The notes beneath the pieces are model-generated. The model was not told the DNA's origin and made no database searches. It saw only the letters and a program-made list of their open reading frames with translations. A stretch of DNA of 64,000 bases from Longimicrobiales bacterium (GTDB lineage Bacteria > Gemmatimonadota > Gemmatimonadetes > Longimicrobiales > Gaopeijiaceae), in NCBI GenBank assembly GCA_965248195.1, contig CBDFIQ010000002.1, forward strand, positions 3,136,001 to 3,200,000, read 5' to 3'. Numbering within the stretch: the first letter of the stretch is position 1; every line of letters starts with the position of its first letter. Made by a program: the position numbers and the translations under genes. Positions 1 to 64,000 of this stretch are shown here, in pieces.

Positions 1-2
1 AT

Positions 3-1262
3 CTCGGCGCGGCAAGGTTGCTCATCGAGGCCGGCGCGGACGTCAACGCGGCCAACGGGCTCGGCGCCACCCCCCTGTGGCTGGCAGCGATCAACGGCAG
101 CGCGCCGATGGTCGAGCTGCTGCTCGAGGCGGGTGGCAACCCGAACGCATCGCTCAAGATGGGCGAAACGCCGCTGATGACCGCAGCTCGGTCGGGCGAC
201 CTTGAGACGGTCGAGCGGCTTCTAGAGCATGGCGCGGACATCAACGCGGCCGAGCACGAACGCGGGCAGACCGCTCTGATGTGGGCTGTCGCCCAGCAGC
301 ACGTTGATGTCGCACACCTGCTGATCGAGAATGACGCAGACTTGCATGCCCGCACGAAGGTCTGGTACCAGCTGGAGAACACGGCGGGCAACACCAACAC
401 GAGCGGCAATTTCCGGATGGCGCACGGCGGCTCGACACCACTGCTTTTCGCTGCGCGTAACGGTGACGTCGAGACCGTCCGAGTGCTCGTGGAGGCCGGC
501 GCCGACGTCAACGACACCGCGGCCTCCGGAGCCCGCGCGCTCGTCATCGCAGCGCATAGCGGGCACGGGCCGCTCGGGATCTACTTGCTCGAGCAGGGCG
601 CCGATCCGAACGCCGCCGGGGCGGGGTATACAGCGCTTCACGCTGCAGTCCTTCGAAGCCAAGTCGAGTTGGTCGAGGCGCTCCTCGACCACGGCGCCGT
701 TGCGAACGCAGTCGTCGAGCACGGGACGAACGGCCGGCGGTTCAGCGCGGACTACAGCATCCGCCATCAGCTGATCGGCACGAACGCGTTTTGGCTGGCC
801 GCGAAATACGGCGAGCTCGAGATCCTCGGCACGCTCGCCGAGCATGGAGCCGATCCCTTCGTCGTACCCGAAGGGGGCATGTCGGCGCTCCAGGCGGCGA
901 TCGGCATGCCGGGCTCATCCTTGGAGAGCCGACGTGACCGCATCGGGAATTCGGCTCCGGATCCGGACGACGAAGAGCGACGGACCCTCGAGCTGGCGCG
1001 CATCGTCATCGACCTCGGCGTCGACGTCAACGCGGCCGACCAGAGGGGCAACACCCCACTGCACGACGCGGTGCGCAAGGATTTCGCATCCGTCGTCGAG
1101 TTGCTGGTAGCACGCGGCGCCGACGTCAACGCGGTGAACGAGCGCGACCAGACGCCGTTGGTGTTGGCCGAAACTCCTCAGACCATCCCCGGCACGAACG
1201 GGCTGAGGGGCACCCGCCCCGAGGTCGCGGAACTGCTGCGGAGCTTGGGTGCGAACGACTAG
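3..1262 (+). CDS. Ankyrin repeat protein (5' end runs off the window)
   Basis: Many GxTPL/GADVN ankyrin repeats; frame is open from position 3. Confidence 0.9.
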   Translation, partial: LGAARLLIEAGADVNAANGLGATPLWLAAINGSAPMVELLLEAGGNPNASLKMGETPLMTAARSGDLETVERLLEHGADINAAEHERGQTALMWAVAQQHVDVAHLLIENDADLHARTKVWYQLENTAGNTNTSGNFRMAHGGSTPLLFAARNGDVETVRVLVEAGADVNDTAASGARALVIAAHSGHGPLGIYLLEQGADPNAAGAGYTALHAAVLRSQVELVEALLDHGAVANAVVEHGTNGRRFSADYSIRHQLIGTNAFWLAAKYGELEILGTLAEHGADPFVVPEGGMSALQAAIGMPGSSLESRRDRIGNSAPDPDDEERRTLELARIVIDLGVDVNAADQRGNTPLHDAVRKDFASVVELLVARGADVNAVNERDQTPLVLAETPQTIPGTNGLRGTRPEVAELLRSLGAND

Positions 1263-1288
1263 ACGGCGCGATCATCCTAAGGACCATC

Positions 1289-1336
1289 CTCCACTCCTCA
1301 GGTTTCCTCCGACTCCACTTCTCAGGTTTCCTCCGA
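1289..1336. repeat. Tandem 24-bp direct repeat x2
   Basis: ctccactcctcaggtttcctccga / ctccacttctcaggtttcctccga, one mismatch. Confidence 0.85.
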
Positions 1337-1375
1337 AGGCCGCGCTGTGATCCCCGGGAGGGCCAGGGGAAACGG

Positions 1376-1606
1376 CTAGCTTACGGTTACGGCGTAGCCC
1401 AGATCCGAACAGGTGCTTCCACCGTGATAGCTCCAAGATGCTCCGTTGACTCCCTCGCCGGAGTAGACCGAACATTCGGATTGGTCGAAATTGTTGTAGC
1501 AGTAGTCGTTGTCAAAAATGCCGTTGACCCCCAAGCATGACCCCACACTTCCACAAGCGGGGGCTATGAAAGCGAGCGCTGCAATGGTGAACATGATCCG
1601 AGTCAT
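1376..1606 (-). CDS. Small Cys-rich lipoprotein, unknown function
   Basis: GGAGG RBS; MTR + hydrophobic stretch + lipobox-like APAC; 4 more Cys in the mature part. Confidence 0.6.
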   Translation of the reverse strand: MTRIMFTIAALAFIAPACGSVGSCLGVNGIFDNDYCYNNFDQSECSVYSGEGVNGASWSYHGGSTCSDLGYAVTVS

Positions 1607-1780
1607 GGCTCAGCCTCCCAATAATAGACGTCGTGTGCGCGATGTCTCCCGGAGTTAGCCCGGCTGGCAGTCGACGTCGATGGGGCTAGGCCCTTGGAGG
1701 TAATCGATCTTTCCTTCGACCCTCGAATACGGCAAGATACTCTCCTCCCAACGTCATTCTTCACGCCTGGAAACGATTCG

Positions 1781-2839
1781 ATGACCGCCCCACAAGTGCA
1801 ATCCGAGATCCAAGCGGCGGAGAAACCGAGCCTACCTCTCTTCGAAGACTGGTCGCCGCAGATGGGTATTGCCCAGTGCGCCAGCAGCGACTGGGCTCCC
1901 CCTCGTCGCGTCGCGTGCGGCACGCTTCCCATTCACCCTGGCGCCATGGGGATCCAGTTCGGGCAGAGCGTCTTCGAGGGTTGCAAAGCGTTCTGGAACG
2001 GAACAGATCCCGCACGTCTCTTCCGCATTGACGAGCACTACAGACGCCTGGTCGCGTCGTGCGACCGGCTTCGCATGCCGGCCCCTCCGGAAGAGATTTT
2101 TCTCGAGGCAGTGGTGGGTCAGGTGAAGGACTCGGCCAGCTGGTCGTCTCCGTTCTCGAGCGACACACTGTACATCCGTCCGCTCGTCTTCGGCGAGGAC
2201 GACCACGTGATGCCGGTTCCATCGGTCCGTAGCACGTTTTTGGTTCTCACCGCGCCGTTGCGCTCGTTCCCGGACAGACCGCTGGTGCTGTTCGCCGAGC
2301 GCGAGTTCAGCCGAGCCGCCAGAGGGGGGCTGGGCCACGCCAAGACGTCCGCGAACTACGCTCACCAGTACTATCCGACTTGGCGGGCCAAGGAGGCCGG
2401 CTGCGACGGGGTTCTGTGGCTCGATTCCGAGACCCACGACCGGATCGAGGAGGCCAGCACGATGAACATCTTCATGGTCATCGGTGAGGAGCTCGTCACG
2501 CCCTCGCTGCAGGACACGATTCTCGCCGGGATCACGCGTCGCTCGGTGATCACCCTCGCCCGCGAGCGCCACGGACTGAAGGTCGTCGAGCGCCCCATCA
2601 CCTTGACCGAAGTCGCCCGGGCAGTCGAGGTCGGCACCCTCAAGGAGGTGTTCACCACGTCGACGGCTCTCCAGATTCGCCCGGTTTCGCGCGTCGTCGA
2701 TGGGGAGCGAAACATCGACTTTCCCCAGGAAACACCGTGGACAAATCAGCTGCACGAGGACCTCATCGCGATTCAACGCGACGACGCGGACGACGAGTGG
2801 GGATGGATCAGCAAGGTGCCCGTGAGGGGAAGTCCCTGA
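1781..2839 (+). CDS. Branched-chain amino acid aminotransferase-like (PLP class IV)
   Basis: FGQSVFEGCKA, LYIRP, AKTSANY (catalytic Lys), EASTMNIF, ILAGITRRS; start uncertain (1694 or 1781). Confidence 0.85.
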   Translation: MTAPQVQSEIQAAEKPSLPLFEDWSPQMGIAQCASSDWAPPRRVACGTLPIHPGAMGIQFGQSVFEGCKAFWNGTDPARLFRIDEHYRRLVASCDRLRMPAPPEEIFLEAVVGQVKDSASWSSPFSSDTLYIRPLVFGEDDHVMPVPSVRSTFLVLTAPLRSFPDRPLVLFAEREFSRAARGGLGHAKTSANYAHQYYPTWRAKEAGCDGVLWLDSETHDRIEEASTMNIFMVIGEELVTPSLQDTILAGITRRSVITLARERHGLKVVERPITLTEVARAVEVGTLKEVFTTSTALQIRPVSRVVDGERNIDFPQETPWTNQLHEDLIAIQRDDADDEWGWISKVPVRGSP

Positions 2840-2841
2840 AT

Positions 2842-3402
2842 ATGAACCTCCTCGATTCCATCAAGGCTCGTCGCTCGGTCAAGACCTTCACCGACCGCCC
2901 CGTATCACGGGAAGAGATCGAGCAGCTCCTCACGGCGGCCTGCCAGGCCCCCAACCACAGAATGACGGAGCCGTGGCGTTTCTATGTGCTCGGCCCCCGG
3001 GCCCGTCGCGCCTACGGTGAGGCCCTCGGGCACCGAAAAGCTAAACGGGTCGACGACCCCGAGGCCGGGAAGGCCGTCGTCCAGAAGGTCGCTGAGACGC
3101 ACGAGTCACTACCCGCCATGATTGCGGTCGCTATCACGGTGGACGAGAACCCCGAGATCCGAGAAGAAGACTTCGCGGCCGCCTTCATGGGTATCCAGAA
3201 CCTGTCACTGGTTGCTCACTCAATCGGCCTGGGCACGCACATCAAGACGGGTGCCATCATGGACGACCCCACCGCGCGGGCAGCGGTCGGACTCCCCGAG
3301 GGCGAGAGGATCGTCGCCACCATCAACATCGGCGAGCCCGACGCGTTGCCGGATGGCAAGGCTCGGCAGGCGGCTGCGCAACTTACCACGTGGGTGGCGT
3401 GA
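2842..3402 (+). CDS. Nitroreductase family protein
   Basis: IKARRSVKTF, APNH..EPWRF, GLGTHIKTG. Confidence 0.88.
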   Translation: MNLLDSIKARRSVKTFTDRPVSREEIEQLLTAACQAPNHRMTEPWRFYVLGPRARRAYGEALGHRKAKRVDDPEAGKAVVQKVAETHESLPAMIAVAITVDENPEIREEDFAAAFMGIQNLSLVAHSIGLGTHIKTGAIMDDPTARAAVGLPEGERIVATINIGEPDALPDGKARQAAAQLTTWVA

Positions 3403-3641
3403 TCTCGGCCGAAGCTGAGCGCTCAGGCCGAGCCCTTAACTTGCGAGGTCGTCTTGACCGAAGAGCCACAGAGGTGAGTGTGGTAAGATTCCCAGGGATA
3501 GCCATCGTCTGAGAGCCTTGCCGCCCCACACGGCGTAGACGCATTTTGTTCGCCATGTCTGATGCCGTCACTCGCCTCAATGCTGCCCTAGAAGTCCCCT
3601 ACGTGGTCCGGACCTCGTTCCTACCGTCGGGACCGTAACTT

Positions 3642-5087
3642 ATGTCCCGGACTGTTCTCGGCATCGTTGTGACGCTCCTGATGGTGCCGCACGCACGTGC
3701 CCAGGTCGTGCCCCAGGAGGGCGACCTCGTCCTCCTGGGCGGAGTCCTTTGGGACGGCACCACCGACGAGTCGCGCCCCAACCCGGGCATACTCGTTCGG
3801 AACGGGACGATATTAATCGTTGGGGAGGTCGATCCCGGGGTCGATCCCGAGAGGAGCGGGGCCGAGGTCATCAGGCTCGCTGATGATTCGTTCATCTTGC
3901 CCGGTCTCTTCGACCTGCACGCGCACTATGCTGTTGATTTGTTGGCAGAGGGTCGCGTCGACGAGTACACCGTGAACCCGGTGCTCTTCCTGGCCAACGG
4001 TGTGACTTCGACCTTTCCCGCAGGCGAGGTCGACCCCGCCGAGGCTCGCAAGGGTCGCGCACGTGTGGCGTCGGGCGAGATCCCAGGACCTCGCATCTAC
4101 AGCTCAGGGCCGTACTGGGGTACCGCCCGACCCGGTTGGAGTCACGAGGCGATGACCCCGGACTCGATTCGCAAGGAGGCCACATACTGGGCCCTGAACG
4201 GCGTACGTGGCTTCAAGGCCAAGGGCATCCGGCCGGACCAACTCGAGGCCCTGATCGAGGTCGGACACGAGCACGGCATCACGGTAACCGGCCACCTCGA
4301 TTCGGGAGTGCGCAACAGCGTGAACCCCCGCGACGCGATTCTCATGGGTATCGATCGCATCGAGCACTTCATGGGTGGGGACGCATTCGTGGACACCCAG
4401 TCGGCGTATGCATCACTCGAAGCGTTCGATCTCGAGGACCCGGGCACCGTACTGCAACTCGAGAGGCAGGTCAGGCTCTTCGTAGAGCAAGGCGCGTACT
4501 TCGATGCCACGCTCACCGCCTACGACTACTGGGCCGGCAAGGAAGCCCGAGTCTATGACTACTGGGAAGATGAGCGGGGATTCCTTACGCCCTATGCACG
4601 GGCCGAAGTGGAGGCGCGCCTACCGCGTGACCCTTCGGACCAGTTCGAGCGCATCCATCACATGAAGCGTCGTACGATCAAGCTCTTCTACGATGCCGGG
4701 GGTGCCAACAACATCTCGCTGGGGACCGACCACCCGAGTTGGGGGGAGTGGTGGAGCGGCTTCGGCGTACACCGTGAGCTGCACGCCTTCGTGCTGGCCG
4801 GGATTCCCAACGCAGCCGCATTGCGCTTCGCGACGATCAACTCCGCGCGCGCGTTTGGTGTGGACGCTCGACTCGGCACTGTGGAGGCCGGCAAGTACGC
4901 TGACCTGCTTATCGTACGTGGGGACCCGCTCACCTCGATCACCGACACGCGCGATGCGACCCACGTGATCCGATCCGGGCGGGTGTACGACCCGGCTGCG
5001 CTCTTCGACGCCGTCCGCGGCGAGATGGGCCCGAAGAACGCGTCGGAGGCAGACTGGTGGAAGGGGGATTTGCGGCTGGGAAGGTAG
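3642..5087 (+). CDS. Exported amidohydrolase family protein
   Basis: Signal peptide, PGLFDLHAH, IEH, LGTD, GTVEAGKYADLLIV. Confidence 0.88.
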   Translation: MSRTVLGIVVTLLMVPHARAQVVPQEGDLVLLGGVLWDGTTDESRPNPGILVRNGTILIVGEVDPGVDPERSGAEVIRLADDSFILPGLFDLHAHYAVDLLAEGRVDEYTVNPVLFLANGVTSTFPAGEVDPAEARKGRARVASGEIPGPRIYSSGPYWGTARPGWSHEAMTPDSIRKEATYWALNGVRGFKAKGIRPDQLEALIEVGHEHGITVTGHLDSGVRNSVNPRDAILMGIDRIEHFMGGDAFVDTQSAYASLEAFDLEDPGTVLQLERQVRLFVEQGAYFDATLTAYDYWAGKEARVYDYWEDERGFLTPYARAEVEARLPRDPSDQFERIHHMKRRTIKLFYDAGGANNISLGTDHPSWGEWWSGFGVHRELHAFVLAGIPNAAALRFATINSARAFGVDARLGTVEAGKYADLLIVRGDPLTSITDTRDATHVIRSGRVYDPAALFDAVRGEMGPKNASEADWWKGDLRLGR

Positions 5088-5133
5088 TTGGGCTCACCCG
5101 ATACTGGGATCACCCGATACGAGGACCATCGCA

Positions 5134-5637
5134 ATGAGTGACGAGAAATCTCCAGTCCGACGAAGAGTTGCCAGATTGAGCGCAATCGCTCTGGCAGCCG
5201 CGTCCGTAGGATTCAGTCAAGCGGCGTCTGCCCAAACACCTGCAAGCGAGCTCGAATCGGAATTTCTTCTCGAGTTATTGCTCGACGTTGATGCCTCAAT
5301 CGATGCTGGCCACACCCGCATTGCGCCAGTCACCGGAGGAAGCTTCAGCGGACCAGGCATCAGGGGAAGAGTACATGGAGGCGCCGACTGGATTACGCAG
5401 GTATCGGGTCATAGCAGTCTCGACGTGCGCATCACTCTGGAAACCGATGACGGTGAACTCATCTACATGTCCTACACCGGAATCATTCGGTCCGGAGAAA
5501 ACGGACGGTATTGGAGAGTACGACCCATCTTCCAGACCGCGTCGGAGAAATATGACTGGCTCAACCATGCTGTTTTCATAGGCAAGAGTAAGCAGGTATC
5601 TGGCAAGGTTGCTTACGACGTTTTCCGTATACTCTGA
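5134..5637 (+). CDS. DUF3237 family protein with signal peptide
   Basis: PVTGGSFSG, GGADW, LDVRITLETDDG, FQTASEKYDWLN. Confidence 0.8.
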   Translation: MSDEKSPVRRRVARLSAIALAAASVGFSQAASAQTPASELESEFLLELLLDVDASIDAGHTRIAPVTGGSFSGPGIRGRVHGGADWITQVSGHSSLDVRITLETDDGELIYMSYTGIIRSGENGRYWRVRPIFQTASEKYDWLNHAVFIGKSKQVSGKVAYDVFRIL

Positions 5638-5672
5638 ATCCGTCCTGGAGGCTTGAACACGGGAGAAGAAAC

Positions 5673-6764
5673 ATGACGAAGCTCATTTCCGCGCTGGTCG
5701 CGCTGACCATGGTCGCGCTGATCGTGGCCGTACCCTCAGCAGACGCGCAATACGCACCCCAGATTCCAGTGGAGTCCGTGCCGGACTTCTTCCGGCTGCC
5801 GATCGGAGTGAACTTCGGCGAGGTGCCCGCCGTGGCCGTCAATTCTCAGGGTCACATCTTCGTGTACAGCCGCTCGAATCCCACCGGGGGTGGTCCCGCA
5901 TACGGCATTCACGCGGCCCAACTGTTCGAGTTCAGCCCCTCGGGCGACTTCATCCGTGAGCACGGCAGAGGGCTCTACGCCTGGGCGTTCGCGCACGGGC
6001 TCAGGATCGATGCGAACGACGACATATGGACGGTGGACAAGGGCTCCAACATGGTCATCCGGATGGACCCTGCGGGCCGGGTCGTCTGGGTGTTCGGCCG
6101 CAAGGCGGAATCGAGCTCCGAGGGGGCTCGCCCGATCGAGCGTCGAAATCCCCCGGCCCCCCCTCAAGACGGGCGTTTCCGCGAGCCCACGGACGTGGCC
6201 TTCGACTCGCAAGGCAACATCTACATCAGCGACGGATACATAAACTCCCGAGTCGCCAAGTACGACATGAACGGCGATTGGGTGATGTCGTGGGGCGAGC
6301 CCGGCACGGGCCCCGGCCAGCTCCGCACCCCACATAGCATAGCGATCGACAGAGATGACAACGTCTATGTCGGCGATCGCTCGAACGCTCGGATTCAGGT
6401 GTTCGACACGGACGGCAACTTCCAGCGGATGTTCAGTGTGGCCACCCCGATCGCGCCCGGCTCCAAGGCCGTGAACGGCACCACCCCGACGGACCTCATG
6501 AGCGTGAGTGGGAACGGGGCGCCGAACTCGCTCTGCATCCCGCCAGGGAGCAACGTCATCTACGTGGGCGAGAGCACGTTCCCCGGGCGGATCATCAAGG
6601 CGACACTCCAGGGCGAGGTGCTCGGGGTCGTCGGCAACGCCGGGCGAATGCTGGGTGAGTTCTCAGGGGTGCATGGACTTGCCTGCCCCACGGAGGACTT
6701 GCTCTTTGCTGCGGAGACCTCGAACTCACGGGTGCAGAAGCTGATTCTGAATCCGCGGAGGTAG
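5673..6764 (+). CDS. NHL-repeat, peptidyl-alpha-hydroxyglycine alpha-amidating lyase (PAL)-like protein
   Basis: AHGL, SDGYINSRV, PHSI, DRSNARIQ; signal peptide. Confidence 0.85.
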   Translation: MTKLISALVALTMVALIVAVPSADAQYAPQIPVESVPDFFRLPIGVNFGEVPAVAVNSQGHIFVYSRSNPTGGGPAYGIHAAQLFEFSPSGDFIREHGRGLYAWAFAHGLRIDANDDIWTVDKGSNMVIRMDPAGRVVWVFGRKAESSSEGARPIERRNPPAPPQDGRFREPTDVAFDSQGNIYISDGYINSRVAKYDMNGDWVMSWGEPGTGPGQLRTPHSIAIDRDDNVYVGDRSNARIQVFDTDGNFQRMFSVATPIAPGSKAVNGTTPTDLMSVSGNGAPNSLCIPPGSNVIYVGESTFPGRIIKATLQGEVLGVVGNAGRMLGEFSGVHGLACPTEDLLFAAETSNSRVQKLILNPRR

Positions 6765-6866
6765 GCCCGGGGCGGGGACGAGTAGTCCTTTGACATTTGT
6801 GCCGCCCGGGGCTGAGTTGGGGAGCGCGATCACGTTCCGCGATGCAGTAACCCATCGGGAGGACAT

Positions 6867-7823
6867 ATGCGAGTAATAGCCGTGACGTGTGGCCTGGTGG
6901 CTGCGACAATGATTTCGTTCGGGGCGGGCGCAGGCGCCCAGGTCGAGCCAAACGACGAGGTCACAAAGGCACAATTCGACACCTGGATGACCGAACTGTC
7001 CAACTGGGGTCGCTGGGGAGCCGACGATCAGCTCGGGGCCGTCAACCTGATCACTCCGGCCAAGCGCGTGGCGGCAGCCCGACTGGTCGAGACTGGCAGG
7101 ACAGTCTCGATGGCGCGTGACATGACGATCGACAGACTCGAGAACCCCGACCAGGCCGGCGCGAACCGACCGCCGGTGCTCGTCGGCTCGGTCCGCAGCG
7201 TGTTCGAAATCGATACCGAGCGCGGGTTCTTCTGGGAGCGTTACGAGATCGAGTACCACGGTGGCCTCGTGTCCCATCTGGACGCGCTCTGCCACGTGGC
7301 ATACAACGGCAAGGTCTACAACGGTCTGGACTTCGAGGACGTCGCCTCCACAGAAGACGGTTGCACGCAGATGGGGGTCGTCAACCTGAAAGACGGACTG
7401 GTCACCCGTGGCATCCTGGTGGATCTTCCTGGGAAGGCGGTGCGTCGACAGGACATCGAGGCGTGGGAAGCGGAGACCGGCATCACGATTTCGTCGGGTG
7501 ATGCTCTTTTCCTGCGCACGGGCCGTGAGGTCGGGCAGACGGGGGGATATCATCCTGAGCTGCTCCCCTTCTTCAGAGAGCGGGATATTGCGCTGCTGGG
7601 CGCCGACGTGCCCCAAGAGGGCGGCCAGATCGAGGGGGTCCCGGTACCGGTGCACGTCTTCGCGATCGTGGGGCTTGGCCTGCACCTCTTCGACAACCTC
7701 GGTCTCGAAGAACTCGCGCAGACGGCCAACGAGCTGAACCGGTGGGAGTTCATGTTTGTGGCCTCACCCCACGCAGTACCCCACGGGGCCGGGGCGGCCC
7801 TCAATCCGATCGCGGTGTTCTAG
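6867..7823 (+). CDS. Cyclase (kynurenine formamidase-like) family protein, exported
   Basis: SNWGRWGADDQLGAVN, HxxxxxHLDALCH, FDNLxLEELA, LNPIA. Confidence 0.85.
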   Translation: MRVIAVTCGLVAATMISFGAGAGAQVEPNDEVTKAQFDTWMTELSNWGRWGADDQLGAVNLITPAKRVAAARLVETGRTVSMARDMTIDRLENPDQAGANRPPVLVGSVRSVFEIDTERGFFWERYEIEYHGGLVSHLDALCHVAYNGKVYNGLDFEDVASTEDGCTQMGVVNLKDGLVTRGILVDLPGKAVRRQDIEAWEAETGITISSGDALFLRTGREVGQTGGYHPELLPFFRERDIALLGADVPQEGGQIEGVPVPVHVFAIVGLGLHLFDNLGLEELAQTANELNRWEFMFVASPHAVPHGAGAALNPIAVF

Positions 7824-7942
7824 AAACAAGGGCTTTCGTCTTCCTGTCCCTCCTGACTTTTCGGGGAGTCGAATAGGGGGTTTCCGCGGGTGGCTGAAAT
7901 CAGGTACACTAGCGGAGGTGAGGACTCGCTGGAGAGACTACC

Positions 7943-9142
7943 GTGAGCACCACGGCAACCGCTGACAGCACAACCATCCCTGGCTCTGAGCCACCCGCCG
8001 CGGGCCTCGCGGCCGCGGCCGACCGCGGCGTGCCCTGGTACATCTGGGCCGTCGTCTTCGCCTCGACCAGTGTGGTCGTCGGAGGGATCTGGGACATCTC
8101 GTGGCACCGCACGATCGGGCGGGACACCTTCTGGACCTCAGCTCACATGGCGATTTACCTCGGCGGCGCGGCCGCTGGGCTCTCGTGCGGCTGGTTGGTC
8201 CTGCGCACGACATTCGCAGCTGTTGCCGCCGGCGATCGCGCTGCGGGGGTCACGTTCTGGGGCTTCCGTGGTCCACTCGGTGCGTGGGTCTGTATCTGGG
8301 GCGCGTTCGCGATGATCGTGTCGGGGCCGTTCGACGACTGGTGGCACAACACGTACGGCCTCGACGTCGAGATCCTGAGCCCGCCGCACACGGTGCTCGC
8401 CGCGGGCATCGTCGGGATCCAGATCGGTGCCATGCTCATGGTGCTCTCGCGACAGAACAACTCCGGTGCCCACTCCTGGCTCGCCCAGCTGCTCTTCGTC
8501 TACGCCGGGGGTGTGTTGATCGTCGCGATGGCCACTGTGGCGATCGAATATGTCGGTTTCCCCAACGACCAGAGGAACGCCGAGTTCTATGTAGTCAGCG
8601 CGGGAATCTTTCCGCTCTTCTTCGTGGGGATCTCCCGCGCTTCGCTTTCTCGGTGGGGGGCTACGGGGGCGGCCGCGGCCTACATGGCCCTAACGGTCCT
8701 CATGATATGGATTCTGCAGCTCTTCACCGCCGAGCCTCTGCTCGGTCCGATCCTTCGGCCGGTCGAGAGCATGATTCCGCCGCCGTTCCCGCTTCTGCTC
8801 GTCGTGCCCGCGCTCGCGGTCGATCTGCTCATGAGGACACTTCCCGCGCAAGTCTCGTCCGTGCGCCCCTGGATCATCGCGGGGGCCATCGGGCTCGCGT
8901 TCGTGGCCGCTCTGCTTGCCGTGCAGTGGTACTTCTCAGCGTTTCTGCTCGGCGAAGGGGCGCGCAACTTCCTCTTCGGCGCGGATCAGTGGGACTACAC
9001 CTCTCGTCCGGGGCCGTGGCAGTACGAGTTCTGGGGCCCGACGGTGCAAGCGAGTGAGCTCGCATGGGCCGCGCTGATTGCCTTCGCATCTGCACGGATC
9101 GGGCTCTGGTGGGGCGGCTGGATGAGTCGCGTGCGCCGGTAG
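7943..9142 (+). CDS. Polytopic membrane protein; PmoC/AmoC-like N-half with both Cu-site motifs plus a PmoA-like C-half
   Basis: About 10 hydrophobic segments; WDISWHRTIGRDTFWTSAH and FDDWWHNTYGLDVEILSPPH; WGAT and FPLLLVVPALAVDLLM. Confidence 0.65.
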   Translation: MSTTATADSTTIPGSEPPAAGLAAAADRGVPWYIWAVVFASTSVVVGGIWDISWHRTIGRDTFWTSAHMAIYLGGAAAGLSCGWLVLRTTFAAVAAGDRAAGVTFWGFRGPLGAWVCIWGAFAMIVSGPFDDWWHNTYGLDVEILSPPHTVLAAGIVGIQIGAMLMVLSRQNNSGAHSWLAQLLFVYAGGVLIVAMATVAIEYVGFPNDQRNAEFYVVSAGIFPLFFVGISRASLSRWGATGAAAAYMALTVLMIWILQLFTAEPLLGPILRPVESMIPPPFPLLLVVPALAVDLLMRTLPAQVSSVRPWIIAGAIGLAFVAALLAVQWYFSAFLLGEGARNFLFGADQWDYTSRPGPWQYEFWGPTVQASELAWAALIAFASARIGLWWGGWMSRVRR

Positions 9143-10686
9143 TGCTGTTGCGCCCGAACAGAAGTACCTGGCCAGCCCTCGCGTTCACATTAGGCGTCAT
9201 GATCGTTGCGTCGGCACACGTAGGGAGCTCGAACGCCTACTTCGAGGGGATGGCCGGACCCTACCCCGTGCGTGTGATCGTTCGGACGCCGGGGGTTATC
9301 CCGGGGCTCGCTCAGATCTCGGTGCGTATCACCGGGGAGTCGGCACCGACTTTCGTCACCGTACGCCCGTTGCGCTGGGACGCGGGGCTTCAAGGGGCGC
9401 CACCTCCGGATACCGCCCGGGCCGTTGCCGGGGAGGCCGGCCTATACTGGGCCGAGCTCTGGCTCATGACCACCGGTTCGTACAGCGTCCACGTCCACGT
9501 CGCCGGTGATGCAGGCGATGGCACCGTGTTCGTTCCCGTCAACGCCGTCGCCGAGAGCCGCCGAGAGATGGGCCGGGCGATGGCAGTCGGGCTGATCGGC
9601 GCCGCGTTGTTTCTATTCGTCGGGGCTATGACGGTCTTCGGCGCCGCGGTTCGCGAGAGCGTGCTTGCGCCGGGGGAGGAGCCTGACCGGAAGCTACGTC
9701 GGCGAGGCGCTGTTGCGACCGGATTCGGCGGCGGCGTGCTCGCTTTGATCCTTTGGGGTGGCTGGGCGTGGTGGGGGGCGGTGGACACCGCATATCGGGC
9801 GGGCATCTATCGGCCACTCGCGACGACGTCGGTCTTGGAGACCGGCGAAGCGGGGCCGGTGCTCACGCTGCGAATCGACGATCCCCAGTGGATGGGACGA
9901 GAGTGGACGCCACTGATGCCCGACCACGGAAAGCTCATGCACATGTTCCTGGTGGGAGACGAGGCTCTGGGGGCGTTCGCGCACATCCACCCGGAGTCCG
10001 CCGACTCGACCTCGTTCGCCGTACCCTTTCCCCCGCTCCCGCCTGGGACCTACCGCATCTACGCGGATATCGTAGACGAGAGCGGCTTCTCCCAAACGCT
10101 GGTCGACACGGTCAAGGCGGGTGCGGAGGTCGAGACAGCGTCGCTCGAGGCGCCCGGTCGAGATCCCGACGACTCCTGGGCTGTGCTCCCCGCCCGGGGG
10201 CGGGCGAGTGGCGAGCGCTTCGCGCTGCCCAGCGGTCGGACCCTGATTTGGGAGGCCGGCATGCAGCCGGGGCTGGACGCCGAGACCACGCTGGCTTTCC
10301 GAGTCACGGAGCCGGACGGCACACCCTCCGCTCTCGAGCCGTATATGGGCATGCTGAGCCATGCGGCAGTAACTCGGGACGACGGGTCGGTCTTTATCCA
10401 CATGCACCCCGCCGGGAGCATCAACCTGGCGGCGCAGGAACGCTTCCGGAGAGCCGAAGATGGCGCCGGTTCCAACACTCAGGGTAGGGGCATGCCGGGG
10501 AGGGGCATGCCGGGAAGGGGGATGCCGGGAAGTGGCATGCCGGAGATGGCGGATGCCACACCGACCGACGTCGTGAGCTTTCCGTTTGTGTTCCCGGCCC
10601 CCGGTGCGTATCGGATCTTCGTGCAAGTGAAGATCGACGGCGCGGTCGAGACCGCGGTGTTCGACGTGGAGGTGCCCGAGGGGTAA
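9142..10686 (+). CDS. Membrane-anchored His-rich periplasmic protein, PmoB-like architecture / putative copper-binding
   Basis: GTG overlaps upstream stop; signal peptide ASA|H; SVHVH; two central TM helices; duplicated H..HxHP domains. Confidence 0.6.
   Translation: MLLRPNRSTWPALAFTLGVMIVASAHVGSSNAYFEGMAGPYPVRVIVRTPGVIPGLAQISVRITGESAPTFVTVRPLRWDAGLQGAPPPDTARAVAGEAGLYWAELWLMTTGSYSVHVHVAGDAGDGTVFVPVNAVAESRREMGRAMAVGLIGAALFLFVGAMTVFGAAVRESVLAPGEEPDRKLRRRGAVATGFGGGVLALILWGGWAWWGAVDTAYRAGIYRPLATTSVLETGEAGPVLTLRIDDPQWMGREWTPLMPDHGKLMHMFLVGDEALGAFAHIHPESADSTSFAVPFPPLPPGTYRIYADIVDESGFSQTLVDTVKAGAEVETASLEAPGRDPDDSWAVLPARGRASGERFALPSGRTLIWEAGMQPGLDAETTLAFRVTEPDGTPSALEPYMGMLSHAAVTRDDGSVFIHMHPAGSINLAAQERFRRAEDGAGSNTQGRGMPGRGMPGRGMPGSGMPEMADATPTDVVSFPFVFPAPGAYRIFVQVKIDGAVETAVFDVEVPEG
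10483..10543 (+). repeat. In-frame 15-bp tandem repeat (GRGMP x3 + GSGMP)
   Basis: ggtaggggcatgccg-type units. Confidence 0.85.
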
Positions 10687-10762
10687 ACGGGCTCTGGTCA
10701 ACGAGCCGGATTCTTCTCCCGGAGGCCGCCGCTAGTCCCCGCTCGATGAACGGGCGCCTTTC

Positions 10763-11890
10763 CTACAGCGCGATCACGATTTTCCCGAGGTGGCTCCCAC
10801 TGGCCATGTGCTCGTAGGCCGCTGGCGCGTCCTCGAGGGTGAATACCCTGTCGATGACTGGGCGCATCCGATGTTGCGTAATGAATGCGTTCATCGCTTC
10901 GAAGTCCTCCCTAGACCCCACATAGATCCCCGTCACCGAAATTGCACGGCCGATGAACGAACCGAGGGGCATGGCGTTGGCGGAGCCCGACAGGCCTCCG
11001 ATGATCGCGATGTGGGCGCCGTATCCGAGTGCTCGCATCGCTCGAGGCAGCGTTTCCCGGCCACCCACTTCGAGGACCTGGGTGACGCCCTCGTCGCCGG
11101 TGATGTCCCGCACCTCGTCCTGCCACTCGGCGTTGGTCCGGTAGTTGACCGTGCCGTAGGCCCCCAGCTCGCGAGCACGCACCAGCTTTGCGTCGCTCGA
11201 GCTCGTGATGATCGGTCTCGCTCCAGCGGCCACCGAGAACTGCAGTCCGAAGATCGAGACGCCACCCGTGCCTTCCAGCAGGACGAAGTCGTCTTCGGAC
11301 AGGCCTCCGTGTTTGAAGAGGGCGTTCCACGCGGTCACCCCCGCACAAGGGAGCGTAGCGGCCTCCTCGAACGTGAGGTGTTCCGGAATCTCGACGAGCC
11401 CGTCTTCATGACTGACGATCATCTCCGAGAGCATGCCGTCGATCGCGCCACCTCTGGCCGATGCGTTGGTCATGGCGCTCGGTCTTCCGTCCATCCAACG
11501 AGCGAAGAAGATCCCGGCCACGCGATCCCCGACCTCGAAGCGACTGGCGCCGGGTCCTACGCCGATCACCTCCCCCGCACCATCCGAGAGGGGCACCAGG
11601 CCGATTCGCGGATTCCCGCCGCCATACTGCGATTGGAGGATCGAAAGGTCTCGCCGATTCAGGGACGTGGCTCGCACACGGACCAGGACTTCGTTGGCGC
11701 CCGGAACGGGACGGTCCACTTCCTTCATCACGAGTGCGACCTGGTCGTCGACCACGTCGAACTGGTACTGGCGCATGGTCTCGGTTTGGGCACCCGTAGC
11801 CGGGGCGGGAATCGCGAGTAGCGCGGCCAGCCCGCCGGCGAGCGCGACCTGTTCGAGGCGAGAGGTGCTCTGGAAGAAGCGTGTCTTCAT
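10763..11890 (-). CDS. NAD(P)-dependent medium-chain dehydrogenase/reductase (ADH_zinc_N, quinone-reductase-like)
   Basis: SLNRRD, PLSDGAGEV, EAATLPCAGVTAW, GTGGVS, HLGKIVI; N-terminal signal-like extension. Confidence 0.88.
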   Translation of the reverse strand: MKTRFFQSTSRLEQVALAGGLAALLAIPAPATGAQTETMRQYQFDVVDDQVALVMKEVDRPVPGANEVLVRVRATSLNRRDLSILQSQYGGGNPRIGLVPLSDGAGEVIGVGPGASRFEVGDRVAGIFFARWMDGRPSAMTNASARGGAIDGMLSEMIVSHEDGLVEIPEHLTFEEAATLPCAGVTAWNALFKHGGLSEDDFVLLEGTGGVSIFGLQFSVAAGARPIITSSSDAKLVRARELGAYGTVNYRTNAEWQDEVRDITGDEGVTQVLEVGGRETLPRAMRALGYGAHIAIIGGLSGSANAMPLGSFIGRAISVTGIYVGSREDFEAMNAFITQHRMRPVIDRVFTLEDAPAAYEHMASGSHLGKIVIAL

Positions 11891-12147
11891 GGATCAGCTC
11901 GGCTAGATGTGGTTTAGGGCCGATCACGATGCCCTGATTTTCCGCAACCGCTAAGGCGGATCCGGTACCCTCGTTAGCGCAGCGGTTAGCCTTTCCGATT
12001 CAACGTAAGAAACATTACCTCGCCGGGCGATCGAGACCTCGCCAGGCGATCGAGAAAGTCGCGCTCGCGTGTCGGCGGGCTTAAGCTCCACCATACCCTT
12101 CGCGAGCCAAACGTGTGGCTCCCACGCGCCGCCTTGGAGGACCGAAC

Positions 12148-12945
12148 ATGACAGCGACGACGAGACGACGGATCGGCACACTCTCCCTCGCCCTGGTGCT
12201 CGGCTCGGCGAACGCAGCCGTGGCGCAACGAGAGGCGCGCGACGATGAAAGTGCCATCACCGACCCGCGTGTCCAGCACCGCACGTACACCATGCAGGAA
12301 ACGGGCGAAACGATCCCGTACGCGCTCTTCGTGCCGACCTCGTACGACGCGAGCGAGCCGAGTCGCCTGATGGTCTCTCTACACGGCGCAGGGCGGCAAT
12401 ACGACTGGCTGATGGGGTACGCAGGGTTCCTCGACCGCGCCGAACACGACGGCTACATCATCGCGACCCCGTTGGGTTACACACGACGGGGCGGATACGG
12501 CCGTCGCGGTGACGACCGACAGGACCAGCTATCCGAAAAGGACGTGATGACCGTTGTCGGCATGGTCAAGGACGAATTCAACATCGACGAGAACCGCACC
12601 TATCTCTGGGGTCACTCGATGGGCGGCTCCGGCACGTATTACATCGCGAGCCGGCACCCGAACCTCTGGGCCGGGCTCGCGGCCGCGGCCGGTGGCAGCA
12701 TGACCGCCGACTACGTGGACGAGGACGCCATCCGCCACATCCCGTTCCTGGTGCTCCAGGGCTCGGAGGACGAGACGGTACTGGTCGAGCGCTCCCGGGA
12801 GTCGGTGGCGCGGATGAAAGAGTTGGGGATGGAGCACCTCTACGTCGAGATCGCGGGTGGCGATCACTCGCGGTTCATCAACCAGAGCGAAGAGGTGGTT
12901 GGCATGCTGTTCGACTTCTTCAACATCGTCGCGAAGAAGCACTGA
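12148..12945 (+). CDS. Exported alpha/beta hydrolase (esterase/peptidase)
   Basis: LHGAG, GHSMGG nucleophile elbow, GSED, GGDH; GGAGG RBS. Confidence 0.85.
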   Translation: MTATTRRRIGTLSLALVLGSANAAVAQREARDDESAITDPRVQHRTYTMQETGETIPYALFVPTSYDASEPSRLMVSLHGAGRQYDWLMGYAGFLDRAEHDGYIIATPLGYTRRGGYGRRGDDRQDQLSEKDVMTVVGMVKDEFNIDENRTYLWGHSMGGSGTYYIASRHPNLWAGLAAAAGGSMTADYVDEDAIRHIPFLVLQGSEDETVLVERSRESVARMKELGMEHLYVEIAGGDHSRFINQSEEVVGMLFDFFNIVAKKH

Positions 12946-12984
12946 TTATTGGGGTTGCGTTCTAGGCAATAGGAAGTCCTCCTC

Positions 12985-14109
12985 TCAACGTGCTACCCAC
13001 GGCGTTCCAATGATCAATGCCGGATCTGCATCAGGCTTGGCTACGAACTTTTGAGTCCGGCCATACTGATTGTCTCCTCCGTAAAGATTACCCTCCGAGT
13101 CGACCGTAAACGTATGCACTTCGAGATATCCATTCGGTAGCTCTCGGGGGACATTCCACGTGTATAGCCGATTACCCTCGAAATCCATCTTGACGAACCT
13201 GAGCGGTCCCAGGGTGGTTATCCAGATACTGTCCTCGTTGACAATGATGTCCAAAGTCAGGCCAAAACCGCCCCAAACATCAACAAACTCGACTTCTCTC
13301 GGATCGTCTGTGGTCCTGAACACGTTGACTCGACCACCCGAGCGATCAAGGGCAAAGATCAGACCATCGGGCCCGATGCCTATCGCATGAATGCCATTGA
13401 ATTGACCGGGCCCTTCTCCGCGCCCTCCAAACTCTGATAAATATTTTCCGTCGCTATCCAGGATGATGACGCGATGATTGTCCAGCCCATCAGCCACCAG
13501 AACTCTTCCGTCGGGTAAAAAAGCCACGTCCTGCGGCCTGCCGAAATGGGTCTCGTCGTCTCCCGGGGTCAGTTTCTCACCCAGCGTCATCAGCAGTTCA
13601 CTGCCGTCGTTGGAGAACACGTAGATCTGATGAAAGGTCTCGTTGACCACCCACACCCGGCGCTCAGGATCATAGGGGCTTATGCGAAGCCTGTGAGGTC
13701 CTGGTCCTTCTGAACCTGCGCACAAGTAGTCCCACTGATCCCAAATGTCGATCACGTTGCCATCACCATCGATGGTATACAGGCAGTTCTGCCAGGTGCG
13801 CAGATCGGTCGCACTCAAAGTGTTGATCCCGAGGGATCCTGCATATCCTGCAAATTCGGGAGGAATCGGGATCGGCAATCTCGTTTCGCCACGCTGCGCG
13901 ATGAAGATGCGATCCGGCGATTCAGCGAATATCCCGGAATTCCCGCCGAAGGCAAAACCTTGCTTGGCAAATGGTTTATGCCACCCTTCGACGACGTCAT
14001 AAGGGCTGGGGCCGATCGGTCCAAGATCCTGCGATGAAGCTGGTCCGGAAAACAACACGGCAAGTAAACCGGTAAGCGTCGTAACCGCTTGAAGTTCTGA
14101 AGTGCGCAT
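12985..14109 (-). CDS. NHL-repeat (PAL-like) protein
   Basis: FGRPQDVAF, ADGLDNHRV, GPGQFNGIHAI; signal peptide. Confidence 0.8.
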   Translation of the reverse strand: MRTSELQAVTTLTGLLAVLFSGPASSQDLGPIGPSPYDVVEGWHKPFAKQGFAFGGNSGIFAESPDRIFIAQRGETRLPIPIPPEFAGYAGSLGINTLSATDLRTWQNCLYTIDGDGNVIDIWDQWDYLCAGSEGPGPHRLRISPYDPERRVWVVNETFHQIYVFSNDGSELLMTLGEKLTPGDDETHFGRPQDVAFLPDGRVLVADGLDNHRVIILDSDGKYLSEFGGRGEGPGQFNGIHAIGIGPDGLIFALDRSGGRVNVFRTTDDPREVEFVDVWGGFGLTLDIIVNEDSIWITTLGPLRFVKMDFEGNRLYTWNVPRELPNGYLEVHTFTVDSEGNLYGGDNQYGRTQKFVAKPDADPALIIGTPWVAR

Positions 14110-14322
14110 GATCGTATGAGCTCCGAAATGTGGATCTGTGATGACGCCGATGTCTTGTTATTCAGCCTATCATGTACAACCAAACGATGCAGGGTTCAAC
14201 TTCACTGCGAAATCCTCGCCTGCACCTCGCGCTCCACAAGTCCCCGTTTTACCTTGGCTGGTCCCGGAGGGCTCTCTGCCGTCTGGCGGTCCTATCCGTG
14301 GTTTCCTTCAAGGGAGGTTTCA

Positions 14323-15960
14323 ATGTTGCGTTCGATTCGAACGGGACTCCTGGCAGGTGCTACGCTCGTTGCAGTACCGGCGCTCCAGTCGGGAGAGGTG
14401 ATGGCCCAGTTACAGGACCAGTCGCAGATCAGCCCGACCAACGGTCTGCCCAACCCCTACGAGCGCGTCCACCCATGGGGCGAGCTCCCCACGGGTCTCT
14501 ACGATGAGCGGGCGTCGTTCATCGGGGCGGAGGCGGGTCCGGACGGCAACATCTACCTTCTGAGCCGCTGTCTCCAGAACTCGTGCACTGGACGGCCTGA
14601 ACCGCCGGTCCTGAAGCTCGATCCCTCCGGAAGGCTACTGAAGACGTGGGGTTCGGGGATGTTGGAATTCCCCCATGGCTTCGACGTGGACGACGAAGGA
14701 AACGTGTGGGCAAGCGATCAGCGCGGCCACCAGGTGTTCAAGTGGAACGCGGAGGGCGACCTCCTGATGACGCTCGGGCAGAAGGGCATCCAGGGGGACC
14801 CGCCCCGTCTTCTCACCCAGCCGACGGACCTGGTGGTGGCCCCGAACGGCAACATCTTCGTCACCGAAGGTCACGGTGGGGGCGGCAACCGGGTCTCGAA
14901 GTACACGAGCGACGGGAGGTTCGTCATGTCTTGGGGAACCACGGGCTCGGGCGTCGGGGAGTTCATTGTTCCCCACACCATTGCGCTGGACTCGCAAGGC
15001 CGGGTCTTCGTCGGGGATCGTATGAACAACCGGATCCAGATCTTCGATCAGCAGGGGAATTTCCTCGACGTCTGGTACCAGTTCGGTCGCCCGAGCGGCA
15101 TCGCCATAGGCGCCGATGACAGGATTTACGTCGCTGATTCCGAGTCGTGGGGTACCGACAACCCGGGGTGGAAGAAGGGAATTCGGGTGGGCAACGCGCG
15201 GGACGGGACGGTCCTGTACCTCATCGAGGACATCGAATCCACCGCGACCGAGCACAGCGGCGCGGAAGGTGTCGGGGTGGACTCCGAAGGTAATGTCTAC
15301 GGGGCGGTTGTTCGCAGGCGGATGCTCGAGAAGCACGTGCCCGGCGCGGTTTCGGGGACGGCCATGGCTCAACAGGGGGCGCAGGCGCCTACGCATGTTG
15401 CGCATGTCGCTTCTGGCTTCGGCTCAACCCCCGACGGAAAGGGTCTCGCCGCAACGGCCACGACCGAAGCGGGGATCGCGATGCTGCATGCCAATTTCGC
15501 AGTGGGGGACCTCAGCGACCTCGCGGCGATGCAACGACACGCCGGCCACGTTCTCCATGCGCTCGACCCGGCAGAAGGAAGCCGGGGACCGGGGCTCGGC
15601 TTCGGGCTCATCCGCGCCGTGGAGGGCGTGGCGACCCACATCGAGTTGGCGGCGGGTGCCGCCGGTGCCTCGGCGGGTGTGCGCACTCACGCGCAGCACG
15701 TCGCCACGGTCGCTCGCACAGTCGCACGCCGCGCAGAGGAAGCGGCCGCGGTCGCTCGGCGGCTGCAGACGGCGCCTTCGATACGGCGAGCCTCCCCACT
15801 CGTCGCCGAGTTGCGCCTCTTGACGTACCATATGGTTGAGGGCGGAGACCTAAACGGTGACGGGAATTTGTCGCTGGACGGGGAGGCCGGCGTACAGCAG
15901 CTCGAAGCGCACGTCTATCTCCTCCTCGACGGAGATGGACTTCCGAGGATGCTCAGGTAG
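14323..15960 (+). CDS. NHL-repeat (PAL-like) protein with C-terminal helical His-rich domain
   Basis: PHGF, PTDLVV, PHTIALD, DRMNNRIQ; C-terminal DLNGDG; GGAGG RBS before 14323. Confidence 0.8.
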   Translation: MLRSIRTGLLAGATLVAVPALQSGEVMAQLQDQSQISPTNGLPNPYERVHPWGELPTGLYDERASFIGAEAGPDGNIYLLSRCLQNSCTGRPEPPVLKLDPSGRLLKTWGSGMLEFPHGFDVDDEGNVWASDQRGHQVFKWNAEGDLLMTLGQKGIQGDPPRLLTQPTDLVVAPNGNIFVTEGHGGGGNRVSKYTSDGRFVMSWGTTGSGVGEFIVPHTIALDSQGRVFVGDRMNNRIQIFDQQGNFLDVWYQFGRPSGIAIGADDRIYVADSESWGTDNPGWKKGIRVGNARDGTVLYLIEDIESTATEHSGAEGVGVDSEGNVYGAVVRRRMLEKHVPGAVSGTAMAQQGAQAPTHVAHVASGFGSTPDGKGLAATATTEAGIAMLHANFAVGDLSDLAAMQRHAGHVLHALDPAEGSRGPGLGFGLIRAVEGVATHIELAAGAAGASAGVRTHAQHVATVARTVARRAEEAAAVARRLQTAPSIRRASPLVAELRLLTYHMVEGGDLNGDGNLSLDGEAGVQQLEAHVYLLLDGDGLPRMLR

Positions 15961-16029
15961 GGGGCTCTCGAGGGGCCCAGCGGATATTCAGGGGCTCGAG
16001 GGGCCTAGCGCATATTCAGGGCCTCTCGA
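15961..16029. repeat. Imperfect 28-30 bp tandem repeat (2 full copies + partial)
   Basis: ggggctctcgaggggcccagcggatattca / ggggctcgaggggcctagcgcatattca / gggcctctcga. Confidence 0.75.
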
Positions 16030-16155
16030 ATCTCCCGCGCCGGCATGCCCGTGACCCACACGGGGCTTCCCCGGTCGAACTCGCTCGCCCGGGCCAGTGG
16101 CCCGACAATGACGGCGTCGAAACCCACGTCTCTGACGAGGGAGGCTGTGATGGAC

Positions 16156-17037
16156 CTACCGAGTAACGGCGACGTTCAAGTAGCTGTTCGTCCAGCAACA
16201 GTGAAATCCGAACGCGTTACCTAGATCCCAGTCGACGGCTTGCAGGCGGACCACATAATCCCCGACCTCGCTGAACCTCGCGGTAGTGGTGAGCGTGAAG
16301 CGAACGTCCGACCCCTCCACCTCGATCTCCTCCTGGCTGAACATCACGTCGCCCGGCCCTTGGTGTTTGGACCAGATAATCCGCGTTCGCCCCAGGGGGA
16401 CCCCCTCCGGATCAGTCGCCGAAATGGAAAGTGTCAGCGGATCGCCGACCCCCGTGGTAACCGTGGGCCCATCCATCACGCTTGTTCTACCTCTTCGTTC
16501 CGCCTGCCCCGCTGGCTCTTCGAAACGGATGAGGGGTGCGCTGTTCCCCCGCGACGACTGCCGTATCTCGTCCATCCGGTAGAGCTGTGAGCTGGACCCA
16601 GGGACCGAGTAGGTCTGGTCAGCGATCCGGAGCCTCCACACCACCGTTGGAGCCGCAGCCAGGTCTGCCAGATTCACGGTGAAGACACAGAATCGCCGGC
16701 GGTAGACGTCCGGAACCTCCTCGAAATGTGTCGGTTGCACGCCGTCGAAGCCGCTCGGTTCGATGAAGTTGTCCGGACCCAGCGGAATGTCCAGCTCTTG
16801 GGCCAGGTTCAGATTGTGGTATCCAAAGCACAGGTCGATGGTACCGTCGGGGTTCGGGAACCACCCATCGAACAGCGGGATCACCGGCTGACCGGACGGG
16901 CGCAAGTTGCGTAGCATCAACCCCCCGGCAACGCTAGGTACCTGATTTGCCGGATTCTGCGCGCTGAGGTGGCCTGCGTCGGCAGCGGAGAGCCCGACCA
17001 CCAGAACGGCTACCGCGAGCGAGCCCCTAGCTCTCAT
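16156..17037 (-). CDS. Exported hypothetical protein with C-terminal PKD/Ig-like domain
   Basis: Signal peptide, GQPVIPLFDGW..GYHN, WSKHQGPG, FSEVGDYVVRL. Confidence 0.65.
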   Translation of the reverse strand: MRARGSLAVAVLVVGLSAADAGHLSAQNPANQVPSVAGGLMLRNLRPSGQPVIPLFDGWFPNPDGTIDLCFGYHNLNLAQELDIPLGPDNFIEPSGFDGVQPTHFEEVPDVYRRRFCVFTVNLADLAAAPTVVWRLRIADQTYSVPGSSSQLYRMDEIRQSSRGNSAPLIRFEEPAGQAERRGRTSVMDGPTVTTGVGDPLTLSISATDPEGVPLGRTRIIWSKHQGPGDVMFSQEEIEVEGSDVRFTLTTTARFSEVGDYVVRLQAVDWDLGNAFGFHCCWTNSYLNVAVTR

Positions 17038-17107
17038 CGGGTCCCCAACGTGCACGGTTGCGAACGGGAGCCTCCGCGCCGAGCCCGGAGCACGTCTACC
17101 TCCCGGC

Positions 17108-18568
17108 CTACAGAACAGGCCTGTCTCGCCTCTCGGCCAGAACCTGCTCCCTCTCTCGGACCAACCTCTCGAAGTCCTCTTCGTCGTCGAAGTAAGTGAT
17201 GCCGATCCGAGCGTGGGACATTTCGTCGACCGTCCGGTCACCCCGCACGACCCACTGATTCGGGTCGGGGTTAACGGGGTTGTCGGCCGTGTTGTCGAAC
17301 ACGTTGGTGACGGTGAGCACGGTGCCTTTCGGCAGCAGGGGCATCACATGATCCTCGTAGAGGAAGGCGGTTTGCCACGCATGATGCCAGTTGAGCTTGC
17401 TGATCACCTCCCACCGACCGTCTGGGTATATCGCCTCAATTATCTGGTACTTGCCCCGCAGGTGCATATGCCCGCGGAGGCTGTGGATCCGGGCGGGTCT
17501 GTCCATTACGTAGACGCCGCGGAAGGTCACCTCGCTATGCGGGGGAATAAGGAGGTCGACCTGGCGCGGGAATTGCGGATCGGAACTCGAGCCACCTCTC
17601 CCCCCCCCACTTCCTCGAGCCGGGCCGAATCCGAGGCTGGAAGCGACCTCGTGGCCGAACCCCGTACTCTGACTAGCCTCGTGTATGACTTCGCCTGGGG
17701 TCTCAAACTCCGGAACCTCGCCCTCCGGGTATAACCAAAACCCGAGCTGCAACGAGGCATCTACGTCCCGGTCGATCGGGAAAAGGTGCATGCTGAATCG
17801 CACTTTGGCTCCCGGCTCCAGTGCCTGCCCCGTATCATCGGGGAAGATATATCCCACCGTTCCTGCCGCAGAATGCCCAACAGAGACCCTCCCTCCATCC
17901 TGCAAGATGGAGGGGTTGGCGTGGTGGAAAACGTACCTCGTTTCGGCGTCTGCCGGCCTGAGTTCAACGGCCCGGATCCACCGGGTACCCTTCGTCAGTC
18001 CCGGCACCTCCATCTCCAGGTTCGGCCAGTGATCCAGCTCGTTCGCCGGCACCAGGTACCGGGGGGAAGCAAGCACGATGTCCGGCGGGCGACCGAAACG
18101 CTCGGCGTATTGCCAGTCGTTCTCAAACGAGGCCCATTCGATCAGGGGCGGCATGTGCGCTGGATCCCCCATCGGCGCACCCGAGTCGACCCAATGCAAG
18201 ATGGTCTGGATCTCGTCGTCACTCAGGGAAACGTCGTTTTTGAATTCCTGGATCCCGATCGTGTGATCCAATGGCCAGGGCGGCATGGTCCGGCTCGCCA
18301 CCTTCTCCCTGATCAGTGGTGCGAAGGGGCGAACCTCGTCATAAGAGGTCAAGGGCATGGGCGCGATGGAGCCGTCGCGATGGCATGTTTGGCACTTATC
18401 CTGGAGGATCGGCGCCACGTCTCTCGTGAAGGTGACCAGGCCGTCGGATTGCTGCCCAGAAACAGGCCCCGGATAGACAGCCATAGAGGCCCCGAAGACC
18501 AACGCAAACAATCCTAGCCCCCCGAGCGCCCTCGAACCCCGTTGTAACCTGCCGATTCCGCTCTTCAT
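17108..18568 (-). CDS. Cytochrome c + copper type II ascorbate-dependent (PHM-like) monooxygenase domain protein
   Basis: CQTCH heme-c motif; FHHA, GHMHLRGK and DEM copper-ligand motifs; signal peptide. Confidence 0.78.
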   Translation of the reverse strand: MKSGIGRLQRGSRALGGLGLFALVFGASMAVYPGPVSGQQSDGLVTFTRDVAPILQDKCQTCHRDGSIAPMPLTSYDEVRPFAPLIREKVASRTMPPWPLDHTIGIQEFKNDVSLSDDEIQTILHWVDSGAPMGDPAHMPPLIEWASFENDWQYAERFGRPPDIVLASPRYLVPANELDHWPNLEMEVPGLTKGTRWIRAVELRPADAETRYVFHHANPSILQDGGRVSVGHSAAGTVGYIFPDDTGQALEPGAKVRFSMHLFPIDRDVDASLQLGFWLYPEGEVPEFETPGEVIHEASQSTGFGHEVASSLGFGPARGSGGGRGGSSSDPQFPRQVDLLIPPHSEVTFRGVYVMDRPARIHSLRGHMHLRGKYQIIEAIYPDGRWEVISKLNWHHAWQTAFLYEDHVMPLLPKGTVLTVTNVFDNTADNPVNPDPNQWVVRGDRTVDEMSHARIGITYFDDEEDFERLVREREQVLAERRDRPVL

Positions 18569-18722
18569 GGTCCTGGCCTCCTTGCTCTCCGCCGAACGGT
18601 GAGAGTCATCTCTGTCTATCCACAAATACGAGTGGACATCCATAAAAAGTGCACATCCATAATAGATGACGAGCTGCGGTATGACGAGCCCCCTTTTGCG
18701 ATCACCCTCCCAGGCACACGAC

Positions 18723-19541
18723 TCACGGCGTACCCAGCGGAAGACCACGCTCCGTGAACACCTCCGCCGCAACCCGAGCCGCATTGGATCCGGTCGGCCA
18801 CCCGGCGTAGAAGGTCACGTGCGTAATGATCTCTTGGATTTCTTCCTGGGTCACCCCGTTGTTCAGTGCCCGGCCGATGTGTCCCCGCAGCTGGTCCGTT
18901 GCGTAGGACGCCTGAGCCACCGCCACCGTGATCATGCTGCGGTCCCGTGGCGACAAGACCGGACGGGCCCAGATGCCGTCCACCTCGTCATACAGAAGGC
19001 TCCTGGTCAACGCGGAGAGGTACGGAATGGCCGGATATCCGGGGTTCCCCCCTCGTAAATCGATTCGGAGGTCGACCGGCTCTACTGGCGGGGGAAAGGC
19101 CAGGCCCCGTCTTTCGTACACATCCGTCGCCACTCGAGACGCATTGGACGCCGAGGGCCAGCCGGCGTACATGGCTACGTGCGTCATGAGCCCGGAGATC
19201 TCTTCCCGTGTCACACCATCGTCGAGCGCACGGCCTAAATACTCCCGCAATTCCTCGGTGCGGTAGAGAGCCTGCGTTACCGCTACGGTCACCAGACCGC
19301 GGTCCCGTCGGGAAAGTCCGGGACGCTCCCAGATGTCCCCGAAGAGAAGGCTGCTTTCCAGCTCCGAGAGATAAGGCGCGGCCGGGTACCGAGCGCCTCC
19401 AGCCTGCTGCGCCGACCTCGATGCGGACACCGGCCCGGCGTTCGCTTCCGTGACGTTCCGAGCACCCCCGTCCCCACATCCCGAAGTGAAGGCCATTCCA
19501 GCCAAGGTGAGGGTCGATAGGATCGTGCCCGAGCGGGTCAT
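18723..19541 (-). CDS. Tandem carboxymuconolactone decarboxylase (CMD)-domain lipoprotein
   Basis: Two copies of IW.RP.LS.RDR...YAGWP; lipobox-like TSGC. Confidence 0.82.
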   Translation of the reverse strand: MTRSGTILSTLTLAGMAFTSGCGDGGARNVTEANAGPVSASRSAQQAGGARYPAAPYLSELESSLLFGDIWERPGLSRRDRGLVTVAVTQALYRTEELREYLGRALDDGVTREEISGLMTHVAMYAGWPSASNASRVATDVYERRGLAFPPPVEPVDLRIDLRGGNPGYPAIPYLSALTRSLLYDEVDGIWARPVLSPRDRSMITVAVAQASYATDQLRGHIGRALNNGVTQEEIQEIITHVTFYAGWPTGSNAARVAAEVFTERGLPLGTP

Positions 19542-19559
19542 TGTCTGCTCCTATTCGGG

Positions 19560-19599
19560 GATTACTGGCTTCCGACTACGATTACTAGCTTCCGACTAC
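19560..19599. repeat. Tandem 20-bp direct repeat x2 spanning a stop codon
   Basis: gattactggcttccgactac / gattactagcttccgactac. Confidence 0.85.
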
Positions 19600-21920
19600 A
19601 TGGAAACGAGGTAGGTCGCCTTGATGATGAGCCGGCGGTCCCGGAACTCCTGAGCGACGGGAATGCCGTTGATGTCCCGGCGTACCTCATCGTAGACAAC
19701 GTAGAGATCACTTCCGGGACGATAGATGTAGCGGAAGCGAACGCTCGTGCTCCACTGCTCGGTTGAAGAGTTGTACTGCGTCAGCGTCCGGAGGCTCAGG
19801 GTCGGAGAGAACGTGTAGTCGACCCGGAGGGAGCCGAGCTGGGTCACGAAGTCTCCAACCGGGAGGTCCACGTCGTTCCGGGCGTATTGTACTGCCGTCG
19901 AGAACTTGGAGGTAATCCGGGATCCGAGACTCAGCGAGAGATCCTTACGGTTCCCACCGTAGAAACCCTGAGGACGGTAGGTGATGCCGTAGCTGACCTG
20001 TCGGGATGGATCGCTGTTGAAGCCGATTCTCATGTCGTAGAAGTTGTATTTCCCGGCGGGGATGGAGATGCCCTGTAGAGAAAACGGCGCGTCCAGACGT
20101 TCGAAGTCGTCGTTGTAAACGAAGGTGAAGCTCGCGCTGTTCTCGAACGTGACCCGGATCATGTGGTGCAACTCTCGGTATACGAGCCGTCCGGCCTGGT
20201 CCGTCGTAAGGACCACATGCCACATCGGCGTCATTACCCGAATCCCCCAAAAATCCGGCCTGGGGGTCCGATTGATATGGAACTTGGTCGAGCGGACGCC
20301 GACCCGGGGCACGAAGCCCACCTCCGCGTTGAAGTTGTCCCCGAGGTCAATGTGGTCGAAATAGATGTCCCAGGAGTCGCTCAGCCAATGGGCCCGGAAA
20401 TAACCTGCGCGGTCCTCCGAAGAGATTTCCGGAGTCTCGGTCTGGGCCAGGAACCCATTGATCCGTAGGCTCGAACCGAACGCGAGCGCGGCATCTGCTG
20501 CGTAGGTGCGGTTGTAGTCCCCACCGCTCGTAGCCTGCCGGTTGATCAGGATCGCCCCCACCTTCGAACGGCTCAGGATGTCACGGCTATAACGTGTCAC
20601 CAGGAAGTTCTGTCCGGGTTGGCCGAACGCGTCGTCGGTCTGGATGTTCATCACCGCGACGTCATTCTGCCCCACCTTCCCAGTCATTCTTGCCCCGGCA
20701 ATGATCGGAACCTGTCCGCCGCTTTCATCAAGTCCGATGCGGCGGGTGAAGAAGAGGTCGGCCCGCTGGCCCGTGCCCGTCGTCCCCACGTTGAACTGGC
20801 CGGCGTTTTCCAGGAAGAAGTCCCTCTTCTCCGGGAAGAAGAGAGGGAAGCGCGTCAAGTTCACCTGCTCGTTGTCTGCTTCTGCCTGCGCAAAATCCGT
20901 GTTGAAGGTCAGATCGAGGTTCAGGCTCGGGGTGATCCCGTATTTGAGATCGAGGCCTATATCGCGGGAGATCGACCGGGTCGACACCCCCTCGCTGCGC
21001 TCAGCCTCGCCTCCCGCCGCCACGAAAGGTTTGATTCGCAAATCCCGGCCCCGGCTGAGGCCCTCGAGTCCGCTCAGCGTGCCCGCGAGGCTCACCCGAG
21101 TGAGCCCGTAGGGGAGCGGAATCGGGGCCCAGAACACCACCTCGTTCCGATGAGGGATGTTCCGCATGAAGTTGATCCCCCACGACTGGGGGCTCACGCT
21201 GGGGAACCGGAGGGTAACCATCGGGATTCGAATCTCTGCAACCCACCCCTCAGGGGTCCTGCGCGCGGACGCATCCCAGACCCCGTCCCACTCCAGATTT
21301 ATGTTCGACGAGGTGCCACGCCGCGTCCCTTCGCCCTCCCGAGAGACCTGCTGGTCCAGCATCGCTCCGAGCGGGCTCACGACGAACATGTACGCAGAAT
21401 TGGAGTCCATGAACGTGTCGAGGATGATCTGGAAGCTGTCCTCGTTCATGATCTGGCGCCCGTCCCGTCGCATCTCGGTGGCGGTGACACGTTGCGGAGA
21501 GGAATCGAAAGCGAGGACGCCTACGTAGAGGTTCGCCCCGTCGAAGAGCACGCGAACCTCGGTCCGTTCCGTGGCAGGGGCACCCTCCAGGGGCTCCTGC
21601 TGGACGAACTCGTCGATCAGTGCGGCTTGTCCCCATACCTGGTCGTCCAGGACGCCGTCGATGACCGGACCCTGCTCGACCCGCACGGCAGGGAGCTGGT
21701 ACCGCTCACGGTTGGTCTCGGCCGGGGAAGTGGCGGCGGGCTCCACGAGCGCGCCCCTCGAGCGTTCTTCGTCAGTAGTGACCTGTGCCCATGCTGGGAG
21801 CGCAGTCACAGCCAACAGGAGACCGGTCGCGAGCGGTGCGGTGCGACAGCGGACGCTGCAACGCCGGGAAGCGTTTACTCGGGAAGCGCTTACGGTAAAC
21901 TCCGGGTGAGGTTGACTCAA
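19596..21920 (-). CDS. CBM9-like + DUF5916 outer-membrane protein
   Basis: PVIDGVLDD, WVAEIRIP, NTDFAQAEAD, FPEKRDFFLE, FFTRRIG; start uncertain. Confidence 0.82.
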   Translation of the reverse strand: MSQPHPEFTVSASRVNASRRCSVRCRTAPLATGLLLAVTALPAWAQVTTDEERSRGALVEPAATSPAETNRERYQLPAVRVEQGPVIDGVLDDQVWGQAALIDEFVQQEPLEGAPATERTEVRVLFDGANLYVGVLAFDSSPQRVTATEMRRDGRQIMNEDSFQIILDTFMDSNSAYMFVVSPLGAMLDQQVSREGEGTRRGTSSNINLEWDGVWDASARRTPEGWVAEIRIPMVTLRFPSVSPQSWGINFMRNIPHRNEVVFWAPIPLPYGLTRVSLAGTLSGLEGLSRGRDLRIKPFVAAGGEAERSEGVSTRSISRDIGLDLKYGITPSLNLDLTFNTDFAQAEADNEQVNLTRFPLFFPEKRDFFLENAGQFNVGTTGTGQRADLFFTRRIGLDESGGQVPIIAGARMTGKVGQNDVAVMNIQTDDAFGQPGQNFLVTRYSRDILSRSKVGAILINRQATSGGDYNRTYAADAALAFGSSLRINGFLAQTETPEISSEDRAGYFRAHWLSDSWDIYFDHIDLGDNFNAEVGFVPRVGVRSTKFHINRTPRPDFWGIRVMTPMWHVVLTTDQAGRLVYRELHHMIRVTFENSASFTFVYNDDFERLDAPFSLQGISIPAGKYNFYDMRIGFNSDPSRQVSYGITYRPQGFYGGNRKDLSLSLGSRITSKFSTAVQYARNDVDLPVGDFVTQLGSLRVDYTFSPTLSLRTLTQYNSSTEQWSTSVRFRYIYRPGSDLYVVYDEVRRDINGIPVAQEFRDRRLIIKATYLVSM

Positions 21921-22119
21921 AGGCTAGTCTAAAAGACTAGTCGCTTCTCTTGCCCAAGAACAGCGTCGCCGGCCTGAGGTTTTCGCGGAGCACAGAGCCG
22001 CCGTACCTGATCTTGACGCTGTGGCCCGGATGATCTCTTTTTGCCAATCGGTGGATCCCGGAAGCTGAGGGCGCCGATCCGAGAAGCATGAAGCTGGCAC
22101 CGTTCTTCCGATCTTGACC

Positions 22120-24057
22120 ATGGCCAACAGTCTGAAGTCGCGCTCCGTGGATCGCCCTTACCGGATCATCTTCATCGTCTGTGCGGTGATCACGGTCGGC
22201 GCGGGGGTCCTCCGGAGCCCGGCCGTAGACGAGGATTTGAGGGAGCACCTTCCCGAGCAGGCGACCGGGCAAGGGTTCACGACCTCGGTCACGTGCCAGG
22301 CATGCCATCCGGCTCAATACGACGCTTGGCACCGTTCCTACCATCGGACTATGACCCAAGTGGCGACGCCGTCCACGGTGCTGGGAAATTTCGATGACAT
22401 GGTCCTCGAGGACCGTGGCTTCCAGTATCGATTCGAGCGCCGGGACGACGAAATCTGGGTCGAGATCCCCGACCCACTCTGGTTCGAGAACCCACCCTGG
22501 TTCATGCAGATCATCGACCCCGACTGGCCCGAGACGCCACCGCGGATCGAGGCGCGGGTGGTGATGGCCACGGGCTCTCATCACATGCAAAACTACTGGA
22601 TGCGCCGACCGGCCGGGGGAGAGGGATCTCTGAGGCCTGATAATGGAGCACTCGTTCAGCTTCCCTGGATTTGGCTGATCCAGGAGGAGAGATGGATTCC
22701 GAATCAGGATTCGTTTATCTCCCCCCCGAGGCCCTCTATTGAGGGGCCTGCTCTATGGAACGCGAACTGCTCTCAGTGCCATTCGGTCGCGACCGAGCCG
22801 CGGACTACGGAGCGCTTCGACCGTTTCGACACCCGGACGGTGGAGTTGGGCATCGCGTGTGAGGCCTGTCACGGTCCGGCCGAGGAACACGTCCGTTTCT
22901 ATCAGTCACCGGTGCGGCGTTACCTGCAGTACTTTCGCACGTTGCGGGGCCAGGATGCCCCCGATCCGACGATCGCCAACCCGGCAAAGCTCGACCCGCG
23001 GCGCTCCGTCGAGACGTGCGCTCAATGTCACAGCTTCGGAAAGTGGCGAGACCAGGAGGGATTCAGGAGGAGTGGAGTCCCCTTCCGTCCGGGAGATGAG
23101 CTGGAGGAGCACAGGTCGGTGTTCCGCTACACGGAAGATCCCGAAGATCCACTGTTGCTGGAAATGTTGGAGACCGAACCCCTCGCCCTCGACGGCAGGT
23201 TTTGGCGCGACGGAACCATTCGGGTCGCGGGGCGGGAGTACAACGGGCTCCTCGAATCCCCGGGTCACACCGATGAGCTGACGTGTCTATCGTGCCATTC
23301 GATGCACGAATACGAGGCGCCGGACAGGCAGCTCGATCCCAATGTCACCGGAGACCGATCGTGTCTGGGTTGCCATACGGACTATGCGGATGAGATCTCG
23401 GAGCACACTCGCCACCTTCCCGAGTCCTCTGGTAGCGAGTGTATGAATTGTCACATGCCGCACACGACCTACGGCCTCTTTTCCGCCATGCGCAGTCATC
23501 GGATCGACAATCCGAGCGCTCGGGTTTCGCTGCAGAGTGGGCGTCCTAATGCATGCAACCTCTGCCACCTCAATGAGACCCTGGAGTGGACGAGCCAATA
23601 CCTCAACGAATGGTACGGGCAGCCTCTCGTGGAGATGGGCGAGGATGAGCGATCGATCGCCGCCTCAATCCTTTGGGTCATGAAGGGGGACGCGGTTCAA
23701 CGGACAATCCTTGGTTGGCACATGGGATGGGATGCGGCTCGGGAGGCCTCCGACCCGACCTGGATGGCTCCGTATCTGGCGCAACTTCTCGTGGATCCAT
23801 ATTCCGCGACCCGGCAGGTGGCGTATCGATCCATTGGCAGCCTCCCGGGCTTTCAAGACTTCGAATACGACTATATCGCCTCCCGTTCGGAACGTGAAGG
23901 AAAGGCCGAAGAGGCCATACAGCGTTGGCTCGTGGCCGGCGGACCGGCGAGGGTCGGGGCTCATCTTCTCATCGCCGAGGACGCCAGGATCTACATCGAC
24001 GTGTGGGCCCGACTTCTGGCGGAACGGGACCTGAGACCGTTGACGATCATCGAATGA
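22120..24057 (+). CDS. Multiheme c-type cytochrome (8 CxxCH)
   Basis: CQACH, CSQCH, CEACH, CAQCH, CLSCH, CLGCH, CMNCH, CNLCH; N-terminal TM/signal. Confidence 0.88.
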   Translation: MANSLKSRSVDRPYRIIFIVCAVITVGAGVLRSPAVDEDLREHLPEQATGQGFTTSVTCQACHPAQYDAWHRSYHRTMTQVATPSTVLGNFDDMVLEDRGFQYRFERRDDEIWVEIPDPLWFENPPWFMQIIDPDWPETPPRIEARVVMATGSHHMQNYWMRRPAGGEGSLRPDNGALVQLPWIWLIQEERWIPNQDSFISPPRPSIEGPALWNANCSQCHSVATEPRTTERFDRFDTRTVELGIACEACHGPAEEHVRFYQSPVRRYLQYFRTLRGQDAPDPTIANPAKLDPRRSVETCAQCHSFGKWRDQEGFRRSGVPFRPGDELEEHRSVFRYTEDPEDPLLLEMLETEPLALDGRFWRDGTIRVAGREYNGLLESPGHTDELTCLSCHSMHEYEAPDRQLDPNVTGDRSCLGCHTDYADEISEHTRHLPESSGSECMNCHMPHTTYGLFSAMRSHRIDNPSARVSLQSGRPNACNLCHLNETLEWTSQYLNEWYGQPLVEMGEDERSIAASILWVMKGDAVQRTILGWHMGWDAAREASDPTWMAPYLAQLLVDPYSATRQVAYRSIGSLPGFQDFEYDYIASRSEREGKAEEAIQRWLVAGGPARVGAHLLIAEDARIYIDVWARLLAERDLRPLTIIE

Positions 24058-24551
24058 GTGCCCGGTCCGGAGCGTCGCAGCAAGACGCCTCACACCAAAG
24101 CGCCTCGCAGCAAGGCGCCTCACGCCTTGGGGATACCTCCCGCCTGCATCTGAAAGTGGGGTGGTGGTCCCTCCTTTTGTTCCTCACGCTGGGTCTGATC
24201 CTGGAGACCCTCCACGGGTTCAAGGTCGGCCTCTACCTCGACGTCTCCAACAGCACGCGCCGCCTGATGTGGACCCTCGCGCACGCTCACGGCACCCTCT
24301 TCTCCATTCTCAATGTGGTCTTCGCAATGTCCATCCGCCTGACGCCTGACTGGAAGGCGTCCAGCCGAACTCTTGCGTCGAGGTGTCTCCTGGGTGCGCT
24401 GCTTCTCACCCCGCTCGGCTTCTTTCTCGGAGGAGTGTTCATTCAGGGAGGCGATCCCGGCATCGGCGTGATTCTGGTGCCGCCCGGAGCCTTTCTCCTG
24501 TTTCTCGCCGTGCTTCTGACTGCGAGAGGTTCCAGGGAATCAGAGAAATAG
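24054..24551 (+). CDS. 4-TM membrane protein with conserved-looking His (LHG, AHAHG)
   Basis: ATGA overlap with the cytochrome stop; four hydrophobic segments; N-terminal 15-bp repeats (ASQQ). Confidence 0.7.
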   Translation: MSARSGASQQDASHQSASQQGASRLGDTSRLHLKVGWWSLLLFLTLGLILETLHGFKVGLYLDVSNSTRRLMWTLAHAHGTLFSILNVVFAMSIRLTPDWKASSRTLASRCLLGALLLTPLGFFLGGVFIQGGDPGIGVILVPPGAFLLFLAVLLTARGSRESEK

Positions 24552-24683
24552 TGGATCACAGGGTTGGGCCAGGGATGGCCGGTCTCCCTACCTAGTCGAT
24601 ATGTTCCGCTTCGACGGGCCACCGTTCTAAGGCTTCGTTCCAATGAACGCGCTACGGCCCGAGCCTTCGTGGGGAGGAACCGG

Positions 24684-26429
24684 ATGAAGCACCTTCACGT
24701 GCTGCTTCGTAGTGCCGTTCTTGCGCTTACGCTGGGGGTCGTCAGCGCCAACGCACAGATCAGTGATTTCCAACCGGTTACCGACGAGGTCCTGCGTAAT
24801 CCCTCTGACGCTGACTGGCTTCAGTGGCGACGCACCTACGATGGCTGGGCATACAGCCCGCTCGACCAGATCAACCGCGAGAACGTGCGGAATCTACAGC
24901 TGGTGTGGTCTAGAGCGTTGAACACCGGACAGGTAGAGCTCATCCCGCTCGTGTATGATGGAGTCATGTACATCCCCCATCCTGGGGGTGTCATCGAGGC
25001 GGTGGACGCCACGACGGGTGATCTGATTTGGCGATACCGCCACGCTCCCCCGGAAGGCGGCAGCGGTTTCTCGGGAAATCGGGGTACCCGGAACATCGCG
25101 ATCTATGACGACAAGATTTTTTTCGCAGCGCCAGTCGGGGGTTTTCTCATTGCTCTTGACGCCCGAACGGGAGCGGTGGTCTGGGAAACGCTGATAGAGG
25201 CCAAGGCTCGCCACTCATCCGGCCCAATCGTAGTTGGTGGCAAGGTCCTCACGGGAAGGTCCTGTAGTACCGGCACCGCTGGTATAGAAGGAGGCTGCTT
25301 CATTGCCGCTCACGATGCCGAGACGGGCGAGGAATTGTGGCGCAGGTTCACCATTGCCCGGCCAGGTGAGCCCGGTGGCGATAGTTGGGGTGGCCTTCCT
25401 TTCGACCGCCGGTGGCACGTATCGGCCTGGATGCCTGGCACCTACGATCCGGGGCTCGACTTGGTATACTGGGGCACTGGGGTTCCCGGCCCCTATCCTG
25501 CGATAGCGCGCGGCGCAGTGGGTGGCGATCTGCTGTATTCCAACTCCACGCTCGCCTTGAACCCGGAGACAGGTGAAATCGCCTGGTACTACCAGCATCT
25601 GCCTGGGGACGAGTTGGATATGGACCACGTCTATGAGCGAATTCTAGTGGACATCTCTTTTGAGCCTTCGGCTGAGCTCGAGTGGTACAACTCCGCCGCT
25701 GCGGGCGAGGAGCGAAAGGTGCTGTGGGTGGCTGGAAAAGCGGGCACCCAGTTCGTGCTCGATCGGGAGACCGGGGAGTTCCTGTGGGCACGACCGCTGG
25801 TTCACCAGAACGTCATAGCTGATATCGATGAGACCGGTCGTGTCATCAGAAACGCCGCCCTTGTCCACGAGGTCTTCGGCGACGTTTTGGTCGCTGGTCC
25901 CAGGGCTGGGAAAGACTGGTGGTATGGAACCTATAGCCCGCTCACCGACGCCGTATATCAGCCGCTTCTCAACGCGTGGCTCGAGCAGACGAGTACCGAT
26001 TGGGATGGCACCGGTAATGGGGCTATACGGAGAACTATCCCTTCGCCCGATCAGACGGGATTCGCTGGAATGGTCAAGGGGTACAACGTTTCGACCGGCG
26101 AGCTCTTGTGGGAATATCACCAAGCCGCGCCGTGGCTCGGTGGGCTGGTTTCGACCGGCGGTGGCTTACTCTTCGGCGGTGACATCAATCGGAGATTCCG
26201 GGCGCTGGATCAGGAGACTGGGGAGGTGCTGTGGGAGTCAATCCTGAACAGCAGGATCACGGGCGGCGCTATCAGCTATGCGGTTGATGGCCGGCAGTAC
26301 ATTGCGGTCGCGTCGGGCGGTGGAAGTTCGAGCTCATACGAGACCTTCAGCCTTACGCCCGATCTGGATCTGGAGGCGCCACGGGGCGGTAACACCGTCT
26401 TCGTCTTCGCGTTACCCGAGTCCGAATAA
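24684..26429 (+). CDS. PQQ-dependent alcohol dehydrogenase-like beta-propeller
   Basis: WLQWRRTYDGWAYSPLDQIN, PLVYDGVMY, ALDARTG, ISYAVDGRQYIAV; signal peptide. Confidence 0.88.
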   Translation: MKHLHVLLRSAVLALTLGVVSANAQISDFQPVTDEVLRNPSDADWLQWRRTYDGWAYSPLDQINRENVRNLQLVWSRALNTGQVELIPLVYDGVMYIPHPGGVIEAVDATTGDLIWRYRHAPPEGGSGFSGNRGTRNIAIYDDKIFFAAPVGGFLIALDARTGAVVWETLIEAKARHSSGPIVVGGKVLTGRSCSTGTAGIEGGCFIAAHDAETGEELWRRFTIARPGEPGGDSWGGLPFDRRWHVSAWMPGTYDPGLDLVYWGTGVPGPYPAIARGAVGGDLLYSNSTLALNPETGEIAWYYQHLPGDELDMDHVYERILVDISFEPSAELEWYNSAAAGEERKVLWVAGKAGTQFVLDRETGEFLWARPLVHQNVIADIDETGRVIRNAALVHEVFGDVLVAGPRAGKDWWYGTYSPLTDAVYQPLLNAWLEQTSTDWDGTGNGAIRRTIPSPDQTGFAGMVKGYNVSTGELLWEYHQAAPWLGGLVSTGGGLLFGGDINRRFRALDQETGEVLWESILNSRITGGAISYAVDGRQYIAVASGGGSSSSYETFSLTPDLDLEAPRGGNTVFVFALPESE

Positions 26430-26530
26430 GAATATTTCCTAAGGCCCTACGGGGATTATCCGCTCGGCAGCCTCCTCAGCAACACCCGTCGGAACTGCAC
26501 CGGATGGCTCTCGCTCCTGCGCCAGGCGCC

Positions 26531-27616
26531 TCAGCGCCGCACCGCCGTCAGACCACGGATGATCCGGCGCAGCTCTGTCGCCTGTCCCGCGGCTTCCAGC
26601 TCGCTCCACATCAGGTCGACTGCCTGCTGATCGACGAGACCGGGGGGACTGCCGCCGGACCCAGAGTGCGAGATCGCGTGGTCCGCCCGGAACGCGTCCA
26701 CGGCCGCGGCGATCTCGGCGTCGTAGTACAACGAACCGCCCGCACGCTCGAGCGTCTCGACTTGGCTCCGGTAGTAGCCCAGGGCGTGCATGATGAGCTT
26801 CACTTGCCAAACGTCGTTGCCCGCCTGCTGCGAGAGCTCACGGTAGCCGAGCGTGCCGGAGATCGTGGAATAGATGCGCCGCAGCTCGGCGACCGGCGTC
26901 GCGTGCTCGCACACGTTGACGTGCACGGTCTGGCCGTCCTCGCGTCGCGCCATCCCTTCCCTGGGATCGACGACGATCACTGCAGCCGACTGAAGACGGC
27001 CCTTGCGGCGGTCGCCCCCTTCGGCCTGCCCCGCCGCCAGCGCCTCGATGAGGCGGTCTGCGAGGTGTCGCTCCGAGCCCTCACTCGCCTCGAAGGTCGC
27101 CGCGACGGCATCCACAACCTCGGGACCGACGAGGGAGTTGCCCTGCGTAGCATAGTTGGGGCCCGAGCGGTGCCCTTTCCAGTCACTAGGCCCGGCCCCG
27201 GTGTGCTGAGCCGAGCGTCCGTCGACCGAGACGACACCGATCTGTCTCCGCTGCGCGCTTTCATCGGCCGCGGTCGCCCGGTCGAGCGCCTCCTGCGGGC
27301 CGAACCCCTGCTCGAGCATGTCGAGCAGCTCCTTGCCGTATTCCGTGCGCGTCGAGGCCTGGGTCGCGACCGCGCCCACACCGGCTCTCACCCACGGAAC
27401 TCCGTTGCCGACGCACGCTACACGGGTCGTTACGGCCACACCGGACTCGCCCGTCACCGGGTCGACGGCCGCGATGGAGAAGGTGTGGAAGACGAGCTCC
27501 TCACCCCAGGAGACCGGCTCTTGGGTGAGCGCGCCAACGGGGCCGAGTGCCGTGGCGCCCGCGAAAGCGAGACCCGCCAGGGCGAGTCGTGGATACGGGC
27601 GAGGGATGCGGATCAT
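26531..27616 (-). CDS. DUF1028 (Ntn-hydrolase-like) protein with C-terminal peptidoglycan-binding-like domain
   Basis: HTFSIAAVD, GVGAVATQA, RQIGVV, GGDRRKGRLQSA. Confidence 0.82.
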   Translation of the reverse strand: MIRIPRPYPRLALAGLAFAGATALGPVGALTQEPVSWGEELVFHTFSIAAVDPVTGESGVAVTTRVACVGNGVPWVRAGVGAVATQASTRTEYGKELLDMLEQGFGPQEALDRATAADESAQRRQIGVVSVDGRSAQHTGAGPSDWKGHRSGPNYATQGNSLVGPEVVDAVAATFEASEGSERHLADRLIEALAAGQAEGGDRRKGRLQSAAVIVVDPREGMARREDGQTVHVNVCEHATPVAELRRIYSTISGTLGYRELSQQAGNDVWQVKLIMHALGYYRSQVETLERAGGSLYYDAEIAAAVDAFRADHAISHSGSGGSPPGLVDQQAVDLMWSELEAAGQATELRRIIRGLTAVRR

Positions 27617-27822
27617 GTCGAGGTTCCCGTCCTGGTGGTGACTTCGGCGGAGGCTCGGCCGCGTGGCGGGGCCTGAGCTCCGGGAGCAGACTGAGGTCAA
27701 CATCATATGCGGGGGCCGGTAGTGGACGCCATGCCCCTAGGATGCCTATGCTTTCCGAGCGGCGGTGTCCAATTATGTGGGTATCAAACGCGGCAGGCTT
27801 CCTGACACAGAAAGGATCCGAC

Positions 27823-28926
27823 ATGTCGACCAACAGCGAGAAGTGCACGCGCCTGCACGGTGGGCTGATTCTGTTGACGCTCCTGACGCTGGCCTGCGCC
27901 GCCCCGGATGAGCAGGGAGACATTCCGCGATTCCGCGTGGACCCGTTCTGGGCCAGCGAGCTGCCGAACAACTGGATGCTGGGACAGGTCTCCGGCGTGG
28001 CGGTCGACGACCGGGACCATGTCTGGATCGTCCACCGGTCGCGCACGCTCGACGCCAGACAGCGCGGCGAGGAAGGGATGTGCTGCGTGCCGGCGCCGCC
28101 GGTGATCGAGTTTGACCCGGAGGGAAGCGTCGTGCGCTCGTGGGGCGGACCCGGTGAAGGCTTCGAGTGGCCCGAGAACGAGCACGGTATCCACGTCGAC
28201 CCCCAGGGCAACGTCTGGATCGGCGGCAACGGAGCGGGCGACGCCCACGTGCTCAAGTTCACGGCCGATGGCGAGTTCCTGCTGCAGATCGGGCGGGCCG
28301 GCCAGAGCGGCGGCAGCAACGACACGGGGAACCTGGGCCGCCCGGCCTCGATCGAAGTGGACCCGGCGGCGGGCGAGGTCTACATCGCCGACGGCTACGG
28401 CAATCGCCGTGTGATCGTGTTCGACTCGGAGACCGGAGAGTACCAACGGCACTGGGGAGCCTACGGGGAGCGCCCGGACGACACGGACCTGCCGCCGTAC
28501 GACCCGGGGGCTGAGCCGATCCGCCATTTCCGCAGCCCAGTGCACGGCGTCGCCATCGCGCACGACGGTCTGGTCTATGTGGCCGACCGGACGAACAACC
28601 GCCTTCAGGTGTTCCAGAAGGATGGCCAGTTCGTGACCGAAGCGTTCGTGCGAACCGAGACGCTCGGCAGTGGCTCAGCGTCCGGCGTGACCCTCTCGGA
28701 GGATGCAGCCCAGCGGTGGCTCTTCATTCCGGACGGGACCAACAACGTGGTGTGGATCCTGGACCGGTCCTCGCTCGAAGTAGTGGATTACTTCGGACGG
28801 CTCGGCAAGAACGCCGGCCAGTTCTACCGGCTGCACAACCTGGCCATCGACTCGCGGGGCAACCTGTACACCACCGAGGTCAACGTGGGACAGCGCCTGC
28901 AGAAGTTCGACCGGGTGGGAGGATGA
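27823..28926 (+). CDS. NHL-repeat (PAL-like) lipoprotein
   Basis: Lipobox TLAC; EHGI, ADGYGNRRV, DRTNNRLQ, LHNL. Confidence 0.82.
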   Translation: MSTNSEKCTRLHGGLILLTLLTLACAAPDEQGDIPRFRVDPFWASELPNNWMLGQVSGVAVDDRDHVWIVHRSRTLDARQRGEEGMCCVPAPPVIEFDPEGSVVRSWGGPGEGFEWPENEHGIHVDPQGNVWIGGNGAGDAHVLKFTADGEFLLQIGRAGQSGGSNDTGNLGRPASIEVDPAAGEVYIADGYGNRRVIVFDSETGEYQRHWGAYGERPDDTDLPPYDPGAEPIRHFRSPVHGVAIAHDGLVYVADRTNNRLQVFQKDGQFVTEAFVRTETLGSGSASGVTLSEDAAQRWLFIPDGTNNVVWILDRSSLEVVDYFGRLGKNAGQFYRLHNLAIDSRGNLYTTEVNVGQRLQKFDRVGG

Positions 28927-28965
28927 GGAGGGCCGCGCGCCGGTCGAGCGCCTCGCCCCCGCACC

Positions 28966-31203
28966 TCACCTCAGCACGTCGAATTGGCGGCTGTACTTGA
29001 TGATGAAGGTCCGGTTGATCGGACCCAGGCCTTCCAGTGCTTGCGTCGCGTTGTACACGATAAACAAACCCGAGCCGGCACCCGAAGCGTTCAACAATGC
29101 GAACCGGAGGTACCCACTCCAGTTTTCGTCCCGGTCGTTGTACTGGATGAGTGATTGGAAGTTTACCTGTGGCGTAAAGCTGTAGTTGAAGCGGGCCTGA
29201 CCCAGATTCGTGACGAAGGCACCCCAGGGGAGATCGATCTCCTGCCAAGTCCACCCCATGGACGCGGTGAACTTGCCTCCGCTTCGCACACGCAGGGTGT
29301 TGTTAATGGAGGTCTGAGTTCCGGACAAGAAACCTCCCAGCACCAAGTTGGTGCTGAAAGACACGGTACGCCTCGAGTCGGTACTCACGCGCGCTTCGGT
29401 GTGGACGTAGTCGTACTCCCCCGCCGGTACCACCACGCCCGGAGAAATCTCGAAGGGCACTTGGAAGCCCTCCGAATTGACGTCGACCAAAGGACTGAAT
29501 CCCCACCCGTTCTCGAAATCGACGGGGAGGTGCATGTGCCAGATCTGCTCCTCCTTGAAGCCATCGAGATCCCAGAAGGTGGTCAACTGGGTATGAGGAT
29601 TCAGCTGGCGAAGCCAGGCGATATTGGGCGCCTGATACCTCCAAGCAATACGGAAGTCAGACGACCGGAACGACCCTCGCCTCAAGAAACCCACTTCCGG
29701 GTTGAAGCCGTCGCCGACTTGTGTGTACTCGACGCTGTTCTCCAAACCGCCTCGCCTGTACTCTCCACGGAAGTTATACGCCATCTCGTCACCACTCTCG
29801 CCAGGGGTGACCGTCCGTGAGATGAAGCCACGCAGGTCCGTGTACTGGCCCGCCCCAAGCCTGCCGTCTAGGCCGAACGTGCGATTCCAGTCGTCGGACG
29901 CGGAACCGGATCCCATCGCGTCTCGATTCACCACGATCGCCCCCAAACTGGACCGGTTCGGCAACTCGCGGCTCACGCGGGCCATCGAATAGTTGTTGTA
30001 TGGCGTGAGCACTGCTCGCGGATCAACAAGACTCTCGGTCGCCAGAAGCCGATCGGTCTGCATGGTGAGGAAGGCGAGGTTGAACTGGCCGGCTCTCCCA
30101 CTCATGCGGGCGCCACCCAGGATCGGGACCGCCGCTCTGGTGGACGCGTCGACGCCGATCCTCCGGCTGAAGAAGAGGTCGACCCCGGGCTTGCCCGCTG
30201 CGAACAGGCCCGCGTTCTCGAGAAAGAACGGTCGCTTCTCGGGAAAGCGAACGTTGAAGCGCGTCAGGTTGACCACCTGCTGATCGACTTCGACCTGCGC
30301 GAAGTCGGTGTTATACGTGAGATCCAAGGTCAGACTCGGCGTCACACCGTACTTCACATCGAGGCCGAAAGCGCCGTCGAGGTCTGCCTCGGTCTCCAGA
30401 GGGTTCGTATATGCACGCGAGGCCGAGCCCACCGCGTAGGGTGTGACCTTGAGATTTCGCGGTTCCTCCAGCTCGAGGCCGTGAAGCTCTCCCGCTTGCG
30501 AGAGCCGGTAGAGGTTATAGACCTGCCCGATAGGGGCCCAAAACAGCTGCTCGCGGCTGCGGCTGATGTTACGCTGGAAGTTCACTCCCCAAACCTGGGG
30601 CTTCGTCCCGTAGCGAAGGCTGCTGAGCGGAATCTCGAACTCGGCCGTCCAACCCACGTCGGTCACACGGGTGCGCACCGTCCAACTGGCATCCCAGTTT
30701 CGATTGAAGCCCGCTCCCGAGCCCACATTCGAAGTAGATCGGCCGCCGCCCCTGATGCCCCCACCCTCGTTCGTGACCTGGCCGTCGAACTCGATTCCTG
30801 CAGGGTTGGTCCCGAAAACAAATCCATTCTGCCGATCATGGTAGGTGTCGAAGATGATCTGGAACGAGTCCATGCCGCCCAGCCCCGAGTCGCGACGACT
30901 GTCGGTGACCAAGATTTCGTCGGGCTCACTGTCGTAGAGGATCGCTCCGATGAAGATCGCGCTTTCGTCGTAGAGGATCCGGATCTCGGTCCTCTCAGTC
31001 GCGGGGTTACCCACGATGGGCGCCTGCTGGACGAATCCGGTGAAGGGCTCGGCCCGTGCCCAAACCGCGTCGTCGATGAACCCGTCGATCGTCGGGGCTT
31101 CGTCGACAAGCGTCGCCCACCCAACCCGGCTGGTGTTCTGCCCCGAGACCATCGCAGCCGAGAAAAGCATCGCGACGGGGACGATGAACGTGAAACGTAT
31201 CAT
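28966..31203 (-). CDS. CBM9-like + DUF5916 outer-membrane protein (paralog of 19596-21920)
   Basis: NTDFAQVEVD, FPEKRPFFLE, FFSRRIG; signal peptide. Confidence 0.82.
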   Translation of the reverse strand: MIRFTFIVPVAMLFSAAMVSGQNTSRVGWATLVDEAPTIDGFIDDAVWARAEPFTGFVQQAPIVGNPATERTEIRILYDESAIFIGAILYDSEPDEILVTDSRRDSGLGGMDSFQIIFDTYHDRQNGFVFGTNPAGIEFDGQVTNEGGGIRGGGRSTSNVGSGAGFNRNWDASWTVRTRVTDVGWTAEFEIPLSSLRYGTKPQVWGVNFQRNISRSREQLFWAPIGQVYNLYRLSQAGELHGLELEEPRNLKVTPYAVGSASRAYTNPLETEADLDGAFGLDVKYGVTPSLTLDLTYNTDFAQVEVDQQVVNLTRFNVRFPEKRPFFLENAGLFAAGKPGVDLFFSRRIGVDASTRAAVPILGGARMSGRAGQFNLAFLTMQTDRLLATESLVDPRAVLTPYNNYSMARVSRELPNRSSLGAIVVNRDAMGSGSASDDWNRTFGLDGRLGAGQYTDLRGFISRTVTPGESGDEMAYNFRGEYRRGGLENSVEYTQVGDGFNPEVGFLRRGSFRSSDFRIAWRYQAPNIAWLRQLNPHTQLTTFWDLDGFKEEQIWHMHLPVDFENGWGFSPLVDVNSEGFQVPFEISPGVVVPAGEYDYVHTEARVSTDSRRTVSFSTNLVLGGFLSGTQTSINNTLRVRSGGKFTASMGWTWQEIDLPWGAFVTNLGQARFNYSFTPQVNFQSLIQYNDRDENWSGYLRFALLNASGAGSGLFIVYNATQALEGLGPINRTFIIKYSRQFDVLR

Positions 31204-31433
31204 TTGGTCATTCCGATGAAGCCCTCAGACAACTGGATCGGATATCGGCGCGCTCCGTGATCTGACAAAGAGCAACATCCTATGGAGTGGGTCGGGAGAT
31301 GCAAGCAGTGGGCCATCGCCTTTCCGGAGATCGCGCCTGGCTACCTCGGAATCGAACGACAGCGACCGACGTGCGCGCAGCCGACCTCCGCGTACATTGA
31401 CGATCAAGTTTTCTTCTTCGATAGGAAGGAGCC

Positions 31434-32720
31434 ATGAGACCCTCGATCCTCGGTTCGCTCCGATTCGCTCTGGCGGCGGCGGTCGCGCTCACGACCACGA
31501 GCTGCACGGAGCAGACGGCCCTCCTCGAATGTGACGCCGACAACGGCGGCATCCAGCTTCCAGACGGGTTCTGCGCGTTCGTCGTCGCGGACGCTCTCGG
31601 CGCGGCACGGCACCTGGACGTGGCCCCGAACGGCGACATCTTCGTGGCGATCCGTAACCAGCCGAACGCATCAGGCGGGATCATCGCCTTGCGCGACACC
31701 GACGGAGACGGCCGGGCGGACCTCGAGGAGCGATTCGGCGAGGACGGCGGAACGAGCATACAGCTGCGAGGCGACTATCTGTACTTCGGTCGCGACAACG
31801 CGATCGTCCGCTACCCGATGACATCAGGCGAGCTCGTGCCGGACGGGCCTGCCGAGGTGATCGCGACGTTACCGGATCAGCGATCCCACGCGTCCAAGGG
31901 CTTCGCCTTCGACGGTGAGGGCGGGTTGTACGTGAACGTCGGCGCGCCCGCGAACGCATGTCAGGCGCAGGATCGAGAGCCCGGAGTCCCCGGCATGGAC
32001 CCGTGCCCGCTGCTCGAGAATCACGGGGGCGTGTGGAAGTTCGACGCGGATCGGCCGGGTCAGACGCAGGCGTCGGGCACTCGCTACGCGACCGGGATGC
32101 GGCAGAACTTCGCCATGGCCTGGCATCCGTCCGCGGCGGGGCTCTACCTGGTTCAGCACGGCCGCGATCAGCTGAACACGTTGTGGGAGGGCTTCACGGA
32201 GGAGCAGAACGCCGAGCTGCCTTCGGAGGAATTCATGAGGGTGGAAGAGGGCTCCAACTTCGGCTGGCCGTACTGCTACCACGATTGGCAGCAGGACAAG
32301 CGGGTGTTGTCGCCGGAGTACAGTGGCGACGGCATGGAGGTCGGCCGCTGCGCCGAGTTCGATCTCCCCTTGATCGGCTTCCCGGGCCACTGGGCGCCTA
32401 ACGCGTTGATGTTCTATACGGGCGGGCAGTTTCCGGAGAGATACAGGGGCGGTGCGTTCATCGTGTTCCACGGTTCGTGGAACCGGGCGCCGTTACCTCA
32501 GGGCGGGTACAAGGTCGTGTTCGTACCGTTCGACGGCGACGCGCCAGCCACGGGCGACTACGAAATCTTCGCGGACGGCTTCGCCGGCCAGACGCCCTTG
32601 ATGGACCGCGACGACGCGCCTTACCGGCCCTCCGGCGTCGCCGTGGGTCCGGACGGTAGCGTCTACATCTCCAACGACAGGACCGGCCGAATCTGGAGAG
32701 TGATGTACCCGGGCGCCTGA
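31434..32720 (+). CDS. PQQ-dependent sugar/sorbosone dehydrogenase family lipoprotein
   Basis: LPDGF, YATGMRQ, NFGWPYCY, HWAPNAL, HGSWNR, RPSGVAVGPDG. Confidence 0.85.
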   Translation: MRPSILGSLRFALAAAVALTTTSCTEQTALLECDADNGGIQLPDGFCAFVVADALGAARHLDVAPNGDIFVAIRNQPNASGGIIALRDTDGDGRADLEERFGEDGGTSIQLRGDYLYFGRDNAIVRYPMTSGELVPDGPAEVIATLPDQRSHASKGFAFDGEGGLYVNVGAPANACQAQDREPGVPGMDPCPLLENHGGVWKFDADRPGQTQASGTRYATGMRQNFAMAWHPSAAGLYLVQHGRDQLNTLWEGFTEEQNAELPSEEFMRVEEGSNFGWPYCYHDWQQDKRVLSPEYSGDGMEVGRCAEFDLPLIGFPGHWAPNALMFYTGGQFPERYRGGAFIVFHGSWNRAPLPQGGYKVVFVPFDGDAPATGDYEIFADGFAGQTPLMDRDDAPYRPSGVAVGPDGSVYISNDRTGRIWRVMYPGA

Positions 32721-32779
32721 GCCTCAACCTGGGCTTCCCACAGACATTAGTCAGCGTCTCGCGCCACGGGAGGAGTCCA

Positions 32780-34087
32780 ATGTTACAGGTGCTACGGGAC
32801 CGGTTCAAACTAGCCGAGCAGGGCACTTCGGTCGGCAAAGAGGCGCTTGCCGGGGCGACGACTTGGGTCACGATGGTGTACATCGTGGCCGTAAACCCGC
32901 TCATGCTCGAAAACGCGCAGATGGACTTCGGCGCGGTCTTCGTAGCGACCTGTCTGGCCGCGGCGTTCGGAAGCATGTTCATGGGGGCCGTCGCCAACTT
33001 GCCGCTTGCTCTTGCCCCGGGCATGGGGCTGAACGCCTTCTTCACCTACAGCATCGTGATCGGGATGAACCTCCCCTGGCAGACCGCTTTGGGTGCAGTT
33101 TTCTGGTCTGGGGTCCTATTCCTGATCCTCAGCCTGACTGGTGTTCGGGAGCGAATCGTCTATGCGATGCCCACGAGCATCAAGACAGGCATCGCTATCG
33201 GCATCGGCCTCTTTCTCGCGGTTATCGGCCTTGGGAACGCCGGGGTTATCGTCCAAGGCGAGGGTGCCCTGCTTGCCATGGGCGACCTGAAGACTTGGTC
33301 CGCGAGCCTGTTCGCCGTCGGTTTCATACTTACCGTCGCTCTGTTCGTGCGGGGGAGCTCACTTGCGGTGCTAGCCGGGATCTTGGTCGTGGCGGTGGTC
33401 GCGTGGTTCTTGGACCCGAGCTTCGGGTTTCCTACGTCGGTGGTCGCGCTCCCGCCCTCGTTGGGCCCAACCTTCCTGGAGCTCGAAATCCTGCTACCGC
33501 TCGAAGTCGGATTCGTGAGCGTTATTCTGGCCCTGTTGTTCGTTGATCTCTTCGACACTTCGGGCACCCTTGTGGCGGTGGCGAAACAAGGTGACCTCGA
33601 AACAGAAGAGGGGAAGATCCCCAATCTTGGCCGTGCAATGCTGGCCGACAGCAGCGCAACTGTTGCCGGTGCCCTGCTCGGCACCTCGACCACCACGTCG
33701 TACATCGAGAGTACCACGGGTATCTCGGTCGGAGGCCGTACCGGCCTGACAGCAATGGTGGTCGGCCTGCTCTTCTTGGCAACGCTGTTCGTGGCTCCTT
33801 TCGTAGCCGCCATTCCGCCTTACGCAACCGCACCCGCGCTCGTGTTTGTGGCGGTGCTGCTCATTGGCTCATTGAGTGAGTTCGAGGCCTGGAACGACTT
33901 CTCGGAGTCGGCCCCCCTTGTTATCACCGCCATCATGATGCCCTTGAGCTTCTCGATCGCGGACGGGATCGCCTCAGGGATCCTGACCTACGTCCTGATC
34001 AAGCTACTCGCGGGCAAGCACGGAGACCTGAACGGGATGTTGATTGGGCTCGCCGTGATCTTCCTAGGTAAGTTCGTGCTACTGTGA
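32780..34087 (+). CDS. NCS2/AzgA family purine permease
   Basis: APGMGLNAFF, DLFDTSGT, TSYIES, GGRTGL, SIADGI. Confidence 0.92.
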   Translation: MLQVLRDRFKLAEQGTSVGKEALAGATTWVTMVYIVAVNPLMLENAQMDFGAVFVATCLAAAFGSMFMGAVANLPLALAPGMGLNAFFTYSIVIGMNLPWQTALGAVFWSGVLFLILSLTGVRERIVYAMPTSIKTGIAIGIGLFLAVIGLGNAGVIVQGEGALLAMGDLKTWSASLFAVGFILTVALFVRGSSLAVLAGILVVAVVAWFLDPSFGFPTSVVALPPSLGPTFLELEILLPLEVGFVSVILALLFVDLFDTSGTLVAVAKQGDLETEEGKIPNLGRAMLADSSATVAGALLGTSTTTSYIESTTGISVGGRTGLTAMVVGLLFLATLFVAPFVAAIPPYATAPALVFVAVLLIGSLSEFEAWNDFSESAPLVITAIMMPLSFSIADGIASGILTYVLIKLLAGKHGDLNGMLIGLAVIFLGKFVLL

Positions 34088-34108
34088 CGTAGGATGGCGC
34101 TCGCACCT

Positions 34109-35071
34109 CTACGGCGGCGGCGCGGCTCCATCGCGACTCCCACTCACGCGCAGCTTGATCTCCAGAGGCACCCGTGTCCCGTAATCCGTCACACCACTGA
34201 GCCTCGAGAAGTACCGGTACGCGGCATCCGAAGCCGCTTCGACTACGGCTCCGCCGTTGCCTCCGTAGTTGGACATGACAGAAAGGATGTATGGCCTGTC
34301 GGGCATGCCGACCAGCGCCCAGACCGTGGCCACGCCGGTGATCCCCCCGGGCTTGAACGCTACCGGAATCGCACGCGGGATGGGGGTGCGAATCGGCCCG
34401 CCCTTGTAGATCTCCAGGATTTCGCGGACCCGGGCGCAAGAGCCCTCGCTCATGGGCAGATCGCACTTGGCGATCCGCTCCATGATCCGGGCCGCGTCCC
34501 TCGGCGTCGAGAGGTTCTCGTTCCCACGAGCGGACTCTTCGGGTTGGATCATCTTGCGCTGGAGCTTCGTGTTCGACGCACCTAAGGACATGGACAAGGC
34601 GTTGATCGCGTCCATGCCGAGCTCATCGATCAGCACGTTGGTCGCCGTATTGTCGGAGTACACGATCATGTAGATCGCGTAATCCTCCAGCGAGAGCGTC
34701 GACCCACCGTCGCTAACGTGCTGCAGCACGCCGCTTCCACCCGTACGGACCTTGTCGTTCATCTCGACGCGCTTGGAGAGGATTCCCGCGTCCGTCTCCG
34801 CCCGCCGGTAGAGCTCAAGCAAAATCGGGATCTTGATTGCACTCGCCTGCGGGAAGAGGAGCTCGTCGTCGGCAGCGAACCGGTCGCCGGTCGTCAGATC
34901 CAACACGTGTACGCCAGCGACACCTTCGTACGACCCGACGATCTCTTCGAGTTGCACCTGGAACTTGCCGCGCAGGATTTCGAGGTGGGTCTCCTGAGCG
35001 AACGAATCCGCAGCGATCAGCAGCGACATCGAGAGGCCCGCGCTGAGGGTAATACCGAGTCTCTTGGTCAT
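34109..35071 (-). CDS. Class A beta-lactamase-like serine hydrolase
   Basis: SAIK (SxxK), SDN, KPG in place of KTG; signal peptide. Confidence 0.8.
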   Translation of the reverse strand: MTKRLGITLSAGLSMSLLIAADSFAQETHLEILRGKFQVQLEEIVGSYEGVAGVHVLDLTTGDRFAADDELLFPQASAIKIPILLELYRRAETDAGILSKRVEMNDKVRTGGSGVLQHVSDGGSTLSLEDYAIYMIVYSDNTATNVLIDELGMDAINALSMSLGASNTKLQRKMIQPEESARGNENLSTPRDAARIMERIAKCDLPMSEGSCARVREILEIYKGGPIRTPIPRAIPVAFKPGGITGVATVWALVGMPDRPYILSVMSNYGGNGGAVVEAASDAAYRYFSRLSGVTDYGTRVPLEIKLRVSGSRDGAAPPP

Positions 35072-35075
35072 GGTG

Positions 35076-36269
35076 TCACCTTCTCGAGCGCCGGGTGCCA
35101 GAAAGGGGCGGGTCGGCCTGCATCAGCGCCAGTACAGCGAACGCTGTGGCTGCGTCGGCCATGAGGCTCCCTCTGTCGGATGTTGGATCTCTCTCTTTGT
35201 TGAGTGAGGAGGCGGGCCACCGGCCGCTGGTCGGGTCCTGGTTCTGCACGAGCCAGGCGAGGGCCTCACTCAGATTCTCCTGAGCGGGGGACACACCGGC
35301 CTTTTGCAGAACGAACGCGATCAACCCGGTAGCGTATCCATCGCTCCCGGGATCGGGAGAGAATCCATCCTGCCGTTCCCACGCTCCGAGGGAAGTGAGA
35401 CTCCAGCCCCCGTCGCTGTTCTGCAGGCGCATGACGTCACCGATGATGGACTGCCGTTGATCCCGTGTCAGAAGATCCGAGAGCTCGCTGGAAGCCCAAA
35501 GCAGCATGACTCGGTCTAGTGGTGGCCGGTTTCCCCAATCTTGCTGGAGATACGCCCTGAGCAACACCACTCGATCCTGGATTTCGGTCGAGGTTGCGTA
35601 TTGGTTCGGTGCGACTCCGACCGCAACGGCCGCGAGTGCAGCTCCGAAGTAAGCCGCCCCATCCGATTCCCAAGGGGCCAGGTCGAAGTACAGCCAAGCC
35701 CACGCACCGGCCCGCTCTCCCCGGGTGAACTGGAGCTTCCACAGATTCTCGAACGCCTGTCGTGCCTCGCTGGTCAGGTTTCCTTCCTGCGCGTCACGGC
35801 TGGCTAGGATCAGTGCATTCAGGATGGCTTCGGTTCCCCTCGACTCACTGGTTTTGGGGAGGCCGACTGTCTGATCGGGGTAGTACGGCTCCACTTCGTT
35901 CCACAACGCCACTCGCTTCGCGACGTCCTCCAGCAGATCTACTTCGGGAATGGTCGGGCCGGTCTCGCCCAGAGCCGTGCGCAGCGAGGGACGAGCCAGG
36001 GCGTACGGTAGCGCTGTATGACACGAGACGCAGGACGTATCGTGGTCGCGGGCCGCGACCGGCCAAGTCCTCCACCAGGCTTGTCGGCCGTCGAGGTAGT
36101 CGGCGGCTGCCGCCTGATCCCACTCGGCTGACAGAGGGGGCCGTGCCTGCGACTCGACCCGGGAAGGTCCGAGTGCGAGGCATATCCCCACTGCACATGC
36201 CACGGTAGTCCGCGGGCCCCCGACGGACCCGAGCCGGCGCTTCTGCGAATTCTCGGAGGGACTGATCAT
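35076..36269 (-). CDS. Prenyltransferase/terpene-cyclase-fold repeat protein with CxxCH
   Basis: QW-type repeats LQNSDGGW, NQDPTSGRW; CVSCH; signal-like N-terminus. Confidence 0.7.
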   Translation of the reverse strand: MISPSENSQKRRLGSVGGPRTTVACAVGICLALGPSRVESQARPPLSAEWDQAAAADYLDGRQAWWRTWPVAARDHDTSCVSCHTALPYALARPSLRTALGETGPTIPEVDLLEDVAKRVALWNEVEPYYPDQTVGLPKTSESRGTEAILNALILASRDAQEGNLTSEARQAFENLWKLQFTRGERAGAWAWLYFDLAPWESDGAAYFGAALAAVAVGVAPNQYATSTEIQDRVVLLRAYLQQDWGNRPPLDRVMLLWASSELSDLLTRDQRQSIIGDVMRLQNSDGGWSLTSLGAWERQDGFSPDPGSDGYATGLIAFVLQKAGVSPAQENLSEALAWLVQNQDPTSGRWPASSLNKERDPTSDRGSLMADAATAFAVLALMQADPPLSGTRRSRR

Positions 36270-36369
36270 AGCTTGCTCTAGCCCGGGTAATAGTGGAAAC
36301 GACTTCTACTTGTGGTCAACGGCCAGATCGACCGTCGCCATACCTCTTTCGCTCGGTCGCGCTCGATCA

Positions 36370-36423
36370 AGGTCAACATCCGAGGGCGGGCCGGTGGGCG
36401 CAAGCAGAAGCCTGTTGGACGCC
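36370..36423 (-). promoter_or_regulatory. Dispersed ~50-bp repeat copy 1, promoter-like TTGCGC-N17-GATGTT
   Basis: Homologous to 37824-37873 and 41645-41699; points toward the 36269 gene. Confidence 0.6.
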
Positions 36424-36560
36424 CAGCGAAGATCCCCGATACATTGACCGGCCTGGCCCTGACTCTCACGTTATCCCGATTCGTCAAAGGGCCGTTGAAG
36501 GTGGAGAGATGCCTGAGTAGCCCTCGACTGCCTCGAAGAACCCACGGCGCGGAGGAATAG

Positions 36561-37817
36561 ATGCTGGCGAAATCACGCTTGCAGATGAGCACGGGCGGGT
36601 GGGCGATGCTGACCGCCTTTCTGCTTCCATGCACGGCCGGTGCGCAGACCGTCGGGGAGCCGCTGCCCGCTTGGTCCCCAGGGGTTCTCGACATCCACCA
36701 GATCAGCACGGGGCGGGGCGACGCGGCGCTGCTCGTGTTTCCGGACGGCACGTCGCTGCTGGTCGACGCAGGCGATGGCAACCCCGAGCCGCCGGCGGGT
36801 GCGAATCGCGTACCCGATGGATCACGTTCGGTAGGCGAATGGATCGCGCGGTACGTGCGACGCATACTGTCGCATCAGGCCGACCCGGCGATCGACTACG
36901 GCCTCATCACGCATTTTCATGGCGATCACATGGGGCGTCTCGAGCCGACGACACCGGCTGAACCGGGCGGCGAGTACCAGCTGAGCGGGTTCACCGATGT
37001 GGCCTACCACATGCCGATCCGGACGATGCTCGACCGTGGGTGGCCCGACTACGCGTATCCGCGTCCACTCGACAACCCGATGATGGACAACTATCGCACG
37101 TTCCTCGACGTAGAGGGAGAGCGCCGTGGGATGACCGTGGAACGGGTTGAGCCGGGCCGCGTGGACCAGATCGTGCTCAGATATGAGCCCGACCGGTATC
37201 CGAACTTCACGGTTCGCAACGTAGCCGCCAACGGCGAGGTGTGGACCGGCGCCGGCGACGGCACGTGGCACCACTTTCCGGCGCTCGCGGAGATTCCACC
37301 AGAGGACTGGCCCACCGAAAACCAGTGCAGCATTGCCATCCGCGTGAGCTACGGCGCGTTCGACTTCTACACCGGGGGTGACATGCCGGGTCAGCCGGCG
37401 CCTGGGCTTCCGGCATGGCAGAACGTCGAGCGGCCAGTTGCGGAGGCGATCGGACCGGTCGACGTGGCCGTCGCCAATCATCACGGTCTCGGTGACACGA
37501 CAACCACGTTCTTCGTGCGCTCACTCCGACCACGCGTGTGGATCGTTCCGTCGAGAATGGCCGGGCATCCCGATCGGTGGGTGTTTGCCCGCATGTCATC
37601 GACCCGGCTTTACGACGGACCACGGGACATCTTCTCGGTCACGACGCAGGAGGCGACACGTCAGATCATCGTCCAGCTCAGAGAACTCGACAGCGAGCAG
37701 GGGCACATCGTTGTCCGAGTGGAGAGCGGCGGCGCCCGCTACCGCGTCATCATTCTCGACGACTCTGACGAGAACGCAACGGTCAAGGCGATACACGGAC
37801 CGTACGCCGCTCGGTGA
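36561..37817 (+). CDS. MBL-fold metallo-hydrolase (ComEC/Rec2-like), exported
   Basis: GRGDAAL, LVDAG, THFHGDH, TGGD, NHHG. Confidence 0.82.
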   Translation: MLAKSRLQMSTGGWAMLTAFLLPCTAGAQTVGEPLPAWSPGVLDIHQISTGRGDAALLVFPDGTSLLVDAGDGNPEPPAGANRVPDGSRSVGEWIARYVRRILSHQADPAIDYGLITHFHGDHMGRLEPTTPAEPGGEYQLSGFTDVAYHMPIRTMLDRGWPDYAYPRPLDNPMMDNYRTFLDVEGERRGMTVERVEPGRVDQIVLRYEPDRYPNFTVRNVAANGEVWTGAGDGTWHHFPALAEIPPEDWPTENQCSIAIRVSYGAFDFYTGGDMPGQPAPGLPAWQNVERPVAEAIGPVDVAVANHHGLGDTTTTFFVRSLRPRVWIVPSRMAGHPDRWVFARMSSTRLYDGPRDIFSVTTQEATRQIIVQLRELDSEQGHIVVRVESGGARYRVIILDDSDENATVKAIHGPYAAR

Positions 37818-37823
37818 AGGCGA

Positions 37824-37873
37824 GTCAACATCCGAGAGCAGGCCGGTAGGCGCAAGCAGAAGCCCGTCAGACG
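37824..37873 (-). promoter_or_regulatory. Dispersed ~50-bp repeat copy 2
   Basis: rc cgtctgacgggcttctgcttgcgcctaccggcctgctctcggatgttgac. Confidence 0.6.
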
Positions 37874-38043
37874 AGCCTGAACGTGCAGCGGCAACGTGCA
37901 CGGCTCGGGGACGGATTGGCCCAGCGCAAGGATGAACAATGTGCTGACCGCCTGCTCATACAGCAGGAGAAGGGCTATCGGCCCGGTCCCATTTTCTCGT
38001 GCTGACGGTGGCTTGGGTGAGTCGTGCGCCTCCAGCCCGAGAA

Positions 38044-38076
38044 GACGGCCACCTCCGAACGATGGGGGTGGCCGTC
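38044..38076 (-). terminator. GC hairpin; same 30-bp sequence as the 44493-44522 terminator, inverted
   Basis: gacggccacctcc-gaacgat-gggggtggccgtc. Confidence 0.6.
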
Positions 38077-38219
38077 GCGCCTGACCCGGTCTTTCTTGAT
38101 GGTGTTAGACAGATGTCAGCTTGAGGGTGTCGATAGAAGCGAGAGGGCCGGCTCCTGTAGGCAGCGTCGAACCAGTCGAGAAGTTTTATGTCTTCTACAC
38201 CCACTCCTCATACTCCTGC

Positions 38220-38292
38220 GCCTAAGATGGGATCCGCAGGTGAAGCGCGCCGGCCACCAGGTTACCGCGTCTACAGCAAGGGCGAGTTAGGT
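38220..38292 (-). other. Degenerate attC-like integron recombination site
   Basis: Minus strand ACCTAAC...CTTAGGC; left arm matches the 40960 site. Confidence 0.5.
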
Positions 38293-38300
38293 GGTACCAG

Positions 38301-39500
38301 GGTACGCTGACCCATGATAGGTAACACTTTGCTGAACCATGATGGGTGACAGTCTCAGATCCTAACATGGGCCTCCACAAGGAGGCGCCATGCCATGGTT
38401 GGAGACCGATCCCATGAACGAACGAAAGCGATTCATTCTCGAAGCTGCCGCCGGCCTGTTCTCGCACACGGAGCTCTGCCTGCGTCACGGCGTCAGCCGT
38501 AAGACCGGCTACAAGTGGCTCGAACGCTACGAGTCTGAGGGACCCGACGGCCTCGGAGATCGCCCTCATCGTGTCCGGGCGCATCCACACACCACCGAGC
38601 CACACGTAGTCGATGCCGCCTTGGAACTCCGCGGACAGCGGCGACGCTGGGGTGCCGACAAGATCCGCGCTCGGCTGCTGACTCTGCACCCTGACTGGAG
38701 TGTCCCCTCCGCCCGCATCCTCCACAAGTACTTCCTCCGCGGGGGACTCGTGAAGAAGCCGCGCAGGAGTCGTAGGCGTCCGCATCCAGGCAAGCCCACA
38801 GCTCCCTTCGACGCACCCAACGCCATCTGGTCGGCTGACTTCAAGGGTCAGTTCAAGACCCTCGACGGTTGTTACTGCTACCCACTCACCGTCCAGGATG
38901 GCTTCAGTCGTTATCTGCTCGCCTGCCAGGGGCTCGAGGGCACCACCTACTCCGCCTCCCGTCGCGTCTTTACTCGCCTTTTCCGTGAGTTCGGCCTGCC
39001 CCAGCGCATCCGCACCGACAACGGGACACCCTTCGCTTCCATTGCTCTCGGCCGCCTCTCCCGACTCTCCGTCTGGTGGATCAAGCTCGGTATCCTGCCC
39101 GACCTCATCGAGCCCGCCTCACCCCAACAGAACGGCCGTCACGAACGCATGCACAAAGACCTCAAGGCCGAGGCCACCATCCCGCCTGCCGGAAACCGTT
39201 CCGCCCAGCAGAAGCGCTTCAACTTCTTCCGCACCGACTTCAACCAGATCCGTCCTCACGAAGCCCTAGGCCAGAAGCCGCCTGCTTCCGCATATCAACC
39301 CTCCACCCGCTCGTTCCCGACGAAGCTGAGCACACCCGACTACCCTGCTCACTTCGAAGTCCGCAAAGTCTCAACAAACGGAGGTATCCGATGGCACTCC
39401 GTCTGGATCAACGTCTCTCACCTGCTCGGTGGAGACTACATCGGTCTCGAAGAGATCGACCACGACATCTGGGCCGTCTACTTTGGCCCCGTCTCGCTCG
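38301..39500 (+). mobile_element. IS481-family element, 3' end missing
   Basis: Sub-terminal direct repeats 38306-38327 and 38331-38352; transposase ends abruptly at the IS256 left IR. Confidence 0.78.
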
Positions 39501-39505
39501 GGTAG
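38390..39505 (+). pseudogene. IS481-family transposase, C-terminally truncated
   Basis: MPW.E, GVSRKTGYKW, WSADFKG, IRTDNG, QNGRHER; the stop codon comes from IS256 sequence. Confidence 0.82.
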
Positions 39506-40876
39506 TGTCCCTAGATTTGTGTAAAAGCGGATAAGCTGGACAGGAGGGAAAGAAAAACGGAAGCTCCTCTGTTGTTGTTCACTGTCACATGAACCCGGGA
39601 GTCCGGGTCTGCAGAGCAGGCTCGGAACCGGAGAGGAGCTTCCGATGCAAGAGATTGTGGAGATCGGTCGGGCCACGCAAGACGAGCTACGCGATGATTT
39701 GCGCGAGCTGTTTCAAGGCGCGATCCGGCTGACGCTCGAGATGGTGCTGGAAGAGGAGCTGAAGGCCATGGTAGGTGCACGCCGCTTCGAGCGGGTGGGA
39801 AGCCGGAAGGACCATAGGAACGGCACATACCTGAGGCGGCTGCTGACGAGCCTGGGGCAGATCGAGGTCGCCATGCCCCGGAGCCGGGACAACGGTTCGC
39901 CGGCCGACGTGATCGGCCGCTACCAGCGCAGGAGCCCCGAGCTCGACGAGATGATGGTCGAGGCGTATGTGAGCGGCGTGTCACAGCGCAAGATGGGCGA
40001 CGTCACCGAGGCGCTGATGGGCGAGCGTGTTGGGCGCTCGACGGTGAGTCGTGTGGCAAAACGGCTCGACGAGGCCGTGGAAGGGCTGCGCCGTGCGCCG
40101 ATCGAGGGGCCTCACCCCTATCTGTACCTGGACGCCACGTTCTTGGACGCCCGCTGGGCCCGCAAAGTCGAGAACGTGAGTGCGCTCGTGGCGTATGCAG
40201 TGGGCCCTGAGGGTCACCGACGGCTCCTGGCCGTCACGCTGGGCGCTGAGGAGTCGCAGCAGAGCTGGTCGGAGCTCCTCGAGCAACTCCAGGACCGCGG
40301 CCTCGGCGGTGTCGAGCTCGTGATCGCCGATGAGCACGCAGGCCTGGCAGCTGCGGTCCGCCGCTTCCTGCCCGAGGCACGCCGTCAGAGGTGTACGGTC
40401 CATCTGCAGCGTAATGTGGGGGCGAGGGTCCCCCACCGCCTACGCAAGCGCGTGGCGCGTGAGGTCTCGGTGATCTTCCAGACATCCGGACTCGCCGAGG
40501 CGAAGAAGCTCCTGGGCGAGTTCGGCGCACGCTGGAAGAAGGAGCTGCCCGAGGCCGTGGAGGTCCTGGAGCGGGGCTTCGGGGCAGCGACGCAGTTCTA
40601 CGCGTTCCCCGAGGCGCACTGGCCCCGGCTGCGTACCACCAACAGCCTCGAGCGGCTGCACGGCGAGATCAAACGCAGGATCAAGGCCGCCGGCGCCTTC
40701 CCGGACCGGGCCAGCGCCCTCAGGCTCATCACGGCCGTCGCACTCAGGACCACACACGTCTGGGGCGACCGGCGTTACCTCGACCTCTCACTCCTCCAGA
40801 AACAGGAGGTCGCCCAAGCAGCCTAGCCGAAGGCGAGGAGCTTCCTCCGCTTTTACACACAAATCGGGACTTGACC
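39501..40876 (+). mobile_element. IS256-family insertion sequence
   Basis: Imperfect terminal IRs ggtagtgtccctagatttgtgtaaaagcgga / tccgcttttacacacaaatcgggacttgacc; no target-site duplication. Confidence 0.88.
39645..40826 (+). CDS. IS256-family transposase
   Basis: RNG, GVSQRK, YLDAT, IADEHAGL, QRCTVH, TTNSLER. Confidence 0.93.
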   Translation: MQEIVEIGRATQDELRDDLRELFQGAIRLTLEMVLEEELKAMVGARRFERVGSRKDHRNGTYLRRLLTSLGQIEVAMPRSRDNGSPADVIGRYQRRSPELDEMMVEAYVSGVSQRKMGDVTEALMGERVGRSTVSRVAKRLDEAVEGLRRAPIEGPHPYLYLDATFLDARWARKVENVSALVAYAVGPEGHRRLLAVTLGAEESQQSWSELLEQLQDRGLGGVELVIADEHAGLAAAVRRFLPEARRQRCTVHLQRNVGARVPHRLRKRVAREVSVIFQTSGLAEAKKLLGEFGARWKKELPEAVEVLERGFGAATQFYAFPEAHWPRLRTTNSLERLHGEIKRRIKAAGAFPDRASALRLITAVALRTTHVWGDRRYLDLSLLQKQEVAQAA

Positions 40877-40959
40877 AGTCGTAAGGCGCGACGGCCTCGA
40901 GACTACGCCGCCGAGAAAGGGGATCGAGAGGGAGTTGGATGGAGCGTAAGCGTGATTCC

Positions 40960-41060
40960 GCCTAACAAGCGATTGTTGCAGTCGCGGTAGCCATCAAGCT
41001 CGCGCGCTACGCTCGCGGTCAGCACATTGTGGGCGTATGAGAATCGCAGAGACGGTATGT
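40960..41060 (+). other. attC-like integron recombination site (R' box degenerate)
   Basis: GCCTAAC...GGTATGT; gcgatt/aatcgc arms. Confidence 0.6.
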
Positions 41061-41122
41061 GACTAGACTGTTCGAGATCGTTTGCACACCCGCCCCAACC
41101 CATCCGGAATGTCCCTGAGCAA

Positions 41123-41506
41123 ATGCCAAGAATCCTAGAGGGCGGCGACATCTGCACCATCATCGTGACGGTCGATGCTGCTCCGGAACTCTTGTCGGTC
41201 CTCTCGGCACATGCTCGTCTCGGAATCGAGCAGTTCAACAAGTTTCCGGGGTTCTTGGGCGGCGCTCTGCATGTTAGCGAAGACCAGGGTAGGATGGTCC
41301 AATATTTACAGTGGGCCTCTGAATCGGAGTATCAGGCTTGCATCGACGACCCGAGTTGGGACGAACTGGCCTCGACCAAGACGTTCATGGAGGCGGTCGA
41401 TTCTGGCGAAGCTCATTTGGACGCGCGCATCTTCCACGTCGAAACGGTATCTGAAGGGTCGAGAGAGCCCGCGAATGGGAGTGATCCCGCCACACAACAC
41501 CATTAA
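41123..41506 (+). CDS. Antibiotic biosynthesis monooxygenase (ABM) family protein, cassette-like
   Basis: PGFLGGALHVSED, VQYLQWAS; lies between an attC-like site and CACACAAC. Confidence 0.72.
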   Translation: MPRILEGGDICTIIVTVDAAPELLSVLSAHARLGIEQFNKFPGFLGGALHVSEDQGRMVQYLQWASESEYQACIDDPSWDELASTKTFMEAVDSGEAHLDARIFHVETVSEGSREPANGSDPATQHH

Positions 41507-41644
41507 GAAGGACCGGATCAAGAGGACGCAGTGATCCTGGAGCGGCGGGCACACCTTGTCGTTAACGCCCCTCTAAGCCATGAGGACGCTACATCCTAAC
41601 CCGGATACCGAATAAAACCCGCAAACGCTCAGAACGCGAATACA

Positions 41645-41699
41645 GGCGTCTGACGGGCTCCTGCTTGCGCCCACCACCCCACTCTCGGATGTTGACCTC
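41645..41699 (+). promoter_or_regulatory. Dispersed ~50-bp repeat copy 3, promoter-like, upstream of kinase fragment
   Basis: TTGCGC (41665) - 17 nt - GATGTT, about 28 nt before ATG 41722. Confidence 0.62.
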
Positions 41700-41721
41700 G
41701 GTCTGATCCCGGAGTGCGCCC

Positions 41722-41955
41722 ATGTCCGATCCAGCCATCCGCCTCAACGTCGCCCTGAAAGGCCGCTACGCCATCGAGCGTGAGCTAGGCGAGGGCGGCA
41801 TGGCGACGGTCTACTTGGCCGACGACCTCAAGCACGAGCGCAAGGTCGCGCTGAAGGTGCTCAAGCCCGAACTCGCCGCCGTGGTGGGTGCCGAACGGTT
41901 CCTGGCCGAGATCAAGACTGACCGGCGTGTGTCCTCTCAAGAGTGGGGAATCTAA
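41722..41955 (+). pseudogene. Truncated Ser/Thr protein kinase (subdomains I-III only)
   Basis: [27 protein letters not shown], then unrelated sequence and stop. Confidence 0.88.
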
Positions 41956-41956
41956 G

Positions 41957-43108
41957 ATGCGAGTTCTTCCGGTCCTCGCCACCGCTTTGGCGGTCACCGC
42001 ACTCGGTTGCCAATTCACCGAGGGCGACTCGAACGCGCAGCGGGGCGAGAACATCCCCCGGTTCGAGGTCGACCCCCTTTGGCCGAATCAGCTCCCCAAT
42101 CAGTGGATCATCGGCGCGGTCGCGGGCGTGGCGGTCGACTCGCGTGACCACGTGTGGATCGTCCACCGCCCTTCGACGCTGCAGCCGAATGAGCTCAGGT
42201 CCGAGTGGGTCGCGGCCCCACCGGTGCTCGAATTCGATCCGACAGGAAACGTGGTCGCCGCGTGGGGCGGTACAGGGCCGCAATACGAGTGGCCCGAGCT
42301 CGAGCACGGCATCTACGTCGATGCCCGCGACAACGTATGGCTAGGCGGAGGTGGCGAGAGCGACGCACAGGTCCTGAAGTTCTCCAAGCAGGGTGAATTC
42401 CTTATGCAGATCGGGCGTCAAGGGGAAAACGGTGGCAGTAACGAGACGGCCAACCTCGGCGGTGCCGCGAACATGGTCGTCGACGAAGAGGCCGGTGAGC
42501 TGTACGTAGCCGACGGATACGTGAACCATCGCGTAATCGTATTCGACGCTGAGACGGGAGCCTACAAGCGGCACTGGGGGGCGTACGGGGGCCGGCCTGA
42601 CGACGGATACTTCGAGCGGTTGGGCGAGGATCTCCCGCCCCCCTTCAGCGGCGCCGTCCAGCACGAGAACGCGCCGAGCCAGTACGACCCGGACGGTCCG
42701 CCGCCGCCCCAGTTCCGGATCGTGCACGCCGTGCGCATCGCGAACGACGGTCTCGTGTACGTCGCCGACCGGACAAACGACCGCCTCCAGGTCTTCCGCA
42801 AAGACGGCACATTCGTCGATGAGGTCTTCGTCGCCAAGAACACACTCGGCAGTGGCTCGGCTTGGGACGTCGGCTTTTCGGTCGATCCGGGGCAGACCTA
42901 CCTGTTCGTTCCCGACGGGACCAACCAGCGGATTCGAATTCTGCTCAGAGAGTCACTCGAGGTCGTCAGCACGTTCGGCGCCGCGGGCCGCTGGGCCGGG
43001 CAGTTCTACGGAGCGCACAACCTTGCCGTCGACTCCGAGGGTAGCCTGTTCATCGGGGAGACCTACGAAGGGAAACGGGTTCAGAAGTTCGTGGACGTGA
43101 CACGGTAG
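41957..43108 (+). CDS. NHL-repeat (PAL-like) lipoprotein, paralog of 27823-28926
   Basis: Lipobox ALGC; EHGI, ADGYVNHRV, DRTNDRLQ, AHNL. Confidence 0.82.
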   Translation: MRVLPVLATALAVTALGCQFTEGDSNAQRGENIPRFEVDPLWPNQLPNQWIIGAVAGVAVDSRDHVWIVHRPSTLQPNELRSEWVAAPPVLEFDPTGNVVAAWGGTGPQYEWPELEHGIYVDARDNVWLGGGGESDAQVLKFSKQGEFLMQIGRQGENGGSNETANLGGAANMVVDEEAGELYVADGYVNHRVIVFDAETGAYKRHWGAYGGRPDDGYFERLGEDLPPPFSGAVQHENAPSQYDPDGPPPPQFRIVHAVRIANDGLVYVADRTNDRLQVFRKDGTFVDEVFVAKNTLGSGSAWDVGFSVDPGQTYLFVPDGTNQRIRILLRESLEVVSTFGAAGRWAGQFYGAHNLAVDSEGSLFIGETYEGKRVQKFVDVTR

Positions 43109-43115
43109 TCGTGCG

Positions 43116-43232
43116 TTGATCCGCCAGATCCCCTGGCTTCGCGTCTTCGTGGAAGGCGTGGTCATCGTCGCGTTGGGGCTGTCGTTGGTGTTGCTCTGGA
43201 GGCGCATGGCGAGGCGCGCTGTCCGCCCGTAG
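43116..43232 (+). CDS. 38-aa single-TM peptide or gene fragment (MIRQIPWLRVFVEGVVIVALGLSLVLLWRRMARRAVRP)
   Basis: Read manually from TTG 43116 to TAG 43232; one hydrophobic helix with a basic tail. Confidence 0.35.
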   Translation: MIRQIPWLRVFVEGVVIVALGLSLVLLWRRMARRAVRP

Positions 43233-43286
43233 CTTAGACGTGGGTGGCTACGGGCGGGCCGCCTGGAGTCGTGCCGAGGAGGCTGC

Positions 43287-44468
43287 ATGAAACGCAAGCC
43301 GCTGCTCGTACCTTTCTTTCTAAGTCTGCTGCCGTGTGCGCTGTCAGGTCAGATTGGCGCGAGACTATACCAGGAAGCCTGTGACGCCGGAGACCTGACA
43401 ACCTGCACCGTCCTTGGCCTCATGTACCAAACGGGCCAAGGTGTCGCTGCCGACCCGGCACGTGCCGCCACGCTCTACCAGCGAGCCTGCGACGGCGGAG
43501 AGATGGAGGGCTGCGCCAACCTCGGGCTCATGTATTTCAACGGAGCAGGGGTCACTCAGGACCTCGCACGTGCCGTCAGCCTCTTCCAGCAAGGCTGCGA
43601 CGGCGGAGTGATGAGGGACTGCGCCAACCTCGGGGCCATGTATGCGACTGGCGATGGTGTCACTCAGGACATCGCACGTGCCCTCGGCCTTTACCGGCAA
43701 GCCTGCGACGGCGGGGATATGATGGGCTGCGCCAACCTCGGGCTCATGTATGAGACTGGTGATAGCGTCACGCAGGACCCAGCCCGCGCCGTCAGCCTCT
43801 ACGAGCAAGACTGCGACGGCGGAATCATGCAGGGCTGCAACAACCTCGGGGCCATGTATCGGGATGGCGCAGGGGTCAGCCAGGACCTCGCCCACGCCGC
43901 CAGCTTCTTCCAGCAAGCCTGCGATGGCGGATATCTGCGGGGCTGCACCAACCTCGGGTTCATGTATGCCACTGGCGATGGCGTCACCCAGGACCTAGCG
44001 CGTGCCCTCAGCCTCTTGAACCAAGCCTGTGACGGCGGAGGGATGATGGGCTGCACCAACCTCGGGTTCGCGTACGAGACGGGCCAGGGCGTGACTCAGG
44101 ACCTCACCCGAGCGGCGAGCCTCTACCAGCAAGCCTGCGACGGCGCAATAGTGCAGAGCTGCCACCGCCTCGGGGTCATGTACGTGAATGGCGCAGGCGT
44201 CACTCAGGACTTCCCCCGCGCCGTGGCCCTCTATCAGCAAGCCTGCGACGGCGGGTTAGTGGAGGCGTGCCAAGAGGGAGTTCCACAAGACCTCGCACCC
44301 GCCGCCAGCCTCTACCTGCAAGCCTGTGACGGCGGAGAGATGCAGGGCTGTTTCGACCTTGCTGAGAGCTACCGAACGGGAGACGGAGCTCCACAGAATC
44401 TCGCCCGCGCCGTCATCCTCTACCAACGAGCTTGCGCGGGCGGATTCAAAGTAGTCGGCTACTGTTGA
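43287..44468 (+). CDS. Sel1-like repeat, cysteine-rich (Hcp-type) exported protein
   Basis: About 10 36-aa repeats ACDGG...GCxNLGxMY..GxGVTQD; signal peptide. Confidence 0.92.
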   Translation: MKRKPLLVPFFLSLLPCALSGQIGARLYQEACDAGDLTTCTVLGLMYQTGQGVAADPARAATLYQRACDGGEMEGCANLGLMYFNGAGVTQDLARAVSLFQQGCDGGVMRDCANLGAMYATGDGVTQDIARALGLYRQACDGGDMMGCANLGLMYETGDSVTQDPARAVSLYEQDCDGGIMQGCNNLGAMYRDGAGVSQDLAHAASFFQQACDGGYLRGCTNLGFMYATGDGVTQDLARALSLLNQACDGGGMMGCTNLGFAYETGQGVTQDLTRAASLYQQACDGAIVQSCHRLGVMYVNGAGVTQDFPRAVALYQQACDGGLVEACQEGVPQDLAPAASLYLQACDGGEMQGCFDLAESYRTGDGAPQNLARAVILYQRACAGGFKVVGYC

Positions 44469-44492
44469 TCAAACAGCGAGGATTCTAAGAGG

Positions 44493-44527
44493 CGGCCACC
44501 CCCATCGTTCGGAGGTGGCCGTTTTGT
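44493..44527 (+). terminator. Rho-independent terminator
   Basis: cggccaccccc-atcgttc-ggaggtggccg followed by ttttgt, 25 nt after the stop. Confidence 0.7.
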
Positions 44528-44637
44528 CGTTCGCTTGCGGGAGGCGAAGCCGAATTGAGATGAAGACCTGGAACCCCGCCCAGCATTGTCGTGTTGCTCG
44601 GAAGGGAGTGACGACGGTCCGGGTATAGGAACACGCG

Positions 44638-45057
44638 ATGCTGTCCAATACGAATCACCGTAGATCCACTCTGGCGCTGGAGTTGGTGGCACTCCTCCTT
44701 CTGGTGGCCTGCTCGGACCCCTTTCAGGTCTCCGACTCGCTGGGCGAGTGGGGAGGGGAGGGGGTGGCGGCCATGATCGAGACCGGCTCCGCTAGCTTCG
44801 AGTTCGACTGCGCTCACGCTTCGATTCCCGGAGGACTCTCCTTCCACGAGGATGGATCGTTCGAGGTCTCGGGGATCTGGGTGCCCGAGGGTGGACCGCT
44901 CAGCAACGATCCTCGGGACGAGCTTGAGGCCATCTTCCGCGGGAGGATCGGTGGTGCGTCGATGAGCCTGGAAGTGGACATCATCCCGAGAGACGTGACG
45001 GCGGGTCCGTACCAGCTTCGGCGCGGTCAGAGCCCCATCTTACGCAAGTGCCTCTGA
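44638..45057 (+). CDS. Hypothetical lipoprotein
   Basis: Lipobox LVAC; GEWGGE, EFDCAH, C-terminal KCL. Confidence 0.65.
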   Translation: MLSNTNHRRSTLALELVALLLLVACSDPFQVSDSLGEWGGEGVAAMIETGSASFEFDCAHASIPGGLSFHEDGSFEVSGIWVPEGGPLSNDPRDELEAIFRGRIGGASMSLEVDIIPRDVTAGPYQLRRGQSPILRKCL

Positions 45058-45313
45058 GTTCGAGGTCGAGACAGACAAGCCTGGGGAGCCGCCGTTTTCG
45101 TTCTGGAGTGAGACTGATTCCTATCCTTTCTTCTACTGGGGCGGGTGGGTGCGGACCGACGACCCCCTTCTTCCTAGTCAGGACCGCTCCCCTTTTGTAT
45201 CCTTGTGTCCCGGCAAATGTGCCGATTCGGGCGCGATCCCGAGAGGGAGCGACCGGTCCACACGGGGATCTGAGCCCTTTCCCTGATGTACGCGAGCCAA
45301 GAACACGCCCAAG

Positions 45314-46264
45314 ATGCCTGATAGGTCGTTTCCACCTGATGAATGGGCACTGATTCTCGGTGGGTCGAGCGGGTTCGGACTGGCTAGCGCTCATAAGCTC
45401 TCCGAGCACGGACTCGACATCTGTGTGGTCCATCGGGACCGACGAGGCGCAATGAGCCGTATCGAGCCGGAGTTCGATCGTATCCGGGATCGGGGCGTAT
45501 CCCTCGTGACGTTCAACAAGGACGCGCTGAACGTCGAAGTGCGTTCGGAGATCCTGGACGGGTTGGCGGAGGCATTGGGCGCGGGAGGGAAGGTCCGCGT
45601 GGTTCTTCATTCCATCGCCTTCGGAAACCTCAAGCTGATCGGACCCGAGGCGCCCGTGGACGACACCGCCCGGCAGCGGCTCGCCGAGGCACTGGGCATC
45701 GATGCGGCTGCGTTGGGCGAGGCCGCGGACCAACTCTTCGCCGAGGGCTGTGACGGGGTTCAGGGCCTGACCACAGCCCCCGAGTATTCGGCTGTCTCGT
45801 TCCTGGACGAGGGGGACCTGGCCAGGACGATCCACTCGATGGGGACCAGCCTTCTCGGTTGGACTCAGGCGCTCCGGGAGCGAGCTCTGTTCGCGTCCGA
45901 CGCGAGGGTTCTGGGCCTGACCAGCGAAGGAAATGCGGTTGCGTGGAAGGGGTACGCCGGCGTTGCGGCGGCCAAGGTCGCGCTCGAGTCGGTATCGCGT
46001 GCGATCGCCGTCGAGATGGCCCCCTTCGGCATTCGGTCGAACATCGTGCAGGCGGGGGTCACCGACACGCCCGCCTTGCGCGTGATCCCTGGGAGTGACC
46101 ATCTCAAGGCCCAGGCGCGCATACGGAACCCGTTTGGACGCCTCACCACGCCGGAGGACGTCGCGGACGCCATCTACCTGCTGTCCCTTCCCGAGTCGGC
46201 GTGGATCAACGGAGCGGTCATCCGAGTGGATGGAGGAGAACGCATCTCCGGAGCGTCCCGGTGA
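45314..46264 (+). CDS. SDR-family enoyl-ACP reductase (FabL/FabI-like)
   Basis: LILGGSSGFG, HSIA, TSEG, YAGVAAAK (Yx6K), GVTDTPAL. Confidence 0.8.
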   Translation: MPDRSFPPDEWALILGGSSGFGLASAHKLSEHGLDICVVHRDRRGAMSRIEPEFDRIRDRGVSLVTFNKDALNVEVRSEILDGLAEALGAGGKVRVVLHSIAFGNLKLIGPEAPVDDTARQRLAEALGIDAAALGEAADQLFAEGCDGVQGLTTAPEYSAVSFLDEGDLARTIHSMGTSLLGWTQALRERALFASDARVLGLTSEGNAVAWKGYAGVAAAKVALESVSRAIAVEMAPFGIRSNIVQAGVTDTPALRVIPGSDHLKAQARIRNPFGRLTTPEDVADAIYLLSLPESAWINGAVIRVDGGERISGASR

Positions 46265-47256
46265 CCCTCTACCTGCACGGCCTCGGCCACTTCCATCCCG
46301 AGAACGAGATCACGAATCGGTTTCTCGAGGAGTTGGACATCGGCACGGACGAACAGTGGATCATGGAGCGTGTCGGTATCCGTAGCCGCCGCACCGTGCT
46401 CTCTCTCGACTACATCCGCGACACCCGAAATCGGGATCCAAGCCAGGCCATGGAGGCTGCTTTGTACACGCACGCGGATACGGGCGTGCTCGCCACCGAG
46501 ATGGCCCTGGAGCGGGCGGGCATCGCCAAGGACGCGATCGGGATGGTGATCGCCGGGTCCAGCCGACCAGGACTTTCGTCGCCCGCCGACGCATGTCACA
46601 TCGCTGCTGCCCTCGGTGTGGAGGCGCCGGCCCTCGACATCAATTCGGCTTGTACCAGCATGTGGGTCGCGCTGTACATGCTCTCAAACATGCGCTCGGA
46701 AAGCCTGCCGGACTACATACTCGTCGTGGCTCCGGAAAGCCTCACGACCACGGTGGATTACGAGGACCGCTCCGCCTCGGTGTTGTGGGGCGACTGCACG
46801 GCGGCGGCAATCGTTTCCACCCGCGTGCCGTCCCGCATTCAGATACTCGATAACACCGTCGAGTCCAACCCAGCGGGCTACGAAAAGGTGATGGTGCCTC
46901 TCTTCGGGCACTTCGACCAAGAGGGACGCACTGTGCAGATGTTCGCCATCAAGAAGACCGTGCGATGCCTCCGGAAGATCCAGAAGACCTTCCCGTCTCC
47001 CGGACGGAGGCTGAACTTCGTGGGGCATCAGGCGAACCTTCGCATGCTGGAATCCGTCTGCCAGCAATGTGACATCGATGACGAACGTCACCACACCAAC
47101 GTGGTCGAATACGGAAACGGGGGCGCCGCCGGCGCGCCTTCGGTGCTGTCGATGGACTGGGACCGCTGGACGGATCAGGACGACGTGGCCGTTATTGGCG
47201 TCGGTTCGGGACTGACGTGGGCGAGTTATGTTCTCCGCTTTGGAGAACAGCCGTGA
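46261..47256 (+). CDS. Ketoacyl-ACP synthase III (FabH-like)
   Basis: ERVGIRSRR, SACTS, HQAN, YGN, GSGLTW. Confidence 0.85.
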   Translation: MTLYLHGLGHFHPENEITNRFLEELDIGTDEQWIMERVGIRSRRTVLSLDYIRDTRNRDPSQAMEAALYTHADTGVLATEMALERAGIAKDAIGMVIAGSSRPGLSSPADACHIAAALGVEAPALDINSACTSMWVALYMLSNMRSESLPDYILVVAPESLTTTVDYEDRSASVLWGDCTAAAIVSTRVPSRIQILDNTVESNPAGYEKVMVPLFGHFDQEGRTVQMFAIKKTVRCLRKIQKTFPSPGRRLNFVGHQANLRMLESVCQQCDIDDERHHTNVVEYGNGGAAGAPSVLSMDWDRWTDQDDVAVIGVGSGLTWASYVLRFGEQP

Positions 47257-47269
47257 CGGGAGGTCAGCC

Positions 47270-47860
47270 GTGACGTACGAGGAGTTTCAGGCGCGTTCGC
47301 ACTTCTCCGAAGAGGAGGTCCTGGCGATCGCCCACGGGCGCCTCATCGATGATGCCCCGCCCGGGTGTAAGGCCCGCCTGCCTCTGCCTCCGATGTTGAT
47401 GGTCGATCGCATCGAACACGTCTCCCGCAAGGGGAACCGGGGACGGATGATCGCGGAGCGTGACGTGCGGCTCGATGACTGGTTCTTCCAGTGCCATTTC
47501 TTGGGGGATCCGGTTCAGCCGGGTTGCCTCGGCGTGGATGGCGTGTGGCAGCTGCTTGGACTGTACTGCTCCTGGAACGGGGCCTTGGGCAGCGGACGTG
47601 CTTTGGGTTGTGCGGAGGTCGAATTCTCAGGCCAGATCCGGCCGCACGATAGGGTCGTACGATACGAGATCGACATCGTTCGGTACCAGGACCTACCAAA
47701 ATCCGGTTCGGCGATTACGATCGGAGATGCACAGGTTCTCGTGGATGGTGAGGTGATCTACGACATCAAGCGTGCCAAGGTCGGCGTATTTCGGGACATC
47801 GACTACGCGGATTATCCGTGGCCCAGCGAGAATTCGCGCGGTGGAAGGATGGGAGAGTGA
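47270..47860 (+). CDS. fabA: 3-hydroxyacyl-ACP dehydratase/isomerase FabA
   Basis: LPLPPMLMVDRI, WFFQCHFLGDPVQPGCLGVDG (His/Asp), GRALG. Confidence 0.85.
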   Translation: MTYEEFQARSHFSEEEVLAIAHGRLIDDAPPGCKARLPLPPMLMVDRIEHVSRKGNRGRMIAERDVRLDDWFFQCHFLGDPVQPGCLGVDGVWQLLGLYCSWNGALGSGRALGCAEVEFSGQIRPHDRVVRYEIDIVRYQDLPKSGSAITIGDAQVLVDGEVIYDIKRAKVGVFRDIDYADYPWPSENSRGGRMGE

Positions 47861-48333
47861 TGGCGGTCGAGGTCAGCTCCGCTCGGCTGAGCTCCGAGGA
47901 GGTTCTGGAGCTCCTTCCCCAACAAGACCCCTTCCGGTTCGTCGACGAGATCCTCGAGGTGGACGAGGACCATATCGTGGCCCGCTACCGCTTCCGCCCG
48001 GACGCCGACTTCTACCGAGGGCACTTTCCGGGTGACCCGATCACACCCGGTGTGATTCTGCTCGAGTCTCTGGCTCAGGTTGGGGTTGTGGCCCTGGGTA
48101 TCTACATTTACGCCCTCCAGTATGGGCGTGAAGGGGTGAAGAAGAGGATCGCCCTCTTCACCGATGCGAACATCGATTTTTCCGGGATCGTGAAGCCCAG
48201 TGAGAGGGTCACGATAACTGCCAACAAGATCTTCTTCCGGCGCGGCAAGCTTCGGTCCGAAGCCTCCATGTCCCTCGACGATGGCACGGTGGTGTGCGCC
48301 GGGACGATTTCGGGCCTCGGGGTAGAGCGATGA
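47860..48333 (+). CDS. FabZ-like 3-hydroxyacyl-ACP dehydratase
   Basis: LPQQDPFRFVD, GHFPGDPITPGVILLESLAQ (His/Glu). Confidence 0.85.
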   Translation: MAVEVSSARLSSEEVLELLPQQDPFRFVDEILEVDEDHIVARYRFRPDADFYRGHFPGDPITPGVILLESLAQVGVVALGIYIYALQYGREGVKKRIALFTDANIDFSGIVKPSERVTITANKIFFRRGKLRSEASMSLDDGTVVCAGTISGLGVER

Positions 48334-49652
48334 GTAGTGATGCAATGACGGATGGGTCCCCGGGCCGTGGGAATTCCACCAACAGGGTCGTCGTCACGGG
48401 TTTGGGTGTGGTGGCGCCCAATGGGTGCGGTCTGGCAACCTACACAGAGGCGCTGCGGGGGGGCGTATCCGGAATCCGACACATCCCGCTCCTCGAGGAA
48501 CTGAAGTTCGCTTGCACTGTAGGGGGGATCCCAGAGGGGATCGACGAGATGTCGGGGGCGTACTTTCAGCCCGACGAGCTGCTCGCGATGAACTCGAGCC
48601 ATCGCTTTGGTTGCATCGCGGCGATCGACGCCTGGACGGATGCGGGTCTAGAAAGACCCGATCCGGCTGACGACCATGTGTATTGGGAGGCCGGCGCCGT
48701 ATTCGGGACGGGAATCGGAGGGCTGGATACCGCCGGCGAAAAGCTCATTCCCTTCGTGGACGCTGGGCGCGTCCGGCGTCTGGGCAGCACGATTGTCGAA
48801 CAGGTGATGGGCAGCGGGGTCTCCGCCCGGGTGGCCGGCCTCCTCTCCCTCGGCAATCAGGTGACGGCCAACTCGAGCGCCTGCAGCACGGGAACCGAGG
48901 CGATCATCGAGGGCTGCCAGCGCATCCGTGCGGGGTTGGCCAAACGTATGCTTTGTGGCGGCACCGAGGGCTCCAGCCACTATGCTTGGGGCGGGTTCGA
49001 TTCGATGCGGGTGCTCTGCCGGTCCCATAACGATGAGCCGGAGAAGGCTTCGCGGCCGATGAGTGCCTCCGCGGGTGGTTTCGTTCCAGGCAGCGGAGCC
49101 GCAATACTGCACCTCGAAAGCCTGGAAAGTGCACAGGGACGTGGCGCACGCATCTACGCCGAAATCCTCGGCGGCGCCATAAACTGCGGCGGACACCGGC
49201 GTGGGGGCAGCATGACGGCTCCGAACGCGGAAGGGGTAGAGCGATGCATCCGCGCCGCGGTGGCTGATGCTGCGATCGATCCGGACGAGATCGACGCGAT
49301 CAGCGGTCATCTGACCGCGACCGGAGCCGATCCGAAGGAGGTTGTGTCCTGGGCCAAGGCCCTGGAGCGTTCCCCGGAGGCGTTCCCGGCGATCACGTCC
49401 ACGAAGTCGATGATCGGGCACGCCTTGGGCGCTGCCGGCGCGCTCGAGTCCGTCGCTTGCGTCCTGATGCTTCACGAGCGGTTTGTGCATCCTTCGATCA
49501 ACTGTGAGGACGTGCATCCGGAGATCGAGAAATATGCCGCCTCGATTCCCCATGTGGTGCGGGAAATGCCCGAGTTGAATACGATGATCAAAGCCGGCTT
49601 CGGCTTTGGAGATGTGAATGCCTGTGCGATCTTCCAAAGGTGGGCCGACTAA
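48330..49652 (+). CDS. Beta-ketoacyl-ACP synthase (FabB/FabF family)
   Basis: RVVVTGLG, SACST, HLTAT, STKSMIGH, GFGFG. Confidence 0.9.
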   Translation: MSSDAMTDGSPGRGNSTNRVVVTGLGVVAPNGCGLATYTEALRGGVSGIRHIPLLEELKFACTVGGIPEGIDEMSGAYFQPDELLAMNSSHRFGCIAAIDAWTDAGLERPDPADDHVYWEAGAVFGTGIGGLDTAGEKLIPFVDAGRVRRLGSTIVEQVMGSGVSARVAGLLSLGNQVTANSSACSTGTEAIIEGCQRIRAGLAKRMLCGGTEGSSHYAWGGFDSMRVLCRSHNDEPEKASRPMSASAGGFVPGSGAAILHLESLESAQGRGARIYAEILGGAINCGGHRRGGSMTAPNAEGVERCIRAAVADAAIDPDEIDAISGHLTATGADPKEVVSWAKALERSPEAFPAITSTKSMIGHALGAAGALESVACVLMLHERFVHPSINCEDVHPEIEKYAASIPHVVREMPELNTMIKAGFGFGDVNACAIFQRWAD

Positions 49653-49665
49653 AAAGGGAGTACCC

Positions 49666-49914
49666 ATGACGAGAGACGAGATCTTCGCGAAGGTGATCGA
49701 GATCGTGAAGCCCTACGTGAAGAACGGAGACGCCCTCGCGGCTGTCGCTGACGACACCAACATCCTCGAGGATCTGAAGGTGAACTCGGCCCGGCTCGTG
49801 GACATCATCCTGAATTTCGAGGATGAGTTCGACATCGAGGTCGAGGACGAGGACGCGGATGCGGTGAACACGGTTGGGGACGCCGTGGCGCTCATCCAGG
49901 AGAAGCTTCCCTGA
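49666..49914 (+). CDS. Acyl carrier protein
   Basis: Acidic 82 aa; DLKVNSARLVD (Ser attachment site), EDEFDIE, TVGDAV. Confidence 0.88.
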   Translation: MTRDEIFAKVIEIVKPYVKNGDALAAVADDTNILEDLKVNSARLVDIILNFEDEFDIEVEDEDADAVNTVGDAVALIQEKLP

Positions 49915-49923
49915 GGTTCGCTT

Positions 49924-50670
49924 TTGACACGGCTTCCCTTTAGGGCCCGGTCTGCCCACGCGTTCCAGCGCGAAGTGGGTCGCCTCGCCGCCTTCTTCTG
50001 GGTCCTTCCGATCGCGTTCATCCTGCGCGTCCTGATGGGGTACCGCATCAGGAACGTGGCGGGGGTTCGGACTCGATACCGCGCCCTGGTGAAGCAGAGC
50101 GGCCGCCCCCTTCTGATCTGCCCCAACCACCTCACCATGATGGATTCCGCAGTCATCGCCTGGGCCTTGGGTGGCAGTTGGTGGTACCTGTTCCACTACT
50201 CTCGGATACCCTGGAACCTCCCGGAGTACAATAATTACGCGTCGCAGTGGCCCACCCGCGTCGGGGCCTGGCTCACCAAATGTATTCCGGTCATCCGGGG
50301 AGGACGCCGAGAGGACGTCTCGAGGGTGATCAAGCGCGTACAGCACCTTCTCGCGAGAGGCGAGACGGCTCTGATCTTCCCGGAAGCCCGGCGCAGTCGG
50401 AGTGGACGGGTGGAGCCCGACTCCGTAGCGCACGCGGTGGGTCGGATCCTCACTTCGGTCCCGGGATGCCAGCCGCTCTGTGTGTACCTGCGTGGCGACC
50501 GGCAGCACACTTGGTCGACCGTACCCGCTCGTGGCGACTCCTTCTACATCGACTTCGAGCTCGTCGAGCCGAAGTCGGACCATTCGGGAATGCGACGCTC
50601 CAGGGATTTCTCTCAGCAGATCGTGGATCGACTCGTCGGCATGGAGGAGGAATACTTTGCTCGTCGGTAA
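49924..50670 (+). CDS. Lysophospholipid (PlsC-like) acyltransferase
   Basis: NHLTMMD (Hx4D), FPEA.RS. Confidence 0.82.
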   Translation: MTRLPFRARSAHAFQREVGRLAAFFWVLPIAFILRVLMGYRIRNVAGVRTRYRALVKQSGRPLLICPNHLTMMDSAVIAWALGGSWWYLFHYSRIPWNLPEYNNYASQWPTRVGAWLTKCIPVIRGGRREDVSRVIKRVQHLLARGETALIFPEARRSRSGRVEPDSVAHAVGRILTSVPGCQPLCVYLRGDRQHTWSTVPARGDSFYIDFELVEPKSDHSGMRRSRDFSQQIVDRLVGMEEEYFARR

Positions 50671-51502
50671 CGACGTGGTCGATCTGCACGATTCCGAGAA
50701 CCGTCCTGACGCGCTTCACGCGCGGTTCGACGCCCGTGTCTTCACGTCTGATGAGCGAGCGGTCCTGAGCGCTTCGGCTTCCGTGCACCAGCTCCGGTGG
50801 ACCTTTTGGGCCGCCAAAGAGAGCGCATACAAGGTCGCCAAGAAGCTCGATCCCGCGGTCCGGTTTCTGCCGAGGGACTTTGTGGTTCGGCGGGTCGCCG
50901 AGGGCCGAGCGGTAGTCATGCACGAGACCGGTCCTTTCGACGTTCAGCTGGATCGAACGGACGAGTGGGTACGGGCGGTCGCGACCGTCTCTGGCGCGGG
51001 TGCCCCCTCGACCCATCGTGCCGTCAGTGGCGGAGTTGCGCGCCTGGAGGTGCCCGGTGCCGATCCGAGCCGGACCGTGAGGGAGTTGGTGTGTGAAGCT
51101 CTCGTCGCGTGGATGAAGCTTCCGCCTGGGCAGGTCCAGATCGCCGCCGAAATGGGAATCCCGGTTGCTCTCTGGCGAAACCGGAGGCTGCCCGTTGATC
51201 TATCCCTCTCCCATCACGGTCGCTTCGTGGCGTGGGCTTGGGCCGGCCACTTGAAGCGCTCCTCAAGGGTACCCAAGCCCACCGGTTCTCCGATGATCGT
51301 GAGCCGGTCACCGCGTTCGAGCACGGTAGCTCCTCTCGGGATCACCACCTCGGGTCCGCGACGAACCAGGGCGATCAGCGTACCTTCGGGCAAGGGGATT
51401 TCCTTGAGCGCCCGACCGATGAGGGACGCCGAGGGTGTGTCGGGCTCGAGGGTCAGCGCCAGCAGCCGGTCGTCCCGAAGTATGGCCTCCTTGAGCTCCT
51501 GA
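50657..51502 (+). CDS. 4'-phosphopantetheinyl transferase (C-terminal read-through into the convergent gene)
   Basis: VGNDVVDL, WAAKESAYK, LSLSHHG. Confidence 0.82.
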   Translation: MLVGNDVVDLHDSENRPDALHARFDARVFTSDERAVLSASASVHQLRWTFWAAKESAYKVAKKLDPAVRFLPRDFVVRRVAEGRAVVMHETGPFDVQLDRTDEWVRAVATVSGAGAPSTHRAVSGGVARLEVPGADPSRTVRELVCEALVAWMKLPPGQVQIAAEMGIPVALWRNRRLPVDLSLSHHGRFVAWAWAGHLKRSSRVPKPTGSPMIVSRSPRSSTVAPLGITTSGPRRTRAISVPSGKGISLSARPMRDAEGVSGSRVSASSRSSRSMASLSS

Positions 51503-53325
51503 TGATTGGAGGCCGAGAGCCAAGCCTGCATGAAGCCTTCCTTGTCGACCCGCCCGGCGATTTGGGCCAAGAGTCGTAGGTGTTGGCCGGGATCGTCCAG
51601 CGGGCTCATCAGAAAAAATACGGCCTGCACCGGCTCGGATCGACCGCCCCGGGCTTCTGCGAGATCTACATCCATCTCCATTCCGCCTGGACAGCGGACG
51701 AGCACCATGCGGGCGGATTCGATGTCGGGTCGGCGTAGGTGTGGGAGCGCGACGCCGTGAGAGACGGGTGTCATGCCCACGAGGGTGCCCTCCAGAAAGT
51801 CCTCTGCGAGTTCCTTGGCGGAGATATCGCAAGCCTCTGAAAGGTGGGCCGACGCCTCCCATATCACGCTTCGAAATCCGGTGCCGTGGGTTGTGTCGAT
51901 AATGGAAGCCCCCGTCACGACTTCCTCGAAGGGATCCGCGTCACGGAGACCCTTTTCCTTCATGATTTGCCGCAACTCCCGATCGAGGCCCTCGTCCCGC
52001 TGTCGTCCCAGCCGCTCGAAGACATGGTAGATGGCGCCCTCGCGGTCCACGCGTTCCCGTGCGTAGTAGTTGTACCACATGGCCCCGAAGGTGATGAGCC
52101 CACCGGTGAAGAGACTCGGGAGGACTCCCATCTCAACGATGAGCCAGAAGGGTGCCAGCACTCCCAGGATGTGTAGCCAGGGGTAGAAGGGAGAACGAAA
52201 GCGGGGATCATACGACTCGATTCGGCTCTCCCTCATCACGATAACGGCCAGGCAACTCAGGCCGAACATCATCAATTGGAACGCACCCGCCAGCTTCGCG
52301 ACCCTGCTGGCGTCGAACAACAGAACGAACATCAGGATCAGGCCTACCGTGGCGTAGATCGCGTAGACCGGGGAGCCGCGGGCGTAGATTTTGGAGAAAA
52401 ACTTGGGCAGTACGTTGTCCCGGCTCATCGCCAGCGGGTAGCGCGATGCGGCGAGGATTCCGGCGTTTGCGACCGACGAGAAAGCGAGCACGGCCGCGGC
52501 GGTCATCAGGATCGCCCCCCAAGGGCCCACGAGTACGTTTGCTACGGTGGCCACCGGCGTCAGATCTCCGCCGTCCCGGGCAAGGACATCCGCCGAGACG
52601 ACACCCACCATGACCGCTGTGCCTACCGTGTAGACCAGCATGGCGGTCCCGAAGGCCAGGAACATCCCGAGCGGGATGTTACGCTCGGGGTTCCGGACCT
52701 CCTCGGCGACGCTGGCCACCTGCGTGAGGCCCATGTAGCTGACCACGACCAAGCCCGCCGTCGATACGAGTGCCCCGGGGGCCTGCCCGAAGATGCCGCC
52801 GAGATTGGCCAGCTCAATGTCCCTCAGCCCGACGCCCGTGAACCACACGAGAAGCGTCAAGAGCCCTACGACCATCACGGACTGGAAGGACGTGGACTTT
52901 TTCGCTCCCAGGATGTTGAGGGCGCCGAAGACGATCGCGAACCCAGCAGCGATCGCAACGTAATTCACGTTCGGGAGAAATAGTCGCAGATAGGCTCCGA
53001 TTCCGATCAGCGCAAACGCCGATTTCAGGCTCAATGCGACCCAGGTGCCGAATCCTCCGACCGTCCCCATCAACGGTCCCATGCTTCGATCGAGGAAGTA
53101 GTACACACCGCCGGCTCGGGGCATGGCGGTGGCCAACTCGGCCATGCTGAGTAGACCCGGAGTGATGAGTAGCCCCGCCACTAGGTACGCCAGCGGGAGG
53201 CCCGCGCCGACTTCGACCGCTGCCAAACCCGGAAGCAAGAAGAACCCGGCGCTCAGCGTCACCCCGGTGGCGATCGCATAAACGTCGAACAGGCCCAGTT
53301 CTTTCTTGAGTTTCTGCTTCTTCAT
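51214..53325 (-). CDS. APC amino acid permease fused to PTS EIIA-like and RCK_C (TrkA-C) domains
   Basis: ELATAMPRAGG, VAEEV.NP, GVALPH, HLRLLAQIA, LIALVRRG..VIPRG.TVL. Confidence 0.85.
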   Translation of the reverse strand: MKKQKLKKELGLFDVYAIATGVTLSAGFFLLPGLAAVEVGAGLPLAYLVAGLLITPGLLSMAELATAMPRAGGVYYFLDRSMGPLMGTVGGFGTWVALSLKSAFALIGIGAYLRLFLPNVNYVAIAAGFAIVFGALNILGAKKSTSFQSVMVVGLLTLLVWFTGVGLRDIELANLGGIFGQAPGALVSTAGLVVVSYMGLTQVASVAEEVRNPERNIPLGMFLAFGTAMLVYTVGTAVMVGVVSADVLARDGGDLTPVATVANVLVGPWGAILMTAAAVLAFSSVANAGILAASRYPLAMSRDNVLPKFFSKIYARGSPVYAIYATVGLILMFVLLFDASRVAKLAGAFQLMMFGLSCLAVIVMRESRIESYDPRFRSPFYPWLHILGVLAPFWLIVEMGVLPSLFTGGLITFGAMWYNYYARERVDREGAIYHVFERLGRQRDEGLDRELRQIMKEKGLRDADPFEEVVTGASIIDTTHGTGFRSVIWEASAHLSEACDISAKELAEDFLEGTLVGMTPVSHGVALPHLRRPDIESARMVLVRCPGGMEMDVDLAEARGGRSEPVQAVFFLMSPLDDPGQHLRLLAQIAGRVDKEGFMQAWLSASNHQELKEAILRDDRLLALTLEPDTPSASLIGRALKEIPLPEGTLIALVRRGPEVVIPRGATVLERGDRLTIIGEPVGLGTLEERFKWPAQAHATKRP

Positions 53326-53351
53326 CGGCGCCAAAAGCTCCAATGTCCGCC

Positions 53352-53656
53352 AGAGGCCTGTTGAAGGAGTACAGTGGGCCGCGTTGCGGATGCCACGGTC
53401 CTAGCTCCTAGGCGGAGCGACGACGCCATAGCCGTAGCTATGGCTAGGAGCTCCAACAACGGAGATGGGGCCGTGCCACCGCAACCCTTCAACGTGTAAG
53501 ATCATGCCATGCACGTCCGTGGGCACAGGGCGGTTGTGCGGTTGATCCTGCGTCTCTCCTCCTCGGAGTAGCTCTGCTACGCCTCGTCGTCGTTCCTTGT
53601 CTGAACGCGCACAAGCGCCCTGTGCGCGACCCGCTGTACTCCTTCAACAGGCCTCT
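53352..53656. mobile_element. MITE-like element, 305 bp, 27-bp terminal inverted repeats
   Basis: agaggcctgttgaaggagtacagtggg (53352-53378) vs cccgctgtactccttcaacaggcctct (53630-53656), 1 mismatch; internal hairpins; no transposase. Confidence 0.75.
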
Positions 53657-53805
53657 ATAACCGCACATACGTTCCGAACTCCGCGACGCGCTAGGGGGAA
53701 TCCCGAAGTAGACCGTGGCCTGATGAGAATTCCGAGCCATGACGCCGAAGAGCCGCTGCCGCCATCCCGCCATTCCACCCTTGGGTGCGCGACGAGAGTT
53801 TCGCA
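53655..53805 (-). pseudogene. kup: C-terminal remnant of KUP/HAK potassium transporter
   Basis: ETLVA / GMAGWRQRLFGVMARNSHQATVYFGIPP / RVAEFGTYVRL* across two frameshifts. Confidence 0.7.
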
Positions 53806-54107
53806 CGATGGCTTCGTCGAGAACTCATCAGGACCCCAGGTTACCGACTCGTACTCCGAGTGGGAAGGGACCCAACGCCCCGGGAAGGCGAAGGAGCGTC
53901 AAATCCGCTACATTGTCCCCCTATGCAGTTGTCCGTTGCCGGGATCCACCACGGTGCGGCACTCCTCGTACTTTGGCTCCATGTGGCTCGGATCATCACC
54001 GGCATCACCCGTAACGAGCCTGAGTCTGTGCGGGATCGTATTCGCGCTTTCTCAACCTTGAGAGTGGCCCGCTAAGGCCCCTCGCCATCACCCAAAGAGA
54101 TTCCTCA

Positions 54108-55364
54108 GTGGCAAAGAAAAAGACAACATTCCGCGACGTGCAGTACATGGGAGTCGCTCAGGCGATGGTCGACGCTTCGGAGTTCGGCTACAGGAGTGGA
54201 CGGCCCGATTGGTGTAACCTCGGCCAGGGGCAGCCTGACGTCGGCCGAATCGAGGGTGCCCCCAACCGGCTCACCTGGATTACGCTCGAGCCCCATGACC
54301 ATTCCTACGGACCGGAGGGTGGCATCGAAGAGCTCCGCGAGGCGGTGGCGGACCACTATAATCGCCTCTATCGCGTGGGCGAGGATTCGAGGTATAAGAA
54401 GGAAAACGTCTCCATCGCCTCGGGCGGCCGTTCCATGCTTTCGAGGATTTTCACCACGTTCGATTCGATTTCAATGGGGTATAAGTTCCCGGACTCTTCC
54501 GCATACCACAACTTGTTCGGCCACCATCTCCATCGGGTCAAGCCCCTACCTGTGCCGACCGGCGCGGATGAGTCGTTCCACCTCGACCCGGCGCGGCTAC
54601 GCAAGGTCATCGCCGCCAAGAAGCTTCGGGCCTTTCTGATTGGCAATCCGTGCAATCCGACGGGTGACCTCATTCGTGACACCAACCTGAAGGCATACCT
54701 GACGGCCGCTCGCAAGCACAGGTGTATGCTTGTCATGGACGAGTCCTACTCGCACTTCATTTACGGGGAGGACGGTGCGCCCGCGGAGGGGCCGGTATCG
54801 GCAGCCGCCTACGTGCGGAACGTGGAGAAAGATCCGGTCCTGATCGTCGACGGCCTGAGCAAGAACTTCCGGTACCCGGGGTGGCGGCTGAGTTGGGCGG
54901 TTGGACCGTCGAGTGTGATTCAGAACCTTGAACGGGCTGCCACCGGATTCGATGGTGGACCGAGCCTGCCGGCGCAGCGGTTGGCGATCAAGGCGTTGGA
55001 TCCCGAGCGGGCGGAGGAGGAGACGACCGCGGTTCGGCGTTTATTCGCGAGAAAGCGGAACGTAATGCTGGAAGGGCTCGAGTCCCTCGGAATTCGTTGC
55101 GAGCATCCGCCCCGGGGCACGTTCTACGTGTGGGCTGACCTCAGTGGTCTGCCTAAGCCTCTGAATGATGCTGAGGCGTTCTTCAAGGCCGGCCTGGAGC
55201 GTAAGGTGGTCACCCTTCCAGGACGGTTCTTCGACGTGAATCCGGGCGGGACGCACCCACCGATGAAGGAGCTCAAGAAGTGGGTCCGTTTCTCGTTCGG
55301 TCCCTCCGAGGACAAGATCACCACCGGGCTGGAGCGCCTTGGGGAGATGATCGAGGGCGGCTGA
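54108..55364 (+). CDS. PLP-dependent aminotransferase class I/II
   Basis: NLGQGQP, NPCNPTG, DESY, GLSKNFRYPGWR, VRFSFG. Confidence 0.9.
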   Translation: MAKKKTTFRDVQYMGVAQAMVDASEFGYRSGRPDWCNLGQGQPDVGRIEGAPNRLTWITLEPHDHSYGPEGGIEELREAVADHYNRLYRVGEDSRYKKENVSIASGGRSMLSRIFTTFDSISMGYKFPDSSAYHNLFGHHLHRVKPLPVPTGADESFHLDPARLRKVIAAKKLRAFLIGNPCNPTGDLIRDTNLKAYLTAARKHRCMLVMDESYSHFIYGEDGAPAEGPVSAAAYVRNVEKDPVLIVDGLSKNFRYPGWRLSWAVGPSSVIQNLERAATGFDGGPSLPAQRLAIKALDPERAEEETTAVRRLFARKRNVMLEGLESLGIRCEHPPRGTFYVWADLSGLPKPLNDAEAFFKAGLERKVVTLPGRFFDVNPGGTHPPMKELKKWVRFSFGPSEDKITTGLERLGEMIEGG

Positions 55365-55398
55365 GTCCGCGGCGGTCGGGCATTCGAATCGGAGGGAC

Positions 55399-56421
55399 AT
55401 GTCTCCCAAACGCAGTGCCGACTGGCGGGATCGGGCCGCTTCGGAGCTGATGTGCGGGGTCTTGGGCCGGGCCGGGATTCACGGGAACGTGCTCGTTATG
55501 CTGGAGCCCGGTCCGGAGGTCGCCACTGCGGTGAGAGAGGCTGGAGGCCAGGTTCGATCGTGGCACCGGTTCGCGCGAGAAGGCAGAGGCGCCTCTGCGT
55601 GGATTCCGGCGGGTCCGTTCGGCGCGGCCACCCTGCGACTCCCCAAGGCAAAGGACGAGTTGGACATGGCCGTTCATGCGGCAGCGTCCGTCCTAGAGGT
55701 CGGCGCGCCCCTCTGGGTGTACGGAGCCAACGACGAGGGTGCTGGATCGGCCGGCCGGGTCATCGAACCTCTCATGGGTCCGGTCAGGACCGTGGGGTCC
55801 GGTGGCCGGTGTCGCGTTCTCGAGGCGGTTCGGCGGAAGGATGGCACGAGTCCGCGAGGGACTCTTGACGACTGGCGCCGGTCTACGCCCTTGGAGTTTC
55901 CGGGTGGACCGCGGGAATGGATATCCTACCCCGGCATTTTCGCCCACGGCCGCCTAGACCCGGGAACCCGTGCGCTGCTCGAGGCGATGCGGACGTTTCC
56001 GCTGGCAGGACGACGCGTCCTCGATTTCGCGTGCGGCTCGGGCGTGGTTGGAGCCTTCTTATCGGCATTGGAGCCCACGGCTCGTGTGGACCTTCTCGAT
56101 GTCGATACGGTGGCCCTGGCGGCGGCAGGTGAAAACGTGTCCGGTGCTCGTCTGATATCGTCGGACGGGTTCGACGCGCTGGTGCGCGAGCGCTACGACC
56201 TGATCGTCAGCAACCCTCCGTATCACGAGGGAAAGGCACAGAGCGGTAAAGTGGTCGAACGTCTCATTCGTGGGGCGCCGGGCCATCTCGTAACTGGCGG
56301 GTCGCTAATGCTAGTCACGCAACGCCGTTTTCCCCTGGCTGCCTTGATGAAGTCGACCTTCAAGACGGTTGATGTGTCGCTCGATGCCGGTCCCCACCGT
56401 GTTTGGTTCGCCAAGAAATAG
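55399..56421 (+). CDS. RsmC-like class I SAM methyltransferase
   Basis: LPKAK, PGIFAHGRLDPGT, LDFACGSG, SNPPYH. Confidence 0.8.
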   Translation: MSPKRSADWRDRAASELMCGVLGRAGIHGNVLVMLEPGPEVATAVREAGGQVRSWHRFAREGRGASAWIPAGPFGAATLRLPKAKDELDMAVHAAASVLEVGAPLWVYGANDEGAGSAGRVIEPLMGPVRTVGSGGRCRVLEAVRRKDGTSPRGTLDDWRRSTPLEFPGGPREWISYPGIFAHGRLDPGTRALLEAMRTFPLAGRRVLDFACGSGVVGAFLSALEPTARVDLLDVDTVALAAAGENVSGARLISSDGFDALVRERYDLIVSNPPYHEGKAQSGKVVERLIRGAPGHLVTGGSLMLVTQRRFPLAALMKSTFKTVDVSLDAGPHRVWFAKK

Positions 56422-56789
56422 CCTAAAGAGACCCGCCCTAGGTGTCGAAATTATACTGACGCTCGCGCTCGAAAGGGTGCAATATTTCATCGTCTGCCTA
56501 CGGGTAGCTGAGGGCTCGTTTCTTACACTCGAAAACGTTGGAACTCAACGAACCGAGCATGAGTTACATACGTCTTGATTGAATGGGCCGGAAGGGTGAC
56601 CATTCAACTGCGGAGAGACCGGAAGCGTGCCTGTTTTTCGTGGCTCACCATGACCGAGTGATGCATGTCTTGTCCAACAGTTTGAATCAGGCTTCTGACT
56701 AAGAAATCTCTGCCCTTGCGCAAAACGGACCGGTAGCCCAATCATGGTCGCGCAAATTCCGTGAATCAGCCGCTGGAGCGGTTTTGAAT

Positions 56790-58607
56790 ATGCAGCCCAC
56801 CGACACCTCTCACCCCGATTACTACCACAAGGTCGTAGACTGCCAATGGGGGTGCCCGGCCCACACCCCGGTCCCTGAGTACATCCGATTGATCGGCCAG
56901 GGACGCTTCACAGAATCGTACATGCTGAACCGGGAGTCGAATGTTTTTCCGGGTGTTCTTGGAAGAACATGTGACCGCCCCTGTGAGCCGGTATGCCGGC
57001 GTGTCCGCGTCGAGGGCGAGCCCGTCGCAATATGCAGGCTCAAGCGCGTGGCCTCGGATCTGAGGGGCGATGTTGCAGACCTGCTCCCGAAGGTGCCGGA
57101 GGAAAAAAACGGCAAGCGTGTCGCGCTGATCGGAGCCGGACCCGCTTCATTGACCGTTGCCAACGACCTGATGCCGCTGGGATACGAGTGCGTGCTGTTC
57201 GAGAAGATGGATCGGCCCGGGGGCCTGATGCGGACCAACATTCCGTCGTTCCGTCTCCCCGGCAGCGTGTTGGACGAAGAGATCGACATGATCCTCGACA
57301 TGGGCGTAGAGGTGCACTATAGCCACCCCATCGACAGCCTCGAGAAGCTTCTGAACGAGGACGGATTCGACGCTGTCTTCATCGGCACGGGTGCGCCCAA
57401 GGGCAAGGAGCTCCGCATCCCGGGGCGAGATGAGGGTGCCGCCAACATCCACATTGGAATCGATTGGTTGGAGTCCGTCCACTTCGAGCACACCGACTCC
57501 ATCGGGGAGCGGGTGCTGATCATCGGCGTCGGAAATACCGCGATGGACTGCTGTAGGACATCGAAGCGAATCGGAGGGAAGGACGTCCGCGTCATCGCCC
57601 GAAAGGGTCGTCCTTACTTCAAGGCCTCAGCGTGGGAGCTCGATGACGCTGAAGAGGAACTCATCCAGATCGTCGAAAACCATTCGCCGACCCGGTTCGT
57701 GATCGAGGACGGACGGCTGGTGGGCATGGAGTTCGACATCGTCGAGTGGGCGCCCGACGAGAACGGCCGGCTCGTCAGCACCAAGCTCGATTCGACGCTG
57801 ATCCCTTGTGACGATGTGATCTTGGCGATCGGGCAGGACAACGCCTTCCCGTGGATCGAGCGCGACATCGGCATCGAGTTCAACGAGTGGGACATGCCGA
57901 CCGTCGATCGCACCACCTTCCAGACCACGCGTGACGGCGTGTTTGTCGGCGGAGATGCTGCCTGGGGCCCCGAGAACATCATTTGGGCCGTGGAGCATGG
58001 CCATCAAGCGGCCATCTCCATTCACGGGTTCTGTGAAGGAGAATCGCTCACAGACCGGCCGCCCTACGGCATGAACCTCGTCTCACAGAAGATGGGGCTT
58101 CACTCATGGAGTTACGGAAGCAGCTACGATGAATCCGAGCGCTCCAAGATGAGCCATGTCGATCTGGTAGAGCGTTTCAAGGCTCTCGAGGTCGAGGTCG
58201 AGTTGGGCTTCGATGCTGAGCAGACGGCCGTCGAGGTGGCCCGCTGCCTCAACTGTGATATACAGACCGAATTCACGTCGAGTCTCTGCATCGAGTGTGA
58301 CGCGTGTATCGACGTATGCCCCGTCTATTGCCTGACGATGACCCAGAACGAGCCGGAGGAGGAGCTCAGGCTTAACCTCACCGCCCCCGCCGAAAACACC
58401 GAACAGGACCTCTACGTATCGAGCGCTCTTCCGCAAACCGCTCGCGTGATGGTCAAGGACGAGGACCTGTGCGTGCACTGTGGATTGTGCGCGGAGCGCT
58501 GCCCCACCGCCGCGTGGGACATGCAGAAGTTCGACTTGCTCATCCCTTACGCCGGAAAGCCGACGTGGATCAAGACTCCCGAGACCGCACTGACGACTTC
58601 GTCGTAA
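56790..58607 (+). CDS. GltD-like FAD/NAD(P)H oxidoreductase with C-terminal 4Fe-4S ferredoxin domains
   Basis: CPAH, GRTCDRPCEPVC, GAGPA, GVGNTAMD, CIECDACIDVCP, CVHCGLCAERCP. Confidence 0.9.
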   Translation: MQPTDTSHPDYYHKVVDCQWGCPAHTPVPEYIRLIGQGRFTESYMLNRESNVFPGVLGRTCDRPCEPVCRRVRVEGEPVAICRLKRVASDLRGDVADLLPKVPEEKNGKRVALIGAGPASLTVANDLMPLGYECVLFEKMDRPGGLMRTNIPSFRLPGSVLDEEIDMILDMGVEVHYSHPIDSLEKLLNEDGFDAVFIGTGAPKGKELRIPGRDEGAANIHIGIDWLESVHFEHTDSIGERVLIIGVGNTAMDCCRTSKRIGGKDVRVIARKGRPYFKASAWELDDAEEELIQIVENHSPTRFVIEDGRLVGMEFDIVEWAPDENGRLVSTKLDSTLIPCDDVILAIGQDNAFPWIERDIGIEFNEWDMPTVDRTTFQTTRDGVFVGGDAAWGPENIIWAVEHGHQAAISIHGFCEGESLTDRPPYGMNLVSQKMGLHSWSYGSSYDESERSKMSHVDLVERFKALEVEVELGFDAEQTAVEVARCLNCDIQTEFTSSLCIECDACIDVCPVYCLTMTQNEPEEELRLNLTAPAENTEQDLYVSSALPQTARVMVKDEDLCVHCGLCAERCPTAAWDMQKFDLLIPYAGKPTWIKTPETALTTSS

Positions 58608-60406
58608 TTAACGACTTCGTCATAAAAGTCGCCACGGTCAACGGTACCGGCTCCGCCAGTGCGAACGGCATGCTCATGCAGGCCATCTTTCGCATGGGCG
58701 TGCCGGTCTCCGGAAAGAACGTGTTCCCCTCCAACATCCAAGGGCTACCGACTTGGTATGAAATCCGGGTGAACAAACACGGCCATGTGGCCCGTAGCCC
58801 GAACGTCGACCTGATGGTGGCGATGAACCCCAAGACGTACGAGCAGGATATTGCCGAGGTCCGCCCCGGGGCCGCTGTCCTCTACGATTCGAGTTGGCCC
58901 CTCGACGAGGAACTCCGACGCGCCGACGTGATGTTCCTGGGTATTCCTCTGTCGCACATGTGTGTGGAGAACTTCAAAGGTGCCCGCGAGCGCATCCTGA
59001 TGAAGAACATCGCATACGTGGGTGCCATGGCCGCACTTCTGTCCATCGATCTCGGGGTGATTGAAGAAATGCTGGGGGAGAAATTCAGCGCCAAACCGCA
59101 TTTGATGGACTCGAACAACATGGCCATCCGTCTGGGCTACGACTACGCGATGGAGCATTTCGACGGCCTGCTCCGGGTCCGGCTGGAGGCGATGGACGCG
59201 AATCGAGACTCCGTGTTGATGACCGGGAACATGGCCGCGGCTCTGGGCTGCGTGTACGCCGGTGCGACTGTGGCAGCGTGGTATCCGATCACGCCGGCGA
59301 CGTCCCTCATGGACTCGTTCCGGGGCTTCTGCGCGAGGCTCCGCAAGGATCCGGAGACCGGCAAGAACCTGTACTGCATCATCCAGGCGGAGGACGAACT
59401 CGCGGCGATCGGTATGGTGCTGGGCGCCGGCTGGATGGGTGCTCGTGCGTTTACGCCCACGAGCGGAGCCGGGCTCTCCTTGATGAACGAATTCCTCGGC
59501 CTGGCTTATTACGCCGAGATACCGGCCGTCATCTTCGACGTACAACGTGCGGGGCCCTCTACGGGCATGCCCACCCGCACCCAACAGGGGGACTTCTTCT
59601 CCCTCGCGTTCGCGTCCCACGGCGACACCAAACATGTCCTTCTGTTCCCGGGAGATCCGAGTGAGTGTTTCTACTTTGCCGTTGAGGCCTTCGACCTGGC
59701 CGAGCGGTTCCAGACGCCGGTGTTCGTAGTCTCCGATCTCGACATCGGCATGAACGACTGGGTGTGCAAGAAGCTCGAGTGGAATGATGCCTACGTGCCG
59801 GACCGTGGAAAGGTTCTTTCCGCGGAGGATCTTCAGGAGATGGATGTATTTTATCGGTACCTCGACGCCGACGGCGATGGTATCACAGCTCGGTCTCTGC
59901 CGGGTGTCGATCCCAAAGGGGCGTACTTCACCAGGGGCTCGGGGCACGACCGGTTCGGTCGCTACACCGAAGACGGAGATCTCTACCAGGACGTTGTCGA
60001 CCGGATCGCGAGGAAGATCGAGGGGGCAGCGGAGGCTCTGCCCGCTCCGGAGGTCCGCCTGGTCGAGGAAGCGACCGTCGGGCTCGTCACGGTGGGTGGT
60101 TGCCGGGGGGCCGTCCTGGAGGCGCTCGAGCTTCTAGCGGAGGAAGGGATCGCCCTCGATTTCTTGCGCGTAACGGGCTTCCCGTTCTCGACCGCCGTCG
60201 AGGAGTTCCTCCTTGCCCACGACATCAACATCGTTGTGGAGCAGAACCGCGACGGTCAACTCAGGAGGCTGCTCGTGCTGGAGACGGCCGTTCCGAAGAG
60301 CAGGCTCGCCTCCGTTCTGGACTACAAGGGGGCGCCCCTCAGCGCCGAGACGGTGGCCCGGGGTGTTCGGGATCGGTTGGGGCTCGTCCCCGTGGAAGCA
60401 GGGTAA
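58565..60406 (+). CDS. 2-oxoacid:acceptor oxidoreductase alpha subunit
   Basis: NGTGSAS, WYPITPA, QAEDELAA, QRAGPSTGMPT, VEQN; start uncertain. Confidence 0.9.
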   Translation: MDQDSRDRTDDFVVINDFVIKVATVNGTGSASANGMLMQAIFRMGVPVSGKNVFPSNIQGLPTWYEIRVNKHGHVARSPNVDLMVAMNPKTYEQDIAEVRPGAAVLYDSSWPLDEELRRADVMFLGIPLSHMCVENFKGARERILMKNIAYVGAMAALLSIDLGVIEEMLGEKFSAKPHLMDSNNMAIRLGYDYAMEHFDGLLRVRLEAMDANRDSVLMTGNMAAALGCVYAGATVAAWYPITPATSLMDSFRGFCARLRKDPETGKNLYCIIQAEDELAAIGMVLGAGWMGARAFTPTSGAGLSLMNEFLGLAYYAEIPAVIFDVQRAGPSTGMPTRTQQGDFFSLAFASHGDTKHVLLFPGDPSECFYFAVEAFDLAERFQTPVFVVSDLDIGMNDWVCKKLEWNDAYVPDRGKVLSAEDLQEMDVFYRYLDADGDGITARSLPGVDPKGAYFTRGSGHDRFGRYTEDGDLYQDVVDRIARKIEGAAEALPAPEVRLVEEATVGLVTVGGCRGAVLEALELLAEEGIALDFLRVTGFPFSTAVEEFLLAHDINIVVEQNRDGQLRRLLVLETAVPKSRLASVLDYKGAPLSAETVARGVRDRLGLVPVEAG

Positions 60407-60415
60407 AAGGGTTCA

Positions 60416-61471
60416 ATGACACAGACAGCCAAGCCGTCGGTCCGACACCCGGGTCTCCAACGGAACAAGCTCGGGTTGACTCGCCGGGATTACGAAGGGA
60501 CCCAGTCGACCCTCTGTGCCGGGTGCGGTCACGATTCTGTTACCGCGGCGATCATTCAGGCGTTCTTCGAGCTCGACATATCACCTCACCGGGTCGCGAA
60601 GCTCAGTGGGATCGGATGCTCGTCCAAGACGCCCACCTACTTTCTCAGTGAGGCCCACGGCTTCAACTCCCTCCATGGCCGTATGCCGTCTATCGCGACG
60701 GGTGCAAATGCGGCGAACAGCGACCTGTCCTACATCGGGGTTACCGGAGATGGCGATTCACTCTCCATCGGGCTGGGGGGTTTTTGCCACGCGATCCGCC
60801 GCAACGTGAATGTACTTTTCATGTTGGAGAACAATGGTGTGTACGGACTGACCAAGGGTCAGTTTTCGGCGTCGGCGGATGTGGGCAGCACGGCCAAACG
60901 CGGTGAGGAGAACCAGATGCGTCCCATCGATCCAGCGTCGATGGCGCTGACCCTGGGTGCCTCTTTTGTCGCGCGGAGCTTCTCCGGAGACAAGAAGCAG
61001 TTGGTGCCTTTGATCAAGGCCGGGCTGACTCACCAGGGCTTCGCTCTAGTGGACGTGATCTCTCCGTGCGTGACTTTCAACGACCACGAGGGCTCCACCA
61101 AGAGCTACGCCCACACGCGCGAGCACGGACATGAGGTGGTGGAGACGGATTTCGTTCCGCTAATGCACGAGATTCAGGCCAAGCAGGATCACGGAGCGGC
61201 GACCGCGGTGACGATGCACGATGGGAGCGTCGTGCGGTTCAGATCGGTGGATGAGCACTACGACCCGACCGATAGGGACGCGGCGTATGCCCATCTCAAG
61301 GAGCTCCAGGCGCGGGGAGAGGTGGCCACGGGCCTTCTTTTCATCGAGCCCAAGAGTATGGACTTGCACGCGTTCGAGAATACGGTGGATCAGCCCCTCG
61401 TAGGTGTGCCATTCGAGAAGCTGTGCCCCGGGAGTGCGGCGCTGACGGAGCTACAGTCCTACTGGCGTTGA
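60416..61471 (+). CDS. 2-oxoacid:ferredoxin oxidoreductase beta subunit
   Basis: LCAGCGH, SGIGCSS, HGR, GDGD, NGVYGLTKGQ, SPCVTFN. Confidence 0.92.
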   Translation: MTQTAKPSVRHPGLQRNKLGLTRRDYEGTQSTLCAGCGHDSVTAAIIQAFFELDISPHRVAKLSGIGCSSKTPTYFLSEAHGFNSLHGRMPSIATGANAANSDLSYIGVTGDGDSLSIGLGGFCHAIRRNVNVLFMLENNGVYGLTKGQFSASADVGSTAKRGEENQMRPIDPASMALTLGASFVARSFSGDKKQLVPLIKAGLTHQGFALVDVISPCVTFNDHEGSTKSYAHTREHGHEVVETDFVPLMHEIQAKQDHGAATAVTMHDGSVVRFRSVDEHYDPTDRDAAYAHLKELQARGEVATGLLFIEPKSMDLHAFENTVDQPLVGVPFEKLCPGSAALTELQSYWR

Positions 61472-61487
61472 CGCTGGGGAGACGGTC

Positions 61488-61928
61488 ATGGGAAAGTTGG
61501 AGGCGATCTGGCTCAAGCGGGTCCCTGGAGGGCCGATGGATCCAGTCGATGAGGCCGTTGCGGTGGAGGGCCGGGGACTCGAGGGTGGCGCGGAGTTCGA
61601 TGGCGCCCGGCAGGTGACGCTGATCGAATGTGAGGTCTTCGACCGTCTCAAGGCCGAAGTCGACGACTCCGTGGAGCCGGTGATGCGCCGTGCAAACCTC
61701 CTGGTGTCCGGGATACGGCTGGAGGATAGTCGTGACCGGACGCTCGCCGTCGGGGACCTACGGATTCGCATCCATGGCGAAACCCGTCCCTGCGGACAGA
61801 TGGAGGACGCGTGTGAGGGCCTCATGGACGCCCTCGATCCCCACTGGAGCGGTGGGGCTCACGGGAGCGTTGTGAACGACGCCACCATCGCGGTCGGTGA
61901 CGAGGTGCTCTGGGAGGAATCCGGGTAG
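61488..61928 (+). CDS. MOSC domain protein
   Basis: RQVTLI, RRANLLVSG, ETRPCGQM, IAVGD. Confidence 0.85.
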   Translation: MGKLEAIWLKRVPGGPMDPVDEAVAVEGRGLEGGAEFDGARQVTLIECEVFDRLKAEVDDSVEPVMRRANLLVSGIRLEDSRDRTLAVGDLRIRIHGETRPCGQMEDACEGLMDALDPHWSGGAHGSVVNDATIAVGDEVLWEESG

Positions 61929-61932
61929 GCTG

Positions 61933-63723
<1,791 letters not shown>

Positions 63724-63786
63724 CTATACGAAAACCGCCGCGGCGTGGGGCCGGACGGCCTTTCCGATGGTGTCTGATGCAATCAT

Positions 63787-63866
63787 GCCGCGCTCCCTAC
63801 GCCGGTGTCAGCCGGGTCAGGTTCCAAGGGACTCTCTCAACCCTATTTTGGGGTACCCCTGGCGGT
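63787..63866 (-). ncRNA. TPP riboswitch upstream of thiC
   Basis: Minus strand ggggtacc...ttgagagagtcccttggaacctgacccggctgacaccggcgtagggag fits the TPP aptamer layout. Confidence 0.88.
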
Positions 63867-64000
63867 TCACGAGAAAGATACTCGGACGGGTCTCAACCGC
63901 AAATCTCTGGTGAGGTGCCGGCGAAGTGGTCGAAATGGAGTCGAGAGTGGCCGCTTTCGGGCAACCCGGGATCCTGCACCACGTTAGGGGACTGCCCGAC

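Follow-up and report, generated by a model that had tools for sequence, protein, structure and literature searches.

ORF1 of this stretch of DNA encodes a membrane protein whose construction resembles the C-A core of the copper membrane monooxygenases. It is not a member of the pMMO/AMO/HMO enzymes but belongs to a remote, large and unannotated sister family, which has no name, is widespread and is likely to be distantly related to the methane and ammonia monooxygenases. Together with the gene directly downstream, ORF2, it is part of a larger undescribed system. All coordinates below refer to the window, the whole stretch of 64,000 nucleotides that was analysed.

Results

ORF1 and its two ligand motifs

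ORF1 (7943..9142, + strand; GC3 0.83) starts with GTG, six bases downstream of a Shine-Dalgarno-like GGAGAG (7931..7936, + strand), and specifies 399 amino acids with about 10 predicted membrane helices and both termini predicted to lie inside. In the predicted layout a PmoC-like core is fused to a PmoA-like half: residues 32-177 (8036..8473, + strand) would form a four-helix PmoC/AmoC-like core of two related hairpins, and residues 179-399 (8477..9139, + strand) a PmoA/AmoA-like membrane half, which is without the XmoA signature motifs and has conserved E202, Y247 and D294.

The initial annotation placed two copper-site motifs of the PmoC type in this frame, and both were present at exactly the residues and coordinates given. 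The CuC-type motif, D51-x3-H55-x12-H68 (8093..8146, + strand; codons starting at 8093, 8105 and 8144), contains the conserved R60-D61 common to XmoC, and the CuD-type motif, D131-x3-H135-x13-H149 (8333..8389, + strand; codons starting at 8333, 8345 and 8387), has Asp where XmoC has Asn. The spacings were likewise of the PmoC type as claimed, since D-x3-H-x12-H and N-x3-H-x13-H occurred in all 12 non-redundant XmoC sequences of a comparison set drawn from two xmoCAB genomes, four plasmids and metagenome loci. The AMO ligands Asp134/His138/His151 (CuC) and Asn205/His209/His223 (CuD), as given in the accessible part of PMC12801151, have equal spacings. The two motifs are 80 residues apart in ORF1 as compared to 71-76 in XmoC. 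Alone, the motif pair is weak evidence, because 5 of the 14,039 six-frame ORFs of the genome carry it, ORF1 counted among the five; it was judged not to be a chance occurrence because of its conservation in the family, the profile homology to AmoC/PmoC and the topology described below.

Conservation was assessed in a 91-row alignment made up of 28 close relatives and 63 full-length sequences from 150 listed representatives. The Asp and the two His residues of the CuC-type motif were found in 90, 78 and 89 of the 91 rows, those of the CuD-type motif in 90, 83 and 83, and all six together in 77. One of the 14 exceptions is a fragment and the others have mainly His-to-Gln/Glu/Asp changes; divergent members with such changes at one or both sites are P0184, P0185, P0187, P0197, P0199, P0201 and P0206, with further ones in P0218, P0221, P0236, P0252, P0258 and P0266, and they are possibly subfamilies with altered catalysis. 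At position 211 (8573-8575), in an outer loop of the A-like half, ORF1 has Arg, as do 17 members, and His is present in 73 of the 91; this position could be a seventh metal ligand or a second-sphere residue. The Asp of the CuD-type motif had been described as a replacement of the canonical Asn. The Asp is indeed there, but it is the norm of the family and not a substitution particular to ORF1; in a fused subfamily (see below) the same position held Asp in 116 of 117 sequences and Asn in none. Such a site may still work, because the CuD Asn of AMO can be more than 3 Å from the metal (PMC12801151, accessible part).

Homology of the N-terminal core to subunit C

Searches with the single ORF1 sequence gave no match in Pfam, NCBIfam or the PDB, a search of the ESM Atlas returned unnamed clusters only, and a profile of the 28 close sequences had no PDB match. 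The profile of all 91 sequences gave four matches among 177,635 PDB sequences at E<=10, and all four were AmoC/PmoC/HmoC chains (9leg_C, 9cl6_C, 6cxh_C and 7s4l_C; Pfam PF04896), with E-values from 2.2e-4 to 6.8e-3 and an aligned stretch spanning motif 1. When the family was aligned to XmoC with hhalign, a probability of 87% and an E-value of 3.9e-6 were obtained over 133 columns, in a register that paired D51/H55/H68 with the ligands of CuC and D131/H135/H149 with those of CuD; the score of the N-terminal half against XmoC was reached by none of 60 shuffles. The homology to PmoC that had been proposed was thereby borne out, and profile comparison supports the conclusion that the ORF1 family is a remote homologue of copper membrane monooxygenase subunit C. 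The suggested check against the AmoC Pfam model had a mixed outcome: ORF1 itself did not match, and AmoC was the commonest weak Pfam match of the family, in 15 of the 91 members with a best E-value of 0.0011. At the AmoC family cut-off, subunit C was detected in none of 401 genomes of the same phylum.

The suspected internal duplication was confirmed, as the two hairpins were homologous to each other with a probability of 92%, a score reached by none of 60 shuffles. The two hairpins of XmoC, compared in the same way, gave 0.3%, and the family therefore looks more symmetric than XmoC; from this symmetry, in an unrooted comparison, it may be the Asn of CuD that is derived. The second hairpin alone barely resembled the CuD hairpin of XmoC (probability 1.7%), so the CuD assignment rests on the register of the whole domain.

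An AlphaFold model of ORF1 (pLDDT 93.2, pTM 0.91) shows the core as a four-helix bundle with the six residues at the C-terminal ends of helices 1 and 3 and the N-terminal ends of helices 2 and 4. The motif-bearing loops average 1.4 and 0.5 Lys plus Arg, whereas the alternating loops have 2.0-3.3, and the end carrying the six ligands is predicted to be periplasmic because its loops are the poorest in these residues. The expectation that the ligands share the periplasmic side was thus upheld in the model, where all six lie at the predicted outer end and none on the opposite face. A wide structural search with the C-like half, in which one chain per entry was shown, listed cytochrome b561 and generic bundles and no PmoC. 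Cytochrome b561/Dcytb was rejected as an identification, as the haem-ligand His residues that it has on both membrane faces are absent in ORF1. In a tree of 46 rows, containing a random subset of the family (22) and of the fused relatives (12), the 12 XmoC, a set without archaeal and canonical proteobacterial sequences, were separated from all the others by a long branch with 100/100 support.

The likeness to PmoC/AmoC/HmoC consists of the four-helix core, the D-x3-H-x12-H motif with its downstream R-D, the predicted outer-face location and the second x3-H-x13-H site in register. ORF1 differs in having Asp instead of Asn at CuD throughout its family, in the second domain fused to the core and in its position outside the XmoC clade. 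Bacterial PmoC also has two N-terminal helices; the ORF1 core is without them, like archaeal AmoC, which is as short as the ORF1 C core according to the accessible part of bioRxiv 10.64898/2026.08.31.748207.

The PmoA-like half

For residues about 180-399 an A-like fold is predicted from the model, the best structural matches being PmoA/AmoA chains (for example PDB 3rfr_B, 6cxh_B, 9cl6_B and 9leg_A; Pfam PF02461) with an rmsd of 3.8-4.5; these chains were assigned to subunit A by their length and by the C chains of those entries named in the profile search. Profile alignment of this half to XmoA was collinear over 199-208 columns, and XmoA was not detected by a narrower alignment of the C-terminal half, so that the sequence support for an A-like half is borderline. 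Identity to PmoA/AmoA is 12-16%, both XmoA signature motifs were present in 31 of 31 XmoA but in 0 of 91 family members, and the half differs further from PmoA/AmoA in being fused behind C. ECF S-components match the same region of the model (residues 177-399) as PmoA does, a hint that the folds of PmoA and S-components may be linked; a literature search on such a link found nothing.

The partner gene ORF2

ORF2 (9142..10686, + strand; 514 amino acids) is tightly coupled to ORF1, its GTG sharing one base with the ORF1 TAG. An ORF2-type gene lay 3' of the ORF1-type gene in 79 of 80 loci, the 80th having only 122 bases downstream, and in 29 of 30 loci from the same phylum, the window locus among them. 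In one Gemmatimonadales record a transposase-like gene (L014:7228-8367, - strand) lies between the two. Just 3' of ORF2 is a weak terminator-like hairpin (10690..10710, + strand); six such sites occur in the region, compared to 1.8 +/- 1.6 in shuffles.

The protein begins with a predicted signal peptide ending A-S-A, followed across a presumed cleavage site by His26, the predicted mature His1 (9142..9219, + strand). In each of the 78 partners whose N-terminus could be aligned, H-[VI]-G followed a hydrophobic leader, and His1 was present in 54 of 54. The model of ORF2 (pLDDT 91.6) predicts a His1-bearing Ig-like beta-sandwich of the YtkA/CrdA/CopC kind (9217..9546, + strand) with invariant W82 and M84 in mature numbering, two membrane helices (9574..9801, + strand) and two duplicated His/Met-rich beta domains (9823..10674, + strand), in which H237, H242, H256, H258, M379, H382, H395 and H397 are invariant. 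A Met-rich Gly/Arg/Met/Pro low-complexity repeat at residues 458-472 (about 10511-10560) is modelled as a disordered loop (pLDDT <50) and varies among relatives. Elsewhere in the genome (G000 C1:125742-126782, - strand) a 347-residue protein has the two His-rich domains of the ORF2 type behind a small Cys/His metal-binding-like motif; apart from ORF1, the genome offers this stand-alone relative no C-A partner.

The predicted order of signal peptide, mature His1, beta domain, two membrane helices and more beta domains is that of PmoB/AmoB (Pfam PF04744), and so is the position of the gene directly 3' of the C-A part. Unlike PmoB/AmoB, ORF2 has many invariant His residues in its C-terminal domains, and it showed no sequence similarity to XmoB (4%). 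The CuB HxH occurred in 1 of 54 partners, all with His1, as compared to 26 of 27 XmoB; the one is probably the ORF2 of the window itself, which has such a pair, and the pair is then likely to be incidental. A structural search with the uncut 489-residue model found Ig-like folds, with CBM56, CrdA, CopC and FnIII tied and no PmoB among the rows listed. The fold of the first domain and the His1 after the signal peptide resemble CrdA (9ll2), CopC, YtkA/CtaK and YcnJ. Because of the lack of XmoB similarity, the unconserved HxH and the Ig-like folds, we regard ORF2 as a copper-collecting membrane protein in the position of PmoB and not as a proven PmoB.

Distribution, fused relatives and gene neighbourhood

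At least 5,259 homologues of ORF1 were found among 8,000 scored candidates, and the family forms 2,344 clusters at 50% identity. None of the 120 matches listed for ORF1 had a Pfam domain or an informative name; the closest named one among them, at 69%, was from Longimicrobiales. Of 301 genomes sampled from the same phylum, 70 had a member of the family, and named records come from Acidobacteriota, Gemmatimonadota, Verrucomicrobiota, Binatia and one Bacteroidota plasmid. Eight plasmid records matched, of which seven were examined. A Chondrinema plasmid carries a two-gene unit like ORF1-ORF2, and five actinobacterial plasmid relatives are single chains of 475-496 amino acids, in which both motifs and a membrane part are followed by A-x-A directly before a His, a beta domain and one helix. 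Examples of the two forms are Chondrinema WP_284688389/390 for the two-gene unit and Streptomyces mirabilis WP_212728630 for the single chain. In 117 full-length fused homologues (of 120 listed), each motif with Asp occurred in 116, as did the internal His site, and in 111 that His was preceded by A-x-A; the internal site is evidence from fusion that the His1 domain works with the C core. The middle part of the fused chains compared to the C-terminal half of ORF1 gave a probability of 16%, the tail compared to ORF2 gave 2%, and neither part matched XmoA or XmoB; because these matches are so weak, the labels "A" and "B" for the fused subfamily rest on layout. The Rubrobacter marinus plasmid copy (L206, about 5900-7016) is frameshifted after motif 2, with only its second part annotated, and in a metal-resistance island of a Leifsonia plasmid a predicted vanY-like peptidase gene (L207:4956-5840) lies directly 5' of the fused gene.

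Three of six actinobacterial loci lay among clear copper genes, two had weak hints and one had none. Around the close family no copper context was seen: of 138 neighbours chosen, 59 were scanned, and at E<=1e-30 none of these was copper-related, most having no match at that threshold, and no downstream pathway genes were linked to these loci. Near the window locus are three genes for NHL-repeat beta-propeller proteins (5673-6764, 12985-14109 and 14116-15960), the first two with signal-like leaders. No amoC, amoA, amoB or multihaem (HAO-type) gene was found in the genome, which is 91.8% complete; all of these searches were negative in 14 control genomes, the AmoC and AMO searches were positive in genomes G401 and G515, and those for B and multihaem genes had no positive control. 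Canonical xmoCAB operons occur in these Binatia-related genomes (L083 in G401:C32; L087 and L088 in G515). The operon of G401, which also has an ORF1-ORF2-type module, is followed by a multicopper-oxidase-like gene, and G515 has two xmoA copies. No XmoC relatives were found in viral contigs or phages.

Discussion

ORF1 shares with pMMO/AMO a detectable homology to subunit C, the CuC Asp-x3-His-x12-His and, in the predicted model, the A fold. We place it outside those enzymes because it falls below the AmoC cut-off, has Asp for the CuD Asn, is without the XmoA motifs and lies outside the XmoC clade, and because the ORF2 family, which has an invariant His1, almost always lacks the HxH of the CuB site. 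No description of the ORF1 family was found in the literature covered, which lay mainly outside the subscription journals and excluded supplements, where homologues could be mentioned, nor in the accessible parts of PMC4678205, PMC13058606, PMC11725843, PMC12801151, PMC12537917, PMC13344008 and PMC6215863.

We tentatively favor the proposal that ORF1 is a membrane copper redox enzyme, consisting of a C homologue and an A-like half and loaded by its ORF2 partner. ORF2, probably docked where PmoB sits in the known enzymes, would gather periplasmic copper and deliver it to ORF1; the metal would be bound by the two Asp-His-His sites of ORF1 at the outer face or leaflet. The A-like half would support the pocket in the manner of PmoA, with O2 being activated there on a substrate or donor soluble in the membrane. 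We infer here that the metal is copper, that ORF1 and ORF2 form a complex and that the chemistry involves O2; the substrate is probably not methane or ammonia used as an energy source. A bolder version, which we consider rather unlikely, sees in the family the sister group that the copper membrane monooxygenases as a whole have lacked. It would be a minimal C-A(-B) copper oxygenase that has kept the ancestral, symmetric pair of Asp-His-His sites and carries out a membrane oxidation not yet recognised. It would be just as doubtful that CuC and CuD arose from that pair of sites and that the enzyme, sometimes a single chain, is represented by thousands of proteins of non-methanotrophs.

The same partnership could instead serve copper handling, with the His1 and the His-rich domains of ORF2 capturing periplasmic copper and passing it to the Asp-His-His sites of ORF1, which would buffer it, import it or pass it to cuproenzymes. 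We hold this, the main alternative, to be possible but less probable than an enzyme, since all six ligands lie at one face in the model with no conserved row of inner-face ligands such as a channel would need, no copper-related gene was recognised at E<=1e-30 among the 59 scanned neighbours of the close family, most of which had no match, and the top structural relatives of the C-terminal half are monooxygenase chains. Asp-His-His triads are typical zinc sites, and with Asp instead of Asn ORF1 has two anionic ones, so an intramembrane hydrolase or acyl-transfer enzyme using zinc or another divalent metal also comes into question, the more so as one fused relative had a sub-cut-off acyltransferase match. 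That match was confined to one of eight proteins scanned, however, all sequence relatives of solved structure are copper enzymes, and the His1/Met-rich partner and the copper islands point to copper, which makes a zinc enzyme improbable.

It is very improbable that ORF1 belongs to an unrecognised methane, ammonia or short-alkane monooxygenase supporting growth. Such an enzyme would account for both active-site ligand sets, the C-A order and the His1 partner, but the distribution of the family over the Gemmatimonadota, Acidobacteriota, Verrucomicrobiota and Bacteroidota records is patchy, G401 has it side by side with a true xmoCAB, the XmoA motifs are missing, as is the CuB HxH, and no downstream pathway genes are linked to it. 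Equally hard to credit is a convergent origin, in which a generic four-helix metal site became joined to a generic helical bundle, as the two halves independently point to two different subunits of one enzyme. They do so in the order of the operon, on the evidence of sequence and, in the case of A, of structure.

Archaeal AMO has been the most distant outgroup in pMMO/AMO trees (PMC6215863), and there is continuing debate on whether the active site is CuC, CuD or both (PMC13058606, PMC12801151). Being large and having the two sets of ligands, the ORF1 family would supply an outgroup for those trees. Its natural Asn-to-Asp version of CuD, in one- and two-gene forms with culturable hosts such as Streptomyces, Mycolicibacterium and Chondrinema, would offer an easily expressed scaffold for testing CuC/CuD chemistry, and the family might prove to hold a copper enzyme, or a route of copper handling, that is new.
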